Below are positions 1-64,000 of a stretch of DNA of 64,000 bases, in pieces. Both the position numbers and the translations under genes were made by a program. The DNA comes from Spirochaetia bacterium. Lineage in GTDB: Bacteria > Spirochaetota > Spirochaetia > WTKD01 > G963693115. Every line of letters begins with the position of its first letter. Within the stretch, counting starts at the first letter, position 1. The notes under the pieces are model-generated. The model ran no database searches. It saw nothing but the letters and a program-made list of their open reading frames with translations, and had not been told where the DNA came from. The stretch is taken from the NCBI GenBank assembly GCA_965226055.1, contig CBDDCA010000004.1, positions 96,001-160,000 on the forward strand. Direction: 5' to 3'.

Positions 1-813
1 TAAAACATTTTTTCTTCTTATACAGCGTACAGGATATGTAAAGAGTAAATAGTTGCCCTCGTTATATTGAGGAGCAAAATCTTTTTTATGTGTAATATAT
101 TTTTTTAAGCTGTTGGAATCATCAGTTGTGTTTGTGTGCTGTGTACTAGTATTATACGTAACGATATTGGGAAGTAACTGAGCATCAATAGAGGCTTTTT
201 GTAAGATGTGTTTGTCATGCTCATTTATTACTGCAACAGTGGTATGATCATTAAAATTGTACAATATATTTTCACCTGGTACATGTATAAGTCGTTCTAA
301 AGCAGAAAAACGTGTTTGTTCAGGAAAATCATGTATCTGTAATAACATGTAAGGATCATATTTTTTTATAAATTGTAATAATGCAAGTGTAAAGAGAGGA
401 TTTTTTCCCAAGTGGTAATTATGAACCCACCAAAGAGTTTCTTCATTATTATGAGAAATGAAAAACTGCAGTAATTTTTCTATTGTTTCTTTTTTGCTCT
501 TAAAAAGTGCTGTGTTGCTTGCTGTGGTATGTTCTGTTTCTGTTGATGCTGTATTGTTCTCTTTGTCTTTTTGTAACCATTCAATGTATCCAAGTTCTTT
601 CTTAAAACGTACTTCTACTTTTGTAGTATTAAAATGCTTGCGAATTTTTAGCATATTTTTTCTGCTACCAGTAAATAGGACTATTTTTTTTATATATGAA
701 AATTGTTTTGCTTCAAGTAATGCTTGCACTGTTTTTGTAATAACACTTGTCACCCCTCCAGTATGGAGATGATAGTGCATAATATTGATAACCGATGGTG
801 TATATTGTTTCAT
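1..813 (-). CDS. Glycosyltransferase (GT-B/GT4-like), partial; runs off the window start
   Basis: Not in the ORF track. Manual translation from the ATG at 813: MKQYTPSVINIMHYHLHTGGVTSVI...WWVHNYHLGKNP...QIHDFPE. The GGV..V and HN/HDF motifs are typical of GT4 N-terminal domains. Divergent from the GH13_18 phosphorylase. Confidence 0.7.
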   Translation of the reverse strand, partial: MKQYTPSVINIMHYHLHTGGVTSVITKTVQALLEAKQFSYIKKIVLFTGSRKNMLKIRKHFNTTKVEVRFKKELGYIEWLQKDKENNTASTETEHTTASNTALFKSKKETIEKLLQFFISHNNEETLWWVHNYHLGKNPLFTLALLQFIKKYDPYMLLQIHDFPEQTRFSALERLIHVPGENILYNFNDHTTVAVINEHDKHILQKASIDAQLLPNIVTYNTSTQHTNTTDDSNSLKKYITHKKDFAPQYNEGNYLLFTYPVRCIRRKNVL

Positions 814-910
814 ATGTTTTTGTGTTCTATAGTATTAATTATAGCTATATATAGTATATCATTATTAGTGACAGTGTTTATAGAGTACTTTTTTGTAATA
901 TAATGAATAT

Positions 911-2698
911 ATGGGATTACATACAAAAAAAGATTCTACAGATAAACTGTATATAGAACAATTATTATATAGTATTTATATTGACACTCCATATACAATA
1001 CAGTGGCAAGCTCCTTTTCAACAATTTTGGGAGCGATGGAAACATAAATCTGCATACCAAGATAAAGATATTGCTGATACTGTATCTTGTCTTGATGAAA
1101 CGCTGTGTATGTTGATTTGTTATGGTGATAGTATATCAAAAAGTGATGAAATGCCACTTGAAACATTACATACATTTTTACAGAGCAGATGTGAAAATCT
1201 CATACGAGGGGTGCATATACTCCCATATTTTCCATATACATCTGATGATGGTTTTTCTATTTCTGATTATATGGCAGTACGGAATGATTTAGGTAGTTGG
1301 CAGCATATTACTAAGATAGCTGATGATTTTATTCTTATGAGTGATCTTGTTCTTAACCATTGTTCTGCCCAACATGCTTGGTTTACTCAGTTTCTCGCAA
1401 ACAAAGAGCCATATTCTGAGTATTTTATTACTGCTGATCCTCATTTAGATTTTTCAAGGGTAGTACGTCCACGCCCGCATTTTATACTAAGTGATTTTGA
1501 AACTGATACAGGGATGCAACATGTATGGACTACCTTTAGTAGTGATCAAGTTGATCTGAATTATGAAAATCCTTTGCTACTTTTTGATATGCTTGATGTC
1601 TTGTTATCGTATGTTATACAATATCGTTCTTCTGTTATTCGACTTGATGCTGTTGCTTATTTATGGAAAGAGATAGGTACTTCGTGCGTACATCATAAAA
1701 AGACACATTTGGTTGTAAAACTTATGAGAGCTATGCTTGATGTGTTTGCTGCTCAGAGCGTGCTTATTACTGAGACAAATGTTCCCCATAAAGAGAATGT
1801 TAGTTATTTTGGAGAAGGTGATGAGGCACATCTTGTATATAATTTTACGCTTCCTCCATTACTGCTCTATTCCGTATTATTTTCCTCGACAGAAATATTA
1901 CAGAAATGGGCTAACAGTTTAGTGCTGGAGCACGATAATACATGCTTTTTTAACTTTTGTGCTTCACATGATGGGATAGGTATTACTCCAAGCTATGGAA
2001 TTCTCAGTGATGTACAACGAGAAGCACTTATCAATAAGGTAAAGGAGCGAGGAGGCAAAATATCGTATAAAGCTACGAAAGATGGAGAAACTCCCTATGA
2101 GATGAATATCAGTTATGTCTCTGCGGTAATAGATCCTGAACAGAGTGTTGAGCAACAAGCCATGAGTTTTTTAGCTACACAGTCGGTGCTTCTTAGTATG
2201 CCTGGAGTTCCTGGAATCTATATTCATAGTTTATTAGGGAGTAAAAATTGGCAACAAGGAGTTGAGCGTCTTGGGTATAACAGAGCTATCAATAGAGAAA
2301 AATTAGATGTTAATAGTGTCAATCAAGAGCTTTCAAATGAGGAAAGTTTTCGGAGCATGGTATTCACAGGCTATTTGCATATGATAGAGGCACGTACTCA
2401 TAATGTAGCATTTCACCCCTTTGCATCATTTTCTTTTCCTGTTGTACAAGATGGACTGTTTGCTATTCTAAAAGAATATCAAACACAGAAAATAATATGT
2501 ATTGTCAACCTTAGTAATGATGAAAAAATACAAGCATTCCCATCAAATATGTTTCCATTTAAGAGCGGGATGAAAGATATACTAAAGGGAGATATTGTAT
2601 TTCTTCCTTCAAATTCAAATGATGAAGTAGAGCTTACTTTAGAACCGTACGAGGTATATTGGCTATGTCCAATAGATACGTCTACCAATACAAAGTAA
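911..2698 (+). CDS. GH13_18 sugar phosphorylase, probably glucosylglycerate phosphorylase (YcjM-like)
   Basis: Motifs GVHILPYFPYTSDDGFS, DLVLNH, WTTFSSDQVDLN, RLDAVAY, ITETNVPH, ASHDGIG, YEMN. ETN and YExN match the glucosylglycerate phosphorylase type rather than sucrose phosphorylase (EIH/YQxN). Confidence 0.85.
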   Translation: MGLHTKKDSTDKLYIEQLLYSIYIDTPYTIQWQAPFQQFWERWKHKSAYQDKDIADTVSCLDETLCMLICYGDSISKSDEMPLETLHTFLQSRCENLIRGVHILPYFPYTSDDGFSISDYMAVRNDLGSWQHITKIADDFILMSDLVLNHCSAQHAWFTQFLANKEPYSEYFITADPHLDFSRVVRPRPHFILSDFETDTGMQHVWTTFSSDQVDLNYENPLLLFDMLDVLLSYVIQYRSSVIRLDAVAYLWKEIGTSCVHHKKTHLVVKLMRAMLDVFAAQSVLITETNVPHKENVSYFGEGDEAHLVYNFTLPPLLLYSVLFSSTEILQKWANSLVLEHDNTCFFNFCASHDGIGITPSYGILSDVQREALINKVKERGGKISYKATKDGETPYEMNISYVSAVIDPEQSVEQQAMSFLATQSVLLSMPGVPGIYIHSLLGSKNWQQGVERLGYNRAINREKLDVNSVNQELSNEESFRSMVFTGYLHMIEARTHNVAFHPFASFSFPVVQDGLFAILKEYQTQKIICIVNLSNDEKIQAFPSNMFPFKSGMKDILKGDIVFLPSNSNDEVELTLEPYEVYWLCPIDTSTNTK

Positions 2699-2723
2699 GA
2701 TAGTACATGATTAGTAAGGCATA

Positions 2724-3788
2724 ATGAAAGACATTTCTTTTTTCTCTGATTGTCGGCAGGCTGTTATGCGAAGTTGCTACATAGAAAGTATGCGTTCTTT
2801 TCTTAGCTCTTATAATCTTGTAGAATTACATAGTCCTATTCTCAGTCCTGTTCTTATTCCTGAACGACATATAGATGTGTATGCAGTAGAGGAAGAAGAA
2901 CAAGGAAAAATGCATTATCTTACCCCATCTCCTGAAGTATACTTAAAACAAATGATAGCAAAGCTCTCTCATGATGAGACTATGAATACATATATGGGAG
3001 GGGTATACGAGCTAACCCATAGTTTTCGGAAAACAGAGCAGAAAAGTCCTATTCATCAGAAAGAGTTTTTAATGTTAGAGTATTATTGTTTACATAAAAG
3101 TACTCAACAGATGCAAGATATAACTGTGGATATGTTACGGTACTGCGTACAGTGTATGATAAAGAAAAATAAAACACTGCACCTTTTTACTAAAGAGAGT
3201 ATAGCATATATGCAGCATTTACTTGAACATGTATTGAGCATGTCTTTGGAACAGGCGTTTTTTTCCTATACGGCATTTAATTATAACGATTTTTTACAGT
3301 GTAAAAGTACTGTTGAAGCAATGGTATGTGTTGGCTTAGATCCTATGAAGGATACTGGCATGGATTGGGAAGATATATTTCATTATGCTTTAGTACAGTA
3401 TCTGGAACCTATGTTGCCACGTGATCGTATTATATTTCTCTACGATTATCCCAGCAAGGTCAGAACTTTGTCTAAAACAAAAGCGGCAAAACAAGGAGGC
3501 ATCCCTTGCAGTGATAGATGGGAACTGTATATTGCTGGTATAGAAGTTGCAAATTGCTTTAATGAAGAAACTGATCCTGATAGTATTTTTAGTTTTATGC
3601 AGGAACAAGCCACGCTAGGAGGAGCAAGAAATATTCAAGCAGATTGGGATAAGAACTTTTTGCGAGCTGATCGTCTGCCTCAATGTTCAGGGGGAGCTAT
3701 GGGTATTGATAGGGTATATATGGCACTATTAGGCAAACAATCATTATACGAAGCTACCTCTCTACATGAAAGTCTCTATATCCCTTGA
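2724..3788 (+). CDS. epmA: EF-P lysine aminoacylase EpmA/GenX-like (class II LysRS catalytic domain only)
   Basis: YLTPSPE, FR..E....H..EF.MLEYY, DRWELYIAGIEVANCFNE, CSGGAMGIDR; no anticodon-binding domain. Confidence 0.8.
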   Translation: MKDISFFSDCRQAVMRSCYIESMRSFLSSYNLVELHSPILSPVLIPERHIDVYAVEEEEQGKMHYLTPSPEVYLKQMIAKLSHDETMNTYMGGVYELTHSFRKTEQKSPIHQKEFLMLEYYCLHKSTQQMQDITVDMLRYCVQCMIKKNKTLHLFTKESIAYMQHLLEHVLSMSLEQAFFSYTAFNYNDFLQCKSTVEAMVCVGLDPMKDTGMDWEDIFHYALVQYLEPMLPRDRIIFLYDYPSKVRTLSKTKAAKQGGIPCSDRWELYIAGIEVANCFNEETDPDSIFSFMQEQATLGGARNIQADWDKNFLRADRLPQCSGGAMGIDRVYMALLGKQSLYEATSLHESLYIP

Positions 3789-3808
3789 TAGTAAAAAGAA
3801 AAATTCCA

Positions 3809-4351
3809 TTATACTTTTCGATTATATTGTAACTGTATGAGTCCTGTGTCGTATTGTTTTATTGTTTCTGCTTCTAGTGGTATAGTTGGTGTGTCCCCTA
3901 AAAAAAGTCGTTTTCCATCGCCTAAAATAATAGGGATAACAGAAATAAGATAGGTATCTATAAGATCTTTCTGCATAAGTAGCCTTACAATTTCGCTTCC
4001 TCCATCACAGTAGATATGTTTCCCTTCTTTGCTTTTTAATTCTTTTACTAAGGTTTCTACATTGCCATTATAAAAGGTAACATTGTTCTCATTTTCTCTT
4101 TCTTGTCGAGTGATAACATAGCAATCAAACATGCTTGATGCAGGAAACTTGCCTCCAGTAAGCGTGAGAATTGTCTCATAGGTAGTTCTTCCTACAATGT
4201 AAGTATCAACTGTTTCTGTGAACGCTTGGTATCCGTAATCTTCATTTTCTTTCTCAACAATAGAGAGCCACGAAACATCGTTGTCTTTTGTTGATATAAA
4301 CCCATCTAGGCTCATACTAATATATAATAGTAATTTTCTTTGATTATGCAT
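3809..4351 (-). CDS. Dihydrofolate reductase / RibD C-terminal family protein
   Basis: ISMSLDGFI, VGRTTYE, DGGSEIV, LIDTY..SVIPIILGDGKRLF. Confidence 0.85.
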   Translation of the reverse strand: MHNQRKLLLYISMSLDGFISTKDNDVSWLSIVEKENEDYGYQAFTETVDTYIVGRTTYETILTLTGGKFPASSMFDCYVITRQERENENNVTFYNGNVETLVKELKSKEGKHIYCDGGSEIVRLLMQKDLIDTYLISVIPIILGDGKRLFLGDTPTIPLEAETIKQYDTGLIQLQYNRKV

Positions 4352-4445
4352 ATAAAAATATAGTATTATAAGTGTACAAAAAAATCAAGTATAAGTGAGA
4401 AAAAAAAGTATTATGATACAGGAGAGTTTTTGTATAATAATAATT

Positions 4446-5417
4446 ATGTATAGATTACAGTGGTTTTTTTCCTTTGTCTTGCTCACTTTTTTTGTTGTTA
4501 CTGTATCTTCAAAAGATATAAAAGCTATGACTTTCAATGTACAAAATCTTTTTGATGGCAAGAACGATGGTACTGAATACCAAGAATATAGTCCGCCTCG
4601 ATGGAACAATAAACAATATCACTATCGACTGAGCGCAATAGGGAAAGCGGTACAAAAATTAGCGTTCTCTTTAGATATTATTGCCTTACAAGAGGTAGAG
4701 AATGAAAAAGTGGTGAAAGATTTACAAAAATACTATCTGCCTCGTTTATCATATGTAGCAGTAAGTACAGCAAAAAAATCTGCTGTGCAAATTGCTTTAT
4801 TGTCTCGATATAAGATACTTGAAGTTAAGGAACATCAAGTGCAGATACCTTCACTTTCTGGAGGATTGCGTCCAATCTTAGAGGTAGTGTTAGAGCTATC
4901 TTCAAAAAAGAAACAGACACAACATGCAGTGAATACAATACAGGTGTTTGTAGTGCATCTAAAATCAAAAAGAAACAGTAATGCCACTATTAGTTCAAGT
5001 CAAATACGCTCGTTTCAATATACACTTATCATCAATAATTTTGATACAACTATGCCAACATTGTTGCTAGGAGATTTTAATGATGAAGAAGCATATACTC
5101 ATTTGCAACATTCGTATCATAAAAAGTATCAGCAAAGTGTAGAAAGCCTTGTAGATACAAAATCATACTATGATACAGAAGCAGTAGTCAAAGGAACATA
5201 TTATTACAAAGGATGGGCACAGTTAGATCATATTTTTTTTGATACATCTTTTGCCACTATTTTTTCAGAGATAGAGCTTACTATTATAGGTAATGCTCCT
5301 TTTACTATTGTAAGTAGTAAACAGGGTATAACACCAAATAAATTTTATATGCATTTTAAGAACTATACTGCAGTATCTGATCATTTGCCAGTATTACTTA
5401 CTGCCCAATATAAATAA
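4446..5417 (+). CDS. Secreted endonuclease/exonuclease/phosphatase (EEP) family protein
   Basis: Signal peptide; MTFNVQNLFD, DIIALQEVEN, VVHLKS, LLGDFND, LDHIF, SDHLPV. Start moved from 4395 to ATG 4446. Confidence 0.85.
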   Translation: MYRLQWFFSFVLLTFFVVTVSSKDIKAMTFNVQNLFDGKNDGTEYQEYSPPRWNNKQYHYRLSAIGKAVQKLAFSLDIIALQEVENEKVVKDLQKYYLPRLSYVAVSTAKKSAVQIALLSRYKILEVKEHQVQIPSLSGGLRPILEVVLELSSKKKQTQHAVNTIQVFVVHLKSKRNSNATISSSQIRSFQYTLIINNFDTTMPTLLLGDFNDEEAYTHLQHSYHKKYQQSVESLVDTKSYYDTEAVVKGTYYYKGWAQLDHIFFDTSFATIFSEIELTIIGNAPFTIVSSKQGITPNKFYMHFKNYTAVSDHLPVLLTAQYK

Positions 5418-5464
5418 TCAGTACAGATAATCAGTATAAACAATCAGTGTGAACAAGAAAAGCT

Positions 5465-6184
5465 TTACTGGAAGTAGCTGTTTATAGTACTTTCAAATTC
5501 TGTATTTTTTGGGTTGAGAGGACTAGGGTGAGGAATATAGTGAAGTTCATTTATATTTAGTACATTTAATAAAGATTGTGCTATAGTATGTGAATATCTT
5601 CCTATTGCAAGTATCGTAGTAATGCCTAATATGTTACAATAGTTACGTAAGTGTTCTTTACACAATACTTCTACCTCTTTAATGCTCTTGTCTTTTCTCA
5701 GGAGTGTATGGTCAGGAGTGAGATTACTTGCAGTTTCTTTATTAAAAAAAGCTAGAGGACAAAAATTAAGAACAAATGCCTGTGCAAAAAAATCTTGAGG
5801 AGAAGGAAATAGTTTTTGAATACATCCCCAGACTTTTTCTCCACTTTTTTCTTCACGATGATATTGAAGGCCTTGTACTGGTCGTTTAGGGTGCATGTGT
5901 TCTGGTTGTTGTACAGTATATTGTAATTGAAGATAACGAGTAACTGCACTGATGTTGCCAAAAGGAATGCCTGTTTGTACCATGCCATGAGGGCCAGGAT
6001 TGATCCCTAATAACAGATATTTTTTTTGCTGTTTTTTTGTATGTGCAAAGTTTGAGACATATGCTTTCCATCCTTCCCATGCGTAATTGAACACATTGTA
6101 TACACACACAGTACTAGGATATGCGAGAGTGTCAAGTACATGGGAGAGTTCTTTGCTATGTTGTAATAATGTAGTAATGTGCAA
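5465..6184 (-). CDS. SMUG1-type (family 3) uracil-DNA glycosylase
   Basis: LLGINPGPHGMVQTGIPFG (SMUG1 motif 1), HPKRPVQG, NFCPL, HPSPLN (motif 2). Confidence 0.88.
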   Translation of the reverse strand: MHITTLLQHSKELSHVLDTLAYPSTVCVYNVFNYAWEGWKAYVSNFAHTKKQQKKYLLLGINPGPHGMVQTGIPFGNISAVTRYLQLQYTVQQPEHMHPKRPVQGLQYHREEKSGEKVWGCIQKLFPSPQDFFAQAFVLNFCPLAFFNKETASNLTPDHTLLRKDKSIKEVEVLCKEHLRNYCNILGITTILAIGRYSHTIAQSLLNVLNINELHYIPHPSPLNPKNTEFESTINSYFQ

Positions 6185-6186
6185 TA

Positions 6187-7512
6187 TTATTGTTGTGCTG
6201 ATAAAATATGTTTGTTGAGGATAATCTCTAACATTTCTTGTTTTCCTGATTGAGCTGTAGGAGTATCATGTTGTAATGCATAGGAGTGAAGATCTTTTAA
6301 TGTTGTAGTATTATTGACTATTTTGTTACCAATATCACTATTATAGCTTTCATAACGCTTTTGTACAAAATTTTCAATTTCATTACTGGACAGTAGAGAA
6401 TGGGCAGCTTTTAAGCCTATTGCAAATGTGTCCATGCTAGAGATATGACCATAAAATAGATCATTGCTATCAATAGAAGGGCGACGTAATTTTGCATCAA
6501 AGTTGAGACCGCCTGGTGCTATTCCTCCGTTTTTTAATACCTCTATCATCATGAGGGTGCTGGTATATATATTAGTTGCGTATTGATCGGTATCCCAGCC
6601 TAATAACATGTCGCCTTGATTTGCATCAAGGCTTCCTAACATATCATGTATTCGTGCAAGGTACATTTCGTGTTGCATAGTATGTCCCGATAATGTTGCA
6701 TGATTTACTTCTAAGTTGAGCTTAAAGTCTTTATCAAGATTGTAGTGCTTCAAAAAACCTATAACATTTGCTGCATCATAGTCATATTGATGTTTTGTTG
6801 GTTCTTTTGGTTTTGGTTCTATAAGTAACTGTCCTGTAAACCCTATGCTTTTTGCATAATCACGAGCCATGCTAAGAAAGGTAGCAAGATTATCAAGCTC
6901 TCTTTTGAGATTAGTGTTTAGCAATGTTTCGTATCCTTCTCTTCCTCCCCAAAACACATAGTTAAGCCCGCCAAGTTTGTGAGTGATATCTATTGCTTTT
7001 TTTACTTTTGCTGCTGCATAGGTAAATATTTCTGCTTGTGGACTTGTTGCTGCTCCATTCATAAAGCGTGGATGACTAAATAAATTGCTCGTACCCCATA
7101 ATAGCTGTAATCCTGTTTCTTTCATTATAGTATGGAGAATATCGCTTATACTGTCTAGGCGTTTTTCTGTCTCTACAAGTGTATCAGCTTCATCTACAAT
7201 ATCAAAGTCATGAAAACAAAAGAAAGGAATTGAAAGTTTTGTTGTAATTTCAGCTAAAGCATATGCTCGTGCTTTTGCTTTTTCTACGGGGTTTTGTATG
7301 CTATCCCAAGGGCGTTTTATCGTAGGCATTCCAAAAGGATCGTTTCCTTGTCCTGTTAAGCTATGCCAATATGCGAAAGAAAAACGTAGATGTTCCTGCA
7401 TAGTTTTATTGCCAACTATCTCTGTTGGATTGTAATGCCTAAATGCTAATAGATTATCAGTATCTGCACCTTCATATTGTATTTTTTGTATATTGCTAAA
7501 AAATTCTTCCAT
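6187..7512 (-). CDS. xylA: Xylose isomerase (class II)
   Basis: FAYWH, FCFHD, VFWGGREGY, IEPKPKEPTKHQYD, NLEVNHATL, GWDTDQ, NFDAK. Confidence 0.97.
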   Translation of the reverse strand: MEEFFSNIQKIQYEGADTDNLLAFRHYNPTEIVGNKTMQEHLRFSFAYWHSLTGQGNDPFGMPTIKRPWDSIQNPVEKAKARAYALAEITTKLSIPFFCFHDFDIVDEADTLVETEKRLDSISDILHTIMKETGLQLLWGTSNLFSHPRFMNGAATSPQAEIFTYAAAKVKKAIDITHKLGGLNYVFWGGREGYETLLNTNLKRELDNLATFLSMARDYAKSIGFTGQLLIEPKPKEPTKHQYDYDAANVIGFLKHYNLDKDFKLNLEVNHATLSGHTMQHEMYLARIHDMLGSLDANQGDMLLGWDTDQYATNIYTSTLMMIEVLKNGGIAPGGLNFDAKLRRPSIDSNDLFYGHISSMDTFAIGLKAAHSLLSSNEIENFVQKRYESYNSDIGNKIVNNTTTLKDLHSYALQHDTPTAQSGKQEMLEIILNKHILSAQQ

Positions 7513-7581
7513 AAAAATTCCTCATTTTTACTGTTCATTGTTGAGACTGTATCTTTTTATTATACTATATTACTGATAATA

Positions 7582-8745
7582 CTATATTTTCCCTTTGTTT
7601 CTTGTATATTGATCATACCAAACGGCAAATAATAGCACGAGAGCTTTTACTACATACTGATATTCTGCTCCTAAGTTAATCAAAGACATACCATTGTTAA
7701 TGACTCCCATAACAAGCCCTCCTGTAATAGCTCCTATAATAGTGCCTATACCTCCAGCAGCAGATGCTCCTCCAATAAAAGCAGCAGCAATAGCTTCCAG
7801 TTCAAATAATTGTCCTGATTGAGGGAGTGCAGAATTAAGGTATCCTGTAAAAATTACCCCTGATAATCCTGATAAAGCTCCCATAATAGCAAATACAAAA
7901 AATACTACTCGTTCAGAATTGACTCCAGAAAGTTTTGCTGCTTTCGCATTTCCTCCTACAGCATACACTTCTCTTCCAAACACTGTCTTGTTTGTAATGA
8001 ATACAAATAAAACAATAACAATGAGTAATAAAATGACCACATTAGGAATACCTCTGTACGACGCAAACTTATACCCTAATATCATGATGGTAATGCTTAG
8101 TATAAGTAGTTTAAGTACAAGAAACTGTACAGGCAACACATGAAATCCATGTGCTTTTTTTGCTCTGTATTGGTATATGGCATATATCACATACGCTACT
8201 AAAAGTACTATCATAACAATAAGCGTATTGAGATGAAACTCTGCATTGTTTACAAAAGAAAATCCAGAAGCAATTTTTTTATAATTATCATCTATAAGTG
8301 ATACAGGGTTGACTTGGGTGATAATATACGTAAGCCCACGAAACAAAAGCATGCCTGCAAGAGTAACAATGAAAGCAGGCACTTTTAGAAATGCAATCCA
8401 AAATCCTTGTGTAGCTCCAATAATCAGTCCTATGCCTATTGATACCAAAATAGTAATGGGCATACCAATGCCTGTATTGTACACCATAGCACTGATAGCT
8501 CCTATAAAAGCGCATACCGATCCAACTGATAAATCTATATTACCAGTAATGATAACAAGTACCATTCCCACTGCAAGGGTAAGAATATAACTATTTTGAA
8601 TAAATATATTTGTTATATTTCTTGCGTTAAAATTAATGCCGTTTGTCATAAATGTGAATATAATAAATATACATCCTAACATTAAGAACATAGAGTAATT
8701 ACGAATATTATCTTTTGCTATTTTAAAAAAATTATTTTTTTGCAT
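7582..8745 (-). CDS. Sugar (xylose/multiple monosaccharide) ABC transporter permease, XylH/MmsB/GguB-like
   Basis: IDLSVGS, VPAFIVTLAGMLLFRG, GREVYAVGGNAKAAKLSGV, ELEAIAAAFIGG. Confidence 0.92.
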   Translation of the reverse strand: MQKNNFFKIAKDNIRNYSMFLMLGCIFIIFTFMTNGINFNARNITNIFIQNSYILTLAVGMVLVIITGNIDLSVGSVCAFIGAISAMVYNTGIGMPITILVSIGIGLIIGATQGFWIAFLKVPAFIVTLAGMLLFRGLTYIITQVNPVSLIDDNYKKIASGFSFVNNAEFHLNTLIVMIVLLVAYVIYAIYQYRAKKAHGFHVLPVQFLVLKLLILSITIMILGYKFASYRGIPNVVILLLIVIVLFVFITNKTVFGREVYAVGGNAKAAKLSGVNSERVVFFVFAIMGALSGLSGVIFTGYLNSALPQSGQLFELEAIAAAFIGGASAAGGIGTIIGAITGGLVMGVINNGMSLINLGAEYQYVVKALVLLFAVWYDQYTRNKGKI

Positions 8746-8750
8746 ATGTT

Positions 8751-10265
8751 TTATCCTAGTGCTATTTTAATTATTTTTTCTTGGGTCGCATCTTGTATAT
8801 CAAGCTCCCCCTTTATTTTGCCTTCGTTCATAACATAAATTCTGTCAGACATGCCAAGCACTTCTTCTAATTCTGATGAAATCATGATAATGCTTTTTCC
8901 CATTGCCACTAGATCGTTGAGTATAGAATATATTTCATATTTTGCTCCTACATCAATACCTCTTGTAGGTTCATCTATAATAAGAATATTTGGGTTAGTA
9001 TAGAGGCAACGACTAATGACTACTTTTTGTTGATTACCGCCACTGAGAGTATTTACTATGGTATGTACACTGGGAGTTTTTATGTTCATTTTTTCTTTAT
9101 AATGAACACTTGAGGCTTCTACTTCTTTGCTGTTTATTATGCCAAACTTTGAGCATTTGTGTAATCCCGAGTTAGTTATGTTATTTTTTATATCTTGAAT
9201 AAGAATAAGTCCTAGTTCTTTTCTATCTTCTGATATATATCCTAGCCCGTCTCTAATAGCTTCTTTTGGGGTGTTCCAGTGTACTTTCTTTTCATGTAAA
9301 TACACATCTCCTATATGTTTAGAACCGTACATAGAACCAAAAATACTCATCATAAGTTCTGTTCTTCCTGATCCCATGAGTCCGCAAATACCCAGTATTT
9401 CTCCTTTTCGTACATTAAAATGCACATCTGAGATAACTTTTTTTTCTGCATCTAAAGGATGGTATACAGACCAGTCTTTTACTTCAAACTGTATTTCACC
9501 AATATGAGAGTTTCTTTGTGGAAATCGATCTGTCATATCTCTTCCTACCATATCTTTAATGATCATCTGTTCGGTTATGGGAGTTTTATGAGCTTCAAGT
9601 GTACTAATTGTTTTTCCATCGCGAAGTATGGTAATATCATCAGCTATTTCTAATACTTCGTTTAGTTTATGTGATATCATAACACAAGTTATACCTTGTT
9701 TTTTTAGTAGTAGTATAAGTTGAAGTAGCTGTTCGCTTTCTTGATCATTGAGGGATGAGGTAGGTTCATCTAAAATAAGCAGTTCTACTTTTTTTGAGAG
9801 AGCTTTTGCTATTTCGACTAATTGTTGTTTTCCAACGCCTAGTGTATTTACTATTGTTTGTGGATTCTCTTGTAGCCCAACCTTATCAAGAAGATGCTGT
9901 GTTTCTGTGCTTAGTTTGAAGAAGTTGATGATACCAAAGGTAGATTTGTAGTGTCCTAAAAATATGTTTTCTGCTATAGAAAGATAGGGACTAAGAGCAA
10001 GCTCTTGATGTATGATAGCGATGCCATCATGTTCACTGTCTTTTACTGATGAATATTTTAAGACTTTATCCTTAAATGTAATGGTCCCTGTATATGATTC
10101 ATGAGGATATACCCCAGATATTATTTTCATAAGAGTAGATTTTCCAGCTCCATTTTCTCCACATATACAATGTATGCTCCCTTTTTGTATGGTAAAATTT
10201 ATATCATCTAATGCTCTTACACCGGGAAAATCTTTTGTTAAATTGGAAATACTTAGTAAACTCAT
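8751..10265 (-). CDS. Sugar ABC transporter double-domain ATPase, XylG/MmsA/GguA-like
   Basis: GENGAGKST, LDEPT, GLMGSGRTE, LSGGNQQK, DEPTRGIDVGAK. Likely start ATG 10265; the ORF-track start lies in the upstream hairpin. Confidence 0.95.
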   Translation of the reverse strand: MSLLSISNLTKDFPGVRALDDINFTIQKGSIHCICGENGAGKSTLMKIISGVYPHESYTGTITFKDKVLKYSSVKDSEHDGIAIIHQELALSPYLSIAENIFLGHYKSTFGIINFFKLSTETQHLLDKVGLQENPQTIVNTLGVGKQQLVEIAKALSKKVELLILDEPTSSLNDQESEQLLQLILLLKKQGITCVMISHKLNEVLEIADDITILRDGKTISTLEAHKTPITEQMIIKDMVGRDMTDRFPQRNSHIGEIQFEVKDWSVYHPLDAEKKVISDVHFNVRKGEILGICGLMGSGRTELMMSIFGSMYGSKHIGDVYLHEKKVHWNTPKEAIRDGLGYISEDRKELGLILIQDIKNNITNSGLHKCSKFGIINSKEVEASSVHYKEKMNIKTPSVHTIVNTLSGGNQQKVVISRCLYTNPNILIIDEPTRGIDVGAKYEIYSILNDLVAMGKSIIMISSELEEVLGMSDRIYVMNEGKIKGELDIQDATQEKIIKIALG

Positions 10266-10276
10266 AGTATAGTTTA

Positions 10277-10310
10277 AAAAAAGTAACATACCGAAGCATG
10301 TTACTTTTTT
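10277..10310. terminator. Intra-operon hairpin between the binding-protein and ATPase genes
   Basis: aaaaaagtaacat-accgaagc-atgttactttttt, 13-bp stem with A/T tails; typical attenuator or mRNA stabiliser after a solute-binding gene. Confidence 0.7.
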
Positions 10311-10317
10311 ATAAGAA

Positions 10318-11406
10318 CTAATTTTCTATTTGTTCTTTAGTATAATATCCAGAGTCAATCAACACATTTTCATAATTGTCTTGGGTAATTTCAACTGGCT
10401 CAAGTAAATAAGAAGTAACTGTTTTTTTGCCTGTATTGTAGGTTGTATTATCCATACGAGTTCCTGCGATAGAAGGGGGTTGGTTTTGTAGTATAGCATC
10501 TGCTAATTCAATAGTAGCTTTTGCTAAATTTCTTGTATCTTTGAACACGGACATATATTGCTTTCCATCTTTAATCATTTTAATTGAAGATATTTCTCCA
10601 TCTTGTCCAGTAACTATAGGTAGGGTAGTACTGTAGTTGTTGTCAGTTAAGAGGGCTTCAATAATTGCACGGGCAAGAGGATCATTTGGGGCTAGCACTG
10701 CATCAAGTACTACATTACTTGCTGCACTGTTAAGCAGGTTTTCCATACGTTTTTTTGCTTCTTCTGCTTTCCATCCTTCTGTAGTAATTTGAGTGAATGC
10801 AGCATCCTTAGAGTTTGTTGGAGCTGGACCTACGACATTTAAAGCACCGCTTTGTACATATGGATTGAGTATATCCATTGCTCCATCAAAGAAAAAGTAG
10901 GCATTATTATCGGTAGGGGAACCTGCAAAGTAAACAATGTTTTTTCCATTTGCTGAATCTAATAAAAGAGCATCTGCTATAGATTGTCCTTGAATTTGGC
11001 CTACTTTGAAGTTATCAAATGTTATGTAATATTCATAGTCATCTGAGTCAGTAATAAGTCTATCATAGGCAATAATAATGACTCCTTCTTCATTTGCTTT
11101 CGATACAGCTTCTGCAGCTCCTTCATTGATTGCTCCTACTATAATGAGCTTTGCTCCTTTTGTTATAAAGTCTTCAATCTGCTTGTTTTGCTTACTTTGA
11201 TCAGCATCTGCAAAAGCAACTTCCGCTCTATATCCTTTTGCTATGGCAGCTTGTTTAAGCTCTTCTCCATCTCTACGCCATCTTTCTACATGCGTTTCGG
11301 GCATTGCAATTCCAATAAGCACAGCACCTGATTCACCTTCTCCTGCTGAAAATACAGTAGGGAGTATTAAACTTATCATAATAAAAATTACTATTATTTT
11401 TTTCAT
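10318..11406 (-). CDS. Periplasmic sugar-binding protein, ChvE/XylF-like
   Basis: Signal peptide; IGIAMPE...ERW..DG, IIAYDRLI, YITFDNFKVG, GSPTDNNA, LAPND, VTGQDG; RBS aggagg. Confidence 0.92.
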   Translation of the reverse strand: MKKIIVIFIMISLILPTVFSAGEGESGAVLIGIAMPETHVERWRRDGEELKQAAIAKGYRAEVAFADADQSKQNKQIEDFITKGAKLIIVGAINEGAAEAVSKANEEGVIIIAYDRLITDSDDYEYYITFDNFKVGQIQGQSIADALLLDSANGKNIVYFAGSPTDNNAYFFFDGAMDILNPYVQSGALNVVGPAPTNSKDAAFTQITTEGWKAEEAKKRMENLLNSAASNVVLDAVLAPNDPLARAIIEALLTDNNYSTTLPIVTGQDGEISSIKMIKDGKQYMSVFKDTRNLAKATIELADAILQNQPPSIAGTRMDNTTYNTGKKTVTSYLLEPVEITQDNYENVLIDSGYYTKEQIEN

Positions 11407-11490
11407 AATTATCTCCTCCTTAATTTACTATGTGTAGTTTATCTATTAGTGTATTACAATTACATTTTTTTGTCTATAGATTAAGTAATA

Positions 11491-11532
11491 TATTGAAAAA
11501 AAATAAATAATGTATTGAAAAAAAATAAATAA
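11491..11532. repeat. Perfect 20-bp direct repeat (period 22) in a divergent promoter region
   Basis: tattgaaaaaaaataaataa at 11491-11510 and 11513-11532. Confidence 0.8.
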
Positions 11533-11641
11533 AATAGTACTATAATATTATAGTAAAGTTCTTTAGCTATGTTCCGATAGTATAAGAAATAGAATGCATG
11601 TTGCATATATTGCAATATTATAAAAAATAAGTGAGGAAATT

Positions 11642-12694
11642 ATGAAAAAAATATTATTTAGTGTATTTTTTGTGTTATTTGTTATGATGGTATTATTTGT
11701 AGGATGTACCTCTCAAGAAGAAAGTGTGCAACCGCAAGAAGAGGAAGTGGTAGAAGAGCCTCCGATAGAGGAAGAACCACAAGAGGAGGAAGTAGAAGTA
11801 GTACCAAGCCTTTCTTTACAAGAAGTAAAAAAGAGTACTGTTCACAATAGAGGGGCAGAAGGGCTTGCTATTTATAATGGTACAGTGGTAACAGGAAGCT
11901 GGAACGATAATATTGTGTTATCATCGTTGAACGGAGAAACTGTTAAGCTGATTAATAAAGCACATAAGAGCGATGTTGTAGATATTGAATTTGGTGCAAA
12001 TGGGAACTTTTTTGTGTCTGCTGGATTAGATAGAGCTATAAAGATATGGGATGCAAAAGGATCGTTGCTAAAAAGTATAACTACCCCAGTAAATGTGATA
12101 GATGTTTCTGTGAGTACAGGAGTAAATCCTTATATTGCAGCTGCTGCATTGAATGGAATGGTATATATATATGAATACGAAAATAAAAAGCGAATTTCAC
12201 AGTTTAAGGTGACATCAAAATATAGTACTGCAGTACAGTTTATAAATCAAAACACTGTTGCTGGAGCAGGGGTAGATGGATATATTGTTGTTTGGGACAT
12301 AGCGAATAGTAAAGAGCTATTTCGGTTTAAGGCACATAATCAACGTATCAATGTATTGCGTATAAATGCAGATGCTAGTATGCTCGCAAGTGCAGGATGG
12401 GACAAAAGTGTAAAAATATGGGGAATCAATGATAGTTATAACGAGATAGCTTCATTTAGTACTAAAGAACAAGGTGCTATAGAATCGCTTGCGTTTTCTC
12501 CTGATAGTGTATTTATATTAGCAGGTGATAGGAGTGGCAATATCATTACATGGGATATGGATACCAAAGAGATGTACAGTATAAAGCAAACAGGAACAAA
12601 AAGAGTATATGATATACAGTTTAATGCTGATGGAGATAAAGCGGTAGCCACAGGTTATGATACTTCAGTGCGATTTTATACTGTTGAGCGATAA
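11642..12694 (+). CDS. WD40-repeat beta-propeller lipoprotein
   Basis: Lipobox-like LFVGC, Glu/Pro-rich tether, repeats such as AHKSDV...SAGLDRAIKIWD and AHNQRI...SAGWDKSVKIW. Confidence 0.85.
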   Translation: MKKILFSVFFVLFVMMVLFVGCTSQEESVQPQEEEVVEEPPIEEEPQEEEVEVVPSLSLQEVKKSTVHNRGAEGLAIYNGTVVTGSWNDNIVLSSLNGETVKLINKAHKSDVVDIEFGANGNFFVSAGLDRAIKIWDAKGSLLKSITTPVNVIDVSVSTGVNPYIAAAALNGMVYIYEYENKKRISQFKVTSKYSTAVQFINQNTVAGAGVDGYIVVWDIANSKELFRFKAHNQRINVLRINADASMLASAGWDKSVKIWGINDSYNEIASFSTKEQGAIESLAFSPDSVFILAGDRSGNIITWDMDTKEMYSIKQTGTKRVYDIQFNADGDKAVATGYDTSVRFYTVER

Positions 12695-12726
12695 CTAACG
12701 ATAATTGAAAATTAAATATACACAAC

Positions 12727-12760
12727 AAAAAAGCTACCGTTTGTACGGTAGCTTTTTTTT
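12727..12760. terminator. Bidirectional intrinsic terminator
   Basis: aaaaaagctaccgt-ttgt-acggtagctttttttt between the convergent WD40 and hppA genes. Confidence 0.9.
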
Positions 12761-12767
12761 AAGTCTT

Positions 12768-14822
12768 TTATAATAATGGAGCAATAATAAGAGCAATAAT
12801 CGTTATCAATTTAATAAGAATATTGAGTGATGGTCCTGCTGTATCTTTGAGTGGATCGCCTACTGTGTCACCTACCACTGAGGCTTTATGTGTCTCAGAT
12901 CCTTTCCCATTTTCTTTACGCTCTTCTATCATTTTTTTTGCGTTATCCCATGCACCGCCACTGTTTGCCATAAAAATAGCAAGGGTAATGCCACTTACCG
13001 TTGCTCCTACGATGAGTCCTGAGAGCATTTCTACGCCTCCAAAAAAACCAATAATAACAGGAATAACGATAGTGCCTAATCCAGGGAGTATCATTTCTTT
13101 AATGGCAGACTTAGTAGAAATATGAATACAACGATTATAATCAGGGGTATCATTTCCTTGTAATATACCTGGTTTTTCCTTAAACTGTCTACGTACTTCG
13201 TTTATCATAGAAGCAGCTGCTTTGCTTACTGCATCAATAGTAAGAGCACTAAAGGTATACGGTATCACTGCACCAATCATGAGTCCAATAAGTACTGGTA
13301 TTGAGGTTAAATCAATACTGTCTATTCCTACCGATTCTTTGAACGAAGTAAACAAAATAAATGCAGTAAGTGCTGCACTTCCAATAGCAAAGCCTTTTCC
13401 TATGGCAGCGGTGGTGTTTCCTACTGAATCAAGAGAATCAGTGATTTCGCGTACTTCTGGAGGATAGTTACTCATAACGGCTAATCCTCCAGCATTGTCA
13501 GATATAGGACCGTACGCATCAACTGCTAACTGAATGCCTATAGTGACTAGCATCCCTAATGCTGCAATGGCAATACCAAAAAGACCAGCAAAGCTGTAAC
13601 TAATTCCTACTGTAGCTGCAATGACTAAAATAGGGAGTAAGCAAGAAAACATTCCTACTCCTAATCCTGATATTATGTTTGTAGCATATCCACTTTCAGA
13701 TTGCTCTACTATTTTTTTTACTGGCTTTTTCCCAAATCCAGTATAATATTCAGTAAGTAATCCTATAGTAATACCACTTGCTAGCCCTAATATGGTGGAA
13801 ATATATATAGTATTTACTGTGAGTATGTTGCTGGAACCTTCAAAATCTTTTAATAGAAAACTTAGTATAGGATAGAACGATATTATTACAATACCTGCAG
13901 CGACAAAAGTTCCTGTATTTAATGCTCGTTGTGCAGATTTTCCCGGTTTTGTGCGTACACATAAAATACCAACGATAGAAGCAACGATTCCAATTACCAC
14001 TAGTATCAATGGGATAAATAAAAGCTGCATACGATATGCTTCTTCTACAGGACTTGCAAGTGCTAATATCATAGAGCCAATAATTGAGCCAATAAATGAT
14101 TCAAATAGATCAGCTCCCATGCCAGCAACATCTCCTACATTATCACCAACATTATCTGCTATTGTGGCAGGGTTTCGAGGATCATCTTCAGGAATATTTT
14201 TTTCTACTTTTCCTACTAAATCAGCACCAACATCAGCCGCTTTTGTAAAAATGCCTCCTCCTACACGAGCAAACAAAGCGATAGCACTTGCTCCCAGAGA
14301 AAAACCTGTGATAATAGGTAAATAATGCTCTTGTATGTTTACTATGGTTACACTCATTACTTGTTGTAATATAAAGAGTAAAATGAAAAGACCGAGAGTA
14401 GAAAGTCCTACTACACTCATTCCCATGATACTTCCTCCTGCAAATGCAATACGTAATGCAGGATTTATGCCTTTTTTTGCAGCCTCAGTGGTACGAGAGT
14501 TTGCGGCAGTAGCAACTTTCATGCCTATGTAGCCAGCTGTCCCCGAAGCAAATGCCCCCAATAGAAATGCAAATGCTTGAAATTTATTTATGCCAGTATT
14601 GAAAAAATAAAGCATAATAGCCATAATAAGTACAAAAGGAATCAAAACTTTGTATTCTTGATGTAGAAATGTAATTGCTCCGTTTGAGATATACGAGCTA
14701 ATTTTTTGTAGCTCAGCAGTTCCTTTATTTTGCTTAAAAATCCAATTACTACGAATAATAGCATATAGCAAAGCAATGGCACTTCCTATAAAAAGTGTCC
14801 AAGTGATAGTTGAAAAATTCAT
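12768..14822 (-). CDS. hppA: Membrane pyrophosphatase, probably K+-dependent Na+-translocating
   Basis: [41 protein letters not shown] (Ala = K+-dependent type), ADLFES (Glu at the Na+-PPase position), [10 protein letters not shown]. Confidence 0.95.
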
Positions 14823-15037
14823 TAAAAACTCCTTTGTGTTTTGGTAAAATTATAATTTTCATAGTTATTACTGTTATGTCAATATACTTACAATAATAGC
14901 ATTATGTTCTTTAAGCTCATTATATCATAGGTGAGAGAGTAGTGATTTAAATTACGTATTAAGGGTACAATAGGCTAAAAATAATAACAATATGCTACTA
15001 ATAAGAGAAAATAAGCAAAAAATGACAAAGTATTAGT

Positions 15038-18000
15038 TTAGTACTGTAGTAATGTTCCGCCAAAAGTAAATCCTCCACCAAAAGCAACAATAAGTATTTT
15101 TTTTCCTTTAAGATTACCTGTATTTTCTAATTCTTTTAAGCAAATAGGAATAGTGTTAGAAGAACTGTTTCCATGTTTATCAATGTTAATATAAAATTTA
15201 TCTAAAGGTAATTGTAAGCGTTTCGCTATTACGTTTATTATTTTTTGGTTTGCTTGATGAGGAATAATAATATCTATGTCTTCAAAAGATGTATTGTATG
15301 TATCACATACTTTTCTTGCAATATCACTTAAATGTTTAATTGCTAACTTGTATACTTCAAGTCCATTCATAGAAATAGAGCCGTTTTCAGGAACCATTAA
15401 CAATTCTGCAGGAGCTCCTACTGTTTGTAAAATAGGGTTGAATATTTCTACTGAATGCTCTGTTTTCTCTGTACTGATAATAGAGGCAGATGCAGCATCA
15501 GAAAATACAGGTGCAGTCTGATAATCTGATAAATCTATACGCTTAGAAAGAATTTCTCCTGTAATAAGCAAAAATTTCTTGTTAGGATGCTTATACACAT
15601 ATTGATACACATTGCTTAATGCAAATATAAAACCTGAACATGCAGCAGAGATATCGTATGCAAATATGTCAGGGGCTGTTTCAAAATTTCTTTGTTTTGT
15701 TAATTCATACTGTACCATTGTAGCAAGCGATGGTGTTTGATACTCATGAGTTCCTGTTGCACAAATAATCCCATCAATATCCTGCAAACTCAGCTTAGCT
15801 TTATCAAGCGTTTTTTGTGCTACCTCTGTACACATTGATACTAAATTTTGTTCATCAGAAACCCAGTGTCTTTGTTGTATTCCTGTACTCCCAAATATTT
15901 TTTCCTCTGTCCATTCGGGAGATAATGTTACTATTTCTTTGTTGCTTACTATTCTATTTCCTAGTACAGTATGTATATGTGATCCATAGACATGTACTGT
16001 TGTAGTAGTAGGAGTATTTACATGTGTAGGAGAAGAAAATGTAAGTGTAGGGTTACTTCTGTCTTCACGAGTGACAACTTTGACTACTATATCATCTGTT
16101 TTTATTCGTGCAATGGCTGTTCCAATAGAAACAGAGTCTCCTTCTTGATATAATAGCTCTATAATTTCACCATTGACACTAGATTTTACATCTACTGTCG
16201 ATTTATCGGCTTCGGCTTCAACTAAAAGTTCTCCTTCTTTTATAAAGTCACCAACTTTTTTATTCCACTGAATAACTACAAATACCTCATCTGATGGGCT
16301 TGATCCTATTGCTTCAATTTCTACTATCCCTGTATTTTTATCAGTGTCCTCTTCGGGCCAATGTATGCTTCCTTCTAACATACGTACTGCTTCATTGAGT
16401 ATTGAACGATACGAGGGGAGAACTTCTAACTGATTAGAAAAATTACATGGAACATAGGTATCTGAGCGTGTTATGCGTGAATATGCATACATATCCTCTG
16501 CTTTTTCACTGATGCTTGCTATAAGCTCCGAACTTACTGATACGAGCTTTGAGTCTTCATGTGTTACGAGTAATTTTCTTGTTTTTTGTACAGACTGCAG
16601 TACAGTATTGACATCAATGGGCTTTACTGTCCTTAAGTCTATTACTTCAGCTTGCTTTCCATAATTACTGAGCGTTTCGGCAACTTGCATACAAAGAGGA
16701 ACTGTATTGCCAAAAGCAACAAGAGTGATATCCTCTCCTTGTTTGATGATACTTGCTTTTCCTGGAGCAATTACTAAGGAACGAGCTCCAGATTTACTAA
16801 TGGTCTTATGTTGTACATTGAGCAAATTTTTTGGATAAAAATATACAGTAGGACGCTTTGATATGAATGCAGCATTAAGCAACCCTGCAGCATCTTTTGC
16901 ATTTGATGGTATACATACATCTATACCAGGAACATGAGCAGCAAAAGATTCCATAGAGGAAGCATGAAATGGTCCTAATCCTGGTTTGTATCCTCCACAG
17001 GATGCCATAATAATAAGAGGTATTTCCCAATTTCCTCCACTTCGCCAATACATAGATCCAAGTTCAGAATAAATTTGATTAAACGCTAGAGGAAAGAAAT
17101 CAGCAAATTGTAAAAATGCTACTGGTCTTTGTCCTGCTAATGCTCTTCCTATTGAGGCTCCTACTATAAGAGATTCACTTAAAGGGCTGTTGACTACGCG
17201 TTCTGAAAAAGTAGTTGATAATCCTTTTGTTAAACCAAATACATCTCCTTTTGGGTCCTCAATATCTTGTCCATAGAGAAACACAGATGGATCTTTTTCA
17301 AGCCAATGCCATAATACTTCTCGTATTGATTCAAGCATAACGAGCGAACCTTCTTCGTACTTTTCATCAACTGTAGGAGTGATAGAAAGCTCTTTTATAG
17401 CAGTGAACACTGGTGCTGGCTCGTTTTCACGTTGTGCTTGTATGGCAAGAGGCTTTAATGTAGCATACATTTCTTGTTGCATTGTATTGCATTTTTCTTG
17501 TGCTTCTTGTACATCTATATCTTCTAGTTCCACTAACAGATTTACAATAGGATCTGAATGCTGCCATATTTGTTCAATATCATCTTTATTACGATATATT
17601 TGTTGATTATCAGCGTTTGTATGATTACTTAGTCTTTCAACAGAGAATACTACAATTTTAGGAATGGAATTGCTACGAATTGACTGAATTGCTTGTTGGA
17701 ATACTTGATATGCCTTATGAGGATATCTTCCATCAATACGAATAATTTCGCATCCCATAAATTCTGATATCTCTTTGTTTCCCACTTGATAGAATGTTTT
17801 GCCTGCTGTAGGAGTGGAAATAGCAAATTTATTGTCTTCAACCACTACTAATACAGGAAGAGAGTCGCGTATAGATAATGCTAAAGACTCCAGAAATTCA
17901 CCTTCAAATGTTGTTCCCTCACCAGTAAGATTTACTACAATGGAATCACTTCCTTTTTGTTTGAGTGTGGCAGCAACTCCTACTGCATGAAGAGCGCTAT

Positions 18001-18343
18001 TGCCAACAGGTCCAGAAATGCTAAGCACATTCAATTCTGGAGCGCTCATATGAGCATTCATCTGTCGACCATGTGAGTGAGAGGTATCTTTGTTAAATAA
18101 TGCTCGAAAGTAGTCAAGCGGAGTGAGTCCTCTTGCTAACAATAGGGCTTTATCTCTATAATGACAATGAAGCCAATCATCTTTTTGAAGAAGTGGTGCT
18201 AATACGGAAATTCCTTCATGTCCTGCCCCAGAAACATGAAAAAAAGCTTCTCCTCTTGCAGTATATTCTTGTTCAATTTGATCTATGGCTCGTGCCATGA
18301 TCATAAAATTTAAATTTTCTGTAATAATGGGATTATTTTTCAT
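15038..18343 (-). CDS. Fusion: 2-oxoacid dehydrogenase E1alpha + E1beta + lipoyl domain + 3-oxoacyl-ACP synthase III (FabH)
   Basis: E1a: GAGHE, HYRD, TPP motif GEG...EDN, RLSNH. E1b: GQDI...GDVFG, SPLSE, QFADF, GPFH, EVIDLRT. Lipoyl domain: EAEADKSTVDV. KAS III: TGIQQR, DISAACSGF, IPHQAN, HGNSSS, FGGGFTFG. Confidence 0.9.
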   Translation of the reverse strand: MKNNPIITENLNFMIMARAIDQIEQEYTARGEAFFHVSGAGHEGISVLAPLLQKDDWLHCHYRDKALLLARGLTPLDYFRALFNKDTSHSHGRQMNAHMSAPELNVLSISGPVGNSALHAVGVAATLKQKGSDSIVVNLTGEGTTFEGEFLESLALSIRDSLPVLVVVEDNKFAISTPTAGKTFYQVGNKEISEFMGCEIIRIDGRYPHKAYQVFQQAIQSIRSNSIPKIVVFSVERLSNHTNADNQQIYRNKDDIEQIWQHSDPIVNLLVELEDIDVQEAQEKCNTMQQEMYATLKPLAIQAQRENEPAPVFTAIKELSITPTVDEKYEEGSLVMLESIREVLWHWLEKDPSVFLYGQDIEDPKGDVFGLTKGLSTTFSERVVNSPLSESLIVGASIGRALAGQRPVAFLQFADFFPLAFNQIYSELGSMYWRSGGNWEIPLIIMASCGGYKPGLGPFHASSMESFAAHVPGIDVCIPSNAKDAAGLLNAAFISKRPTVYFYPKNLLNVQHKTISKSGARSLVIAPGKASIIKQGEDITLVAFGNTVPLCMQVAETLSNYGKQAEVIDLRTVKPIDVNTVLQSVQKTRKLLVTHEDSKLVSVSSELIASISEKAEDMYAYSRITRSDTYVPCNFSNQLEVLPSYRSILNEAVRMLEGSIHWPEEDTDKNTGIVEIEAIGSSPSDEVFVVIQWNKKVGDFIKEGELLVEAEADKSTVDVKSSVNGEIIELLYQEGDSVSIGTAIARIKTDDIVVKVVTREDRSNPTLTFSSPTHVNTPTTTTVHVYGSHIHTVLGNRIVSNKEIVTLSPEWTEEKIFGSTGIQQRHWVSDEQNLVSMCTEVAQKTLDKAKLSLQDIDGIICATGTHEYQTPSLATMVQYELTKQRNFETAPDIFAYDISAACSGFIFALSNVYQYVYKHPNKKFLLITGEILSKRIDLSDYQTAPVFSDAASASIISTEKTEHSVEIFNPILQTVGAPAELLMVPENGSISMNGLEVYKLAIKHLSDIARKVCDTYNTSFEDIDIIIPHQANQKIINVIAKRLQLPLDKFYINIDKHGNSSSNTIPICLKELENTGNLKGKKILIVAFGGGFTFGGTLLQY

Positions 18344-18500
18344 CTATATACTTATTTTTATTATTTCAAAAATAGCTCATATAGTCAATATAAGGGAGAT
18401 GCAGAGATTACACATATATACTATATTGTTATATAATTAAATTAGAAAGATTGATTTAATCTTATTAAATGTATGAGCTATAAATATATGGAGGAATACT

Positions 18501-18908
18501 ATGGAAGATGAAGACAAAGATTTGATTGAAAAATTTGCTGAGAAATTAGTAGGTTTTGGAATTCCTGGAATTATATTTTTTTATGTAGCTGCAGGAACTA
18601 GGTTAACAGGAGCAGCTGCTACTACAGCAGCATTAGCTGCCATAGGGCCCTTTGGTATGATTGGTGGTATTGTTGTATTAGGAGTTATAGGAGTCTTGGC
18701 AACAGCTGGATATCGCACCATCATAAAAAAAGGATATAAAGACCGAGTTATAAGAAGATCTTTAATAATATATAAGGAAAAAAAGGAAAAAGAGACAGGC
18801 AAGGAAATAAAATGGGAAGAGATAGGAGAAGAAATAAAAAAAACCAAATTTATATCATCATCAAAAAGAGAACATCTTTTGAGGATAGTTGAAGGAGAGA
18901 GGCATTGA
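18501..18908 (+). CDS. Small membrane protein with a Gly/Ala-rich hydrophobic (glycine-zipper-like) segment
   Basis: RBS ggagg; GFGIPG...GAAATTAALAAIGPFGMIGGIVVLGVIG followed by a basic C-terminus. Confidence 0.7.
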   Translation: MEDEDKDLIEKFAEKLVGFGIPGIIFFYVAAGTRLTGAAATTAALAAIGPFGMIGGIVVLGVIGVLATAGYRTIIKKGYKDRVIRRSLIIYKEKKEKETGKEIKWEEIGEEIKKTKFISSSKREHLLRIVEGERH

Positions 18909-18926
18909 TAACTATAACATGAGATA

Positions 18927-20264
18927 ATGCAGAAAGAAATGCAAAGAAAAAAAGATCTTATCATGGTAGAACAAGAACTACTGTACAAGAAATTAGAAAA
19001 TGTAAATCTCAGAAAACTATTAAAGCAGAAAAAATATAAATATTTGAAAAAATTTATAAAGCCGTATCAGAAGGAAGGATCAAAGATAGTAAGAGCAAAA
19101 ATAGTCAAAAAGGGAGAAAAGAAAATATATGAGGCATATGAAAAAGAAAAATATTTATGTGATTTCTCATGCTGTGATTTTTTAGCAGAGGTAACATTTT
19201 GTAATTGTCTATTTAGCGAAGGAGCAAATTTCGAAGAAGCAATATTTAGCGAAAGAGCAACTTTTGAAACAATATTTAGTGGAAAAGCAAATTTTACGGA
19301 AGCAACATTTAGCAAAGAAGCATCTTTCATGAGAGCAACATTTAGTGAAGAAGTAAATTTTACGGAAGCAACATTTAGCGAAGGAGCAATTTTCGTGAGA
19401 GCAAAATTTAGTGGAGAAGCAAATTTTACGGAAGCAACATTTAGCAAAGAAGCATCTTTCATGAGAGCAAAATTTAGTGGAGAAGCAAATTTTAGAAAAG
19501 CAACATTTAGCGAACTAGTTCAGTTTAAAAATATTTTGTCGAAAGGAAATATGTATTTTGATGGGGCAAAATTTGAGAATAAGGTAAATTTTGAATATGC
19601 TATTTTTGAACAAAATATATGTGATTTGCCATCTAGAATAGAAGCAGAAGATGACAGTAAGGAAACATATCGGGCAATTAAGCATCAACTGTATAAACAA
19701 AATGACTATTTAGAAGCACATGATTATTATGTGAAAGAAATGGAGTCTTACCGAAAGAAGTTAGAAAATGATGAAGAAGAGAACAAACTACTAGATGAGT
19801 TTACTCTTAATGTACAGCGTGTTATGACTAATTATGGTCAAGATTGGTTTCGAGGCTTACGTTGGATTATTGAAATAAATTATATAACTACAATAATATT
19901 ATGGATATTATATGGTAATGAAATAAATCCTATATATAATTTAACTGTATTATACCATATTATTATCTTAGTGGGTATTATATGTTTGTTATTTGCTTTT
20001 TGGGAAGAATGTTTCAGTGGTTGTTCATGGATAATACTTATATTTTGTGTTTTAGTTCTGATATTTTATAGAGTATATCCTAATAATAAAGATTTTTTTC
20101 TACTTTTTCTCACTTTAATGAATCCTCTTGATACTATACGCGAAACACTCCCATGTTTCAGCAATGGCTTGTTTGATGTTATTGAGTTTATTATAAATAT
20201 AATAAACCTCTCACTGATATATCTTGTTATCTCGGCATTCCGCAGATTTTCTCGTAATAGGTAA
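18927..20264 (+). CDS. Pentapeptide-repeat (11-aa period) protein with C-terminal transmembrane helices
   Basis: About 10 FSxxAxFxxAx repeats, then YRAIK...EAHDYYVKEM, TNYGQDW and several hydrophobic helices. Confidence 0.85.
   Translation: MQKEMQRKKDLIMVEQELLYKKLENVNLRKLLKQKKYKYLKKFIKPYQKEGSKIVRAKIVKKGEKKIYEAYEKEKYLCDFSCCDFLAEVTFCNCLFSEGANFEEAIFSERATFETIFSGKANFTEATFSKEASFMRATFSEEVNFTEATFSEGAIFVRAKFSGEANFTEATFSKEASFMRAKFSGEANFRKATFSELVQFKNILSKGNMYFDGAKFENKVNFEYAIFEQNICDLPSRIEAEDDSKETYRAIKHQLYKQNDYLEAHDYYVKEMESYRKKLENDEEENKLLDEFTLNVQRVMTNYGQDWFRGLRWIIEINYITTIILWILYGNEINPIYNLTVLYHIIILVGIICLLFAFWEECFSGCSWIILIFCVLVLIFYRVYPNNKDFFLLFLTLMNPLDTIRETLPCFSNGLFDVIEFIINIINLSLIYLVISAFRRFSRNR
19212..19526 (+). 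repeat. Coding tandem repeat, 33-bp unit with a 132-bp higher-order duplication
   Basis: Units resemble tttagcgaaggagcaaattttacggaagcaaca; near-identical ~64-bp blocks start at 19275 and 19407. Confidence 0.9.
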
Positions 20265-20286
20265 AATTCCAAATAAAAGCTATTTT

Positions 20287-21501
20287 TGGAGTTTTACTAT
20301 TTCGTATGAACCCTTTTGATAAAATCAGTATACCGTAAAATTTCTATTATGCCAAGTGTGTAAAGTTCGTGTTGTAAGGAAAGTATCAACAATAAGAGGG
20401 CGCAGAGTAAGTACACAAGGATCCAGAGAGGGACTTTTTTCTTTGAGTAATACAGCAGGAGAGCCGTGTTTATAAGAGTTATAGCGTTGATGATTAAAGC
20501 TATATTGATACTCACTACTTAAGTGTAAAAAAGTACTGAGAGTAGGATTCTGCATTTTTGCATAGCATTCAGTTTCAATAAGTTTATGAGAAGCCTCGAC
20601 ATCAGAATTGTAAGTAGGAGAAGCATATGGGATAGTAGTATGGCGTGCCTCGTATGCCGCAAGAGAAGCAACAAAAGCAGACTGTTTTGTACTAAAAGCC
20701 CCTGAGATAAACTCAGAGCCATTATCAGTTTGAATAGTAATAGAGGAAGTATCAACGTGAAAAGAAGCAAGATGAGTAAGCAGATATTCAATAAACAAAG
20801 CGGTATGAGAAGAGCTTTTTTGAGTGGCAAAGCATATCCATAAAGCCCCCGTAGCGACATCACGTGCGGTGATTTGATACTTTGGGAGACAAAACTTGCG
20901 TAATGAGAAGTATAATTCGGGGATATCAGTAAGATATTTAATGTCTACTTGTATTTTGTGACAAAATTGAAGTAGTGTTTTCCATAGGCGTACTTCTTGG
21001 TTTCTTTGTGCTTTTTGCTTTTTACTTGTCTTATAATACCCCATCTTTCTTAGATACTTAATAATAGTTTTTATGGAATAAGGAATGGTATACTCTCGTT
21101 TTATATGAGAGGCAATACATCGTTGATGATAGTGCTGTAATGTTTCGCATATCTCTTTGAGTTTTAACTGATAGTAAAGTATCATAGTATCTGGATGCTC
21201 TACTGAAGCAGGACGTCTATCATAGAGCATAGCTTTAGGCTTCTCTTTGTATCTTTGCAACCACTTGCGTACGGTATTAGGAGATACATGAAAGATACGA
21301 GCAGTACTTTTGATACCGTGTTCTTTCGCAGAAAGTGCTATAGCTAAGCGTACCTTATGCAGTTCTTTTTGATTTCTTGTATTATAAAGTGTAGAGTATA
21401 TCATGTACTCACCCCCTTTTTTTTGTTTTTGTTTATTATTTCCATGATAGTATAATTACTATCATGGATTTTGGGGGTTCACACAAGATGGTAAAAGTAC
21501 A
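20287..21501 (-). mobile_element. Insertion sequence, IS481-like (about 1215 bp)
   Basis: Imperfect 27-bp terminal IRs: tggagttttactatttcgtatgaaccc at 20287 versus reverse complement tgtacttttaccatcttgtgtgaaccc ending at 21501 (21/27 match). Flanked by direct repeat ataaaagctatttt (20273-20286 and 21502-21515). Confidence 0.88.
20325..21404 (-). CDS. DDE transposase, IS481-like
   Basis: N-terminal HTH (ARIFHVSPNTVRKWLQRY); rve core QVDIK, RDVAT, QTDNGSEF, YNSDVEASHK. Confidence 0.9.
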   Translation of the reverse strand: MIYSTLYNTRNQKELHKVRLAIALSAKEHGIKSTARIFHVSPNTVRKWLQRYKEKPKAMLYDRRPASVEHPDTMILYYQLKLKEICETLQHYHQRCIASHIKREYTIPYSIKTIIKYLRKMGYYKTSKKQKAQRNQEVRLWKTLLQFCHKIQVDIKYLTDIPELYFSLRKFCLPKYQITARDVATGALWICFATQKSSSHTALFIEYLLTHLASFHVDTSSITIQTDNGSEFISGAFSTKQSAFVASLAAYEARHTTIPYASPTYNSDVEASHKLIETECYAKMQNPTLSTFLHLSSEYQYSFNHQRYNSYKHGSPAVLLKEKSPSLDPCVLTLRPLIVDTFLTTRTLHTWHNRNFTVY

Positions 21502-21613
21502 ATAAAAGCTATTTTTTCCTTTCTTTAAATTGCATAAACTGGTATTATATGTATGAGTATGTATACTATGCTATATATTGTATATATACATAAAAGTTAT
21601 GAGAGGTCACTTT

Positions 21614-24526
21614 ATGCAAAAATCTATATCATTTCGTTTTTTTATTTATGTGTGTTTATTAGCTATAATCAGTACTATTGCTTCTTTAATGCCATTACAG
21701 GCATATGAATATGAAGGTAAGAGTATAGTTCCTAAAAACATGGGGTATCCGATTGATTCGGGTTTTATCATAGGGGAGTTTAACAATAAATTACGCTATT
21801 TTATGCGTGAAAATGATAATCCGAAAGACACTGTTATAGTGAAACTTATTGTAGAAACAGGTTCAGCATACGAAGAGGAGAATGAGCAAGGCTTAGCTCA
21901 CTTTTTAGAGCATATGGCGTTTAATGGAACAAAAAATTTTCCGGGAACAACAGTCATTGATTTTATGCGAGAGCAAGGCATTGGGGAAGGGAGTCATTAC
22001 AATGCAAGTACAGGCTTTTATACTACGAGTTATGATTTAGAGTTGCCATCACCATCAGAGGATCCAGAAACATTTAGGACAGGGTTGCAAATTATTCGAG
22101 ATTGGCTATTTTACATTACTTTTGATAGTGCAGAGATAGAGAAAGAGCGAGGGGTAGTGCTAAGTGAGTTACGTGTAAGACGCGGGTTTAATCAAGATGT
22201 ATCTGATTTATTGGTATCAAATATATACAAAGACACAGTGTTATCACAGCGTTTTCCTATAGGAACAGAAGAACATATAGAGGCATTTACTAAAAAGGAT
22301 TTTGAGAAATTTTATAAGCGTTGGTATCATCCTCAGAATGCAGCACTGGTAGTAATTGGAGATATTGACTTAGATGTATATTTTCCCATTATAAAGCAGA
22401 TGTTTTCTATTACAGTAGAAGAAGAATTTTTGCCTCCAAGTCCCTCTGTGTTTGAAGTTCCACGTTTTCCTCGTAAAGATATGGCAGATATATTTACTAT
22501 GCACAGTGAACAAGCCACTGACTCTGAACTAACTATTGCTTTCAAACTTCCTCCTATCCCTGTTACTTCTTCAATCAAAGATATTGAACAAACATTATTG
22601 CTTTTTTTATTGTATCAATCTGTGAATGAGCGATTGACTGAGCTAACACAGGAAGAGAATTCTCCTGTACTATCAGCATATATGTCTGATTTTGATTTTA
22701 ATTTGAATAATAAGGCAGCTCCTGTTGTTTTATTTTATGCTTACATTGATGCCGAAAGAAAAGAAGAGGGTATTAGTGCTTTTACCGAAGCTCTTGTAAA
22801 AATATATGATTATGGTTTTAGTGAAGACGAAATCCAGAGTGCTAAAGATATACTTATCTCACAATTCTATCTTGACGCAGACTCAGAAGATAACGAATCT
22901 TTTGAGTTTGTATTGGGGGTTGAAGCAGCAGTAGTGAGTAAAAATTTTCTGTACTTGGCAGATGATGAGTGGTTGAGTGATTCGGTAAGTGATTTGTTGA
23001 AACCTTTTAAGAAAGAGCATGTACAGTATGTAATTTCACAGATATTTGAGAGTGAGGATAGAGTGGTGCTATTTTCTGAAAAAGAGGAAAGTATAGAAAC
23101 AGATACTATAAGAGAGATATTTTTTGAAGGTATTACTGCTCAATATACTCCTCCTGAAGAAAAACAACGACAGACATCATTACAGTTTAGTCCTGTATTA
23201 CAAATAGAACCTAATGAAGATGTCATTGTAAAAGAGCATTATTATCAAGAACTTGATATGTATAAATGGGAGCTTAAAAATGGGATAACAGTATATAGTA
23301 AAGATACAGATATTGAGGACAGTTCTATTTACTTTTCGGCTAAAAAGATAATTGATAGATTTTCGGATATAGAAGATACTAATATTGCTTTTTCTTCTCG
23401 TGAAATTGCAGGTAATTCAGGACTTGCTAATTTTAATGCAACAGAGTTTAGAAGATATTCTGATACATTACAGTTAAGCATAAGTCATAGTGTATATTCT
23501 GATGAATTACAGATAAATGGTTTTTCTAAAACATTTGATTTTGAGGAAGGGATGAAAATACTATACGAGAGTCTTGTGTACCCTAAATTTGATGAGAAAG
23601 CTATTCGTATATGGCAAAATGAAGTAAATAATGCCTTAAAACAAGAGCGTGATCCGTATTCTGTTTTTTCTGATAGAATAAACAGAATTGTTAATTCGTA
23701 TGATCCTCGTTATGAACGTATAAAAGCATCTACCGTAAATTCGGTTACGCAAGAGAAATTATTGTCTCTCAATAAAGAAATATATGGTAGTTTTAAGAAT
23801 TGGAAATTTTTCTTTGTAGGAAATTTAGATAAGGTGGATTTCAAGGATATTATAGTGAAATATATTGCAAATCTTCCCTATGATCCAAATGAAATAGAAC
23901 ACAAAGTTCAACCTACAGGGCTTTCTCTTGAGGGGTTTCGAGACATAGAGCTTGAATTCGAATCTATAGAAGAAAGCTCCACTGTAGCTCAGCTTATAGT
24001 GCCAATGGACAATGATATGCTCTTGTTTGATAAAAAAATATTAGCAAGAGCATTAGGATTACTTATAGATGTTCGCACTAATGATCTTATACGGGAAGAT
24101 TTAGGACTTTCTTATTCTCCTTATGCTGGTACATATTATAGTGAAGATAATGATACATTAGTGTTATATGTACGAGTATCACATGAAAAAGAAAATCGTC
24201 AAAGAATTGAGCAAGCAGTATTTAATATTATACAAGATATAAGTGTAGGAAATATATCATTATTAGAGTTGCAAAACATAAAAAAAGCAATTATAGAAGA
24301 AAGATACAGTATACTTGATAGTAATCAATTGATGATTAGCTATTTGAGTTATGCTCTCAGTAAAAGAGATGCTGATCAATATGTTAAGGATTATGTGTAT
24401 CCGGGCTATATCCTTGATATACTTATTGAAGATATCACTGTGGATAAAATTGCTGATTTTGCGAAATATGTTTCTGAAGAAGCACAAGGGCTTATTATTG
24501 CAACACTATCGCCAACTGAAGATTAA
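21614..24526 (+). CDS. M16 family zinc protease (PqqL-like), exported
   Basis: GSAYEEENEQGLAHFLEHMAFNGT (HxxEH), EKERGVVLSE, FYKRWYHPQN, IREDLGLSYS; signal peptide; RBS gagagg before ATG 21614. Confidence 0.92.
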   Translation: MQKSISFRFFIYVCLLAIISTIASLMPLQAYEYEGKSIVPKNMGYPIDSGFIIGEFNNKLRYFMRENDNPKDTVIVKLIVETGSAYEEENEQGLAHFLEHMAFNGTKNFPGTTVIDFMREQGIGEGSHYNASTGFYTTSYDLELPSPSEDPETFRTGLQIIRDWLFYITFDSAEIEKERGVVLSELRVRRGFNQDVSDLLVSNIYKDTVLSQRFPIGTEEHIEAFTKKDFEKFYKRWYHPQNAALVVIGDIDLDVYFPIIKQMFSITVEEEFLPPSPSVFEVPRFPRKDMADIFTMHSEQATDSELTIAFKLPPIPVTSSIKDIEQTLLLFLLYQSVNERLTELTQEENSPVLSAYMSDFDFNLNNKAAPVVLFYAYIDAERKEEGISAFTEALVKIYDYGFSEDEIQSAKDILISQFYLDADSEDNESFEFVLGVEAAVVSKNFLYLADDEWLSDSVSDLLKPFKKEHVQYVISQIFESEDRVVLFSEKEESIETDTIREIFFEGITAQYTPPEEKQRQTSLQFSPVLQIEPNEDVIVKEHYYQELDMYKWELKNGITVYSKDTDIEDSSIYFSAKKIIDRFSDIEDTNIAFSSREIAGNSGLANFNATEFRRYSDTLQLSISHSVYSDELQINGFSKTFDFEEGMKILYESLVYPKFDEKAIRIWQNEVNNALKQERDPYSVFSDRINRIVNSYDPRYERIKASTVNSVTQEKLLSLNKEIYGSFKNWKFFFVGNLDKVDFKDIIVKYIANLPYDPNEIEHKVQPTGLSLEGFRDIELEFESIEESSTVAQLIVPMDNDMLLFDKKILARALGLLIDVRTNDLIREDLGLSYSPYAGTYYSEDNDTLVLYVRVSHEKENRQRIEQAVFNIIQDISVGNISLLELQNIKKAIIEERYSILDSNQLMISYLSYALSKRDADQYVKDYVYPGYILDILIEDITVDKIADFAKYVSEEAQGLIIATLSPTED

Positions 24527-24623
24527 TGGTGTACATATAAGTATAGTGCTCTATTGTATGCCTATAGTGTAATTTTTTGAATTTGTTATTTAGAATTATT
24601 TCAATATACCGAAATTCTAAATA

Positions 24624-27600
24624 ATGAAAACTGTACGTATTTGTTTATCAGCTATCATGTTAATAGCTGGTGCTATTGTTCTCACTTTTTTGGTTGTTAA
24701 TACACAAGATGTAAAAAATAGTATAGGCAATTTTTTACTTTCCAGCTATTCCTTTATGGGTTACACTGTACCTCTTTTTTTCTTTTGGCTATTTTATATT
24801 ATCATGAGAAAAGATTCTGTATTACGTTCAGTGACATGGCCCTTGTTTGCATTGATTCCTTTCTTTTTCTTTAGTTTATCGTTTCGTACTTTCTTGTGGA
24901 GTGCAGGAACAACATTACCTCCTTTCTGGGCAGTAACACAGTTGTTTGGTCAAAGTGGAGCAGGAGTATTTTGGGTAGTGTTGGGCACCAGTACTGTGCT
25001 AGCACTGTCTCTACTGTATTATATATCAAGTGCAAGAGCTATAGTGCAACAAACTATAGTACAACAAAATAATAATCAAGAAACACAATCGTCAGTGCGA
25101 CAAAATTCGTTACAATACAATGAAAGTATCACCCCTTATGCTCGATACCAAAAAAATCCTATTCTTACACAAAAAATAACTGCTCAGCAGTATAGTCCTA
25201 CAACAGTGTCTTCACAGTCTATGTATCATCCTGTAGAACATTTTCATCATCATGAGAGTACTCATGATACCGCTCTTAAGAAAGAAGCTACTGCTGTTAC
25301 CTCTACTAATGAAGGGGTATATAAAAAAGAAGTCTCTCATATAGATGCTTCTCAAGAGAGAGATAATGAACAAAAGGATATGCATTTACAATATGCTTCA
25401 TATCCAACAGGGCTAGAAACAGAGAGAAATGAAGAAATATCCCTTTCAAGAAATGATTCTCGCTATATTCTGTTCTTTCATAAAGATACTTCTGTACGTA
25501 AACAGTTATACTATACTGAATATGAACGTGAGCTTTTACAGGATCGTATTCCTATAGGAGTAGAAGGATTTACCAATGTCCCTAAAGATTCTTCTATGCA
25601 AGAAAAGAGACATACCATTACTACTACAAGTGAACCACGCAATAGTATAGCTTCTAACAGTAATAGACTGGTATCTAAACATGAAGTTGATGCTGACAAT
25701 AGTAACGCACAAGAGGGAGCAAGAGGAGAGTCAGGAACTGCTGTGCTGGATCGTGTATCTCATGAGAATGAAGTGTTTAGTAATGATGAAGTTGATATTT
25801 TTGATATACATACTACAGATACCCTTATAGAAACAAACAATAATAATGATGAAAATGCTTTTTTGCAATTAGATGACAACGATGAAATGCTTGCTTATCA
25901 GAAAGAATTTGAGACTGAAGAGTTAGAGGATGCACTAGATGATAATGTATTTGATGGGTATTTTGATGAATCTATATCTGATGCCGATGATTCTCGCATG
26001 CAACAAGATAAACAAGTACCTGTATCTGTAATAGAGGATAGTCATCAAAAGCAGTATGTACATGAATATGAAGGAGTGCATACTAAAGAATCTATACATA
26101 AAGAGCTAGATGAAATAGTGGAAAAAAAGCTAAAGATGCAACAACAAGACAATGCTGATGTATCGAAAGAGCAATCAGAGTCTTCTTCTTTACAGAAAAA
26201 TAATACTATGGTGAATGCACAGAAGTCTATGGAAGATGCCCATATATCCCATATACAAAGTGAAGAAAGTAACAAAACAGGGGATAATGATACTTTTGCT
26301 GATATCAGTGTTGATACTATTAACAAGGGAGAAATACCAACTTCTGAGGATTTTAGCAGAAAGATTGGTGCTATACTTAAAAAAGAACATATTGCAGATG
26401 CAGGTGAGTCTGATTCAAATGCCTCTATAGATATGAAAAAAAAAATTACTAAGACAGCCTCTTCTTCTTCACAGTTAAAGAAACGTAAAAAGAAGTACTT
26501 TATTCCAATATCTGGAGTCTTAAATCCTCCAATACAAGTATCATCTTTAGATACTTCTGCTTTACAAGAGATATCGCAACGGCTTGAAGTAACATTACAA
26601 GAGTTTAGTATTCAAGCAAAAGTTGTATCTGTATGTAGAGGCCCAGTAGTAACATTGTTTGAAATAGTACCTGCATCAGGAGTGAGGGTACGTCGTATTG
26701 TTGAGTTGAGTGATAATATTGCATTGCGTTTAGCGGCTCCAAGTATACGTATTGTGGCTCCTATTCCTGGAAAAGAAGCGGTAGGGATTGAGGTTCCAAA
26801 TAAAAACAGTGATATTGTTAGTTTTTCTGAACTTATATCTCAAAGTGAGTTTCATAATAAAAACTTTGTGTTGCCAATAGCACTTGGTAAAAGTATTCTT
26901 GCAAAAACAGTTGTTGTTGATCTTGCCAAAACTCCTCATATGCTTATTGCTGGTGCTACTGGGAGCGGTAAATCGGTATGTGTTAATTCTATTATTTGTT
27001 CGCTCCTGTACAGTTGTGAACCTGAAAATGTCAAACTTATTCTTATTGATCCTAAGATTGTTGAGTTGAGTTTTTATAATGATATTCCTCACTTGCTTAC
27101 TCCAGTAATAAGTGATCCTGTTAAGTCAGTAAAAGTACTGCATTGGTGTGTAGAGGAAATGGAACGAAGATATGCTATGCTTGAACAGTATAATGTAAGA
27201 GAAATAGAAAGCTATAACAAGAAAATTTATATGCATAATCCTAATGCACAAAAGATGAGTTATATAGTTATTATTATAGACGAATTTGCTGATTTAATGA
27301 TGACAAGTGGTAAGGAAATAGAAACACTTGTATCGCGCATTACGGCTAAATCAAGAGCTATAGGAATACACCTTGTTATTGCTACTCAGAGACCATCGAC
27401 TGATGTTATTACTGGACTTATTAAATCTAATGTTCCTACTCGTATATCGTTTATGGTTGCCAGTAAAATAGATTCTCGGATTATACTTGATGTAAACGGT
27501 GCAGAAAAATTGCTTGGAAAAGGAGATATGCTCTATTCTTCGGCACAACATCCTTTTCCTGATAGATTACAAGGAGCATATCTTGAGGAGGGAGAAGTAG

Positions 27601-27890
27601 AGCGGGTAGTAGAACAGGTAAAGCAAGTAGGAGGAAGTCCACAATATATGGATGAATCTCTGTTTGAACAAGATAAACAGGAAGGAGAAGGCATCGGAGG
27701 TGTAGATGATTTATTATGGGATCATGCAGTAGAAGAGGTTATACAAAGTAGAAGAGCTTCTGCATCTCATTTACAACGGAGATTTAAGATAGGGTATAAT
27801 AGAGCAGCAAGGCTTATTGATGATATGGAATACAAGGGGATTATTGGTCCACAACAAGGAGGAAAGCAACGAGAAGTACTTATTGCATAA
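24624..27890 (+). CDS. ftsK: DNA translocase FtsK
   Basis: N-terminal TM helices, long acidic linker, GPVVT, PHMLIAGATGSGKS, IIDEFADL, ATQRPS, gamma domain QRRFKIGYNRAARL. Confidence 0.96.
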   Translation: MKTVRICLSAIMLIAGAIVLTFLVVNTQDVKNSIGNFLLSSYSFMGYTVPLFFFWLFYIIMRKDSVLRSVTWPLFALIPFFFFSLSFRTFLWSAGTTLPPFWAVTQLFGQSGAGVFWVVLGTSTVLALSLLYYISSARAIVQQTIVQQNNNQETQSSVRQNSLQYNESITPYARYQKNPILTQKITAQQYSPTTVSSQSMYHPVEHFHHHESTHDTALKKEATAVTSTNEGVYKKEVSHIDASQERDNEQKDMHLQYASYPTGLETERNEEISLSRNDSRYILFFHKDTSVRKQLYYTEYERELLQDRIPIGVEGFTNVPKDSSMQEKRHTITTTSEPRNSIASNSNRLVSKHEVDADNSNAQEGARGESGTAVLDRVSHENEVFSNDEVDIFDIHTTDTLIETNNNNDENAFLQLDDNDEMLAYQKEFETEELEDALDDNVFDGYFDESISDADDSRMQQDKQVPVSVIEDSHQKQYVHEYEGVHTKESIHKELDEIVEKKLKMQQQDNADVSKEQSESSSLQKNNTMVNAQKSMEDAHISHIQSEESNKTGDNDTFADISVDTINKGEIPTSEDFSRKIGAILKKEHIADAGESDSNASIDMKKKITKTASSSSQLKKRKKKYFIPISGVLNPPIQVSSLDTSALQEISQRLEVTLQEFSIQAKVVSVCRGPVVTLFEIVPASGVRVRRIVELSDNIALRLAAPSIRIVAPIPGKEAVGIEVPNKNSDIVSFSELISQSEFHNKNFVLPIALGKSILAKTVVVDLAKTPHMLIAGATGSGKSVCVNSIICSLLYSCEPENVKLILIDPKIVELSFYNDIPHLLTPVISDPVKSVKVLHWCVEEMERRYAMLEQYNVREIESYNKKIYMHNPNAQKMSYIVIIIDEFADLMMTSGKEIETLVSRITAKSRAIGIHLVIATQRPSTDVITGLIKSNVPTRISFMVASKIDSRIILDVNGAEKLLGKGDMLYSSAQHPFPDRLQGAYLEEGEVERVVEQVKQVGGSPQYMDESLFEQDKQEGEGIGGVDDLLWDHAVEEVIQSRRASASHLQRRFKIGYNRAARLIDDMEYKGIIGPQQGGKQREVLIA

Positions 27891-27914
27891 TAATACTATT
27901 GTAGTAAAAAGATA

Positions 27915-28670
27915 CTATGTAATATTACGCTCTTTTCGTATGCTATCCCATGCGTTTTGTATTTCCAAAAAACGTTTCTTTGCCTGTTCTATCATAGAAG
28001 GAGACATTCCTTTGCTTTTTAGCATATCAGGATGGTATTCTTTTACTAGTCGCTTGTATGTTTTTTTGATTTCAACATCGCTTGCATCTTTGCTAACACC
28101 GAGTATGTGATACGACTGTTCGGTGCTTGCTTGAAATGAATTCATCATATGATGTAATTCACTCATGCTTATTGAAAATATTCTCGCAACACTTTGTAAT
28201 ATACTTTCTTCTTCAGATGATATTACTCCATCTGCGGATGCTATGCCTGCAAGCTGATAGAGTAGTTGTCTTTCTACTTGCGGGGCACTATGAAATAAAT
28301 TATGAAATTCATGTGCAAGCTCATCTATGCTTTTTGTTTCGTTTTTTGCATTATTAAAATAGTGTATTGCTGAACTCTTGTATTCTGTATTAAGATTTAG
28401 TTTATTGATAAGATCAACTACATAGTCTCCTTCCTGTTTTGATATAGTTCCATCTGCTTTTGCTATTTTTCCTAACAGGGTAAAAAAGGTATAGAAGTAT
28501 AATTCTTGCATTTCTTGAATTCTACTTCCATTAAGTGTACTAAATATATTTGAGTATCCTCGTCTTGCTCTTGCATTTAAGAATAGATTGCCAAGAAACA
28601 TTCCAAGAAAAATACCATAAATACTGCGAAAAATATAATAGCCAAGTATGGCTCCAATTAGCATGCCCAT
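27915..28670 (-). CDS. djlA: DjlA-like co-chaperone (TM + TerB-like + J domain)
   Basis: N-terminal Gly-rich TM, AKADG and ASADG TerB motifs, C-terminal J domain with YHPD. Confidence 0.88.
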   Translation of the reverse strand: MGMLIGAILGYYIFRSIYGIFLGMFLGNLFLNARARRGYSNIFSTLNGSRIQEMQELYFYTFFTLLGKIAKADGTISKQEGDYVVDLINKLNLNTEYKSSAIHYFNNAKNETKSIDELAHEFHNLFHSAPQVERQLLYQLAGIASADGVISSEEESILQSVARIFSISMSELHHMMNSFQASTEQSYHILGVSKDASDVEIKKTYKRLVKEYHPDMLKSKGMSPSMIEQAKKRFLEIQNAWDSIRKERNIT

Positions 28671-28672
28671 AT

Positions 28673-30151
28673 TTATAATTCCTTATAACTTTTTTCTCGT
28701 TTTTCTATTAATATATCACGTAACTCTTTTAATGTTTTATTGATAGATACCTTGTACAGATGAGGATTTAATAATCGCTTGTAGCTGTGGTCAAGGCATG
28801 TGAAATTGTCTGCTACTTGTTGTTTGATAGAGCTAAGACTAGTATGTAGTTGTTTCTGTCCTTTGTGTAAAACGCATGCAAGGAGTGGAAAGGCTTGTAT
28901 ATTATTGGGAAGTTGAAATTTACGAGTATCAAGATACGGATGATATACTGTCTGTAACGAAAAAGAGGTGTTTGTAGGGACATCTGTAGTATGTTCATGT
29001 ACCACTACATCAGCAACATACGATTGATGAGTATTTGTTTGTTGATAACATCGGTATATTTGTTTGATTCCGGGAAGTGAGTTTTTTTCTATGTTATTGG
29101 ATAGTTTTAATAATGGTTGTATATACTTATTACCAGTGTCAGAAGCTATCGTTTCTTTTGCACTTAGCTTATATACTCCACTAAGGCTTTCTTCAATACT
29201 GTTTGCCACAAGTTTTGTTCCTATCCCCCAACTATCGACAGGGCAATTATTTGCGGTAAGATCGGATATGATATACTCATCTAAGTTATTTGAAGCAACA
29301 ATAAATGCCTCTGTTAATCCTGCTTTGTTAAGTCCTTTGCGTACAGCATGTGAAAGATAGTCTATGTCACCACTATCAAGGCGCACCCCAAAATTTTTTC
29401 CTTGTTTTTGTAACATTTTTCCTACCTGTATAGCTGCAGGTAGTCCACTGCTAATGGTATTATAGGTATCTAATAGAAATACTGACATATCTGGGTACAT
29501 GCGAGCATAGGTATTAAAGGCTTCTATTTCATTTTCAAAATTCATGATCCAAGAATGCGACATAGTTCCAATATAAGGAATACTAAATTCTTTGCATGCA
29601 GCTACATTAGATGAAGCACTTGCTCCACCAATATATGCAGCTCTGCTTGCTAATATAGCGCCACTTGGTCCAGGTGCTCTACGTAATCCCATTTCAAATA
29701 TTTTTTTTCCTTTTGCTGCATAGGACATACGAGCGGTTTTTGTGGAAATATAACTACTGTAGTTAATGAAGTTTAGAATTAGCCCTTCTATAAGTTGAGC
29801 TTCTGCTACAGGAGCATGTACACGAATAAGCGGTTCGTTAGGGAAACATACAGTTCCTTCTGGTACGGCATATATTGTGCCACTAAATCGAAAATGAGAA
29901 AGATGATCGAGAAAGCTTTTTGTAAACTGCTTTGTGCTGTGTAAAAAATCTATATCTTCTTTTTTGAAATGCAAATTACTAATAGTATCAAGCAAGGGGG
30001 CTAATCCTGAAAAAACAATGTAGCCCCCATGCGGAGCACTACGAAAAAACATATCGCATACCACATTGTAATCATGCTTGGCATTGTAATACCCTTGCAT
30101 CATAGTGAGTGTATAAAAATCAGTAAATAATCCACTTAAATTGAAATCCAC
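28673..30151 (-). CDS. pncB: Nicotinate phosphoribosyltransferase
   Basis: LFTDFYTLTM, EMGLRRA, GTMSHS, LLDTY, GVRLDSGD, GIGTKL, GVYKL. Start is GTG 30151 or TTG 30175. Confidence 0.93.
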   Translation of the reverse strand: MDFNLSGLFTDFYTLTMMQGYYNAKHDYNVVCDMFFRSAPHGGYIVFSGLAPLLDTISNLHFKKEDIDFLHSTKQFTKSFLDHLSHFRFSGTIYAVPEGTVCFPNEPLIRVHAPVAEAQLIEGLILNFINYSSYISTKTARMSYAAKGKKIFEMGLRRAPGPSGAILASRAAYIGGASASSNVAACKEFSIPYIGTMSHSWIMNFENEIEAFNTYARMYPDMSVFLLDTYNTISSGLPAAIQVGKMLQKQGKNFGVRLDSGDIDYLSHAVRKGLNKAGLTEAFIVASNNLDEYIISDLTANNCPVDSWGIGTKLVANSIEESLSGVYKLSAKETIASDTGNKYIQPLLKLSNNIEKNSLPGIKQIYRCYQQTNTHQSYVADVVVHEHTTDVPTNTSFSLQTVYHPYLDTRKFQLPNNIQAFPLLACVLHKGQKQLHTSLSSIKQQVADNFTCLDHSYKRLLNPHLYKVSINKTLKELRDILIEKREKSYKEL

Positions 30152-30258
30152 CTGTAATAGTATACCAGTAATCAAAGAAATGTGTGCGAAGAAGAGGGGC
30201 TACATACAGACTCAAACCTGAAAGGTGGTATTAATTTGTTACTCTAGTTGAATGCTAT

Positions 30259-31080
30259 TTAGTATTCTGTATTAGCTGTATAAGATTGTTGTAGGGTAGC
30301 AGTTATTTCTTTTTCAAACCATTTCACAAGGGCAAACATCCTATATAAAAGGCTTTTTGTTGCTCGTAATCGTATTCCTTCAAAAGGCATACTAATATTG
30401 CTATAGCTAACAGCATATATTGTAAATGTGTTTTTTTTTCTTTGAATGAGAATATTGTTCAATAAAGTCTTTGGTGATGCAATAAGAATAAAAATATTAT
30501 AAAAAACATGCTCTAAATTTTTAATTGAAATGAGAAATTCATGTGAGTCTTTATACATAATGTCATAACTAAACAGCCCTTTGCCAAAAGAGCTATCGTG
30601 CTTAAAAATAGTTGTTTGCATTGATGGTTGAAGGATAGAAGGAACTATGTCTTCTATGGGAGTTTTATCGTCTTTTGATACAACAGTATATATATCCTTA
30701 ATAAAAGTGCGATATGTTTGACGACTGTTAGAGTAGTATGTTATATTTTTTTGAGAGCGTATTGAAAGTAAGGTTTTTAATGTGAGTAAATCAATCTCAG
30801 TATCTGTTATAGTTTCAAGATATTCTTGTGGTATAGTAAAAGAGTAGTGTAGCTCGCTCCCTATGTTAGGAGTTTGCTCTTCTATTGTCTTTTGTACTGT
30901 ATCAATGAGTACAGAAGCAGGAGCTAGCTGAATAGAAAAAGGTTGAGTGTATAAAAAATGAGGAAACTCTGGAGCAGGAATTTTTTCTTCTGCATATGCT
31001 AAGATATGAGCAAAAAGTACAAAGCAAGCTATTATTCCATAATGTAGGGTACTGCTATGATTATATTTAAAAGAATTCAC
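30259..31080 (-). CDS. Exported hypothetical protein (resembles a spirochaete DUF6675-like family)
   Basis: Signal-like N-terminus; I.YYS.SR and D..FG motifs recalled from Treponema-type hypotheticals; family assignment tentative. Confidence 0.55.
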   Translation of the reverse strand: MNSFKYNHSSTLHYGIIACFVLFAHILAYAEEKIPAPEFPHFLYTQPFSIQLAPASVLIDTVQKTIEEQTPNIGSELHYSFTIPQEYLETITDTEIDLLTLKTLLSIRSQKNITYYSNSRQTYRTFIKDIYTVVSKDDKTPIEDIVPSILQPSMQTTIFKHDSSFGKGLFSYDIMYKDSHEFLISIKNLEHVFYNIFILIASPKTLLNNILIQRKKNTFTIYAVSYSNISMPFEGIRLRATKSLLYRMFALVKWFEKEITATLQQSYTANTEY

Positions 31081-31175
31081 TATTACTATCCTCGTACACT
31101 GTTCTTATAGATTGGTCTTATAAATTGGCCTTATAAACTAGTGTAATATATTGTATTATTAGTATACTAGAATGT

Positions 31176-32339
31176 ATGGGTAGCTCTCAATATATTATTT
31201 TTGCAGGAGGAGGGAGTGGAGGTCATGTATTTCCTGGATTAGCAGTGTGGGAATCTTTACAGGAACGAGATATGTGTAATTGTATATGGATAGGATCTCA
31301 CAATGGACCTGAAAAATCACTTGTTACTAAGTACGGAATTCCTTTTTATGCAATAGCAACTGGAAAATTGAGGCGATATATGTCACTGAAAAATGTAAGT
31401 GATATATATCGTATTATGATGGGTATTGTGCAAGCACGGAAATTATTGAAAAAACATAAAGCACGATATGTTATCTCTACGGGAGGGTTTGCTTCTTTTC
31501 CTGTTGTGTTTGCTGCATGGACTTTAGGGATACCTGTAGCAAGCGTTATACTTGATATTAGTCTTAGTTTAGCAAATAAGCTCAATAAAGCATTTTCTTC
31601 TGTGTTGTTCTTTTCGTATGCTTTAACTATGGATAAGGTAAAAAGTAAAGTTCCGAAAGTATATTCTGCGTATCCTGTACGTTCCCAAATATATGCAGCA
31701 AACCCAGTTCTTATCGAACAATTATACGATGTCAATGTATATGATAAAAGAGTACATAACAATACTTCCTCCGTGTATCAGAAACATAAGAAAATTATTT
31801 TTTGTGTGGGAGGAAGTCTTGGTGCAAAACAAATAAATGATGTAGTCGTTCATCTACGAAAAGTACTTTCGGATGATGTGCTTATATTTCATCAGAAAGG
31901 GAAGCAACTTGAACAACAGGTTTCTCACATACAAAAAGGCAATACACAACAAGAAAGCATATCTCCCCATAATTATATTCAAAAAGATTTTTTTTCAAAA
32001 GAGTATGCACATATATTGGCAGCTGCAGATCTTGTGCTCAGCCGTGCTGGGACAGGTGCAATTTGGGAATGTATAGTGTTATCACGTCCTACATTACTGC
32101 TTCCTTTACCTCACTCTCATTCACGGGGAGATCAAATAGAAAATGCTGCGTATTTTGCAAAAAAAGGAGCAATGATTGATCTTGGAACAGATATGTCTTC
32201 TCAAGATATAGTGAAATCTATACAACTATTGCTCTATGACGAGGAAAGACAAAAAGAGTTATCAATGGAATGTCATGCACTGCTCCCTTCTCATAAGAGT
32301 GCGGATATTATTGCAGACTATATTGTATCTTGTGTATAA
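31176..32339 (+). CDS. murG: UDP-GlcNAc:lipid I transferase MurG
   Basis: GGGSGGHVFPG, TGKLRRY, STGGFAS, GGSLGA, SRAG, RGDQIENA. Confidence 0.95.
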   Translation: MGSSQYIIFAGGGSGGHVFPGLAVWESLQERDMCNCIWIGSHNGPEKSLVTKYGIPFYAIATGKLRRYMSLKNVSDIYRIMMGIVQARKLLKKHKARYVISTGGFASFPVVFAAWTLGIPVASVILDISLSLANKLNKAFSSVLFFSYALTMDKVKSKVPKVYSAYPVRSQIYAANPVLIEQLYDVNVYDKRVHNNTSSVYQKHKKIIFCVGGSLGAKQINDVVVHLRKVLSDDVLIFHQKGKQLEQQVSHIQKGNTQQESISPHNYIQKDFFSKEYAHILAAADLVLSRAGTGAIWECIVLSRPTLLLPLPHSHSRGDQIENAAYFAKKGAMIDLGTDMSSQDIVKSIQLLLYDEERQKELSMECHALLPSHKSADIIADYIVSCV

Positions 32340-32398
32340 TAAATATATTGGTATGTAGTATAGGTTCGCATACATATAATATATAAAGGCGATATAGA

Positions 32399-32896
32399 AT
32401 GGGTCAAGTTATAAATTTTTTAATTATTGCTATTTGTCTTTATTTTGCTATAAGAGGGCTATTTTTTGGTTTTGTATCAGGAATATTTTCTTTACTTGCA
32501 TATGTCATAAGTTATTTTGCTGCAGTGATGCTTGCTCCTGTGTTGATACAACTTGTAAAAGAGAATATTGCTATAAATGAACTTCTTATTCAGATAATTT
32601 CATATGTCGTAATTTTTTTACTATCTTATATTATCATTAAGATTATTGAAATGCAGGTAGCTCGTATTACAAATACTAGTATATTATCAGGATTAAACAG
32701 AGTGTCAGGGATTATATTAGGGTTGTTGCAAGGGATAGTGGTAGTAGTATTTATTGATTTTCTTCTACAGGTACAGCCTGTATTTGAATTTTCTTCATTT
32801 CTTAATAGTAGCTCTATCCTTATGTACTTGCGTGATATGTCCACTGTAGTACATCAGTACATACGTACTGTTATTCCTTCTACTCCTAGTATATAG
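32399..32896 (+). CDS. cvpA: CvpA (colicin V production) family membrane protein
   Basis: RGLFFGF, LNRVSGIILGLLQG, four TM helices; conserved position after murG. Confidence 0.85.
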   Translation: MGQVINFLIIAICLYFAIRGLFFGFVSGIFSLLAYVISYFAAVMLAPVLIQLVKENIAINELLIQIISYVVIFLLSYIIIKIIEMQVARITNTSILSGLNRVSGIILGLLQGIVVVVFIDFLLQVQPVFEFSSFLNSSSILMYLRDMSTVVHQYIRTVIPSTPSI

Positions 32897-34146
32897 TGGT
32901 ATCTCCAATGTTTGAGTCTATTATAGGGTACAGTGAAATATGTAAACAATGTGCAGAATTTGTACGTACTAACTCTACCCCTTCTGTATTTCTTATATCA
33001 GGAAATCGTTATGCTGGTAAATGTAGTATTGCTCTTGAATTTTCACGCCTGTTGCTTTGTGAAAGAACAACCGAAGAAATATCTTCACAAGCACAGTGTA
33101 TGTGTAATAGCTGTATGCTAGCAAGAAAACAGAATCATCCTGATATTAAAGTGTTAGGAAACCGAAATTTTTCTATTGAGCTTGATGCTGTGTTTAATGC
33201 CTTTATTGCTAATAAACAGGAGCAGACAAGACAGGCTTTGTTACAGGTATTGAGAAAATTGCTTGCAAGAGCAGACTTTATTGTATGGGAAGATACAGAA
33301 GTTTGGTCCTCAGGCATAAAATCTGCAAGTGCAGCTCTGGCTGATCAGTTATACAAGTACGAAACAATGGAAACTGATGAATGGCAACGGCTCTCTGTGA
33401 GTGTGTTTACTGATATATACAAGGCAGCAGTAAAACTTATTCAGTCTTTTCCTGAACAAATGTACACGGTAAAAGGTGTTCGCAATATTATTTCTTGGGC
33501 TAAAGTAAGTTCGCGTAGTAATCTAAAAATAGTAATTTTCGAATATGCTGATAAAATGTCAAGTATGGTCGAAAATATGCTCTTAAAAACATTAGAGGAG
33601 AGTCCACAAAATACTATTTTTTTTGTATTAAGTGATAACCCCTATGCATTGTTAGAGACTACACGTTCACGATTGTTTCATTTATCTGTTCCTCAACGAT
33701 CTATAGCACAGGAATTACAGGTAATTGAACAAATTTTGGGAGTAACACAGGAACAGCTAGATACTAAAAAAATACCCATTAAAACGATACGAGATTTTAT
33801 GCAGCATTTTTCACAATCACAAGGGAATCATGATGTATCTATGTATGCTGATAGGTATTTACATGCTCTTCAACAACACAAGCATTTTGATGCTACATTA
33901 TTAGAATTTCTTCGTGCCACTCATACAAAACAATCAAAGCTGGCTCTGTTTTTTTTGGAAATGATACGTACTAAAATTCATCAATACCTATTTACCTCGC
34001 AGAAATATGCAACAGCATTGCCATTGATATGGAAAACAGTAGAAGAAACATATATAAGAATAGAAAAGTATCATGTATCACCAAAGTATATTTTAGAATC
34101 TCTTTACTATTCATTAGCTCAGTGGTATGAAAAATTTTCTCTCTAA
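32896..34146 (+). CDS. holB: DNA polymerase III delta' subunit-like
   Basis: FESIIG, degenerate Walker A GNRYAGK, Zn motif LLC...CMCNSC...HPD, NMLLKTLEESP, LLETTRSR. Confidence 0.8.
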   Translation: MVSPMFESIIGYSEICKQCAEFVRTNSTPSVFLISGNRYAGKCSIALEFSRLLLCERTTEEISSQAQCMCNSCMLARKQNHPDIKVLGNRNFSIELDAVFNAFIANKQEQTRQALLQVLRKLLARADFIVWEDTEVWSSGIKSASAALADQLYKYETMETDEWQRLSVSVFTDIYKAAVKLIQSFPEQMYTVKGVRNIISWAKVSSRSNLKIVIFEYADKMSSMVENMLLKTLEESPQNTIFFVLSDNPYALLETTRSRLFHLSVPQRSIAQELQVIEQILGVTQEQLDTKKIPIKTIRDFMQHFSQSQGNHDVSMYADRYLHALQQHKHFDATLLEFLRATHTKQSKLALFFLEMIRTKIHQYLFTSQKYATALPLIWKTVEETYIRIEKYHVSPKYILESLYYSLAQWYEKFSL

Positions 34147-35320
34147 AGCAAAACGTACTCTTTCAAAATTAGATAATCAACAGATTATAGAATTGTACTC
34201 TAATGTGCTAGGTGAACAGAGTAATATTGATAGTTTATTTCAGTCTTTACCAGAATTATTTATTATCTATGATATAACGGGGAGGATACTATTTTATAGT
34301 AATCATTTGTTAGATCGCTACGGGTTTGTAAAACGGATAAAAGGAAAATACATATGGGATGCTCTTATCAATACTCAGTTATCTGAAAAAATACAAAAGG
34401 CACTTAAAAATAATGAAGATGTAGATGAAGTATTACTCGTAAAACATGACTCTAAAAGTGATGAAATGTATCACACACGGTTTCGTACTTTACCGTTTGT
34501 GCAAGAAAAAAAAATTACAGGAACAATACTCATTGTTTCTGATTATACTGCAGAAAAACAGTATATTGAAGATATATTGCGTTTTGGGAGGATATCTTCA
34601 ATGTCCGATATATCAAGTGGCATTGCCCATGAGATAAGAAACCCTCTTGCTGCTATTGGACTGCATTTACACTTAATACAGAAAGAAATTGATCGCATAT
34701 CAAAACAAAATCCTACTATTGAAACAGAAAAACTTACACGATATACAAAAATTATTGAAGAAGAATGTCAGTCTATGGATGATGTTGTAAGTTTCTTTTT
34801 GTATAATACAAAGAAAGAGTCATTTGATGTGGATATGACAGATATCAATAGTCTTATTCGATCAGTGTTAGAGTTAATCGTCCCTGAATGTGAGCAAAAG
34901 AATATACATGTTTATACGCAATTAAGTGATGGAGAAGCGTTTGTTCTTATTGCTCCATCGGCAATACGGCATGTATTACTAAATTTGATAAAGAATGCAA
35001 TGGATGCTATGACACAAGAAGATACAAATGACAAAGCCTCAAAAGATATTACCATAGGGAGTAGAGTAAAAGATAATATAGTACAGGTATGTGTTGCTGA
35101 TACAGGGAAAGGGATAGACAAAAGCATTAAAGATAAAATTTTTAATGCCTATTTTACTACAAAGGACGATGGTACTGGTATTGGATTAGCTATTGTAGAA
35201 AAAATTATGGAGCTTCATAAAGGAAAGATATATCTTGATACGCAATATAAAAAAGGAGCTTGTTTTGTATTAGAGTTTCCAGCCTATGCAAAATATTTTT
35301 TACAGAAAGAATCTTCTTAG
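34127..35320 (+). CDS. PAS-domain sensor histidine kinase (Hk2-like)
   Basis: IAHEIRNPL, NLIKNAMDA, DTGKGI, FTTKDDGTGIGL; cytoplasmic; overlaps the holB stop. Confidence 0.93.
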   Translation: MKNFLSKAKRTLSKLDNQQIIELYSNVLGEQSNIDSLFQSLPELFIIYDITGRILFYSNHLLDRYGFVKRIKGKYIWDALINTQLSEKIQKALKNNEDVDEVLLVKHDSKSDEMYHTRFRTLPFVQEKKITGTILIVSDYTAEKQYIEDILRFGRISSMSDISSGIAHEIRNPLAAIGLHLHLIQKEIDRISKQNPTIETEKLTRYTKIIEEECQSMDDVVSFFLYNTKKESFDVDMTDINSLIRSVLELIVPECEQKNIHVYTQLSDGEAFVLIAPSAIRHVLLNLIKNAMDAMTQEDTNDKASKDITIGSRVKDNIVQVCVADTGKGIDKSIKDKIFNAYFTTKDDGTGIGLAIVEKIMELHKGKIYLDTQYKKGACFVLEFPAYAKYFLQKESS

Positions 35321-35396
35321 TCTACATTATACACAAAACAGTGCTATAATAAGAGTACGGTGTAAGTAATATATGCTACTCCTATGAAACATAAGT

Positions 35397-36743
35397 ATGA
35401 AATTTAGAATTCTTATAGCAGATGATGAAGTGAATCTCAGAGCAGGCCTTATAGAAGTACTAAGTAGTGATTACGAGGTGCAAGGAGTTGCCAATGGAAA
35501 AGAAGCAATACAAAAGCTGTCTGAGGAAGAGTTTGATCTAGTATTATCAGATGTCAAAATGTCTCCAGTATCAGGAGAGGCACTGTTAAATCATATTATA
35601 ACAAACTATTCTACTATACCAGTTATTATGTTTACTGGACATGGAACAGTAAAAAATGCAGTAGATGCAATGCACAGGGGAGCTTTTGATTATATTAGTA
35701 AGCCTATCAATATACAGCATTTACAACAGCTTATTCGTCGTGCTTTGCAAAATCGTAATGTATCATTGAAAAATAGAGCGATAGATGAAGAGCTAGCACA
35801 GCTAAGCGAACAACTTCATTTTATTACTAAGAATAAAAGAATGCTTCAGTTATTGGATAATATAAAGTTGATTGCGCCTACTAATTCTGTTGTCTTACTG
35901 ACAGGAGAAAGCGGAGTAGGGAAAGAGATTCTTTGTAATCGTATTCATAAGTTATCCGATAGGAGTAATAAGCCCATAGTCTTCGTGCATTGTGCGGCAT
36001 TATCCGAATCGTTGCTTGAGAGCGAGCTATTTGGTCACGAAAAAGGAGCATTTACTGGTGCTATTGCACAACGTAAAGGGCGCTTTGAGCTTGCAGACGG
36101 AGGGACTATATTTTTAGATGAAATAGGGGAGATAGATAAAAACCTTCAAGTGAAACTTTTACGTGTCTTGCAAGAAAAAAGTTTTGAGCGTGTAGGAGGA
36201 GAAGAATCTATTAGTGTTGATGTGAGGATTATTGCTGCAACTAATAGAAATTTACGACAGGAAGTTGAAAACGGTAATTTTAGAGAAGATTTGTACTATC
36301 GTTTAAGTGTCATTCATATTGAAGTGCCTTCTTTGAGTGACAGGCCTGAAGATGTACTACTATATGCACAACATTTTTTGCAGCAATTTTTAGTGTTATA
36401 CAATAAACAACACATACAGGGATTTTCAAAAAAAGTACTTCTCATTTTTACGAAGTATCATTGGCCAGGAAACATACGTGAATTACGTAATTGTGTAGAA
36501 CGAGCTGTTATTATTGCTCGTTCTAAGATAATCAATGTAGAGGATCTTCCTAATGAAATTCGTGAAGAAAGAGGAGCTCGTCATATAGAGTTTTCGTTAG
36601 GGATGCGTCTTGAAGAAGTAGAAAGGCTGTATATACAGCGGATGCTTGATTATTTTGATGGTAATAAAAGTGAAACTGCAAAAGCACTAGGTATTGGACG
36701 CAAGACACTTCATAATAAAATCAATAAGTATAATTTATTGTAG
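35397..36743 (+). CDS. Sigma54-dependent NtrC-family response regulator (Rrp2-like)
   Basis: Receiver domain (ADDE, SDVKM), GESGVGKE, GAFTGA, FLDEIGE, WPGNIREL, C-terminal Fis-type HTH. Confidence 0.95.
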   Translation: MKFRILIADDEVNLRAGLIEVLSSDYEVQGVANGKEAIQKLSEEEFDLVLSDVKMSPVSGEALLNHIITNYSTIPVIMFTGHGTVKNAVDAMHRGAFDYISKPINIQHLQQLIRRALQNRNVSLKNRAIDEELAQLSEQLHFITKNKRMLQLLDNIKLIAPTNSVVLLTGESGVGKEILCNRIHKLSDRSNKPIVFVHCAALSESLLESELFGHEKGAFTGAIAQRKGRFELADGGTIFLDEIGEIDKNLQVKLLRVLQEKSFERVGGEESISVDVRIIAATNRNLRQEVENGNFREDLYYRLSVIHIEVPSLSDRPEDVLLYAQHFLQQFLVLYNKQHIQGFSKKVLLIFTKYHWPGNIRELRNCVERAVIIARSKIINVEDLPNEIREERGARHIEFSLGMRLEEVERLYIQRMLDYFDGNKSETAKALGIGRKTLHNKINKYNLL

Positions 36744-36820
36744 GAGATACAGTATCTTTTTTGCTAAGGAGGAAGAGCTGTCCTTATAGCAAACAGCTCT
36801 CCAGATATTAGAGTCAGCTC

Positions 36821-37240
36821 TTAAAAAGACACTTCCTCAACTTCAGTGTTTCCTTGAACTTGCGACTCAGCTTCAAAGTTTTGGTTTTCTTGTTCTTTGC
36901 TGTTACTGCTCTGCTTTTTTTTAGGGAAAAAATCAGCGTGTTCCCCAATGACTTTTATGGTCTGTCGTGCATTATCATTGGCATCTTTCCAACGTTCCTG
37001 TTTCAGCCTGCCAACAATTCTAATGCCATTGCCTTTATGTAAATATTTTGCGCAATTTTCAGCGGTTTTTCCCCAGAACTCAATTTGAAAAAATGAAGTC
37101 TCTTGGATATTTACATCATCTTTTTTATAGAATCTATTGCAGCCTATGGAAAAAGTACATAGACTTTTTGATTCAATTTGTTTTAGTGTAGGATCTTGAG
37201 TAAGATGTCCTTCTAATAGTACAGAATTTAAGTTATTCAT
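36821..37240 (-). CDS. ssb: Single-stranded DNA-binding protein
   Basis: LNSVLLEGHLTQDP, FWGKTAENC, VGRLKQERW, acidic tail EEVSF; RBS aggagg. Confidence 0.95.
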   Translation of the reverse strand: MNNLNSVLLEGHLTQDPTLKQIESKSLCTFSIGCNRFYKKDDVNIQETSFFQIEFWGKTAENCAKYLHKGNGIRIVGRLKQERWKDANDNARQTIKVIGEHADFFPKKKQSSNSKEQENQNFEAESQVQGNTEVEEVSF

Positions 37241-37328
37241 GTAACCTCCTTATATAGAGTAATATATGTATTTCTTGCTTTTGATTGAAAAAATCAATAA
37301 AAAATAAGAAAATACAGTACAATGAAAT

Positions 37329-37784
37329 ATGCAAAGAAAAGACAATAGCAATGCTCTATTACACTATAGAGTAACAATGCAAGTACGAGATTACGAATGT
37401 GATACACAGGGAGTAGTGAACAATGCAGTGTATCTTAACTATTTAGAGCATGCACGAAATCAGCTTTTTTGGAATAAAGGGCTTTCTTTGACAGATTTAC
37501 ATGCTATAGGGGAAGATCCTGTTGTTGCAAAAATTGAAGTACAATATATGCGTTCTTTACATGCACGGTCCTATTTTTATGTTGATACTCAGGTGGAAAC
37601 AAAAGGGAATTTTAAGCTCCTCTTTCATCAAACAATACTAAAAGGATCATCACAGCAAAGAGAACAGGAGGCTAATGATATAGAATCGATAGTACACGCA
37701 AAGGCTATCGTTACTGTGGCTGTACTACAGCAAGGGAGTCCAACACGGATAAAAAATACAACATTATACACTGCACTTGTGTAG
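37329..37784 (+). CDS. Acyl-CoA thioesterase (YbgC/FadM hot-dog family)
   Basis: VRDYECDTQGVVNNAVYLNYLEHAR. Confidence 0.9.
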   Translation: MQRKDNSNALLHYRVTMQVRDYECDTQGVVNNAVYLNYLEHARNQLFWNKGLSLTDLHAIGEDPVVAKIEVQYMRSLHARSYFYVDTQVETKGNFKLLFHQTILKGSSQQREQEANDIESIVHAKAIVTVAVLQQGSPTRIKNTTLYTALV

Positions 37785-37815
37785 CTGTGTATCTGCTCTA
37801 TTGTGTATTGTGTCC

Positions 37816-38319
37816 TTAAGATTTACAGCCACATGAGCCACCACAGCCACACCCTTGATTTTCATCAGGCACTGTAATATTGGTGATAGTGGCAGTAAAA
37901 AATAACTCTTTTCCCGCTAAAGGATGATTGCCATCTACTGTTATCAGATCATTTTCCACTGCAGTAATAGTCATCTGTGTATTGTTGATAGAGACAGTGT
38001 TTCCTACTGTAATTTGGTAGTCAGCAGGAAAAGAATTGCGAGGAAGTACATGTACTAAACGGGAGTCCTTCTCTCCATATGCTTCGCCTGCAGGAATGCT
38101 AAAGGTTCGTGTCTCTCCCACAACTGCCCCTTCAAGATTTTTTTCTAAACCGGGAATTGCATCACCAAAGCCAGCGAGGAATGTGTATTCTCCACTATGC
38201 TCCGAGCTTCCCAATATAGTATTATCTTTATCAGCAAAAGAGTACTCTATACTGATGCTGTAGCCTTGTTCTACTTGCAATGTGTTTTGTGATATGTTTT
38301 GTTGCATTTCGTTACTCAT
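37816..38319 (-). CDS. slyD: SlyD-type FKBP peptidyl-prolyl isomerase
   Basis: IPGLE, AYGE, VDGNHPLAGKEL, Cys/Gly tail GCGCGGSCGC. Confidence 0.9.
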   Translation of the reverse strand: MSNEMQQNISQNTLQVEQGYSISIEYSFADKDNTILGSSEHSGEYTFLAGFGDAIPGLEKNLEGAVVGETRTFSIPAGEAYGEKDSRLVHVLPRNSFPADYQITVGNTVSINNTQMTITAVENDLITVDGNHPLAGKELFFTATITNITVPDENQGCGCGGSCGCKS

Positions 38320-38394
38320 AACGATATATATTGTAGTACAAATTGTTTTTTTTTGCTATTGTAGTTTTTGTGTTTTTATGGTATATTTTTAAGT

Positions 38395-39750
38395 ATGAGT
38401 ACCTATAGCATACATTTAGAGAATTTGAGGGCTATTAAAAAAGCTGATATACAACTGAAGGGTATTACAGTGCTAGCAGGACCAAATAGTTCTGGCAAGA
38501 GTACTATCTCTAAGTTTTTTTATCATTTCATAGGCTCTGTAATGAATTTTGAAAGGAAAGAATTATTTGATTTTTTTAGTTTGCTGCGTAAGATTGACAC
38601 AAGTATACACAGATTTTTGTTACGAGTTGAAGATGAAAAGGTAGCTGGTAATGAGAAATTAAAGGTATATCTTAAATCATGGCAATCTCTTGTTATAATT
38701 TTCAGAGATATTGGAGAGAATAAGGAAAATAAGGATATTAATTATTTTATTGATTGTATAGATACAGAATTAAATAAGTGGATAGAGGCTATAAAGAGTA
38801 TTGTTTATTTTATGCAAACATTAGATATAGATGATTTGGACATTTTTGATGAGTTTAGTAGTGTATTTACAAGAGAAGAAAGAAAAAGAATGATTCAGAG
38901 TGATAATGATATAAGTATTGATACCATAGTTGAATTGCTGATTACTATAATCAAGGATAAGTATAAGCACAGAAAAGAAAATATAAAAGAAAGATCAGAA
39001 GATACTCTTCGTTCTATGGTCAATAAAAGATTACATATTCCAATATCCGATAACTATTTCTATGATATACAAAAAAATAATCATTCTCTAAAACGAAATG
39101 GAAAGGTAGAGGATATGCAGGAGTGTAATATTACTTATATTATACCAACACATGATATGGAGAATAGAAGAGAAATGTCAGGATATTGGCCACAAGAAGA
39201 AAAAGAACACGTTACTCCTTCTGAGGATAGTAGTATATATTCTTTATTTGTGTCAGATACATTCTTAGGAGGAGATGTAAAAAAACAAGGTGATAATAAA
39301 TTACAGTATATTCAAAAATATCATCCATATCCTTTTTCTTTAGAAGATTGTGCGTCGGGAGTAAATTCAGTAGCACAGCTATTTTTAGCGTATAAGGAAG
39401 GGGGGAAGTTTGAGAAAGATGATATTGTTATTATTGATGAACCAGAGGTGCATTTACATCCAGCATGGATAGTAGAATATGCAAAGATCATTGTAGCTCT
39501 ACGTAAGGAGACAGAGGCTATTTTTCTTATTGCTACTCATAGTCCTTCTATGGTGTCTGCTCTTAAGTATATATCTGAAGCGAAGGATATGGATATAGGG
39601 GATGAGGTACTTTTTTATCTATCAAAGAAAGTAGAGGATGATCCTGATACATATGAGTTTACATCACAAGATCAGGATATTGATGAAATATATGGTTCTT
39701 TTAATGAATTTATGGATAGAATAGATGACATACAGAATGAAAAAGAATAA
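38395..39750 (+). CDS. ABC-type/AAA_15-AAA_21 ATPase (defence/toxin-associated type)
   Basis: ENLRAIKKADI, Walker A GPNSSGKS, helical insert, signature CASGV, Walker B IIDEPEVHLHP, IATHSP. Confidence 0.85.
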   Translation: MSTYSIHLENLRAIKKADIQLKGITVLAGPNSSGKSTISKFFYHFIGSVMNFERKELFDFFSLLRKIDTSIHRFLLRVEDEKVAGNEKLKVYLKSWQSLVIIFRDIGENKENKDINYFIDCIDTELNKWIEAIKSIVYFMQTLDIDDLDIFDEFSSVFTREERKRMIQSDNDISIDTIVELLITIIKDKYKHRKENIKERSEDTLRSMVNKRLHIPISDNYFYDIQKNNHSLKRNGKVEDMQECNITYIIPTHDMENRREMSGYWPQEEKEHVTPSEDSSIYSLFVSDTFLGGDVKKQGDNKLQYIQKYHPYPFSLEDCASGVNSVAQLFLAYKEGGKFEKDDIVIIDEPEVHLHPAWIVEYAKIIVALRKETEAIFLIATHSPSMVSALKYISEAKDMDIGDEVLFYLSKKVEDDPDTYEFTSQDQDIDEIYGSFNEFMDRIDDIQNEKE

Positions 39751-40339
39751 AAACAAAGCTGAAGATTGTGAAGGAAAAGACTGGAAGTATTCTCATGCAG
39801 TGACTACAAGCCATTCTCTTTTTAAAAAATATTGTTGTTGTAAAGAGCCTAACGGTACTAGCTATTGTAAATGTTGTCGTAAGTCTATCAAAGTTATAAA
39901 TTCTATTGATAATATTATTGAGAAGGATTATAAAAAGCATAAAAAAATATTTGATAAGCATAGAGGCATTGATGGTGATAAATTAGAAGAAATAATAAAT
40001 CCAGCAAAACAAGACCCATCAGTAGATCTAATTATAGGATTAAAAGGAAGAGAAAATAACGATAAAAGATTATTGTTTATTGAATGTAAATTTAAAGAAG
40101 GAAAACCATGGGCAAAATCAGGTAAAGATTGTAAAGGATATAGGGCAAAATATGATAAATATGATAAAATCAAACCTTTATTAGTTAGTGAAATCCGTGT
40201 ATGTAAAAGATATATAATACTGTGTAACAATGAGGGGCGTCAAGTAAACTATTCTAAACAAGAAGAAAATATAGGAGAAGAAAAGTACCTTCTTTGTTTT
40301 TATTCTCCTAAAAGACTATATGACAAGTATTTTAAGTAA
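39737..40339 (+). CDS. Basic Cys-rich hypothetical protein with a PD-(D/E)xK-like motif
   Basis: Overlaps the ATPase stop; CCCKEPNGTSYCKCC; DGD...PSVDLIIG...LFIECKF. Start ATG 39737 or 39725. Confidence 0.65.
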   Translation: MKKNKNKAEDCEGKDWKYSHAVTTSHSLFKKYCCCKEPNGTSYCKCCRKSIKVINSIDNIIEKDYKKHKKIFDKHRGIDGDKLEEIINPAKQDPSVDLIIGLKGRENNDKRLLFIECKFKEGKPWAKSGKDCKGYRAKYDKYDKIKPLLVSEIRVCKRYIILCNNEGRQVNYSKQEENIGEEKYLLCFYSPKRLYDKYFK

Positions 40340-40364
40340 TAGCCCTCTATATTTCTCCCCATAG

Positions 40365-41567
40365 CTACACCAAACCCTCCCGTTCATCAAATCCATAGTA
40401 TATATTAAAATTTTGTACTGCTTGCCCTGCAGCTCCTTTCCATAGGTTATCTATGGCACAGTGCAGTATAATACTGTTATCTTCGCAATGTGCGTATATA
40501 AGTGCAGTATTGGTGTTGCGTACATCTGCTGTCCCATGCATGATAGCAGTATGCTCTTCCTGTACCTGTACAAAATGCTCACCTACATATTGTGCATGCA
40601 GAGCCTCCTTTGCTCGTATGCTTTCTTTCTTTGATGACAATGGCACTGCAATAGTAGTAAACATGCCTTGAATGATGGGGGCAAGATGGGGACTAAACAC
40701 AAAGGAGCAGGGTGTTTCATTATCTGCCATCATGTGTTGTATGCACTGTTGTATTTCTGGTACATGACGATGCTGTAATCCTGATGCATATGCAGATATG
40801 TTTTCTTGGCGTTCACAGAACAGTAAATTTTGTGTTACTGTACGACCTGCTCCTGATATACCCGATATTGAATGAATATGGATAAGTCCTTCTACTGTAC
40901 AGTTTCTGATAACAGGCAGAAGAGGAAGCAATGCCGATGTAGGATAACAACCAGGGTTGGCAATAATAGGAGTTCTCGTATGCATGATATTGCCGTGTCG
41001 ACTATTACTAGCACTGTTTTTTATATTTGTACGATACCATTCGCTCAGTCCATATACTGCCGTTCGAAGTAGCTGTGGCTGAGGATGCTTATTTTTGTAG
41101 TACTGGGCATACAGTTCACCCTCTTTAAGACGAAAATCTGCAGAAAGATCTATTATGAGAGCTTTGGCATGAGAGCTATTTTCTGTTGCCGCGGTACTTT
41201 GCGAGCTTTTTTTGTCATCAGGGAGTTGTTGGAGAGGGAGAGAAGTAGCTGCTTTGTTTGTAGTACCAGAAAGAGCATAGAGGGTATGTATGTGCTGTGC
41301 CAATATGCCGTGAGGGAGACAGGAAAATACAGCAGAGTATGTAGTGTCAATGGTTTTTCCTAATATATCACGCGTAGAAACATACCGTTGTTGGTTATCA
41401 ATTTTTTCTAATAATGAAGTATCAAGAGAAGGAGAAAAAGCCTGTACGGGCGTTCCAGTAGCACTGTCTGAACTCACAGTTATGGTCTGTACATGGGGAT
41501 GACGCAATAACAAGCCTAATAATGTTGAACCTACATAGCCACGTGCTCCTAATAATAAAATATGCAT
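40365..41567 (-). CDS. argC: N-acetyl-gamma-glutamyl-phosphate reductase
   Basis: GARGYVG, CLPHG, IDLSADFRL, YGLSE, ANPGCYPT, SGISGAGR, HRHVPEI, IDNLWKGAAGQAVQN; start ATG 41567. Confidence 0.95.
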   Translation of the reverse strand: MHILLLGARGYVGSTLLGLLLRHPHVQTITVSSDSATGTPVQAFSPSLDTSLLEKIDNQQRYVSTRDILGKTIDTTYSAVFSCLPHGILAQHIHTLYALSGTTNKAATSLPLQQLPDDKKSSQSTAATENSSHAKALIIDLSADFRLKEGELYAQYYKNKHPQPQLLRTAVYGLSEWYRTNIKNSASNSRHGNIMHTRTPIIANPGCYPTSALLPLLPVIRNCTVEGLIHIHSISGISGAGRTVTQNLLFCERQENISAYASGLQHRHVPEIQQCIQHMMADNETPCSFVFSPHLAPIIQGMFTTIAVPLSSKKESIRAKEALHAQYVGEHFVQVQEEHTAIMHGTADVRNTNTALIYAHCEDNSIILHCAIDNLWKGAAGQAVQNFNIYYGFDEREGLV

Positions 41568-41571
41568 AATA

Positions 41572-42930
41572 CTAATCCCTATTATTGTGTATATCTTTGT
41601 CGTGTGTAAAGGAAGACATTTCTTCATCAGCGTCGTATAATGCTTCCTCTTGTGACCCAAAGTATTCTTCATCTAACTCTACACCAAAGCCTTGTTGTTC
41701 TTTTCGTAGCTTTTGAATTTTGTTTGCTATAAATAGCTGCATAAAAGAGCAAGAGACAGCATCAATGCCTGCAGCAAACCCCACTAACACTAACTGTACA
41801 GGAATAAGAATAATATATGAATCATGCACATTAATAGATGGTATTTGTGAAAAAGTTATGATAGCACTAATGAGTATTGAACTAGTAATAGTAGAAGAAA
41901 GGTATGAAGTTATGATAGCTCCAATAAATACCATTACAAAAAATGATATATCCATAGGTATGGAGCTATATACCTTATATATAAAAAGATATGACAAAGC
42001 AAATGTTACCGCAGTACCAGCACGACAAAATACAAGGGCAAACGAAGTGCTCATCTCATTGTTTCTTTTACGAGAATATCCCAGTTCTTCTACATGTAAT
42101 AGTAAGGTCCCACTTGCAAGAATATTTGTTGTAGACAATGCAGTACTCATGGCAGGAATAACTTGGGTATACCATAATCGAAATGAAATTTTTACTCCTA
42201 ATATACGAAGTAATACTGGATAGATTACAAAGAGTAACGATAACAATAGGATAGCTAAGAATAGAAATAGTTTAGTAATAATGTATAATTGTTCGTAATT
42301 GATTATTGTAGATGACAGTACTGCAGAAGCAAATAATATACCAATAGTAAAATATGGCAACAGTACTCGTACTATTCTTAAATTTATACTACGCATTGCA
42401 TCAATAACATCGAAAAATACATTGCCACGTTGAATATTATTGACTGCCATTGTTCCAATAAGACAGCATACTATGAGGATGGCAGCAATAGAAGTGTGAG
42501 AAGAACTGAGTACTTGAATAAAATTACTAGGAAATAAAATTTCAATGATACTCAATAATGGCGTATAGGTATCTAATGGTATATCGGGAATAAAAGAGAT
42601 AGAGGAATTATGAGGGATGAATAAAAAGATAATCATTGATACAAGTGTAAGCACCACTATGGTGAAAAGTCCTCTTGTAATACTATATTTGAGCATAGAA
42701 CCGAATAAATGTAAATCTTTTAATTCAAAACTATTGATAATAATTGAAAAAATAAAATACGGTATAGTAAGATAGAGCATAGCTCTTGTTAATATTCTTG
42801 CTATTATCACAACAGTATTGTTTATTATATCGGCAGGGATAAATATGCCTGCTACAGAACCAGCTACAATACTAATAATAAATAGCACAAGTTGTTTCCT
42901 TGTGAGGTGGTACATTTTACTTTCTTTCAT
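41572..42930 (-). CDS. Dicarboxylate/amino acid:cation symporter family (divergent)
   Basis: About 9-10 TM helices, LFPSNF, TALSTTN (HP1-like), FCRAGTA (NMDGT-like). Confidence 0.7.
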   Translation of the reverse strand: MKESKMYHLTRKQLVLFIISIVAGSVAGIFIPADIINNTVVIIARILTRAMLYLTIPYFIFSIIINSFELKDLHLFGSMLKYSITRGLFTIVVLTLVSMIIFLFIPHNSSISFIPDIPLDTYTPLLSIIEILFPSNFIQVLSSSHTSIAAILIVCCLIGTMAVNNIQRGNVFFDVIDAMRSINLRIVRVLLPYFTIGILFASAVLSSTIINYEQLYIITKLFLFLAILLLSLLFVIYPVLLRILGVKISFRLWYTQVIPAMSTALSTTNILASGTLLLHVEELGYSRKRNNEMSTSFALVFCRAGTAVTFALSYLFIYKVYSSIPMDISFFVMVFIGAIITSYLSSTITSSILISAIITFSQIPSINVHDSYIILIPVQLVLVGFAAGIDAVSCSFMQLFIANKIQKLRKEQQGFGVELDEEYFGSQEEALYDADEEMSSFTHDKDIHNNRD

Positions 42931-42981
42931 ATTCTCATGATACTACATGTTTCCTTTACAGATGATAGATTGATATGAATA

Positions 42982-43749
42982 TTACTCTTTTTTCTTTCTA
43001 AAAAGAGGAAAGGAATGTTTTTTAATAACAAGACGGCTTTTTGTCTGTTTGTTTCTCAATATAGGCATAATCCATTTTTTTCCTATTGTAGCAAGAGAAT
43101 GTAATAATGAACTATGATTACGGCTACGAAAATGGAGAGCATGTGCAATATGATGTTGTATCATATTTGTTTTCATAGCAAAAGGAATAGTATGATGATA
43201 GTGTAGCAGTGTAATAGTGACAGGGTACTTTGACAGTGCTAGCATATGCCTTGAAAAATGTATATATGCATGAACAAGCATATGTATAAAAATATTTTTC
43301 TCGCTTGCAGTATCCTTATCCATTTGTGGCAACACAACAAAAATATTTTTTCGTATTGTAGCAGTATATTTTACACTGTTTTGTGTGGTAGAAGAAGAAT
43401 CTTTTTTATTACTGAGAAAGAAAAATGATTTTCTTAATAGCTCTATTGTAAAAAAAAATTCAGTATTAAAATAGTTTGCAAATAATCGTTCTTCTATATT
43501 CTCTAACGATGGTATTTCTGGTGCTCGAAAGCAGAGAAAAATAGTATTAGTATCATTATTTTTATGACTATGAAGATGAAGATCAATGAGGGATGTTGAT
43601 AAAGAATGTATTTTTGGAGCAGTACTATGAATAGAATCTGTCTCAAATAAATTTAGTATGCTATACTTTTGTTTGAGATTGTAAAAAAAAGTATTCATAG
43701 ACAGTATGATATTTTTATCAGTACCAGTAATAAAAGTACATTGCTCCAT
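42982..43749 (-). CDS. Hypothetical protein, possibly a degenerate Rossmann/SDR fold
   Basis: Long ORF; N-terminal TFITGT resembles an SDR beta1 strand, but the GxxxGxG and YxxxK motifs are absent. Confidence 0.45.
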   Translation of the reverse strand: MEQCTFITGTDKNIILSMNTFFYNLKQKYSILNLFETDSIHSTAPKIHSLSTSLIDLHLHSHKNNDTNTIFLCFRAPEIPSLENIEERLFANYFNTEFFFTIELLRKSFFFLSNKKDSSSTTQNSVKYTATIRKNIFVVLPQMDKDTASEKNIFIHMLVHAYIHFSRHMLALSKYPVTITLLHYHHTIPFAMKTNMIQHHIAHALHFRSRNHSSLLHSLATIGKKWIMPILRNKQTKSRLVIKKHSFPLFRKKKE

Positions 43750-43785
43750 ATATACATAATAGTAAATACTGTACAATTATAATAC

Positions 43786-45681
43786 ATGCAACTTACTATT
43801 TCACAATTAAATACTACTGTTGGTAACATTGAAGAGAATGCTAGGCTCATCATTGAGACTATTACGCAAAATAAAGATACAGATATGTTTGTGTTTCCTG
43901 AATGTGTGTTGTCAGGGTATATGCCTTTGGATAACCTCTACTATGATTCTTTTTTTGATAAATTACAGAAAGCCTTACAACATATTCAACAATCTCTGAA
44001 TGATACACAATATTGTATCATAGGAACACTCCACAAAGAGGAACAGAAGAAAGATACATTGAATGTGCAACAAAGTATGCAAGATACTACTATTTCATCA
44101 AAAAACAACAATACACTGCAAACATATGAATCTCGTTATTATTCGTATATAAGTTCCAGTAATGTATATAACTCGGCTATATATTGTTGTCACGCACAAG
44201 GGACAATAGGAATGCAGCATAAGCGATTGCTTCCACAAAAAGATGTGTTTTTTGAGCAACGATATTTTCAAACAGAAACAAAAAGTAGGCTATTTCATCA
44301 CAATGATACCTCTTTTGCAGTGCTTATCTGTGAAGATCTGTGGGGACCAATAGAGGCAGGATACCCTGCATATGATGTGTTACAGTTGCGCCCAGATATT
44401 ATCATTGTCATTAGTGCCTCTCCTTATGAGTTTGATAAAAAAAATAAGCGTATGATACTTGCAAAGAAATTAGCGTACAGCATTGGGAGTCCCCTTATAT
44501 TTTGTAATATGGTAGGAGCAAATGATGAAATTATATTTGATGGCTCATCGTTTGTATTAACAAAAGAAGCCCAGCTTCTCGCTCAGCTATCTCATTGTAA
44601 AGAAGAACATATGAATGTATATTTTTCTCATAACAACAAAGACATGAGAGTTATACCAACACAGAACACTGTACATGATACTATATCTGAGCATGATAAG
44701 GACACAAATACAAATGCTGTTCATCCCTCTCTTACAAAAGAACAGAGTGCTTTTTCTGTACAACAAAAAGAATTACATGATCACTCTTCTTATATGGAAC
44801 TTGATGCTCCATTTTCTATCTCACAGGCTTCGTTTTCTTCCTATATTGGTGAAGTAGTAGAAGCGCTTTGTATGGGGCTGAGTGATTATCTTACAAAATC
44901 TTCATTGTCTCATAAAGTACATTTAGGAATAAGTGGAGGTATTGATTCAGCGGTAGTTGCAGCCCTTGCGTGTCGCAGTGTTGGGGCGCATAATGTATGC
45001 GGTATTTTACTTCCTTCACAATATACCAGTAAAGAAAGCTGGGAGGATGTACAAGCACTTATTGAAAATGCAGGGATGTCTCATTATGTACTGTCTATAA
45101 AAGAGACATATACAACAATGATGGACACGCTTGCTCCTGTTTTTCAAAACACCTCTTTGGATACTACCGAAGAAAATTTGCAAGCTCGCATTCGTGGTAT
45201 ATTGCTTATGAGCTATGCCAATAAACATGGCTCATCTTTGCTTACTACTGGGAATAAATCTGAACTTGCAGTGGGCTACGCAACTTTATACGGAGACATG
45301 TGTGGAGCTATCAATATTATTGGAGATATCTATAAGACACAAATATATGAAATAGCAGAATACCTAAACAGAGATACTCCTATTATTCCCAAAAGAATAC
45401 TTGAAAAAGCTCCTAGTGCTGAGTTACGGGAAAACCAGAGGGATGATGACAGTCTTCCTCCATATGATGTATTGGATGAGATTCTTTACTTATTTATAAA
45501 TGAATACAAAAGTTTAGAATATGTATTATCCTTACATATATATGAAGAAGAAAGTGTGAAAAAAGTATGGAAACTGTATCAAACATCAGAGTTTAAGCGG
45601 TATCAAGCAGCCCCTATATTAAAAGTCTCTTCTCGTGCGTTTGGAAAAGGGCGTTTTGTTCCCTTAGTAGCGCAATTTTAA
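43786..45681 (+). CDS. nadE: Glutamine-dependent NAD+ synthetase
   Basis: Nitrilase domain (FPE, K.LLP, ICEDLW) plus synthetase domain (GISGGIDS, ENLQARIRG, TGNKSE, APSAEL). Confidence 0.96.
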   Translation: MQLTISQLNTTVGNIEENARLIIETITQNKDTDMFVFPECVLSGYMPLDNLYYDSFFDKLQKALQHIQQSLNDTQYCIIGTLHKEEQKKDTLNVQQSMQDTTISSKNNNTLQTYESRYYSYISSSNVYNSAIYCCHAQGTIGMQHKRLLPQKDVFFEQRYFQTETKSRLFHHNDTSFAVLICEDLWGPIEAGYPAYDVLQLRPDIIIVISASPYEFDKKNKRMILAKKLAYSIGSPLIFCNMVGANDEIIFDGSSFVLTKEAQLLAQLSHCKEEHMNVYFSHNNKDMRVIPTQNTVHDTISEHDKDTNTNAVHPSLTKEQSAFSVQQKELHDHSSYMELDAPFSISQASFSSYIGEVVEALCMGLSDYLTKSSLSHKVHLGISGGIDSAVVAALACRSVGAHNVCGILLPSQYTSKESWEDVQALIENAGMSHYVLSIKETYTTMMDTLAPVFQNTSLDTTEENLQARIRGILLMSYANKHGSSLLTTGNKSELAVGYATLYGDMCGAINIIGDIYKTQIYEIAEYLNRDTPIIPKRILEKAPSAELRENQRDDDSLPPYDVLDEILYLFINEYKSLEYVLSLHIYEEESVKKVWKLYQTSEFKRYQAAPILKVSSRAFGKGRFVPLVAQF

Positions 45682-47469
45682 TATTTCTGCTTGTTTTTTT
45701 AGCGCCATAAGAAGAGTTTTCACTGTACGATCATGAGGGTATTTTTTCTGATATATTTCTAACAAAGAGATGCTTTCTGGGAGTTTATTTCTGTACAGGA
45801 GAGTAATAGCATTATTATAGTGATTGAGTAATGCTTTTTTTTGAAATTTCATTTCTGGTGGATCACTCTCAAATAATTCATACACTCCCTTTTCTTTTTC
45901 TAAGCCTTTTATAAAGATCGTAGGAAGAATCCGCACTGCATATGAATTTTTAGTAGGGAGCATAGCATATGCAGACTTACTTATAATACATTCTGTTTTG
46001 AATAGTGTGTTTATTTTTTGTAAACGTGAGCTTATTATGCCTTCATTGCTGAGTAGTGTAGCTTGAAGTCCTGTATTTTCTTTGCCTATAATTCCAAGTG
46101 CTACATTTCCTATAGTAATTCCAATACAGAGTTTTATGTCAATATTTGAAGAAGTGTAATGTGCTATTGCTTTTTGTAATATTTCTTTTGTTTGTATCAT
46201 TTGCTCGGCAACACCAATAGCTTGTACTGGTGCATGTTCCTTAAAAAGAGCTATGATATTTCCATTTGTATCGTTATGGGCATATCCTGAATCTTGAGTA
46301 ATAACAGTATGCACATGCTCATGGTATACGCTAAGAAACTGTGCGGTATCTTTTGTTTCAAGAGTAGATATAATATGAGGAAAATTTTCTATTCCTATGC
46401 ACATAACCGACATTGGCTGTTGTATACTCTCTCCTGATCTTAGTTGATATACATGCTTTTTATTAAAAAAGGAAATGTTTGTTTTTGGCATGAACCTGTT
46501 GTACGCATACATAGTTTCTCTTTGTTGACTGATTATCTGTTTAGCATTATCTATAAGATTATTTTTTGAAAATAACTGTTCTTTTTTATTTTTTATTATA
46601 TGAGTAGCTATACATACCATAAGTATTCCACAAAAAGCAAGAATAACACTCATAATCAGATACCATATAGGAAAAGACCCTAGTTGTAGGTAGTTGGTTA
46701 ACGATAGCGAGATAATGAAAGAGAAAATAGTAAAGAGGATAGTACTTATGAAATGAAGCGTATAGGTAACCCTTTGTCTTTGGAGTTGAATAAAACTGAT
46801 ATAGAGTAGTACAATGCTTGTGCCTGCAAGAAATATTCCTAAAAATATAGAGCTTGTATCATAGGAAGAAAAGATACATACTACCAGCATACCTATACAC
46901 ATAGAGAGCAGTAATTGAATAATAAGAGCTGTTTTTTGTTTAGTATATTTTGTAATAACGAGCAGTTCTTTAGAAAAGAGAGTATAAAAAAACAAGATAC
47001 ATACTATTACAATAAGAGATGTTATTTTGTTGTCTATTATGGTGTGCAGAGGGAACAATGAAATTGTGTGTATCTTTGCGTACAGTAGACTGAGTATAGT
47101 AAAGCATGCTATAAGCAATGTGATATAGATATATTCTTTGATACGAGTAGTGAAAGAGAATACTATGCTTATAAAGAGAAAAGCAAGCATGATACCAAAG
47201 AAGACATAGGATATATTTTGTGCAAAATCATTGTGAGGAATGACTGTTGCTTTATAGAGATTATATGTAAATTCGGGGGAAATTGGATTTTCTTCTCTTG
47301 ATTGAGCTATAGTATTATGAGTAATATAAGTATGTTGCTTATAAGAGAGAGAAAATTGCGTACCTTTATTATTACTGGCATTATTATTGGATATGTCTAT
47401 AGCACTTACGGTGTCATGAAAATATGCTATAACAGTTAATAGTAAAGATAAAAATAGAATTTTTTTCAC
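45664..47469 (-). CDS. Membrane (7TM-DISM-like) class III nucleotide cyclase-like protein, catalytically degenerate
   Basis: GTG start at 47469 with a signal peptide (the ORF-track start is inside tRNA-Asp); about 7 TM helices; AYNRFMP, L..GE, IGITIGNVALGIIG, SRLQ, IKG....VYELF. Confidence 0.75.
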   Translation of the reverse strand: MKKILFLSLLLTVIAYFHDTVSAIDISNNNASNNKGTQFSLSYKQHTYITHNTIAQSREENPISPEFTYNLYKATVIPHNDFAQNISYVFFGIMLAFLFISIVFSFTTRIKEYIYITLLIACFTILSLLYAKIHTISLFPLHTIIDNKITSLIVIVCILFFYTLFSKELLVITKYTKQKTALIIQLLLSMCIGMLVVCIFSSYDTSSIFLGIFLAGTSIVLLYISFIQLQRQRVTYTLHFISTILFTIFSFIISLSLTNYLQLGSFPIWYLIMSVILAFCGILMVCIATHIIKNKKEQLFSKNNLIDNAKQIISQQRETMYAYNRFMPKTNISFFNKKHVYQLRSGESIQQPMSVMCIGIENFPHIISTLETKDTAQFLSVYHEHVHTVITQDSGYAHNDTNGNIIALFKEHAPVQAIGVAEQMIQTKEILQKAIAHYTSSNIDIKLCIGITIGNVALGIIGKENTGLQATLLSNEGIISSRLQKINTLFKTECIISKSAYAMLPTKNSYAVRILPTIFIKGLEKEKGVYELFESDPPEMKFQKKALLNHYNNAITLLYRNKLPESISLLEIYQKKYPHDRTVKTLLMALKKQAEILKLRY

Positions 47470-47490
47470 AAGTATAATGACTAGAAATAT

Positions 47491-47565
47491 CGGGAGCGAC
47501 GGGGATTGAACCCGCGACCTCCGGCTTGACAGGCCGGCGCGATAAACCGACTTCGCCACGCCCCC
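47491..47565 (-). tRNA. tRNA-Asp(GUC)
   Basis: GGGGGCG/CGCTCCC acceptor stem, anticodon arm CCGGC-CTGTCAA-GCCGG, T loop TTCAAT; CCA not encoded. Confidence 0.97.
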
Positions 47566-47595
47566 TACTAGTAGTATAACATATATACTGTAATT

Positions 47596-47624
47596 AGTAT
47601 ATATACTTGTGCTATCGCTGTCAA
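47596..47624 (-). promoter_or_regulatory. Sigma70 promoter for tRNA-Asp
   Basis: TTGACA-17 bp-TATACT on the minus strand. Confidence 0.7.
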
Positions 47625-47660
47625 TGGAAATTTGTAAAAAAGTGAAAATTCAACTGTGCA

Positions 47661-47690
47661 TTGACTAATATGCTATAATATTGCTATAAT
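47661..47690 (+). promoter_or_regulatory. Sigma70 promoter for rplS
   Basis: TTGACT-18 bp-TATAAT with extended TGn. Confidence 0.65.
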
Positions 47691-47772
47691 AAATATTACA
47701 GAAGTAGCTCTATATCTGTAATAGTATCTTTCTAGTTACAAGAGTTATAGTAAGAATATAAAGGATTACATT

Positions 47773-48147
47773 ATGAGTCAGAAAATCATTCATGATATTG
47801 AAAAAAAATATATTAACTCCGAAATAGCTAATTTTAATGTAGGAGATAGAGTTGTTGTTCACTTTAAGATTGTAGAAGGTAGCACAGAACGTGTACAGTT
47901 ATATGAAGGTATAGTATTACAAAAACGAGGCTCTGGAGTAAGAGCTACTTTTACTGTTCGAAAAATATCATCAGGAATCGGTGTTGAGCGTATTTTTCCT
48001 GTTCATTCGCCTCGTATTGCAAAGGTTGAAGTAAAAAACAGAGGAAAAGTTCGACGTGCAAAATTATATTATCTTCGTTCTAGAATAGGAAAAGAAGCCC
48101 TAAAAGTGAAAGAGAAATTTACTACTGTCAAATCAAAAGGGAAATAG
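47773..48147 (+). CDS. rplS: 50S ribosomal protein L19
   Basis: [43 protein letters not shown]. Confidence 0.98.
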
Positions 48148-48311
48148 CAAAGTAAAATAAGACAGAACAGTAAAATAGAACAGCTTTTTGTACATAATAG
48201 GATATACCATTATGTACTGTTTCTATTATCTTAGTATGCGGTAAAGTATACTAGCATATACATATACTAGATTTTTCTCAAGCATCTTATTGATCTAAAT
48301 GTGTTTTAAGT

Positions 48312-48695
48312 ATGGCACAATATAAATATACAGCATACAACAATACAGGAAACACTGCGTATACCTATGGAAAATTTGGTGAGCAGGTAGTCGTACATTA
48401 TTTACTGTGTAAAAATTTTATAATTTTGAAAAAAAACTATAACTGTAAGTTTGGGGAAGTCGATATTATATGTAGTAAGGGAAATACTCTTATTTTTGTC
48501 GAGGTAAAATCATGGTATTATTATTCTGTGCCTGAGTTACACAGGATTATCAATGCAAAAAAACTTGACAGAATAAGAAAATGTGCAGAATTGTTTCTAG
48601 CTAATTTTATTAGTCACACATGGATGTGTGCTAGGATTGATGTAATACTTGTAAAGCTACTACATCATATCATGATTCATTACAAGGGAGTGTAG
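48312..48695 (+). CDS. YraN family protein
   Basis: GKFGE, GEVDII, LIFVEVK, RIDVI. Confidence 0.88.
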   Translation: MAQYKYTAYNNTGNTAYTYGKFGEQVVVHYLLCKNFIILKKNYNCKFGEVDIICSKGNTLIFVEVKSWYYYSVPELHRIINAKKLDRIRKCAELFLANFISHTWMCARIDVILVKLLHHIMIHYKGV

Positions 48696-48702
48696 AATAA
48701 TC

Positions 48703-48852
48703 ATGCCAAATAAAATTAACAAGTCAAAGTATGCCATTACTAATGAGCAAGTTTCGGTATTAAAGGAGAAGATTAATGATCCTCAATACCTAGACAAAGC
48801 AATAAATTGGATAGCAAAGCAGTTAGCCAACAAAATTAGTAGTAAGCAATAG
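48703..48852 (+). CDS. Small 49-aa helical protein (not in ORF track)
   Basis: MPNKINKSKYAITNEQVSVLKEKINDPQYLDKAINWIAKQLANKISSKQ; fills the yraN-coaD gap; gggag upstream. Confidence 0.65.
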   Translation: MPNKINKSKYAITNEQVSVLKEKINDPQYLDKAINWIAKQLANKISSKQ

Positions 48853-48890
48853 ATTTTGCACATTCAAGGAAAATACAATATCATAATACT

Positions 48891-49403
48891 ATGAATGTTG
48901 TTTTTCCAGGAACATTTGATCCGCCTACGAACGGACATATAAATATCATTGAACGTTGTTCAAAACTGTTCGTTCGTACGGATGTGGTCATTGCAGACAA
49001 TCTAAAAAAAGAACGGTTATTACAACCATATGAACGCCTTCAGCTTTTACAGCAGTTATCGCAACGGTATAGTAATGTGCATGTTATCATATGGAATAGA
49101 TTGTTAGTAGATTATCTCATAGAAAATAGCATAGATGTTATTGTAAGGGGAGTACGGAGTTCTGCTGACTATGAATATGAGTACTCTTTATCACAAATTA
49201 ACAAAGGCTTAGGAAAAAGTAAACAGAGAAATATAGAAACATTGTTATTGCCTACTGATGAAAAATATTATTTGTTACGATCCTCTACTATTAAAGAAAT
49301 TTTGCATTTTGGAGGAGATGTTTCTGATAAAGTACCCACTATAGTACTTGATATCTTAAAGAAAAAGTTTGAACGTACTAAAAAGGATGAAAGCAAAGTG
49401 TAA
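48891..49403 (+). CDS. coaD: Phosphopantetheine adenylyltransferase
   Basis: FPGTFDPPTNGH, IVRGVR...DYEYE, SSTIKEI...GGDVS. Confidence 0.96.
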   Translation: MNVVFPGTFDPPTNGHINIIERCSKLFVRTDVVIADNLKKERLLQPYERLQLLQQLSQRYSNVHVIIWNRLLVDYLIENSIDVIVRGVRSSADYEYEYSLSQINKGLGKSKQRNIETLLLPTDEKYYLLRSSTIKEILHFGGDVSDKVPTIVLDILKKKFERTKKDESKV

Positions 49404-49475
49404 ACATAATAATAGTATTTTTGCTATAATTTACTTTGTATGATACATACACGATAATAAAAAAAGGAGGCCTTT

Positions 49476-52400
49476 ATGATACATAGAGATCTACAAGCTG
49501 TGAAAATCGGGGGGGGGGGGGTACACTCTCGATATAAGCAAAACCTAACTATACTAGCAGTGCTAGCAATGACTACCCTCGTACTCGTAGGATGTGCAGA
49601 GAGTAGCAGTAGTTCCTCAGGCGGAGGGGGAACGCCAGTAACCCCGACACTCGCATCAGTGTCCAATGTGCAGATACAAGTAGCAGGCAACGATGGGATG
49701 CTCTCGTTACGCTGGCAAGCTCCCAGCGAAGCTACGCATGTAGTCGTAAAAGCTACATCAACGACACCAGCCCAGTCCATACAGGTGCGTGTTCCTGCAA
49801 TAGAATATCGTGCATTGTTTCAACAAAACAGACCCTACACCCTCAGAGGCTTGCACGCTACTACCGATTATACTGTAGAGATAGAAGCCCAAAAATCAGA
49901 CTCAGGCTCAGACACAGAAGTATCACCAAAAACAACCCGTTCTGTGACAACACTTAGCGATGAAACTGCACCGCAGGACACCTTTACACAGGTAGCAGTA
50001 GAATCAGCAACAAATGGCATAAAGATAACATGGGACAAAGCACTGCTCTCGTTAGGCAAGACAGACATAGCAGAAGCAATAATACAGGTGATAGAAAGCA
50101 CCACTAATGTAAAAAAAGAAGTAACAGTACAAGATGTAACACAAGGAGAAGTAACTATTGCTGTCCCTACTATAGACGGCATAAGCTATGATGTAACAGT
50201 AGTATACAGAGATAGCAATGGCAACGAAAGCACGGCAAAGCAAGCGCTCAGAGGCATAGTGCCATCAGCACTCTCACAAACAGTAACGCCACTTTCTGCA
50301 TCAGATCTTACAGTAACAGCAAACGATAAAAGCAATAGCCCAGCCGATGAAAGCCTGCTTATCAAGTGGGATGATAAAGATGACAGCTTTGACTTTTCAA
50401 ACAAAAGCCTCCAAGTACGCGTTATAGCAACCGCAACAAATACAGTAGTAGCAGAGGAGACAATAGACAAAGATACAAGTGCAACAAATGTCAGCGGAGC
50501 AAGTGCAGACAACCAAGAGTACGCCACTGTGTATGTAGCAAAAGATGGCATAGCACTCACAAAACTCTACGGCACGCTTACTTACAAAGTAGAAGTGTAT
50601 GTCTTTAAAAACGGAAAGTACTCCACTGCAGTGTCAAAAGAACAAGCAACAACCGACAAAAGCACAGAGCCTGTAAGCAATGTAAGTGCAGTAGGAGGAG
50701 CAACAAGCATAGTAGTAGGCTGGCAAGCCCCCGATGTACGAGACTACGCAGGAGTGAGTATAACAGCAACAGAAAAGGACAGCAGTACCGCGGCAAAGAC
50801 AGTAACAATAACAGAGAGAACAGTACGCAATACACAGATACCAGGCCTCAAAGCAACCACCGAGTATACAGTGGCAGTCGTGTCAATGGACAGTGCAGGC
50901 AACAAAGGAACAGAAGCAACAGCCACAGTAGCCACCGCAGCAGATAGCACCGCCCCCGATGCAGTAACAAGCATACAAGCAAGCTATCCTTTTGTATCAG
51001 CAGCAAAGATAGGAACACAGATAACATGGACAGCCCCCGATACAACAAAAGCCAATAACAAAGATATAAAAGAGTACAGCGTAAGCATAGCAGAAAAAGG
51101 CACAAGCACCACAGTACTGAGCGAGAAGAAAATACCCTATCCCACAACATCACTCTCTGTCGAAGAACTCACGCAAGGCAAAACATACACCATAACAATA
51201 CTCACGCTTGATTACTCAGAAAATAAAAGCACCCAAGCAACAAAAGACATAACCACCCCCAACTCACTCACAGCTCCTTCAGAGGATCTCTTTCAAAACA
51301 AGCCTACCCTAGACAAAACAGGAGCAATACAAATAAAAGCAACTTTTAAGCAAGCTCCAGGCATAGGGCGATACTACACCCTGCGTATGAAAGATGGAGC
51401 AAACTTAATAGCAGAAAAAAGCATAACAAACACAGCAACCACCATTAGCTTTGGGATAGCAGATGGCGTAGAAGTACCCAAGAGCCAAGCAAATGCCAAG
51501 AATTATCGCTTTGATTTTCTGCAAATAGCAAATAACAGAGTAAGCCCCGTAACCGCACTGAGTGATGCAGTAGCAGTATACGATAGCACCTCGACAGCAC
51601 CGCCCGCTCCCAAAGATGCAAAGCTCACCGTAGAGTCAGTAACACAAACAACTGCAAAAGCAGTCTATACATTTAGTGCAGGAGACATTACTGACACCAA
51701 CAAAGCACCCAGTGGAGCAAAACTCACGCAAGCACAAATACAATACAAAGTATACATAGCAGCAGGAGACCACAGCACAAAGACACTAGACGAAATAAAA
51801 GCCCTTGCAGGAGTACAAACAAGAGAGCTAGCAGGAGATAGCACTCCATTAAAAGCAACATTTATAGGAACAAAAGGAGCAGACTATACCGCAGGAGTAG
51901 AAGCGATAAACAGCCTCAATCCCGCCTATAGCATAGGAGCATCAGTAACAATAAAGAAAGCAACGCTTACCGCTCCCCCAAGCACACCAAAAGTAACAAC
52001 CTACACTAACAGTAATGCAGTGGTATTTGCAGTGCCTACAACAGGAAGCAACAGAGGGAAAAAAGTCATAACAGTACAGCTCAATGCCTCAGCTATAGCA
52101 GGAGTGAGCAAAGCAAATGGCAATGCCCTTGAAGCGACAGATCTTGCCTACTATGTGCTATACCTCAAGAAAGAAGATACCACAGGAAAGCCTGCCAGCG
52201 TATCAGCCTTGTGGGCAGTGGAAAAAAGTAGTGTAAAAGTAGCAAAGTATGTAAAAGCAACAGGAACAACTCAAGACACAATATCCATAGCAATAGTAGA
52301 CAGCACCAGTGGAAGCAATGCAGGAGCAACGCCCATAGAAACAGCAAAAGACTACTACATAGGAGTGAGGATAGTAAACACAACATCCCCTAATTACGAT

Positions 52401-54068
52401 GCAACAAATAGCGACAAGCTCTTTCCTGCAGGCTTTTACACCGATGTAACAGAAATAAAGGAAATCTATACTTCCAAAGCAGTAGCACCCAGCCAGTCAT
52501 TACTGACAGGAAAGCTAGTAGTATCACAGTCAACAAATACTACAGGCACAATAAAGCTGGTACTTACCGAGCTAAATACATTTACAGGAGCAAAAGACTA
52601 CGATGGCACAAGCATAACAGCAAATGACAAGCTAGTATACACAGTGTATGGCTTACAGAAAGACACTGACCCTAGCATAGCAGAAGTACTTGCAGGCAGA
52701 AAGATAAACCTAGGCAGTGCAACAAGCGGAGTGTACACAGTACCAGCCCTTGCCAGTTTAGGCTTGTCATCAGACACAGCACCAGTAGTAGCAATAAAAG
52801 GAGCGACAAAGTATTACTTTGTGGTAGAAGTAGCAGTAAAAACAGATACAAGCAAGAAAGTAGCATCCTCAACAGTGGCAAGCGTAACAACCGCATCGCA
52901 GGCGACTGCCCCCGCAGAAGTAACAAGCATACAAACAAGAGTAGCCCAGACAGGTATGAGAGTATCGTGGACAGCTCCCAGCCTCAGTGCAAGCCACAAA
53001 GCAAATACAGGCGATGCCCTAACAGTAGCACAAGTATCGTACAAAGTATACAAAGTAGCCAAAAGTGGCAGTGCAAGAAGCGTAACAGCGATAAAAAATG
53101 CAGACTCAAGCCCCACAACAGTAGCAGCAGGAACAACAAACACTACCCTGACAGGATTGACAAATGGAACGACCTACGAAATAGTAGTACAAGCAGTAAA
53201 CAGCACCGATCCTACAAAAGCATCGACAGGAGAACGCCACGAGTTTGAAGTAAGCGCAATATCTATAGGAAATACTAGCGTAGTATCAGCAGAAGTAGGC
53301 AAAACACCAGCAATAAATACTACAAGAGTACTTACCAGCACACCCAGTGGCAATGCCTTTACCTGTGATGCCAATATACAAGAGGCAGATGCAGAGAAAA
53401 TCAAAAAAGAAACAGGCCTTACAGTATCGTTTGATCAGAGTAGCAAAACAGTTACCATAACAGGCATAGCAAATAAGTCCAATATACGAGACACAGCTAT
53501 TACTGAGTATAGCTATGATGTAGCACAGTGTACCCTTACTGCATCAAAGAAAAAAGTACCAGCCACTATCGTTATACAGACAGATATAAGAACAGCACCA
53601 TCAGGAAAAGCAGAGGCCTATTACAGACCAACAACAAAATCAGCACTACAAACTATTATCAGTGAAGAAAAGACAAGGCAAGCTACAGGAGGGAAGAGTA
53701 GCAACCCTAGCCCCAACCTCAACATGATAGACACCAGTGCTATTACTGATATGAAGGGTTTATTTTTTGGTGATAGAACTTTTAATGGAGACATAACACA
53801 GTGGAATACAAGTAGCGTAATGAGTATGAATGGTATGTTCTCTGGAACTATAAAGTTTAATCAAAATATAAGCGGGTGGGATGTCGGAAATGTTACTAAT
53901 GCATACAGTATATTTAATGTTGCCACGGCATTTAATCAAGATTTATCATCGTGGAGAATGTGTAAAATTAAACCAAACTCAGCTGATATTCACTCTATGT
54001 TTTTATTAGCACCTTTAACAGCAGATAAGTACCCAAAATTTAAGGGATCTCCACAGTGTAGCACATAG
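49476..54068 (+). CDS. Large surface lipoprotein with fibronectin type III repeats and a C-terminal DUF285/BspA-like repeat domain
   Basis: RBS aaggagg; lipobox LVLVGC then a Ser/Gly tether; FN3 motifs (W.AP...Y...GL...TEYTV); C-terminal DTSAITDMKGLF, FNGDITQWNTSSV.SM..MF, FNQNISGWDV, FNQDLSSW. Confidence 0.88.
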   Translation: MIHRDLQAVKIGGGGVHSRYKQNLTILAVLAMTTLVLVGCAESSSSSSGGGGTPVTPTLASVSNVQIQVAGNDGMLSLRWQAPSEATHVVVKATSTTPAQSIQVRVPAIEYRALFQQNRPYTLRGLHATTDYTVEIEAQKSDSGSDTEVSPKTTRSVTTLSDETAPQDTFTQVAVESATNGIKITWDKALLSLGKTDIAEAIIQVIESTTNVKKEVTVQDVTQGEVTIAVPTIDGISYDVTVVYRDSNGNESTAKQALRGIVPSALSQTVTPLSASDLTVTANDKSNSPADESLLIKWDDKDDSFDFSNKSLQVRVIATATNTVVAEETIDKDTSATNVSGASADNQEYATVYVAKDGIALTKLYGTLTYKVEVYVFKNGKYSTAVSKEQATTDKSTEPVSNVSAVGGATSIVVGWQAPDVRDYAGVSITATEKDSSTAAKTVTITERTVRNTQIPGLKATTEYTVAVVSMDSAGNKGTEATATVATAADSTAPDAVTSIQASYPFVSAAKIGTQITWTAPDTTKANNKDIKEYSVSIAEKGTSTTVLSEKKIPYPTTSLSVEELTQGKTYTITILTLDYSENKSTQATKDITTPNSLTAPSEDLFQNKPTLDKTGAIQIKATFKQAPGIGRYYTLRMKDGANLIAEKSITNTATTISFGIADGVEVPKSQANAKNYRFDFLQIANNRVSPVTALSDAVAVYDSTSTAPPAPKDAKLTVESVTQTTAKAVYTFSAGDITDTNKAPSGAKLTQAQIQYKVYIAAGDHSTKTLDEIKALAGVQTRELAGDSTPLKATFIGTKGADYTAGVEAINSLNPAYSIGASVTIKKATLTAPPSTPKVTTYTNSNAVVFAVPTTGSNRGKKVITVQLNASAIAGVSKANGNALEATDLAYYVLYLKKEDTTGKPASVSALWAVEKSSVKVAKYVKATGTTQDTISIAIVDSTSGSNAGATPIETAKDYYIGVRIVNTTSPNYDATNSDKLFPAGFYTDVTEIKEIYTSKAVAPSQSLLTGKLVVSQSTNTTGTIKLVLTELNTFTGAKDYDGTSITANDKLVYTVYGLQKDTDPSIAEVLAGRKINLGSATSGVYTVPALASLGLSSDTAPVVAIKGATKYYFVVEVAVKTDTSKKVASSTVASVTTASQATAPAEVTSIQTRVAQTGMRVSWTAPSLSASHKANTGDALTVAQVSYKVYKVAKSGSARSVTAIKNADSSPTTVAAGTTNTTLTGLTNGTTYEIVVQAVNSTDPTKASTGERHEFEVSAISIGNTSVVSAEVGKTPAINTTRVLTSTPSGNAFTCDANIQEADAEKIKKETGLTVSFDQSSKTVTITGIANKSNIRDTAITEYSYDVAQCTLTASKKKVPATIVIQTDIRTAPSGKAEAYYRPTTKSALQTIISEEKTRQATGGKSSNPSPNLNMIDTSAITDMKGLFFGDRTFNGDITQWNTSSVMSMNGMFSGTIKFNQNISGWDVGNVTNAYSIFNVATAFNQDLSSWRMCKIKPNSADIHSMFLLAPLTADKYPKFKGSPQCST
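49509..49521 (+). repeat. G13 homopolymer (simple sequence repeat) in the leader of the lipoprotein gene
   Basis: atc-ggggggggggggg-tacac; currently in frame. Confidence 0.9.
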
Positions 54069-54088
54069 TGGGAATATAAGAGATACAC

Positions 54089-54129
54089 ACATATGGCAAG
54101 AAAGGAAATGCTCCTTTCTTGCCATATGT
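54089..54129. terminator. Perfect 18-bp stem-loop downstream of the lipoprotein gene
   Basis: acatatggcaagaaagga-aatgc-tcctttcttgccatatgt. Confidence 0.75.
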
Positions 54130-54173
54130 TAAGTAGACTATTATGTGGGATATATAGTAACATAGGCATAGGT

Positions 54174-54839
54174 ATGGTAATAAAATATAAGCAATTATGG
54201 GGATTTTTATTATTATTCTTTTATATCAGTAGTACTGTTTTTTCCCATATTATAACAACAGAGTTCTCAGCAGGATTTCTTTTCCGATATTTTATATGGA
54301 ATGGTATTCAATATATATTTTCTTATGGTTTTTATCATATATTATGTATTCTTGGAATTGTATGTGTCATACAATCACGTACTGCTAGTATTCAACAAAT
54401 AGTATTGTTTTTCGTAGCGTATTTGTTTTCTCTCTTTTGGGGAGCTAGTAGTAATGTTGTTATTCCTCAGTACTATAGTAGCATAATTCTGTTTCTTTCT
54501 CTTGTATTCTTAGGGGTTGGAAATGGTATAGGAATGAGATATCCTAAGTATCGTTGGCTTTTTATTCTATTTTTGGGATATATGTACGGTACAGATGCTG
54601 CAAGTAGTATGAAAAGTCTCTATGCTCCATTGTTATTTCACAGCACAAATAACACTGTGAGTGTTCTGGCGTTTGCTATTGGTATTATAGTAGCATTGCT
54701 CAGTGTAGTGGGCTTGGTATATATGATAGTATTTCCTTTCCGTAAGTATAAAGCCCTTGTGTTTCGGTATGTAAATTTCACTATTGCAGTACTAGGAGTA
54801 CTATTACTATTACAGTCCATAATAGGAGGGTTACTATAA
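54174..54839 (+). CDS. HupE/UreJ-like membrane protein (divergent)
   Basis: F..GI.YI...G..H.L and GY.YG..A pattern with multiple TM helices; ORF-track start 54093 lies in the hairpin. Confidence 0.6.
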   Translation: MVIKYKQLWGFLLLFFYISSTVFSHIITTEFSAGFLFRYFIWNGIQYIFSYGFYHILCILGIVCVIQSRTASIQQIVLFFVAYLFSLFWGASSNVVIPQYYSSIILFLSLVFLGVGNGIGMRYPKYRWLFILFLGYMYGTDAASSMKSLYAPLLFHSTNNTVSVLAFAIGIIVALLSVVGLVYMIVFPFRKYKALVFRYVNFTIAVLGVLLLLQSIIGGLL

Positions 54840-55001
54840 CCGCTGTTATAAGACAAAGGCATATCTTAACAAACTATAGAATGCATTCCTTTTTATATTT
54901 CCTTGCTCTTTTCTACTCCTTTGTCACTCATAATAATGTGTTTCGTGTATACATCATACAGTGACATTTTCAAGTTTTTGTTACAAAAGGGATGTATTGT
55001 A

Positions 55002-55030
55002 TTGACCATAAGGCTATGCTATGATATAGT
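55002..55030 (+). promoter_or_regulatory. Sigma70 promoter for tRNA-Gly and the PUR gene
   Basis: TTGACC-17 bp-TATAGT with TGn, 10 bp before the tRNA. Confidence 0.65.
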
Positions 55031-55040
55031 AATAGTAAAT

Positions 55041-55112
55041 GCGAGCGTCGTATAGCGGCTATTATATCAGCCTTCCAAGCTGAGGATGCGGGTTCGATTC
55101 CCGCCGCTCGCT
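55041..55112 (+). tRNA. tRNA-Gly(UCC)
   Basis: GCGAGCG/CGCTCGC acceptor stem, TCAGC-CTTCCAA-GCTGA anticodon arm, GGTTCGATTCC; CCA not encoded. Confidence 0.97.
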
Positions 55113-55154
55113 ATAGTATTGAAATTATTGCAAAAAAATTTAGCAGGGGGAAAT

Positions 55155-55418
55155 ATGAAATTACGGGGAGAAATTTACTCAGATAAGTATAGTACTTCAA
55201 ATGGTCGTAGAACGTATTTTTTTAATGTCAAAAAAAATAGAGAAGGCGATCTTTTCTTAAATCTTGTCGAGAGCATGAAGAAATTTGATGGTCGTTTTGA
55301 TAGACAAGAAATTATTATCTATGAAGAGCATATAGAAGAGTTTAGAGACGCTTTTAATAGGGTTATTGACGAATTTATTGTCCTAAAGCAAAAACACAGT
55401 AAAGATTCATCTGAATAG
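55155..55418 (+). CDS. PUR-domain (DUF3276) nucleic-acid-binding protein, BpuR-like
   Basis: GEIYS....RTYFFNVK.NR.GD.FLN.VES......F.R..I.IYEE; RBS aggggg; ORF-track start lies in the tRNA. Confidence 0.88.
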   Translation: MKLRGEIYSDKYSTSNGRRTYFFNVKKNREGDLFLNLVESMKKFDGRFDRQEIIIYEEHIEEFRDAFNRVIDEFIVLKQKHSKDSSE

Positions 55419-55449
55419 TATTCATCTGAATATTTAGTTGAATATTTAG

Positions 55450-55486
55450 TACAGGTATCTTATTACGATACCTGTATATTTTCTTT
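55450..55486 (+). terminator. Intrinsic terminator after the PUR gene
   Basis: tacaggtatc-ttattac-gatacctgta followed by tattttcttt. Confidence 0.7.
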
Positions 55487-55557
55487 CCATTCTCTTTATT
55501 GTTATAGTATATCGTGAGTATGCTTGTTCTATGTAGATACAGTATACAAAGTAATGT

Positions 55558-56457
55558 TTATATACTCACTTTTAGTTGAGATAATAAGTCCTTTGGTAGC
55601 TTATGGTGTGGTCTAGAGCCTAGTAAATATGCAAGGAACATAGCACGTGGAGCTGAATCTGATCCTGCTATGATATTACTTTGCATTAGTTTCATGAAAT
55701 CAAATTTTTCACGTAATAGTAAAAGAATACAATAAGGAAGATTACTTCGAATATCACATCCTAATCCAGCATCTTCTATTAACAAACGGGTACTTTTGTC
55801 TGTTGACGCAAGTGCTTGTCCTTTTTTAATAAGATCAATCAGTTCTGTATCATTTGTTTTACTATTAGCATACTGTATTGTTTGTTCTATACTGTACTCG
55901 TTTGATACTGCTATGCTAGCATGTATAAGCCATTGTATGCCTGCTCTAATAAGGGCATGATTATGGGTCATATCACTTCTTTTTTGTATTGATGTAATAA
56001 TATCTTCTGCACTGTTGTCAGCATGAGATTGTACGATAAGAGATACTCCACACAGTACTCCACAGAAATCGGTACTCGTAGTGTAGTATGGAGTTATGTT
56101 TTTTTGTAAATTTTGGAGTGTACTCTTTGTGCTACCATCTTTATGTCCATCATAGTTTTCTACAAACTGCTGCCAAGATTTGCTGTACTCATCAGTAGAA
56201 AAAGAGCTATTGTTCTTTCCATAATGATATAAATGTAAAAGCATGTCACCATAATGGCTTTGTTGTCCCTTCTCTTTGCTAGCAAAATAAGTGTTATATT
56301 TTCCTGAATTAAGCATAGAGAGATCAATAGAACCATTTTCAATAAGAGTATCTATGTTTTTTAAATCATAGTTCCAATGCAAAGGCATTGTATATGAATC
56401 AGCTACGAGTATATGTTGTAAAAGATTTTGTATATTTAGGTTTTTAATAGTATCCAT
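55558..56457 (-). CDS. ADP-ribosylglycohydrolase (DraG/ARH) family protein
   Basis: VADS...LHWNYD, QSHYGD, MTH, GCD, NIIAGSDSAPR. Confidence 0.75.
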   Translation of the reverse strand: MDTIKNLNIQNLLQHILVADSYTMPLHWNYDLKNIDTLIENGSIDLSMLNSGKYNTYFASKEKGQQSHYGDMLLHLYHYGKNNSSFSTDEYSKSWQQFVENYDGHKDGSTKSTLQNLQKNITPYYTTSTDFCGVLCGVSLIVQSHADNSAEDIITSIQKRSDMTHNHALIRAGIQWLIHASIAVSNEYSIEQTIQYANSKTNDTELIDLIKKGQALASTDKSTRLLIEDAGLGCDIRSNLPYCILLLLREKFDFMKLMQSNIIAGSDSAPRAMFLAYLLGSRPHHKLPKDLLSQLKVSI

Positions 56458-56552
56458 ATTTGTATTATAGTATATTTATTCTGTTTTTGCTCCTTTGTCA
56501 ATTTAATGCTTGAACTTTTGAATTTGAATTTTCAAATAAAGCACTTTTTTTA

Positions 56553-56581
56553 TTGACTTTTATTGATTTTTATATTATTAT
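56553..56581 (+). promoter_or_regulatory. Sigma70 promoter for tRNA-Thr/Tyr
   Basis: TTGACT-17 bp-TATTAT, 11 bp before tRNA-Thr. Confidence 0.65.
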
Positions 56582-56592
56582 AAAGAAAATAC

Positions 56593-56666
56593 GCCATCTT
56601 AGCTCAGCTGGCTAGAGCACGTGACTTGTAATCTCGGGGTCGTCAGTTCGAATCTGACAGATGGCT
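56593..56666 (+). tRNA. tRNA-Thr(UGU)
   Basis: GCCATCT/AGATGGC acceptor stem, anticodon loop CTTGTAA, GTCAG-TTCGAAT-CTGAC. Confidence 0.96.
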
Positions 56667-56671
56667 AAACA

Positions 56672-56753
56672 GGGGAGTTTCCCGAGCGGTCAAAGGGGGC
56701 AGACTGTAAATCTGTTGGCGTCGCCTTCGCAGGTTCGAATCCTGCACTCCCCA
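56672..56753 (+). tRNA. tRNA-Tyr(GUA)
   Basis: GGGGAGT/ACTCCCC acceptor stem, GCAGA-CTGTAAA-TCTGT, long variable arm, GCAGG-TTCGAAT-CCTGC. Confidence 0.97.
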
Positions 56754-57027
56754 AAATGTATTGCAAATATATTGCGTAATGCTTGAATTATTGAAAGAAA
56801 TGTGTAGATCTAATAATAGAGAAGGAATAAGTATCGCAGTCGTGTTTTGTATTACGTTAATAGTAAGTTCTTAGTTTTTATCTGTTTTTCTTTTAGTATT
56901 TATTGATTTTATATGATTGTAATGATAGCATTAAATATGTGTGGTAGTATATATGAGAGATATGTACTATAGTGTATAATGAAATTATACCAGAGGTATA
57001 ATAAAATATATTATTTTTGTTACAAGT

Positions 57028-57990
57028 ATGAAATTTTGTTGTAGAGGAGTTAGAGGATCTCGCACTGTTATCAATACAGTTGAAGACTATATGCATAATT
57101 TTGCACGATTCTTTCTGTCTCTTGATAAGCACGAGCTTCTTTCTCTTGGTGATGATTTAGAGTCAGTGAAGAAGCATTTCTATTCGGTGTCTTCGCGTGA
57201 AAAAATGCATTCGATACTAGGATATGGTAATAATACTCCTTGTGTTGAATTACAGTGCGGTGATAAGGATACATCTTTTATTTTTGATCTTGGAAGTGGT
57301 GCCAGTAATATTGTTCTTCCTGAGCACTTAAAGTCAGTCCATATATTTTTTTCGCATTTTCATTATGATCATATTATTGGTATTCCTTTTACAAAATTTT
57401 TACAAAGAAAAGATATTGATATTCATTTTTATAGCCCTGTTGAAAATTTTGAAAAAATAGTTCGTGATTATCTACAACCGCCCTTTTTTCCTATTGATTT
57501 AGATATAATTACAGGGTACAATAAAAAAGTATATTTTCATTCATTACATGGTAAAAAGAGTATAAGCATAGCTGGAAAAGATATAACATGGATGGAGCTT
57601 AATCATCCTGGTGTTTCTTATGCATATAAAGTGAAAGATGGAAGCAAATCATTTTGTTATTTTACTGATGTAAATATAATAGATGACTATTTTCTTGCAT
57701 CGGAAGAAAAAAATGTATTTTTGGATACTATTGATAGTATGATTATTGATGCATCACTTAATTTTGCTGATTCATTGCAGAAAAGATCGTGGGGACACAC
57801 CAATATTTATGAAGGAGTAAATTTTGCAACGAAATGGGGAGTAAAAAAAATATATCTTTTTCATTATGATCCAGAAGATAGTGAGCTTGCAATTAATATA
57901 GGATATCAAACTGCTCTTTGGTATAAGAAAATGGTGTCTTCAAATACAAAAATTTTTCTTTCTCATGAAGGTCAGTGGGTTACCGTATAA
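57028..57990 (+). CDS. Metallo-beta-lactamase-fold hydrolase
   Basis: GVRGS, YGNNTPCVE, FDLGSG, SHFHYDH (HxHxDH), NHPG, WGH, LFHYDP. Confidence 0.9.
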   Translation: MKFCCRGVRGSRTVINTVEDYMHNFARFFLSLDKHELLSLGDDLESVKKHFYSVSSREKMHSILGYGNNTPCVELQCGDKDTSFIFDLGSGASNIVLPEHLKSVHIFFSHFHYDHIIGIPFTKFLQRKDIDIHFYSPVENFEKIVRDYLQPPFFPIDLDIITGYNKKVYFHSLHGKKSISIAGKDITWMELNHPGVSYAYKVKDGSKSFCYFTDVNIIDDYFLASEEKNVFLDTIDSMIIDASLNFADSLQKRSWGHTNIYEGVNFATKWGVKKIYLFHYDPEDSELAINIGYQTALWYKKMVSSNTKIFLSHEGQWVTV

Positions 57991-58239
57991 TTGAAAGTAA
58001 CAGATTCTTCTTTAGAGTCAAATATGCATACTCTCTTATGTGATGAAAAAGAATTAAAAGAAATGTATGTTGTTCTCTGTTCTTTTGAAAATTTACCGAG
58101 TAGTTTATGGAATTTGCAAAAAAGAATAGGAAAGTTACTTACAAAGAAAATAACGGTACATGAATTACTTACAATGAAGAGTAGGATGAAGCATCTATTC
58201 CTTGGGACATTGATTGAAAAAAATGAGAAGTTAGATTGA
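57991..58239 (+). CDS. Hypothetical protein, 82 aa
   Basis: TTG start abuts the upstream stop and the ORF ends at the dnaG start; fills the operon gap exactly. Confidence 0.5.
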   Translation: MKVTDSSLESNMHTLLCDEKELKEMYVVLCSFENLPSSLWNLQKRIGKLLTKKITVHELLTMKSRMKHLFLGTLIEKNEKLD

Positions 58240-58241
58240 TC

Positions 58242-60149
58242 ATGAATTCATTATTAAACAAAGGCTTTATTTCTAAGCATATTATAGATGAGATTGAAAG
58301 AAAAATTGACATAGTATCAGTCATTGGACGCTATGTTGCACTTCATAAACGAGGAGGGAAATATTGGGGATTAAGTCCTTTCAAAGTGGAAAAGACTCCA
58401 TCGTTTACTGTTGATCCTGTAAAGAAATTATATTACTGTTTTAGTACACAGCAAGGAGGGAATGTATTTACTTTCATTAAATCTGTTGAAAATGTCAATT
58501 TTGTAAATGCTGTACATATACTGGCAAAAGAAGCAGGAGTTGTTATTCCTGATGTACAGTATTCTTCTACAGGGAAAGACCAAGATGAAAATAGTATCTA
58601 TGAGAGAGCGCTTAAGATACTATCGTATATAAGTGAGCAGAGTGTTGCTATGCTATCTCATGATCCACAGGCTTATACAGTGAGAGAATATCTTCATAGA
58701 AGAAATATACATCAGGATAGTATACAACGCTTTCGTTTGGGCTATGTTCCATCTAAAAGAGATTGGGCTTATCAGCTTTTGAAGCAAAAAGGATTTAGTG
58801 ATCATGAAATGGCATCTTCTGGGTTATTTAGTAAAAAATCTCCGCAATACTGTCTTTTTACACAGCGATTGGTGTTTCCTATTATGAAACTATACGGACA
58901 AGTTGTTGGTTTTGGAGGACGTTTATTAGAAGGAGAGGGACCTAAGTATCTTAATTCTCCACAAAGTAGCTTTTTTGAGAAGAAACAAATGGTGTATGGC
59001 TTATATGAGGCTACACAAGGAAAATATAATTTTGAAAAACTTTATGTAGTTGAGGGATATTTTGATGTTATTGCTATGCATCAAGCTGGTATCACTAATA
59101 CAGTGGCTCCGTTAGGTACTGCATTTACTGTTGAGCATGCACGAATACTACGAAGGTTTACGGATACCATCGTACTGGTGTTTGATAATGATGAGGCAGG
59201 GAGACAAGCTGCATTGCGTGCAGCAACTATATGTGAGAGCATAGGGTTTCGTGCTATTCGTACAGTAGATCTTCCAAAAAAAGATGTGGCTGATATTCTA
59301 CAAGAGTATGGAGAAGGAGGCGTAAGAGATGAAGTACTTGAAGATAGGGATTTTTTTGATTATTATATTGATAGGTTGCTTTTAGGACAGAACGAAAGTC
59401 AAGAGTATAGAGAAAAGGCTTTGTTAGAGATAAGTTCGTATATTTCTGGTGTGTCACTAGGGTATAGAAAGGAAATGTATCTTGCAAAGGTTACACAGTT
59501 ATTTGGAGTAACAAAAGCTACATTACAGGGGATTATGAAATATATGCTAAAACAAAGGGGGGACGGAAACAGTACTCATTATGAAGAACAGCATGATTCT
59601 ACTGGCGTAACACAGCAGAAGCCGAGTAAAAAAGTCCCAAAAACAGCTGAGTTATTGTTTGTAGCAGCATTAAGTTATAATCTTACAAATTATGAGGTGA
59701 TAAGACGAGAGATAGCAGCAGATGATTTACTTGATAGTAATGCAAAGCATGTGTATCTGAAAATAGAAGAATTATACAGAACAGATACTCTTAGTTTTAC
59801 AGAGTTAATGGAACAAATTGATCAAGATGTGGCTACTGCTATTCGTACCTTAGTGTTTAGCGGAGAAGTTTCAAGGTATGCTAATGTGTTAGTGACAGAG
59901 TTTATAGATAAGCATAAAATATTAAAATATCGACATAGAAGTAATGAAATAAATAGGTTGCTTGCAATAAAAGAGCAACAGCTTGTTCAACAAAATGCCT
60001 TGGGTGATGGTAATGTTTTGTTAATGAGAAAGGAGATGAAGGAGCTTTTAGAAGAGAAAAAGTATATTAGTACTATGCTGTTGCACCTAAGTAAAAATAA
60101 AGGAAATGGCAGTAATAGTAATGGTGGAAAGACATATTCTTCGGTATAA
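58242..60149 (+). CDS. dnaG: DNA primase
   Basis: GLSPFKVEKTPSF, FGGR, PKYLNSP, VVEGYFDV, APLGTA, FDNDEAG. Confidence 0.96.
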   Translation: MNSLLNKGFISKHIIDEIERKIDIVSVIGRYVALHKRGGKYWGLSPFKVEKTPSFTVDPVKKLYYCFSTQQGGNVFTFIKSVENVNFVNAVHILAKEAGVVIPDVQYSSTGKDQDENSIYERALKILSYISEQSVAMLSHDPQAYTVREYLHRRNIHQDSIQRFRLGYVPSKRDWAYQLLKQKGFSDHEMASSGLFSKKSPQYCLFTQRLVFPIMKLYGQVVGFGGRLLEGEGPKYLNSPQSSFFEKKQMVYGLYEATQGKYNFEKLYVVEGYFDVIAMHQAGITNTVAPLGTAFTVEHARILRRFTDTIVLVFDNDEAGRQAALRAATICESIGFRAIRTVDLPKKDVADILQEYGEGGVRDEVLEDRDFFDYYIDRLLLGQNESQEYREKALLEISSYISGVSLGYRKEMYLAKVTQLFGVTKATLQGIMKYMLKQRGDGNSTHYEEQHDSTGVTQQKPSKKVPKTAELLFVAALSYNLTNYEVIRREIAADDLLDSNAKHVYLKIEELYRTDTLSFTELMEQIDQDVATAIRTLVFSGEVSRYANVLVTEFIDKHKILKYRHRSNEINRLLAIKEQQLVQQNALGDGNVLLMRKEMKELLEEKKYISTMLLHLSKNKGNGSNSNGGKTYSSV

Positions 60150-60273
60150 TTTTTATTGTACTGATAGTTAAAAAAATAGCTAAAAAGATAGTTAAAAAAG
60201 ACAGCAAAAAAGGATGGATTTACTATAATATATAGGTATATATATGCACTATAAACATAAAAAAGGATAGCGT

Positions 60274-62412
60274 ATGGAAAAAAAAGAGAAAAAAAGTAAT
60301 GTTATAAAGAAGAAGCAAAAAATGGATGAAAATAAGAAAACAAAAAGCAGTGTTACTGAAAAAAAGAACACTGCGGTGAGTACTAAAAAGAATGTTCCTA
60401 AAAAAGAGGTAAAAAAGAAGAATAGTACTACAGAAAAAAAAGGAGCAGATAAGGAAACAAAAGTTTCTCGTAGTAGCAAAAAAAATGCTACTACTGTTAG
60501 TAAGGAAGCAAAAGTAAGTGTAAAGCTAAGTAATGCTGATGTACATAAAGATGTACAGAAAAAGGAAAGCGTGCCTAAGAGAAAGAAAAAGTCGTCTGGG
60601 TCTACTGCTGTGAAAAAGAAAGCTACAGTTGCAGTGTCGGCAGAGGGTATACTTGAGTACGATATGGATGAGGCGAGTTATAGCGTACAATTACCAAAGG
60701 ATATTCAAGATAGTGTTGATGAGTTGTTATTGGAAGCTAATGTAAAGATCCCAATATCCGTTGATAAGCTCATAGAAGGGGTGAGTAGTGATGAGATGAT
60801 AAGTGCTAAAAATGTTAAGAATATTTTGAGCTATGTACAAAAAAGGGGTTTTACGGTAACAGACATTGATTTAGAAGGAAAGGATGGTTTAATAAGTGAT
60901 GTAGATGAGAATGAAGACACCATTAATGATCCTGTTCGACTGTATTTGCGAGAAATAGGGAGAAAAAAATTATTAAGTGCAGAGGATGAAATAAATCTTG
61001 CACGTGAAATGAGGGAAGGAGAGCAAAAAATTGCAAGCCTCATAAAAACATCAGGGTTATTTTTGTTAGAGCTAAACAATATAATGCTCAATATGAAAAA
61101 GACAAAAGATAATGATGCCGAATCTGATACCTTACATAAATCTGAAAATGAAGATTTCGATTCTAATGTAGAAATTAAGCGTTTGTCTCAGTTGTATAGA
61201 TCTATTATTAATCAGATTGAAAATCCTTTGACACAGTATTTACACTTAAAGAAAAAAGCGTTTATGAATGGGGAAAATTTTTTTGATGATCCTACTATTC
61301 TTAAGCTGAGAGAAGGTATATTTAAGAAGATTAAAAAAGTTGAAATTGATGCATCAGAAATACAACGGATAACTGATGTGTTTTTCTCTATCTTAAAGAC
61401 TATTGAGGGATATAAAAAAAGAAAGCAAACTATATGTAATTTATTTCAAGTAAGGGACCCTAAGGAAGTACGAAAGTTTGGGCGTAATTTAATTACTGCT
61501 ACGCAGAGAAAAGAAATATATCAAAAGTTAGGGATTTCTATTTCTGATATAAAAAAGTATATACAAGAATTTAAGGAAGCTGATAAACGATTGTCTCATG
61601 TAGAATACTATTATGATATGACATTACAGGAGATAAAGGATATACTGTCTAAAATTGCAAGATTACATCTTCATCTTCAAGAAGTAAAGGAAAATCTTAT
61701 TGAATCTAATTTACGATTAGTGGTGAGTATTGCAAAAAAATATACAAATAGAGGTCTTATGCTATTTGATCTTGTACAAGAAGGAAATCTTGGCTTAGTA
61801 AGAGCAGTGGAAAAATTTGAATACTTAAAAGGCTTTAAGTTTTCTACCTATGCAACATGGTGGATTCGACAGGCAATAACGAGAGCTATTTCTGATCAAG
61901 CAAGAACTATTCGTGTTCCTGTGCATATGATTGAACAGATAAACAAAGTATCACGAGTAGAGAAAAAGCTCATGCAAGGATTAGGGAGGGAAGTGAGTGA
62001 TGAAGAAATAGCAGAAAATTTAGGATGGGAAAAAAATAAAGTGAAGAATGTTCGTAATGTGTCGCGTGAGCCTATTTCTTTAGAGACTCCTGTTGGGGAA
62101 GAAGATGATTCGTTGTTGAGTGATTTTGTAGAAGATAAGAGTACTCATTCTCCAAATCAGCTTACATCGTTTTATTTATTGCAAGAACAGCTACGGGAAG
62201 TGCTGTCAACATTGCCTCATCGTGAACAACAAGTCATTCGTTTACGTTTTGGGTTGGACGATGGATATCCTCTCACTTTGGAAGAGGTTGGGCTGCATTT
62301 TAATGTAACGCGTGAGCGTATTCGACAAATAGAATCAAAGGCATTGAAACGTCTTCAAAATTCACGATTTAGACTAAAATTACGTGACTATCTTGAAGAA
62401 GATGAGAAATAG
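60274..62412 (+). CDS. rpoD: Primary sigma factor RpoD
   Basis: [64 protein letters not shown]. Confidence 0.98.
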
Positions 62413-62425
62413 TGTATAATAGATT

Positions 62426-63418
62426 ATGAGAGATATTATAGTGGAGGAAAGAGTGCTAAAAAATACATTAGAACAATTAAGAAAATTTCAGGAGATTCTT
62501 AACCAAAAATTTGAAGTTGAAAAACAGCTTCAGGAACTCCCTAAGGAAATTGAAAGAAGAGATGAAATAGTCATTCGTATGAAAGAAAATTTCCTTGAGT
62601 TTAATGATAAGCGAAATGCTTTGAAGAAAGAAATTATTGTTAAGCGAGATGAGCTTGATAAAGTGGTAGAGAAAACATCTAAACTTGAAAAAGAAGTGGG
62701 AAACGTAAGTTCTCAGCGAGATTATGAACAAATTGATAGGGCTATTAAAGATAATAATGAGTCTGAGCAAACCTTACGTAGGGAAATACAAGTAGCTGAG
62801 AAGAAAATACATGATTTTCAAGAAGAATTTACGAATGCAGAAACATTGTTGCAAGAACAAGAGCATTCTCTTATGAATATTAAGGATAAAATTGAACAAG
62901 ATATTATAAAGTATGAAGTGCAACTGAAAGAACTGGAAGCAAAGAAACAAGAAGTGACAATGTATATGGAAGATAATCTAGTATTTAAGTTTGAGCGTAT
63001 TCTAAAGTCGAGAGAAGGTGATGGTATTGTTCCTATTCGGCAGAATGTATGTTATGGGTGTCATATGCTCCTTCCTCTCAAGATAGTAAATGAAGTATGT
63101 GAAGAACAGAGGGTAGTCACTTGTCCTTATTGTTCTAAAATTTTATTTTATGATGGAGATAGCGATAAAGAAGAAGTTGAGAACATAGAGATTGCAGGAT
63201 TGAAAGATATTATTGATACTCAAGATATTTCTCTTGATGATTTTGATGAAGAAGATTATCATAGTTTTATGCAAAAAGATGATTTAGGATCTGATGAGTA
63301 TATTCCTGCTCAAAATTTAGAAGAGATGGAAGATGATATAGAGGATGATTTGGACGATGATGATATAGAGGATGAATTAGGTGACGATATAGAGGATGAA
63401 GATTTAGGTGATGAATAA
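62426..63418 (+). CDS. Coiled-coil C4 zinc-ribbon protein (DUF164; CdsZ/FlgZ-like) with an acidic tail
   Basis: Long coiled coil, CYGCH...CPYCSKIL; conserved position after rpoD in spirochaetes. Confidence 0.88.
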   Translation: MRDIIVEERVLKNTLEQLRKFQEILNQKFEVEKQLQELPKEIERRDEIVIRMKENFLEFNDKRNALKKEIIVKRDELDKVVEKTSKLEKEVGNVSSQRDYEQIDRAIKDNNESEQTLRREIQVAEKKIHDFQEEFTNAETLLQEQEHSLMNIKDKIEQDIIKYEVQLKELEAKKQEVTMYMEDNLVFKFERILKSREGDGIVPIRQNVCYGCHMLLPLKIVNEVCEEQRVVTCPYCSKILFYDGDSDKEEVENIEIAGLKDIIDTQDISLDDFDEEDYHSFMQKDDLGSDEYIPAQNLEEMEDDIEDDLDDDDIEDELGDDIEDEDLGDE

Positions 63419-63464
63419 TACTCTATATACATAGCTGGTATTTGTATGTATAATAAGATGAGAG

Positions 63465-63796
63465 CAATTATAGGTAGTAAGGGGTACTGCTACAATTATT
63501 TGTAGAGGAAAGTCCGGACTCCATAGAGAAAGTCACTGGGTAATGCCCAGCGAGCGTGAGCTTAGAGAAAGTGCCACAGAAAATATACCGCCAAGAGGTA
63601 AGGGTGAAAAGGTAAGGTAAGAGCTTACCGATTTTATAGCAATATAAAATGCATGGTAAACCTTGACTGGAGCAAAACTAGAAAGTAAAGGATATCTCGT
63701 CTTTATTTACAGGTAAGTTGCAAGAATACAGTACAATACTGTATCAAGATAAATGGTGCCCATTACAGAATCCGGCTTACGTACTGCCTATAGTTG
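63465..63796 (+). ncRNA. rnpB: RNase P RNA (type A)
   Basis: GAGGAAAGTCCGGACTC, GAAAGTGCCACAGAAA, GGTAAGAGC, GGTAAACC, ACAGAATCCGGCTTA; P1 pairing caattataggtagta/tactgcctatagttg. Confidence 0.97.
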
Positions 63797-63875
63797 TTTT
63801 TACTTTTTAAGATTTTCTTTATAGTGTATAATCAATAGTGAGTGTAGATATATACTGTATAATTAGGGAGGGAAT

Positions 63876-64000
63876 GTGAGGAAAACTCATTTATTTCTTA
63901 TTATTGTATTACTTATAAGCATTCTCTTTATTGGATATTTTGTATTTCGTGGGCTATTTATACAAAGCAGGGAAAGAGAGGTACATTTACATACTATCAA
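63876..64000 (+). CDS. Partial membrane-anchored or exported protein; runs off the window end
   Basis: RBS agggagg, GTG start, MRKTHLFLIIVLLISILFIGYFVF... Confidence 0.6.
   Translation, partial: MRKTHLFLIIVLLISILFIGYFVFRGLFIQSREREVHLHTI

Follow-up and report, generated by a model that had tools for sequence, protein, structure and literature searches.

A one-gene E1-lipoyl-KAS III fusion, candidate for an acyl-CoA-free start of bacterial fatty-acid synthesis

In the textbook account of type II fatty-acid synthesis, initiation needs an acyl-CoA primer. Bacillus and Staphylococcus obtain it from a branched-chain 2-oxoacid (or pyruvate) dehydrogenase complex, which feeds FabH via acyl-CoA. The window, a stretch of 64,000 nucleotides from a contig of a Spirochaetia bacterium, holds a gene in which both ends of this chain are fused: an E1alpha part, an E1beta part and a lipoyl domain are followed by a FabH-type condensing enzyme (KAS III). 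Can such a protein start fatty acids directly from 2-oxoacids?

The features of the gene are collected in Table 1. Its translation has no internal stop, and the open reading frame listing, the translation and the Pfam domains all agree with the sequence-only reading, which had seen the four parts in one uninterrupted frame. Every catalytic motif that it had called intact is found in the translation, including the ThDP motif of the E1alpha part (GEG 141-143, DN 170-171) and the KAS motifs AACSG (900-904), PHQAN (1028-1032) and GNSS (1058-1061). It was also right that the fusion lacks an E2 acyltransferase core: at E <= 0.01, Pfam gives the window protein no match to 2-oxoacid_dh (the E2 core, PF00198), and none to E3_binding (the peripheral-subunit-binding domain, PF02817). 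The arrangement is far beyond chance, since six curated domains stand in the order of the reaction path and the same order is found in 120 of the 120 best homologues. The promoter-like site ahead of the gene matches the consensus at 10 of 12 positions in a consensus scan; with 22 such sites in the region, against 19.9 +/- 4.8 in shuffled sequence, it is a lead only.

Table 1. Features of the fusion gene and its surroundings, in positions of the window and residues of the protein
Feature	Position	Strand	Residues	Details
H+-pyrophosphatase	12768-14822	-		neighbour of the fusion gene
Whole gene P0001, E1alpha-E1beta-lipoyl-KAS III fusion	15038..18343	-		1101 aa; ATG start; stop codon counted in
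E1alpha part	17414..18307	-	13-310	Pfam E1_dh, 131.3 bits
E1beta part	16427..17332	-	338-639	
Transket_pyr			338-509	Pfam, 82.1 bits
Transketolase_C			528-639	Pfam, 98.4 bits
Lipoyl domain	16097..16330	-	672-749	beta-strands in the AlphaFold2 model
Biotin_lipoyl			690-747	Pfam, 52.4 bits
Codon of lipoyl acceptor lysine	16202..16204	-	K714	EADK 711-714 at 16213-16202
Post-lipoyl motif	16037..16081	-	755-769	consensus K-P-x-T-R-E-x-P-G-x-P-[VI]-I
Flexible Thr/Pro linker	15992..16036	-	770-784	Thr/Pro stretch at about 772-784
KAS III (FabH-type) domain	15041..15991	-	785-1101	NCBIfam NF006829
ACP_syn_III			896-969	Pfam, 68.4 bits
ACP_syn_III_C			1016-1101	Pfam, 89.5 bits
Codons of KAS triad	15638-15640; 15257-15259; 15167-15169	-	C902; H1029; N1059	
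Promoter-like site	18360..18388	-		TTGACT-17-AATAAT, TG ahead of the -10; ends 17 bases before the ATG

The gene had been described as standing alone, with no E2 or E3 gene nearby, and this holds over the 10 kb examined on each side: apart from the H+-pyrophosphatase, the neighbours are a WD40 protein, an ABC transporter, a pentapeptide-repeat protein, an M16 peptidase, a transposase-like frame and a frame of 135 amino acids that belongs to no family. The sequence-only reading had proposed looking for fabH, E2, E3 and lipoylation genes elsewhere in the genome, and all are there: a free FabH, a canonical E1/E2/E3 operon, Lpd (548.6 bits), LipA (377.9 bits) and two proteins of the BPL_LplA_LipB (lipoate/biotin-ligase-type) family. 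The genome also holds fabD, fabG, fabF, acpP and an aminotransferase of the Aminotran_4 family (class IV, IlvE-type). Since the host has both a free FabH and an E1/E2/E3 operon, the fusion supplements the ordinary route here and does not replace it. A second protein of the genome, P0122 (815 aa), carries E1_dh, Transket_pyr and Transketolase_C on one chain, as the fusion does, and is 23% identical to its E1 part; it has neither a lipoyl nor a KAS domain, and its partner is an E2-like core without a lipoyl domain.

That the architecture may occur in databases had been foreseen, but too modestly: it belongs to a large family with members in many phyla. All 120 best database matches share the architecture, and of 80 fetched loci 79, drawn from at least eight phyla, have it uninterrupted, which rules out the assembly artefact considered earlier. 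Members come from Spirochaetota, Planctomycetota, Verrucomicrobiota, Nitrospirota, Sumerlaeota, Armatimonadota, Cyanobacteria and Proteobacteria, under the database names of plain "beta-ketoacyl-ACP synthase 3" or "2-oxoisovalerate dehydrogenase E1"; a literature search found no study of an E1-lipoyl-KAS III fusion. An E2 core or E3-binding domain is present in none of 25 diverse family members. In a tree with 31 free FabHs, the KAS domains of 91 fusions form one separate clade (support 0.97), and so the fusion would have one origin: the tree points to a single invention, kept across phyla.

Residue conservation was followed in 121 aligned sequences, and in a wider set of 191 unique family sequences. 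The ThDP motif (G141, G143, N171), H241, E390, H460, K714, C902, H1029 and N1059 are invariant in all 121. Alignment to 1w85_A equates H241 with H271alpha of Geobacillus E1p, and alignment to 1w85_B equates E390 with E59beta and H460 with H128beta. These three residues are given in PMC2663715 as acting in ThDP activation and the reductive acylation of lipoate, with H128beta as the acid/base of reductive acetylation. The site of K714 is a lysine in 191 of 191 unique sequences, 171 of them recognized by pattern and 20 by eye (EA[TSA]K or ETTK). All parts of the fusion look catalytically competent, and the idea of an inactive relic or moonlighting scaffold, with at least one domain deprived of a catalytic role, is barely credible when the frame is uninterrupted here and in nearly all fetched loci, when the catalytic residues of all four parts are invariant, and when the full-length AlphaFold2 model has a mean pLDDT of 90.8.

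The E1 part does not reveal its substrate. Its E1beta half reaches a Foldseek TM of 0.95 to 1um9_B, and solved E1beta chains of the branched-chain and pyruvate types score the fusion alike (1um9_B 185 bits, 1w85_B 169.1 bits); all three E1 equivalog models give scores below their cut-offs (TIGR03181, 162.4 against 411.35; NF008854, 215.2 against 454; NF006667, 182.6 against 321). Either pyruvate or a branched-chain 2-oxoacid is the inferred substrate.

Behind the lipoyl domain lies the short post-lipoyl motif, conserved at T758 (117 of 121), E760 (121), G763 (118), P765 (116) and I767 (114). In the full-length model it is ordered (pLDDT blocks of 74 and 87, with a strand at 766-769); in a model without E1 this order is lost (blocks of 65, 58 and 59, and below 50 at 756-760). 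Comparison of the two models suggests that the motif probably serves as a short anchor by docking against the E1 part. The only segment of the full-length model with pLDDT below 50 is 772-780, and the spacing from I767 to G795 varies from 25 to 62 residues across the 121 sequences. The tethers of the lipoyl domain are short, 14-18 residues toward E1 and the anchored motif toward the KAS domain, which leaves it uncertain whether the domain is mobile enough to visit two active sites.

The condensing domain is a FabH in fold. It scores 264.8 bits, above the cut-off of 249, with the subfamily model NF006829 (PRK09352) over residues 792-1100, and 227.8, below the cut-off of 292.1, with the narrower TIGR00747. 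Foldseek gives a TM of 0.89-0.94 to the FabH fold, and phmmer an E-value of 1.5e-53 to 2ebd. C902, H1029 and N1059 align to C112, H244 and N274 of E. coli FabH, and the triad is complete in all 191 unique sequences. Position 249, the ACP-docking residue of FabH, is Arg in 175 and Lys in 14 of the 191 fusions.

Could this domain nevertheless be a mere acyltransferase, standing in for the E2 core and passing the acyl group from the lipoyl arm to C902 and on to holo-ACP (or CoA), with no condensation? FabH enzymes have an acyl-CoA:ACP transacylase side activity, which counts for the idea. So does the closest lipoyl-to-carrier system described, QncN/QncL/QncM, which ends in acyl-ACP (PMC6335953). 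However, the His and Asn of malonyl decarboxylation, which simple transacylation does not need, are kept in 191 of 191 fusions, and the entire domain superposes on E. coli FabH (9ka6_A, VIA-align Z of 43.7, rmsd 1.8 A over 309 of 318 residues). We hold this explanation to be unlikely.

A different doubt concerns the CoA itself. A separate E2, acting in trans, could make acyl-CoA that the fused KAS III would then use, the sole role of the fusion being to keep E1 and FabH close. The question can be addressed at the site where FabH holds acyl-CoA: in CoA-bound E. coli FabH, the adenine is stacked between Trp32 and Arg151 and bonded to Thr28 (PMC4606726). The Arg151 position is Arg in one and Lys in four of the 191 unique fusions, and neither in the remaining 186, while among 29 free FabHs of carrier genomes, 25 have Arg and three have Lys. 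Trp32 is replaced by D, A, K or E in two of three alignments, with a Trp at the Thr28 position instead; in the third, the conserved Trp of the family falls on Trp32. The window protein has Tyr at the Arg151 position, and Lys (two alignments) or Trp (the third) at Trp32, and so does not show the Trp32/Arg151 sandwich by which FabH holds the adenine. Judging from these alignments, the CoA-adenine site is remodelled family-wide. The contacts of the pantetheine-phosphate arm are largely kept, Arg36 in 160 of 191 and the oxyanion-region Asn247 in 191 of 191, as the use of acyl-CoA would have it; since ACP also needs both, they decide nothing on CoA use.

We then consider 50 genomes that carry the fusion. 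At least one E2 core is found in 47 of them, and the host genome has a canonical E2 with its E3; an E2-assisted route is therefore open to most carriers, the host included. However, in three of the 50, genomes of unstated completeness, there is no 2-oxoacid_dh core, and one of these (G273) is a single complete chromosome of 3.84 Mb. Each of the three has the fusion as its sole strong E1_dh match, with every key residue kept, and in each of them dihydrolipoyl dehydrogenase and LipA score above curated cut-offs, although these two may serve a glycine cleavage system instead. Occurrence in E2-less genomes would mean that E2 is dispensable for the fusion. Moreover, the fusion lacks the peripheral-subunit-binding domain by which it could hold an E2 or be held by one, and the conserved neighbours in the 79 loci include no E2 gene. 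Dependence on acyl-CoA made by an E2 is, on balance, quite improbable.

It is also conceivable that the chemistry is as proposed and the product is not bulk membrane fatty acid, but a special lipid or polyketide-like compound with a particular branched or functionalised chain. A free FabH-type protein accompanies the fusion in 48 of the 50 carriers, so that the fusion is usually not the sole starter; its spread is patchy, with 6 of 251 sampled genomes in the window's phylum (G000 included); and position 87, where E. coli FabH has the residue that restricts its primer pocket, is occupied by Thr in 172 of 191 fusions and by Phe in 15 of the 29 free FabHs. All this would suit a special product. 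On the other hand, there is neither an ACP gene nor a conserved biosynthetic cluster beside the fusion in the 79 loci: the commonest neighbour is aconitase (23 loci, immediately upstream in 22 of them), followed by a PEP-utilising enzyme (17) and housekeeping genes, and a short-chain dehydrogenase lies downstream in just five. In two carriers, G255 and G266, no KAS III was found besides the fusion, and FabF-type synthases are present, which links the fusion to the initiation of fatty-acid synthesis. We regard a special product as very unlikely.

With a probability of roughly 0.55, then, the fusion is a primer synthase complete in itself, which serves type II fatty-acid synthesis and needs neither an E2 core nor acyl-CoA. 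The hand-off independent of E2 and CoA is favoured by the remodelled adenine site, the E2-less carriers and the single origin of the KAS domains. Following the chemistry of the families, the fused E1alpha-E1beta, probably a homodimer that mimics an alpha2beta2 E1, would decarboxylate a 2-oxoacid on ThDP and reductively acylate K714 behind it. The S-acyl-dihydrolipoyl arm may then enter the FabH-type tunnel, as the pantetheine arm would if acyl-CoA were the donor, and the acyl group pass to C902 by transthioesterification. H1029 and N1059 would, again as in their family, drive the decarboxylative condensation with malonyl-ACP to a 3-ketoacyl-ACP, to be elongated by the ordinary FabG/FabZ/FabI/FabF cycle. 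Finally, the free dihydrolipoyl dehydrogenase (E3) of the cell may reoxidise the arm; as there is no E3-binding domain, it would need to do so without docking. For the central step, in which the lipoyl arm delivers directly to the KAS cysteine and one polypeptide turns 2-oxoacid and malonyl-ACP into 3-ketoacyl-ACP without CoA, we would give even odds. Taken together, the sequences suggest that fatty acids may be started directly from 2-oxoacids, with no need of coenzyme A.

If this is true, bacteria would have a third way to start fatty acids, besides FabH with acyl-CoA and the malonyl-ACP decarboxylase routes. Chain initiation would be uncoupled from the CoA pool, and membrane composition tied directly to the supply of amino acids and 2-oxoacids. 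Oku and Kaneda (1988) reportedly found 2-oxoacids to be better primers of branched-chain fatty-acid synthesis than acyl-CoAs, and the fusion would offer a molecular basis for such priming. This would be the first lipoyl arm to serve a condensing enzyme, with a partner beyond E1, E2, E3 and the glycine cleavage proteins, and the post-lipoyl motif would be a minimal E1 anchor that replaces the peripheral-subunit-binding domain. A one-gene module from 2-oxoacid to primer would also offer a compact means of producing branched or odd-chain fatty acids. Meanwhile, the family is misnamed in the annotation and metabolic models of many uncultured lineages.

Compared with BCKDH or PDH acting ahead of FabH, the fusion shares the heterotetramer-type E1 with its ThDP motif, the equivalents of E59beta, H128beta and H271alpha, the lipoyl lysine and the last enzyme, a KAS III with its Cys-His-Asn triad. 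It differs in having everything on one chain, no E2 core or E3-binding domain, and no Arg151, and is predicted to bypass the acyl-CoA intermediate. With FabH itself (E. coli 1HN9/9KA6, A. aeolicus 2EBD, S. aureus 1ZOW), the fold, the triad, Asn247 and Arg/Lys249 are shared; the fused KAS, however, sits behind E1 and lipoyl parts, forms a separate clade and falls below the TIGR00747 cut-off, with Arg151 replaced (186/191), Trp32 displaced (two of three alignments) and Phe87 turned to Thr (172/191). Another related system, described in PMC6335953, is the glycolicacyl-ACP system QncN/QncL/QncM (and SclQ1-4) of tetrahydroisoquinoline and scleric acid biosynthesis, in which QncL joins pyrimidine-binding, transketolase C-terminal, lipoyl and acyltransferase domains. 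There too, a lipoyl domain is linked, by fusion or coupling, to a ThDP enzyme of the transketolase/E1 type, and the acyl unit is delivered to a pathway on carrier proteins instead of CoA; the arm is unloaded by an E2-type acyltransferase onto a dedicated ACP, within a secondary-metabolite cluster. In the fusion, which has no ACP gene or cluster of its own, the arm would be unloaded by a condensing enzyme of the thiolase fold, with a 3-ketoacyl-ACP as the expected product.

The fusion protein is encoded by a single uninterrupted open reading frame, and its six Pfam domains follow one another in the order listed in the table below; the Pfam search finds on it neither a 2-oxoacid_dh domain, the catalytic core of E2, nor an E3-binding domain. 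Translation recovers in place all the motifs named in the sequence-only reading: GEG...DN, EADK, the Thr/Pro linker, AACSG, PHQAN and GNSS. Among NCBIfam models, the fusion passes the FabH subfamily model NF006829, with 264.8 bits for a cut-off of 249, and misses all the pyruvate dehydrogenase E1 subunit equivalogs by a wide margin.

Features in the window, on the fusion protein, and elsewhere in its genome (G000)
Feature	Location	Strand	Length	Remarks
Fusion gene (P0001)	window 15038-18343	-	1101 aa	E1alpha-E1beta-lipoyl-KAS III
E1_dh	residues 13-310			Pfam
Transket_pyr	residues 338-509			Pfam
Transketolase_C	residues 528-639			Pfam
Biotin_lipoyl	residues 690-747			Pfam
EADK motif	window 16213-16202	-		contains lipoyl acceptor K714
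Conserved motif	residues 755-769			K-P-x-T-R-E-x-P-G-x-P-[VI]-I
ACP_syn_III	residues 896-969			Pfam
ACP_syn_III_C	residues 1016-1101			Pfam
Promoter-like site	window 18388-18360	-		upstream of fusion; consensus match only
ORF	window 18501-18908	+	135 aa	no Pfam family; divergent neighbour of fusion gene
ORF	window 20325-21404	-	359 aa	two genes from fusion
ORF	window 5465-6184	-	239 aa	no Pfam family
ORF	window 49476-54068	+	1530 aa	fibronectin type III repeats, C-terminal DUF285 domain
Free FabH	C6:918013-918999 (L015:6014-7000)			standalone KAS III
Split E1alpha	C5:559534-560582 (L014:7535-8583)		197 aa + 156 aa	overlapping ORFs, each half of E1_dh
P0123	C6:296919-300282 (L013:3920-7283)		269 aa	outside window; E2 catalytic core only; location also covers P0122 (815 aa)

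The gene, earlier described as solitary, does stand alone, and its neighbours are an H+-pyrophosphatase, a WD40 protein, an ABC transporter, a pentapeptide-repeat protein and a 359-aa ORF that appears transposase-like, since it combines helix-turn-helix domains with a weak match to the integrase core (rve). Farther along the window, the 1530-aa ORF accounts for a block with G+C of 0.42-0.44 and AT skew of 0.34-0.44, against a background near 0.33; Rfam finds no rRNA in this block.

In a search of 5.8 billion proteins, each of the best 120 matches has the six Pfam families of the fusion, on 1089 to 1189 amino acids, with identities from 97% down to 44%; their source names include 'beta-ketoacyl-ACP synthase 3', 'thiamine pyrophosphate-dependent enzyme' and '2-oxoisovalerate dehydrogenase E1 component'. 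One of these matches, at 46% identity, comes from Spirochaeta thermophila, which can be cultured. Relatives are encoded at no fewer than 561 sites among the 593 pattern matches listed in one-genome-per-species contigs, and at 79 of the 80 best loci the ORF is intact and aligns with over 800 residues of the query. An assembly artefact, a possibility raised in the sequence-only reading, is thus ruled out: these relatives share the architecture in other assemblies, several of which are single complete chromosomes. At one locus, L095 in genome G298, the open frame that contains the homologue is some 1500 amino acids long (ORF of 1501, open frame of 1532), compared to 1080-1210 elsewhere. When only the E1beta-lipoyl-KAS junction is used as query, the 150 top-ranking representatives of clusters at 50% identity include 21 proteins of 1106-1161 amino acids. 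Pfam finds the six domains in 25 of 25 diverse members, and an E2 core or E3-binding domain in none of these.

The suggested search across phyla yields carriers in many of them. The closest of the best 80 loci are from Spirochaetia, at 56% identity, in genomes of 1.7-2.6 Mb; the others include Alkalispirochaeta, Pirellulaceae and other Planctomycetota, Verrucomicrobiota (Kiritimatiellales, Pontiella), Nitrospirales, Sumerlaeota, Armatimonadia, a cyanobacterium (Xenococcus), Thiotrichales, Francisellaceae and a betaproteobacterium. Sampling of the window's phylum shows a patchy distribution, with the gene in 6 of 251 genomes, G000 included, the sixth being verified by Pfam. In a tree of KAS domains, 91 fusions form one clade (support 0.97), separate from 31 free FabHs. 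Gene neighbourhoods were discarded as a functional clue: the commonest families around 79 loci, aconitase (23), PEP-utilising enzyme (17), NeuB (15), histidine kinase (14) and MsrB (13), all reflect clade-bound synteny.

Residues G141, G143, N171, H241, E390, H460, K714, C902, H1029, N1032 and N1059 are invariant in an alignment of 121 homologues. Aligned with the solved Geobacillus E1p chains, H241 falls on H271alpha, E390 on E59beta and H460 on H128beta; passages of PMC2663715 describe E59beta as activating ThDP, and H128beta as the likely acid/base of the reductive acetylation of lipoate, assisted there by H271alpha. Since the equivalents of all three are invariant, the E1 part retains what is required for loading a lipoyl group, beyond decarboxylation. 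The lipoyl position holds a lysine in 191 of 191 unique family sequences, 171 scored by pattern and 20 read by eye with EA[TSA]K or ETTK instead of EADK. The AlphaFold2 model of the full-length fusion has a mean pLDDT of 90.8 and a pTM of 0.70. Superposed on E. coli FabH, its KAS domain gives an rmsd of 1.8 A for 309 residues (Z 43.7), and the match of its E1beta part to Thermus branched-chain E1beta has a TM of 0.95; no solved chain matched structurally extends beyond the E1 part.

The reading best supported by these data, to which we give a probability of about 0.55, is a sharpened form of the CoA-independent hand-off from lipoyl to KAS proposed from the sequence. The E1 part would acylate the lipoyl arm of its own chain; in the KAS tunnel, the arm would then stand in for the pantetheine of acyl-CoA, and acylate C902; condensation with malonyl-ACP would yield a 3-ketoacyl-ACP, and a free E3 would reoxidise the arm.

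Passages of PMC4606726 describe how E. coli FabH binds CoA: the adenine, bonded to Thr28, is stacked between Trp32 and Arg151, and the phosphopantetheine is held by Arg36, Asn209 and Asn246, in the numbering of that paper. The table below compares, in E. coli FabH numbering, the fusions with free FabHs of carrier genomes, for which 30 loci were fetched, one having no match.

Residues of the KAS III site in fusions and in free FabHs of carrier genomes
Position	191 unique fusions	29 free FabHs
Arg151	Arg 1, Lys 4	Arg 25, Lys 3
Phe87	Thr 172	Phe 15
Arg249	Arg or Lys 189	Arg 28
Cys112/His244/Asn274	191 each	Cys 28 (1 truncated), His 29, Asn 29

Placing Trp32 depends on the alignment: two out of three, one of them profile-profile, set the conserved Trp of the family on Thr28, with Asp, Lys, Ala or Glu at Trp32, and the third sets it on Trp32 by way of a four-residue gap; the Nitrospirales copy has no Trp at either place. 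The argument on the CoA site therefore rests on Arg151. Its loss, along with conservation of the triad and of the ACP-docking Arg249, indicates that the nucleotide end of the site was rebuilt across the whole fusion clade, and that the ACP side and catalytic centre were retained. Such a centre bears on the possibility that the KAS domain is a transacylase only, delivering its acyl group to ACP or CoA: His and Asn are invariant, and we consider this unlikely.

It could also be conjectured that the fused FabH receives acyl-CoA made by an E2 acting in trans. In the 50 carrier genomes sampled out of 80, 47 have at least one E2 core. However, none was found in the three others, G273, G280 and G298, absences that are provisional; the sequence of G273 consists of one complete 3.84-Mb chromosome. 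Each of the three has the fusion as its sole strong match to E1_dh, with key residues intact, and each has LipA; dihydrolipoyl dehydrogenase scores 508.4, 483.8 and 469.7 bits, respectively, against a curated cut-off of 408.8, the G280 match containing one stop. The E3 and LipA of these genomes may also serve glycine cleavage. The other Biotin_lipoyl domains above cut-off in G273 belong only to proteins of 159 and 648 amino acids, which, judged from their size, are probably biotin carriers. The existence of carriers that lack E2, together with the loss of Arg151, makes an E2 in trans unlikely.

A third alternative keeps the chemistry of direct transfer and directs it to a special lipid product; the 79 loci show no conserved cluster partners, and we see it as improbable. 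That the fusion is an inactive relic is hardly credible.

Direct transfer from the lipoyl arm to C902 also invites a look at the tethers. In 121 of 121 sequences, the end of E1beta (W662) is separated from the start of the lipoyl domain (G680) by 14-18 residues. The lipoyl domain is followed by a conserved motif (T758 in 117 of the 121 sequences, E760 in 121, G763 in 118, P765 in 116, I767 in 114), and the motif by a linker of variable length, 25-62 residues from I767 to G795. The full-length model orders the motif (pLDDT blocks of 74 and 87, strand 766-769) and falls under 50 only at 772-780; a model of residues 668-1101, without E1 and built on an alignment of 55 sequences instead of 121, gives the motif 65/58/59, with 756-760 under 50 and no strand. 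The motif is thus predicted to dock onto E1, doing in minimal form the work of a peripheral-subunit-binding domain. With the motif so docked, the lipoyl domain would be a short loop held near E1, with the KAS domain hanging on a flexible linker.

We now turn to the initiation of fatty acids. Of the 50 carriers, 48 also have a free FabH-type protein; in two of them, G255 and G266, no KAS III was detected besides the fusion, again provisionally, and FabF-type synthases are present. G000, 89% complete, has in other places the standalone fabH, E2, E3 and lipoylation genes that the sequence-only reading proposed to look for: a free FabH (376 bits) with Trp32, Arg151 and Phe87, a canonical E1alpha/E1beta/E2/E3 operon (Lpd 548.6 bits), LipA (377.9 bits) and two proteins of the BPL_LplA_LipB (lipoate/biotin-ligase-type) family. 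It also has fabD, fabG, fabF, acpP and one class IV aminotransferase (Aminotran_4, IlvE-type). In this genome, the fusion is an additional route and not a replacement. The free FabH adjoins NAD-dependent epimerase, aminotransferase and FtsX/ABC (Lol-like) genes; the fabD-fabG-fabF cluster lies apart from it, on contig C1. The E1alpha of the canonical operon is split, by a frameshift or an assembly error.

The E2-like P0123 has neither lipoyl nor E3-binding domain, its catalytic DHR motif reads DSR, and it lies directly upstream of P0122, a fused E1alpha-beta protein of 815 amino acids that is 23% identical to the E1 part of the fusion. It may be a degenerate scaffold-type E2; as the missing E2 of the fusion it is unlikely, because of the DSR motif and its place beside another E1.

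Position 87 belongs to the primer pocket and is Thr in M. tuberculosis FabH. Thr87 in the fusion, and the free Phe87-type FabH of G000, are compatible with a division of labour in which larger or branched primers would go to the fusion. In sequence comparisons, however, the E1 part resembles pyruvate E1s as much as it does branched-chain ones.

Full-text literature searches, with subscription journals and supplements outside their scope, found no published study of this architecture; passages of one candidate, PMC8204192, discuss only a missing FabH. The nearest described logic is that of QncN/QncL/QncM, whose ThDP enzyme and lipoyl domain, according to passages of PMC6335953, feed an ACP through an E2-type acyltransferase. 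Compared with known systems, the fusion has the marks of an E1, of a lipoyl domain, and of FabH in both fold and triad; it differs from E2, having neither core nor binding domain, and from FabH at the acyl-CoA site. From its sequence and models, it would work as a branched-chain 2-oxoacid dehydrogenase and a FabH do together, with the step through E2 and CoA removed.
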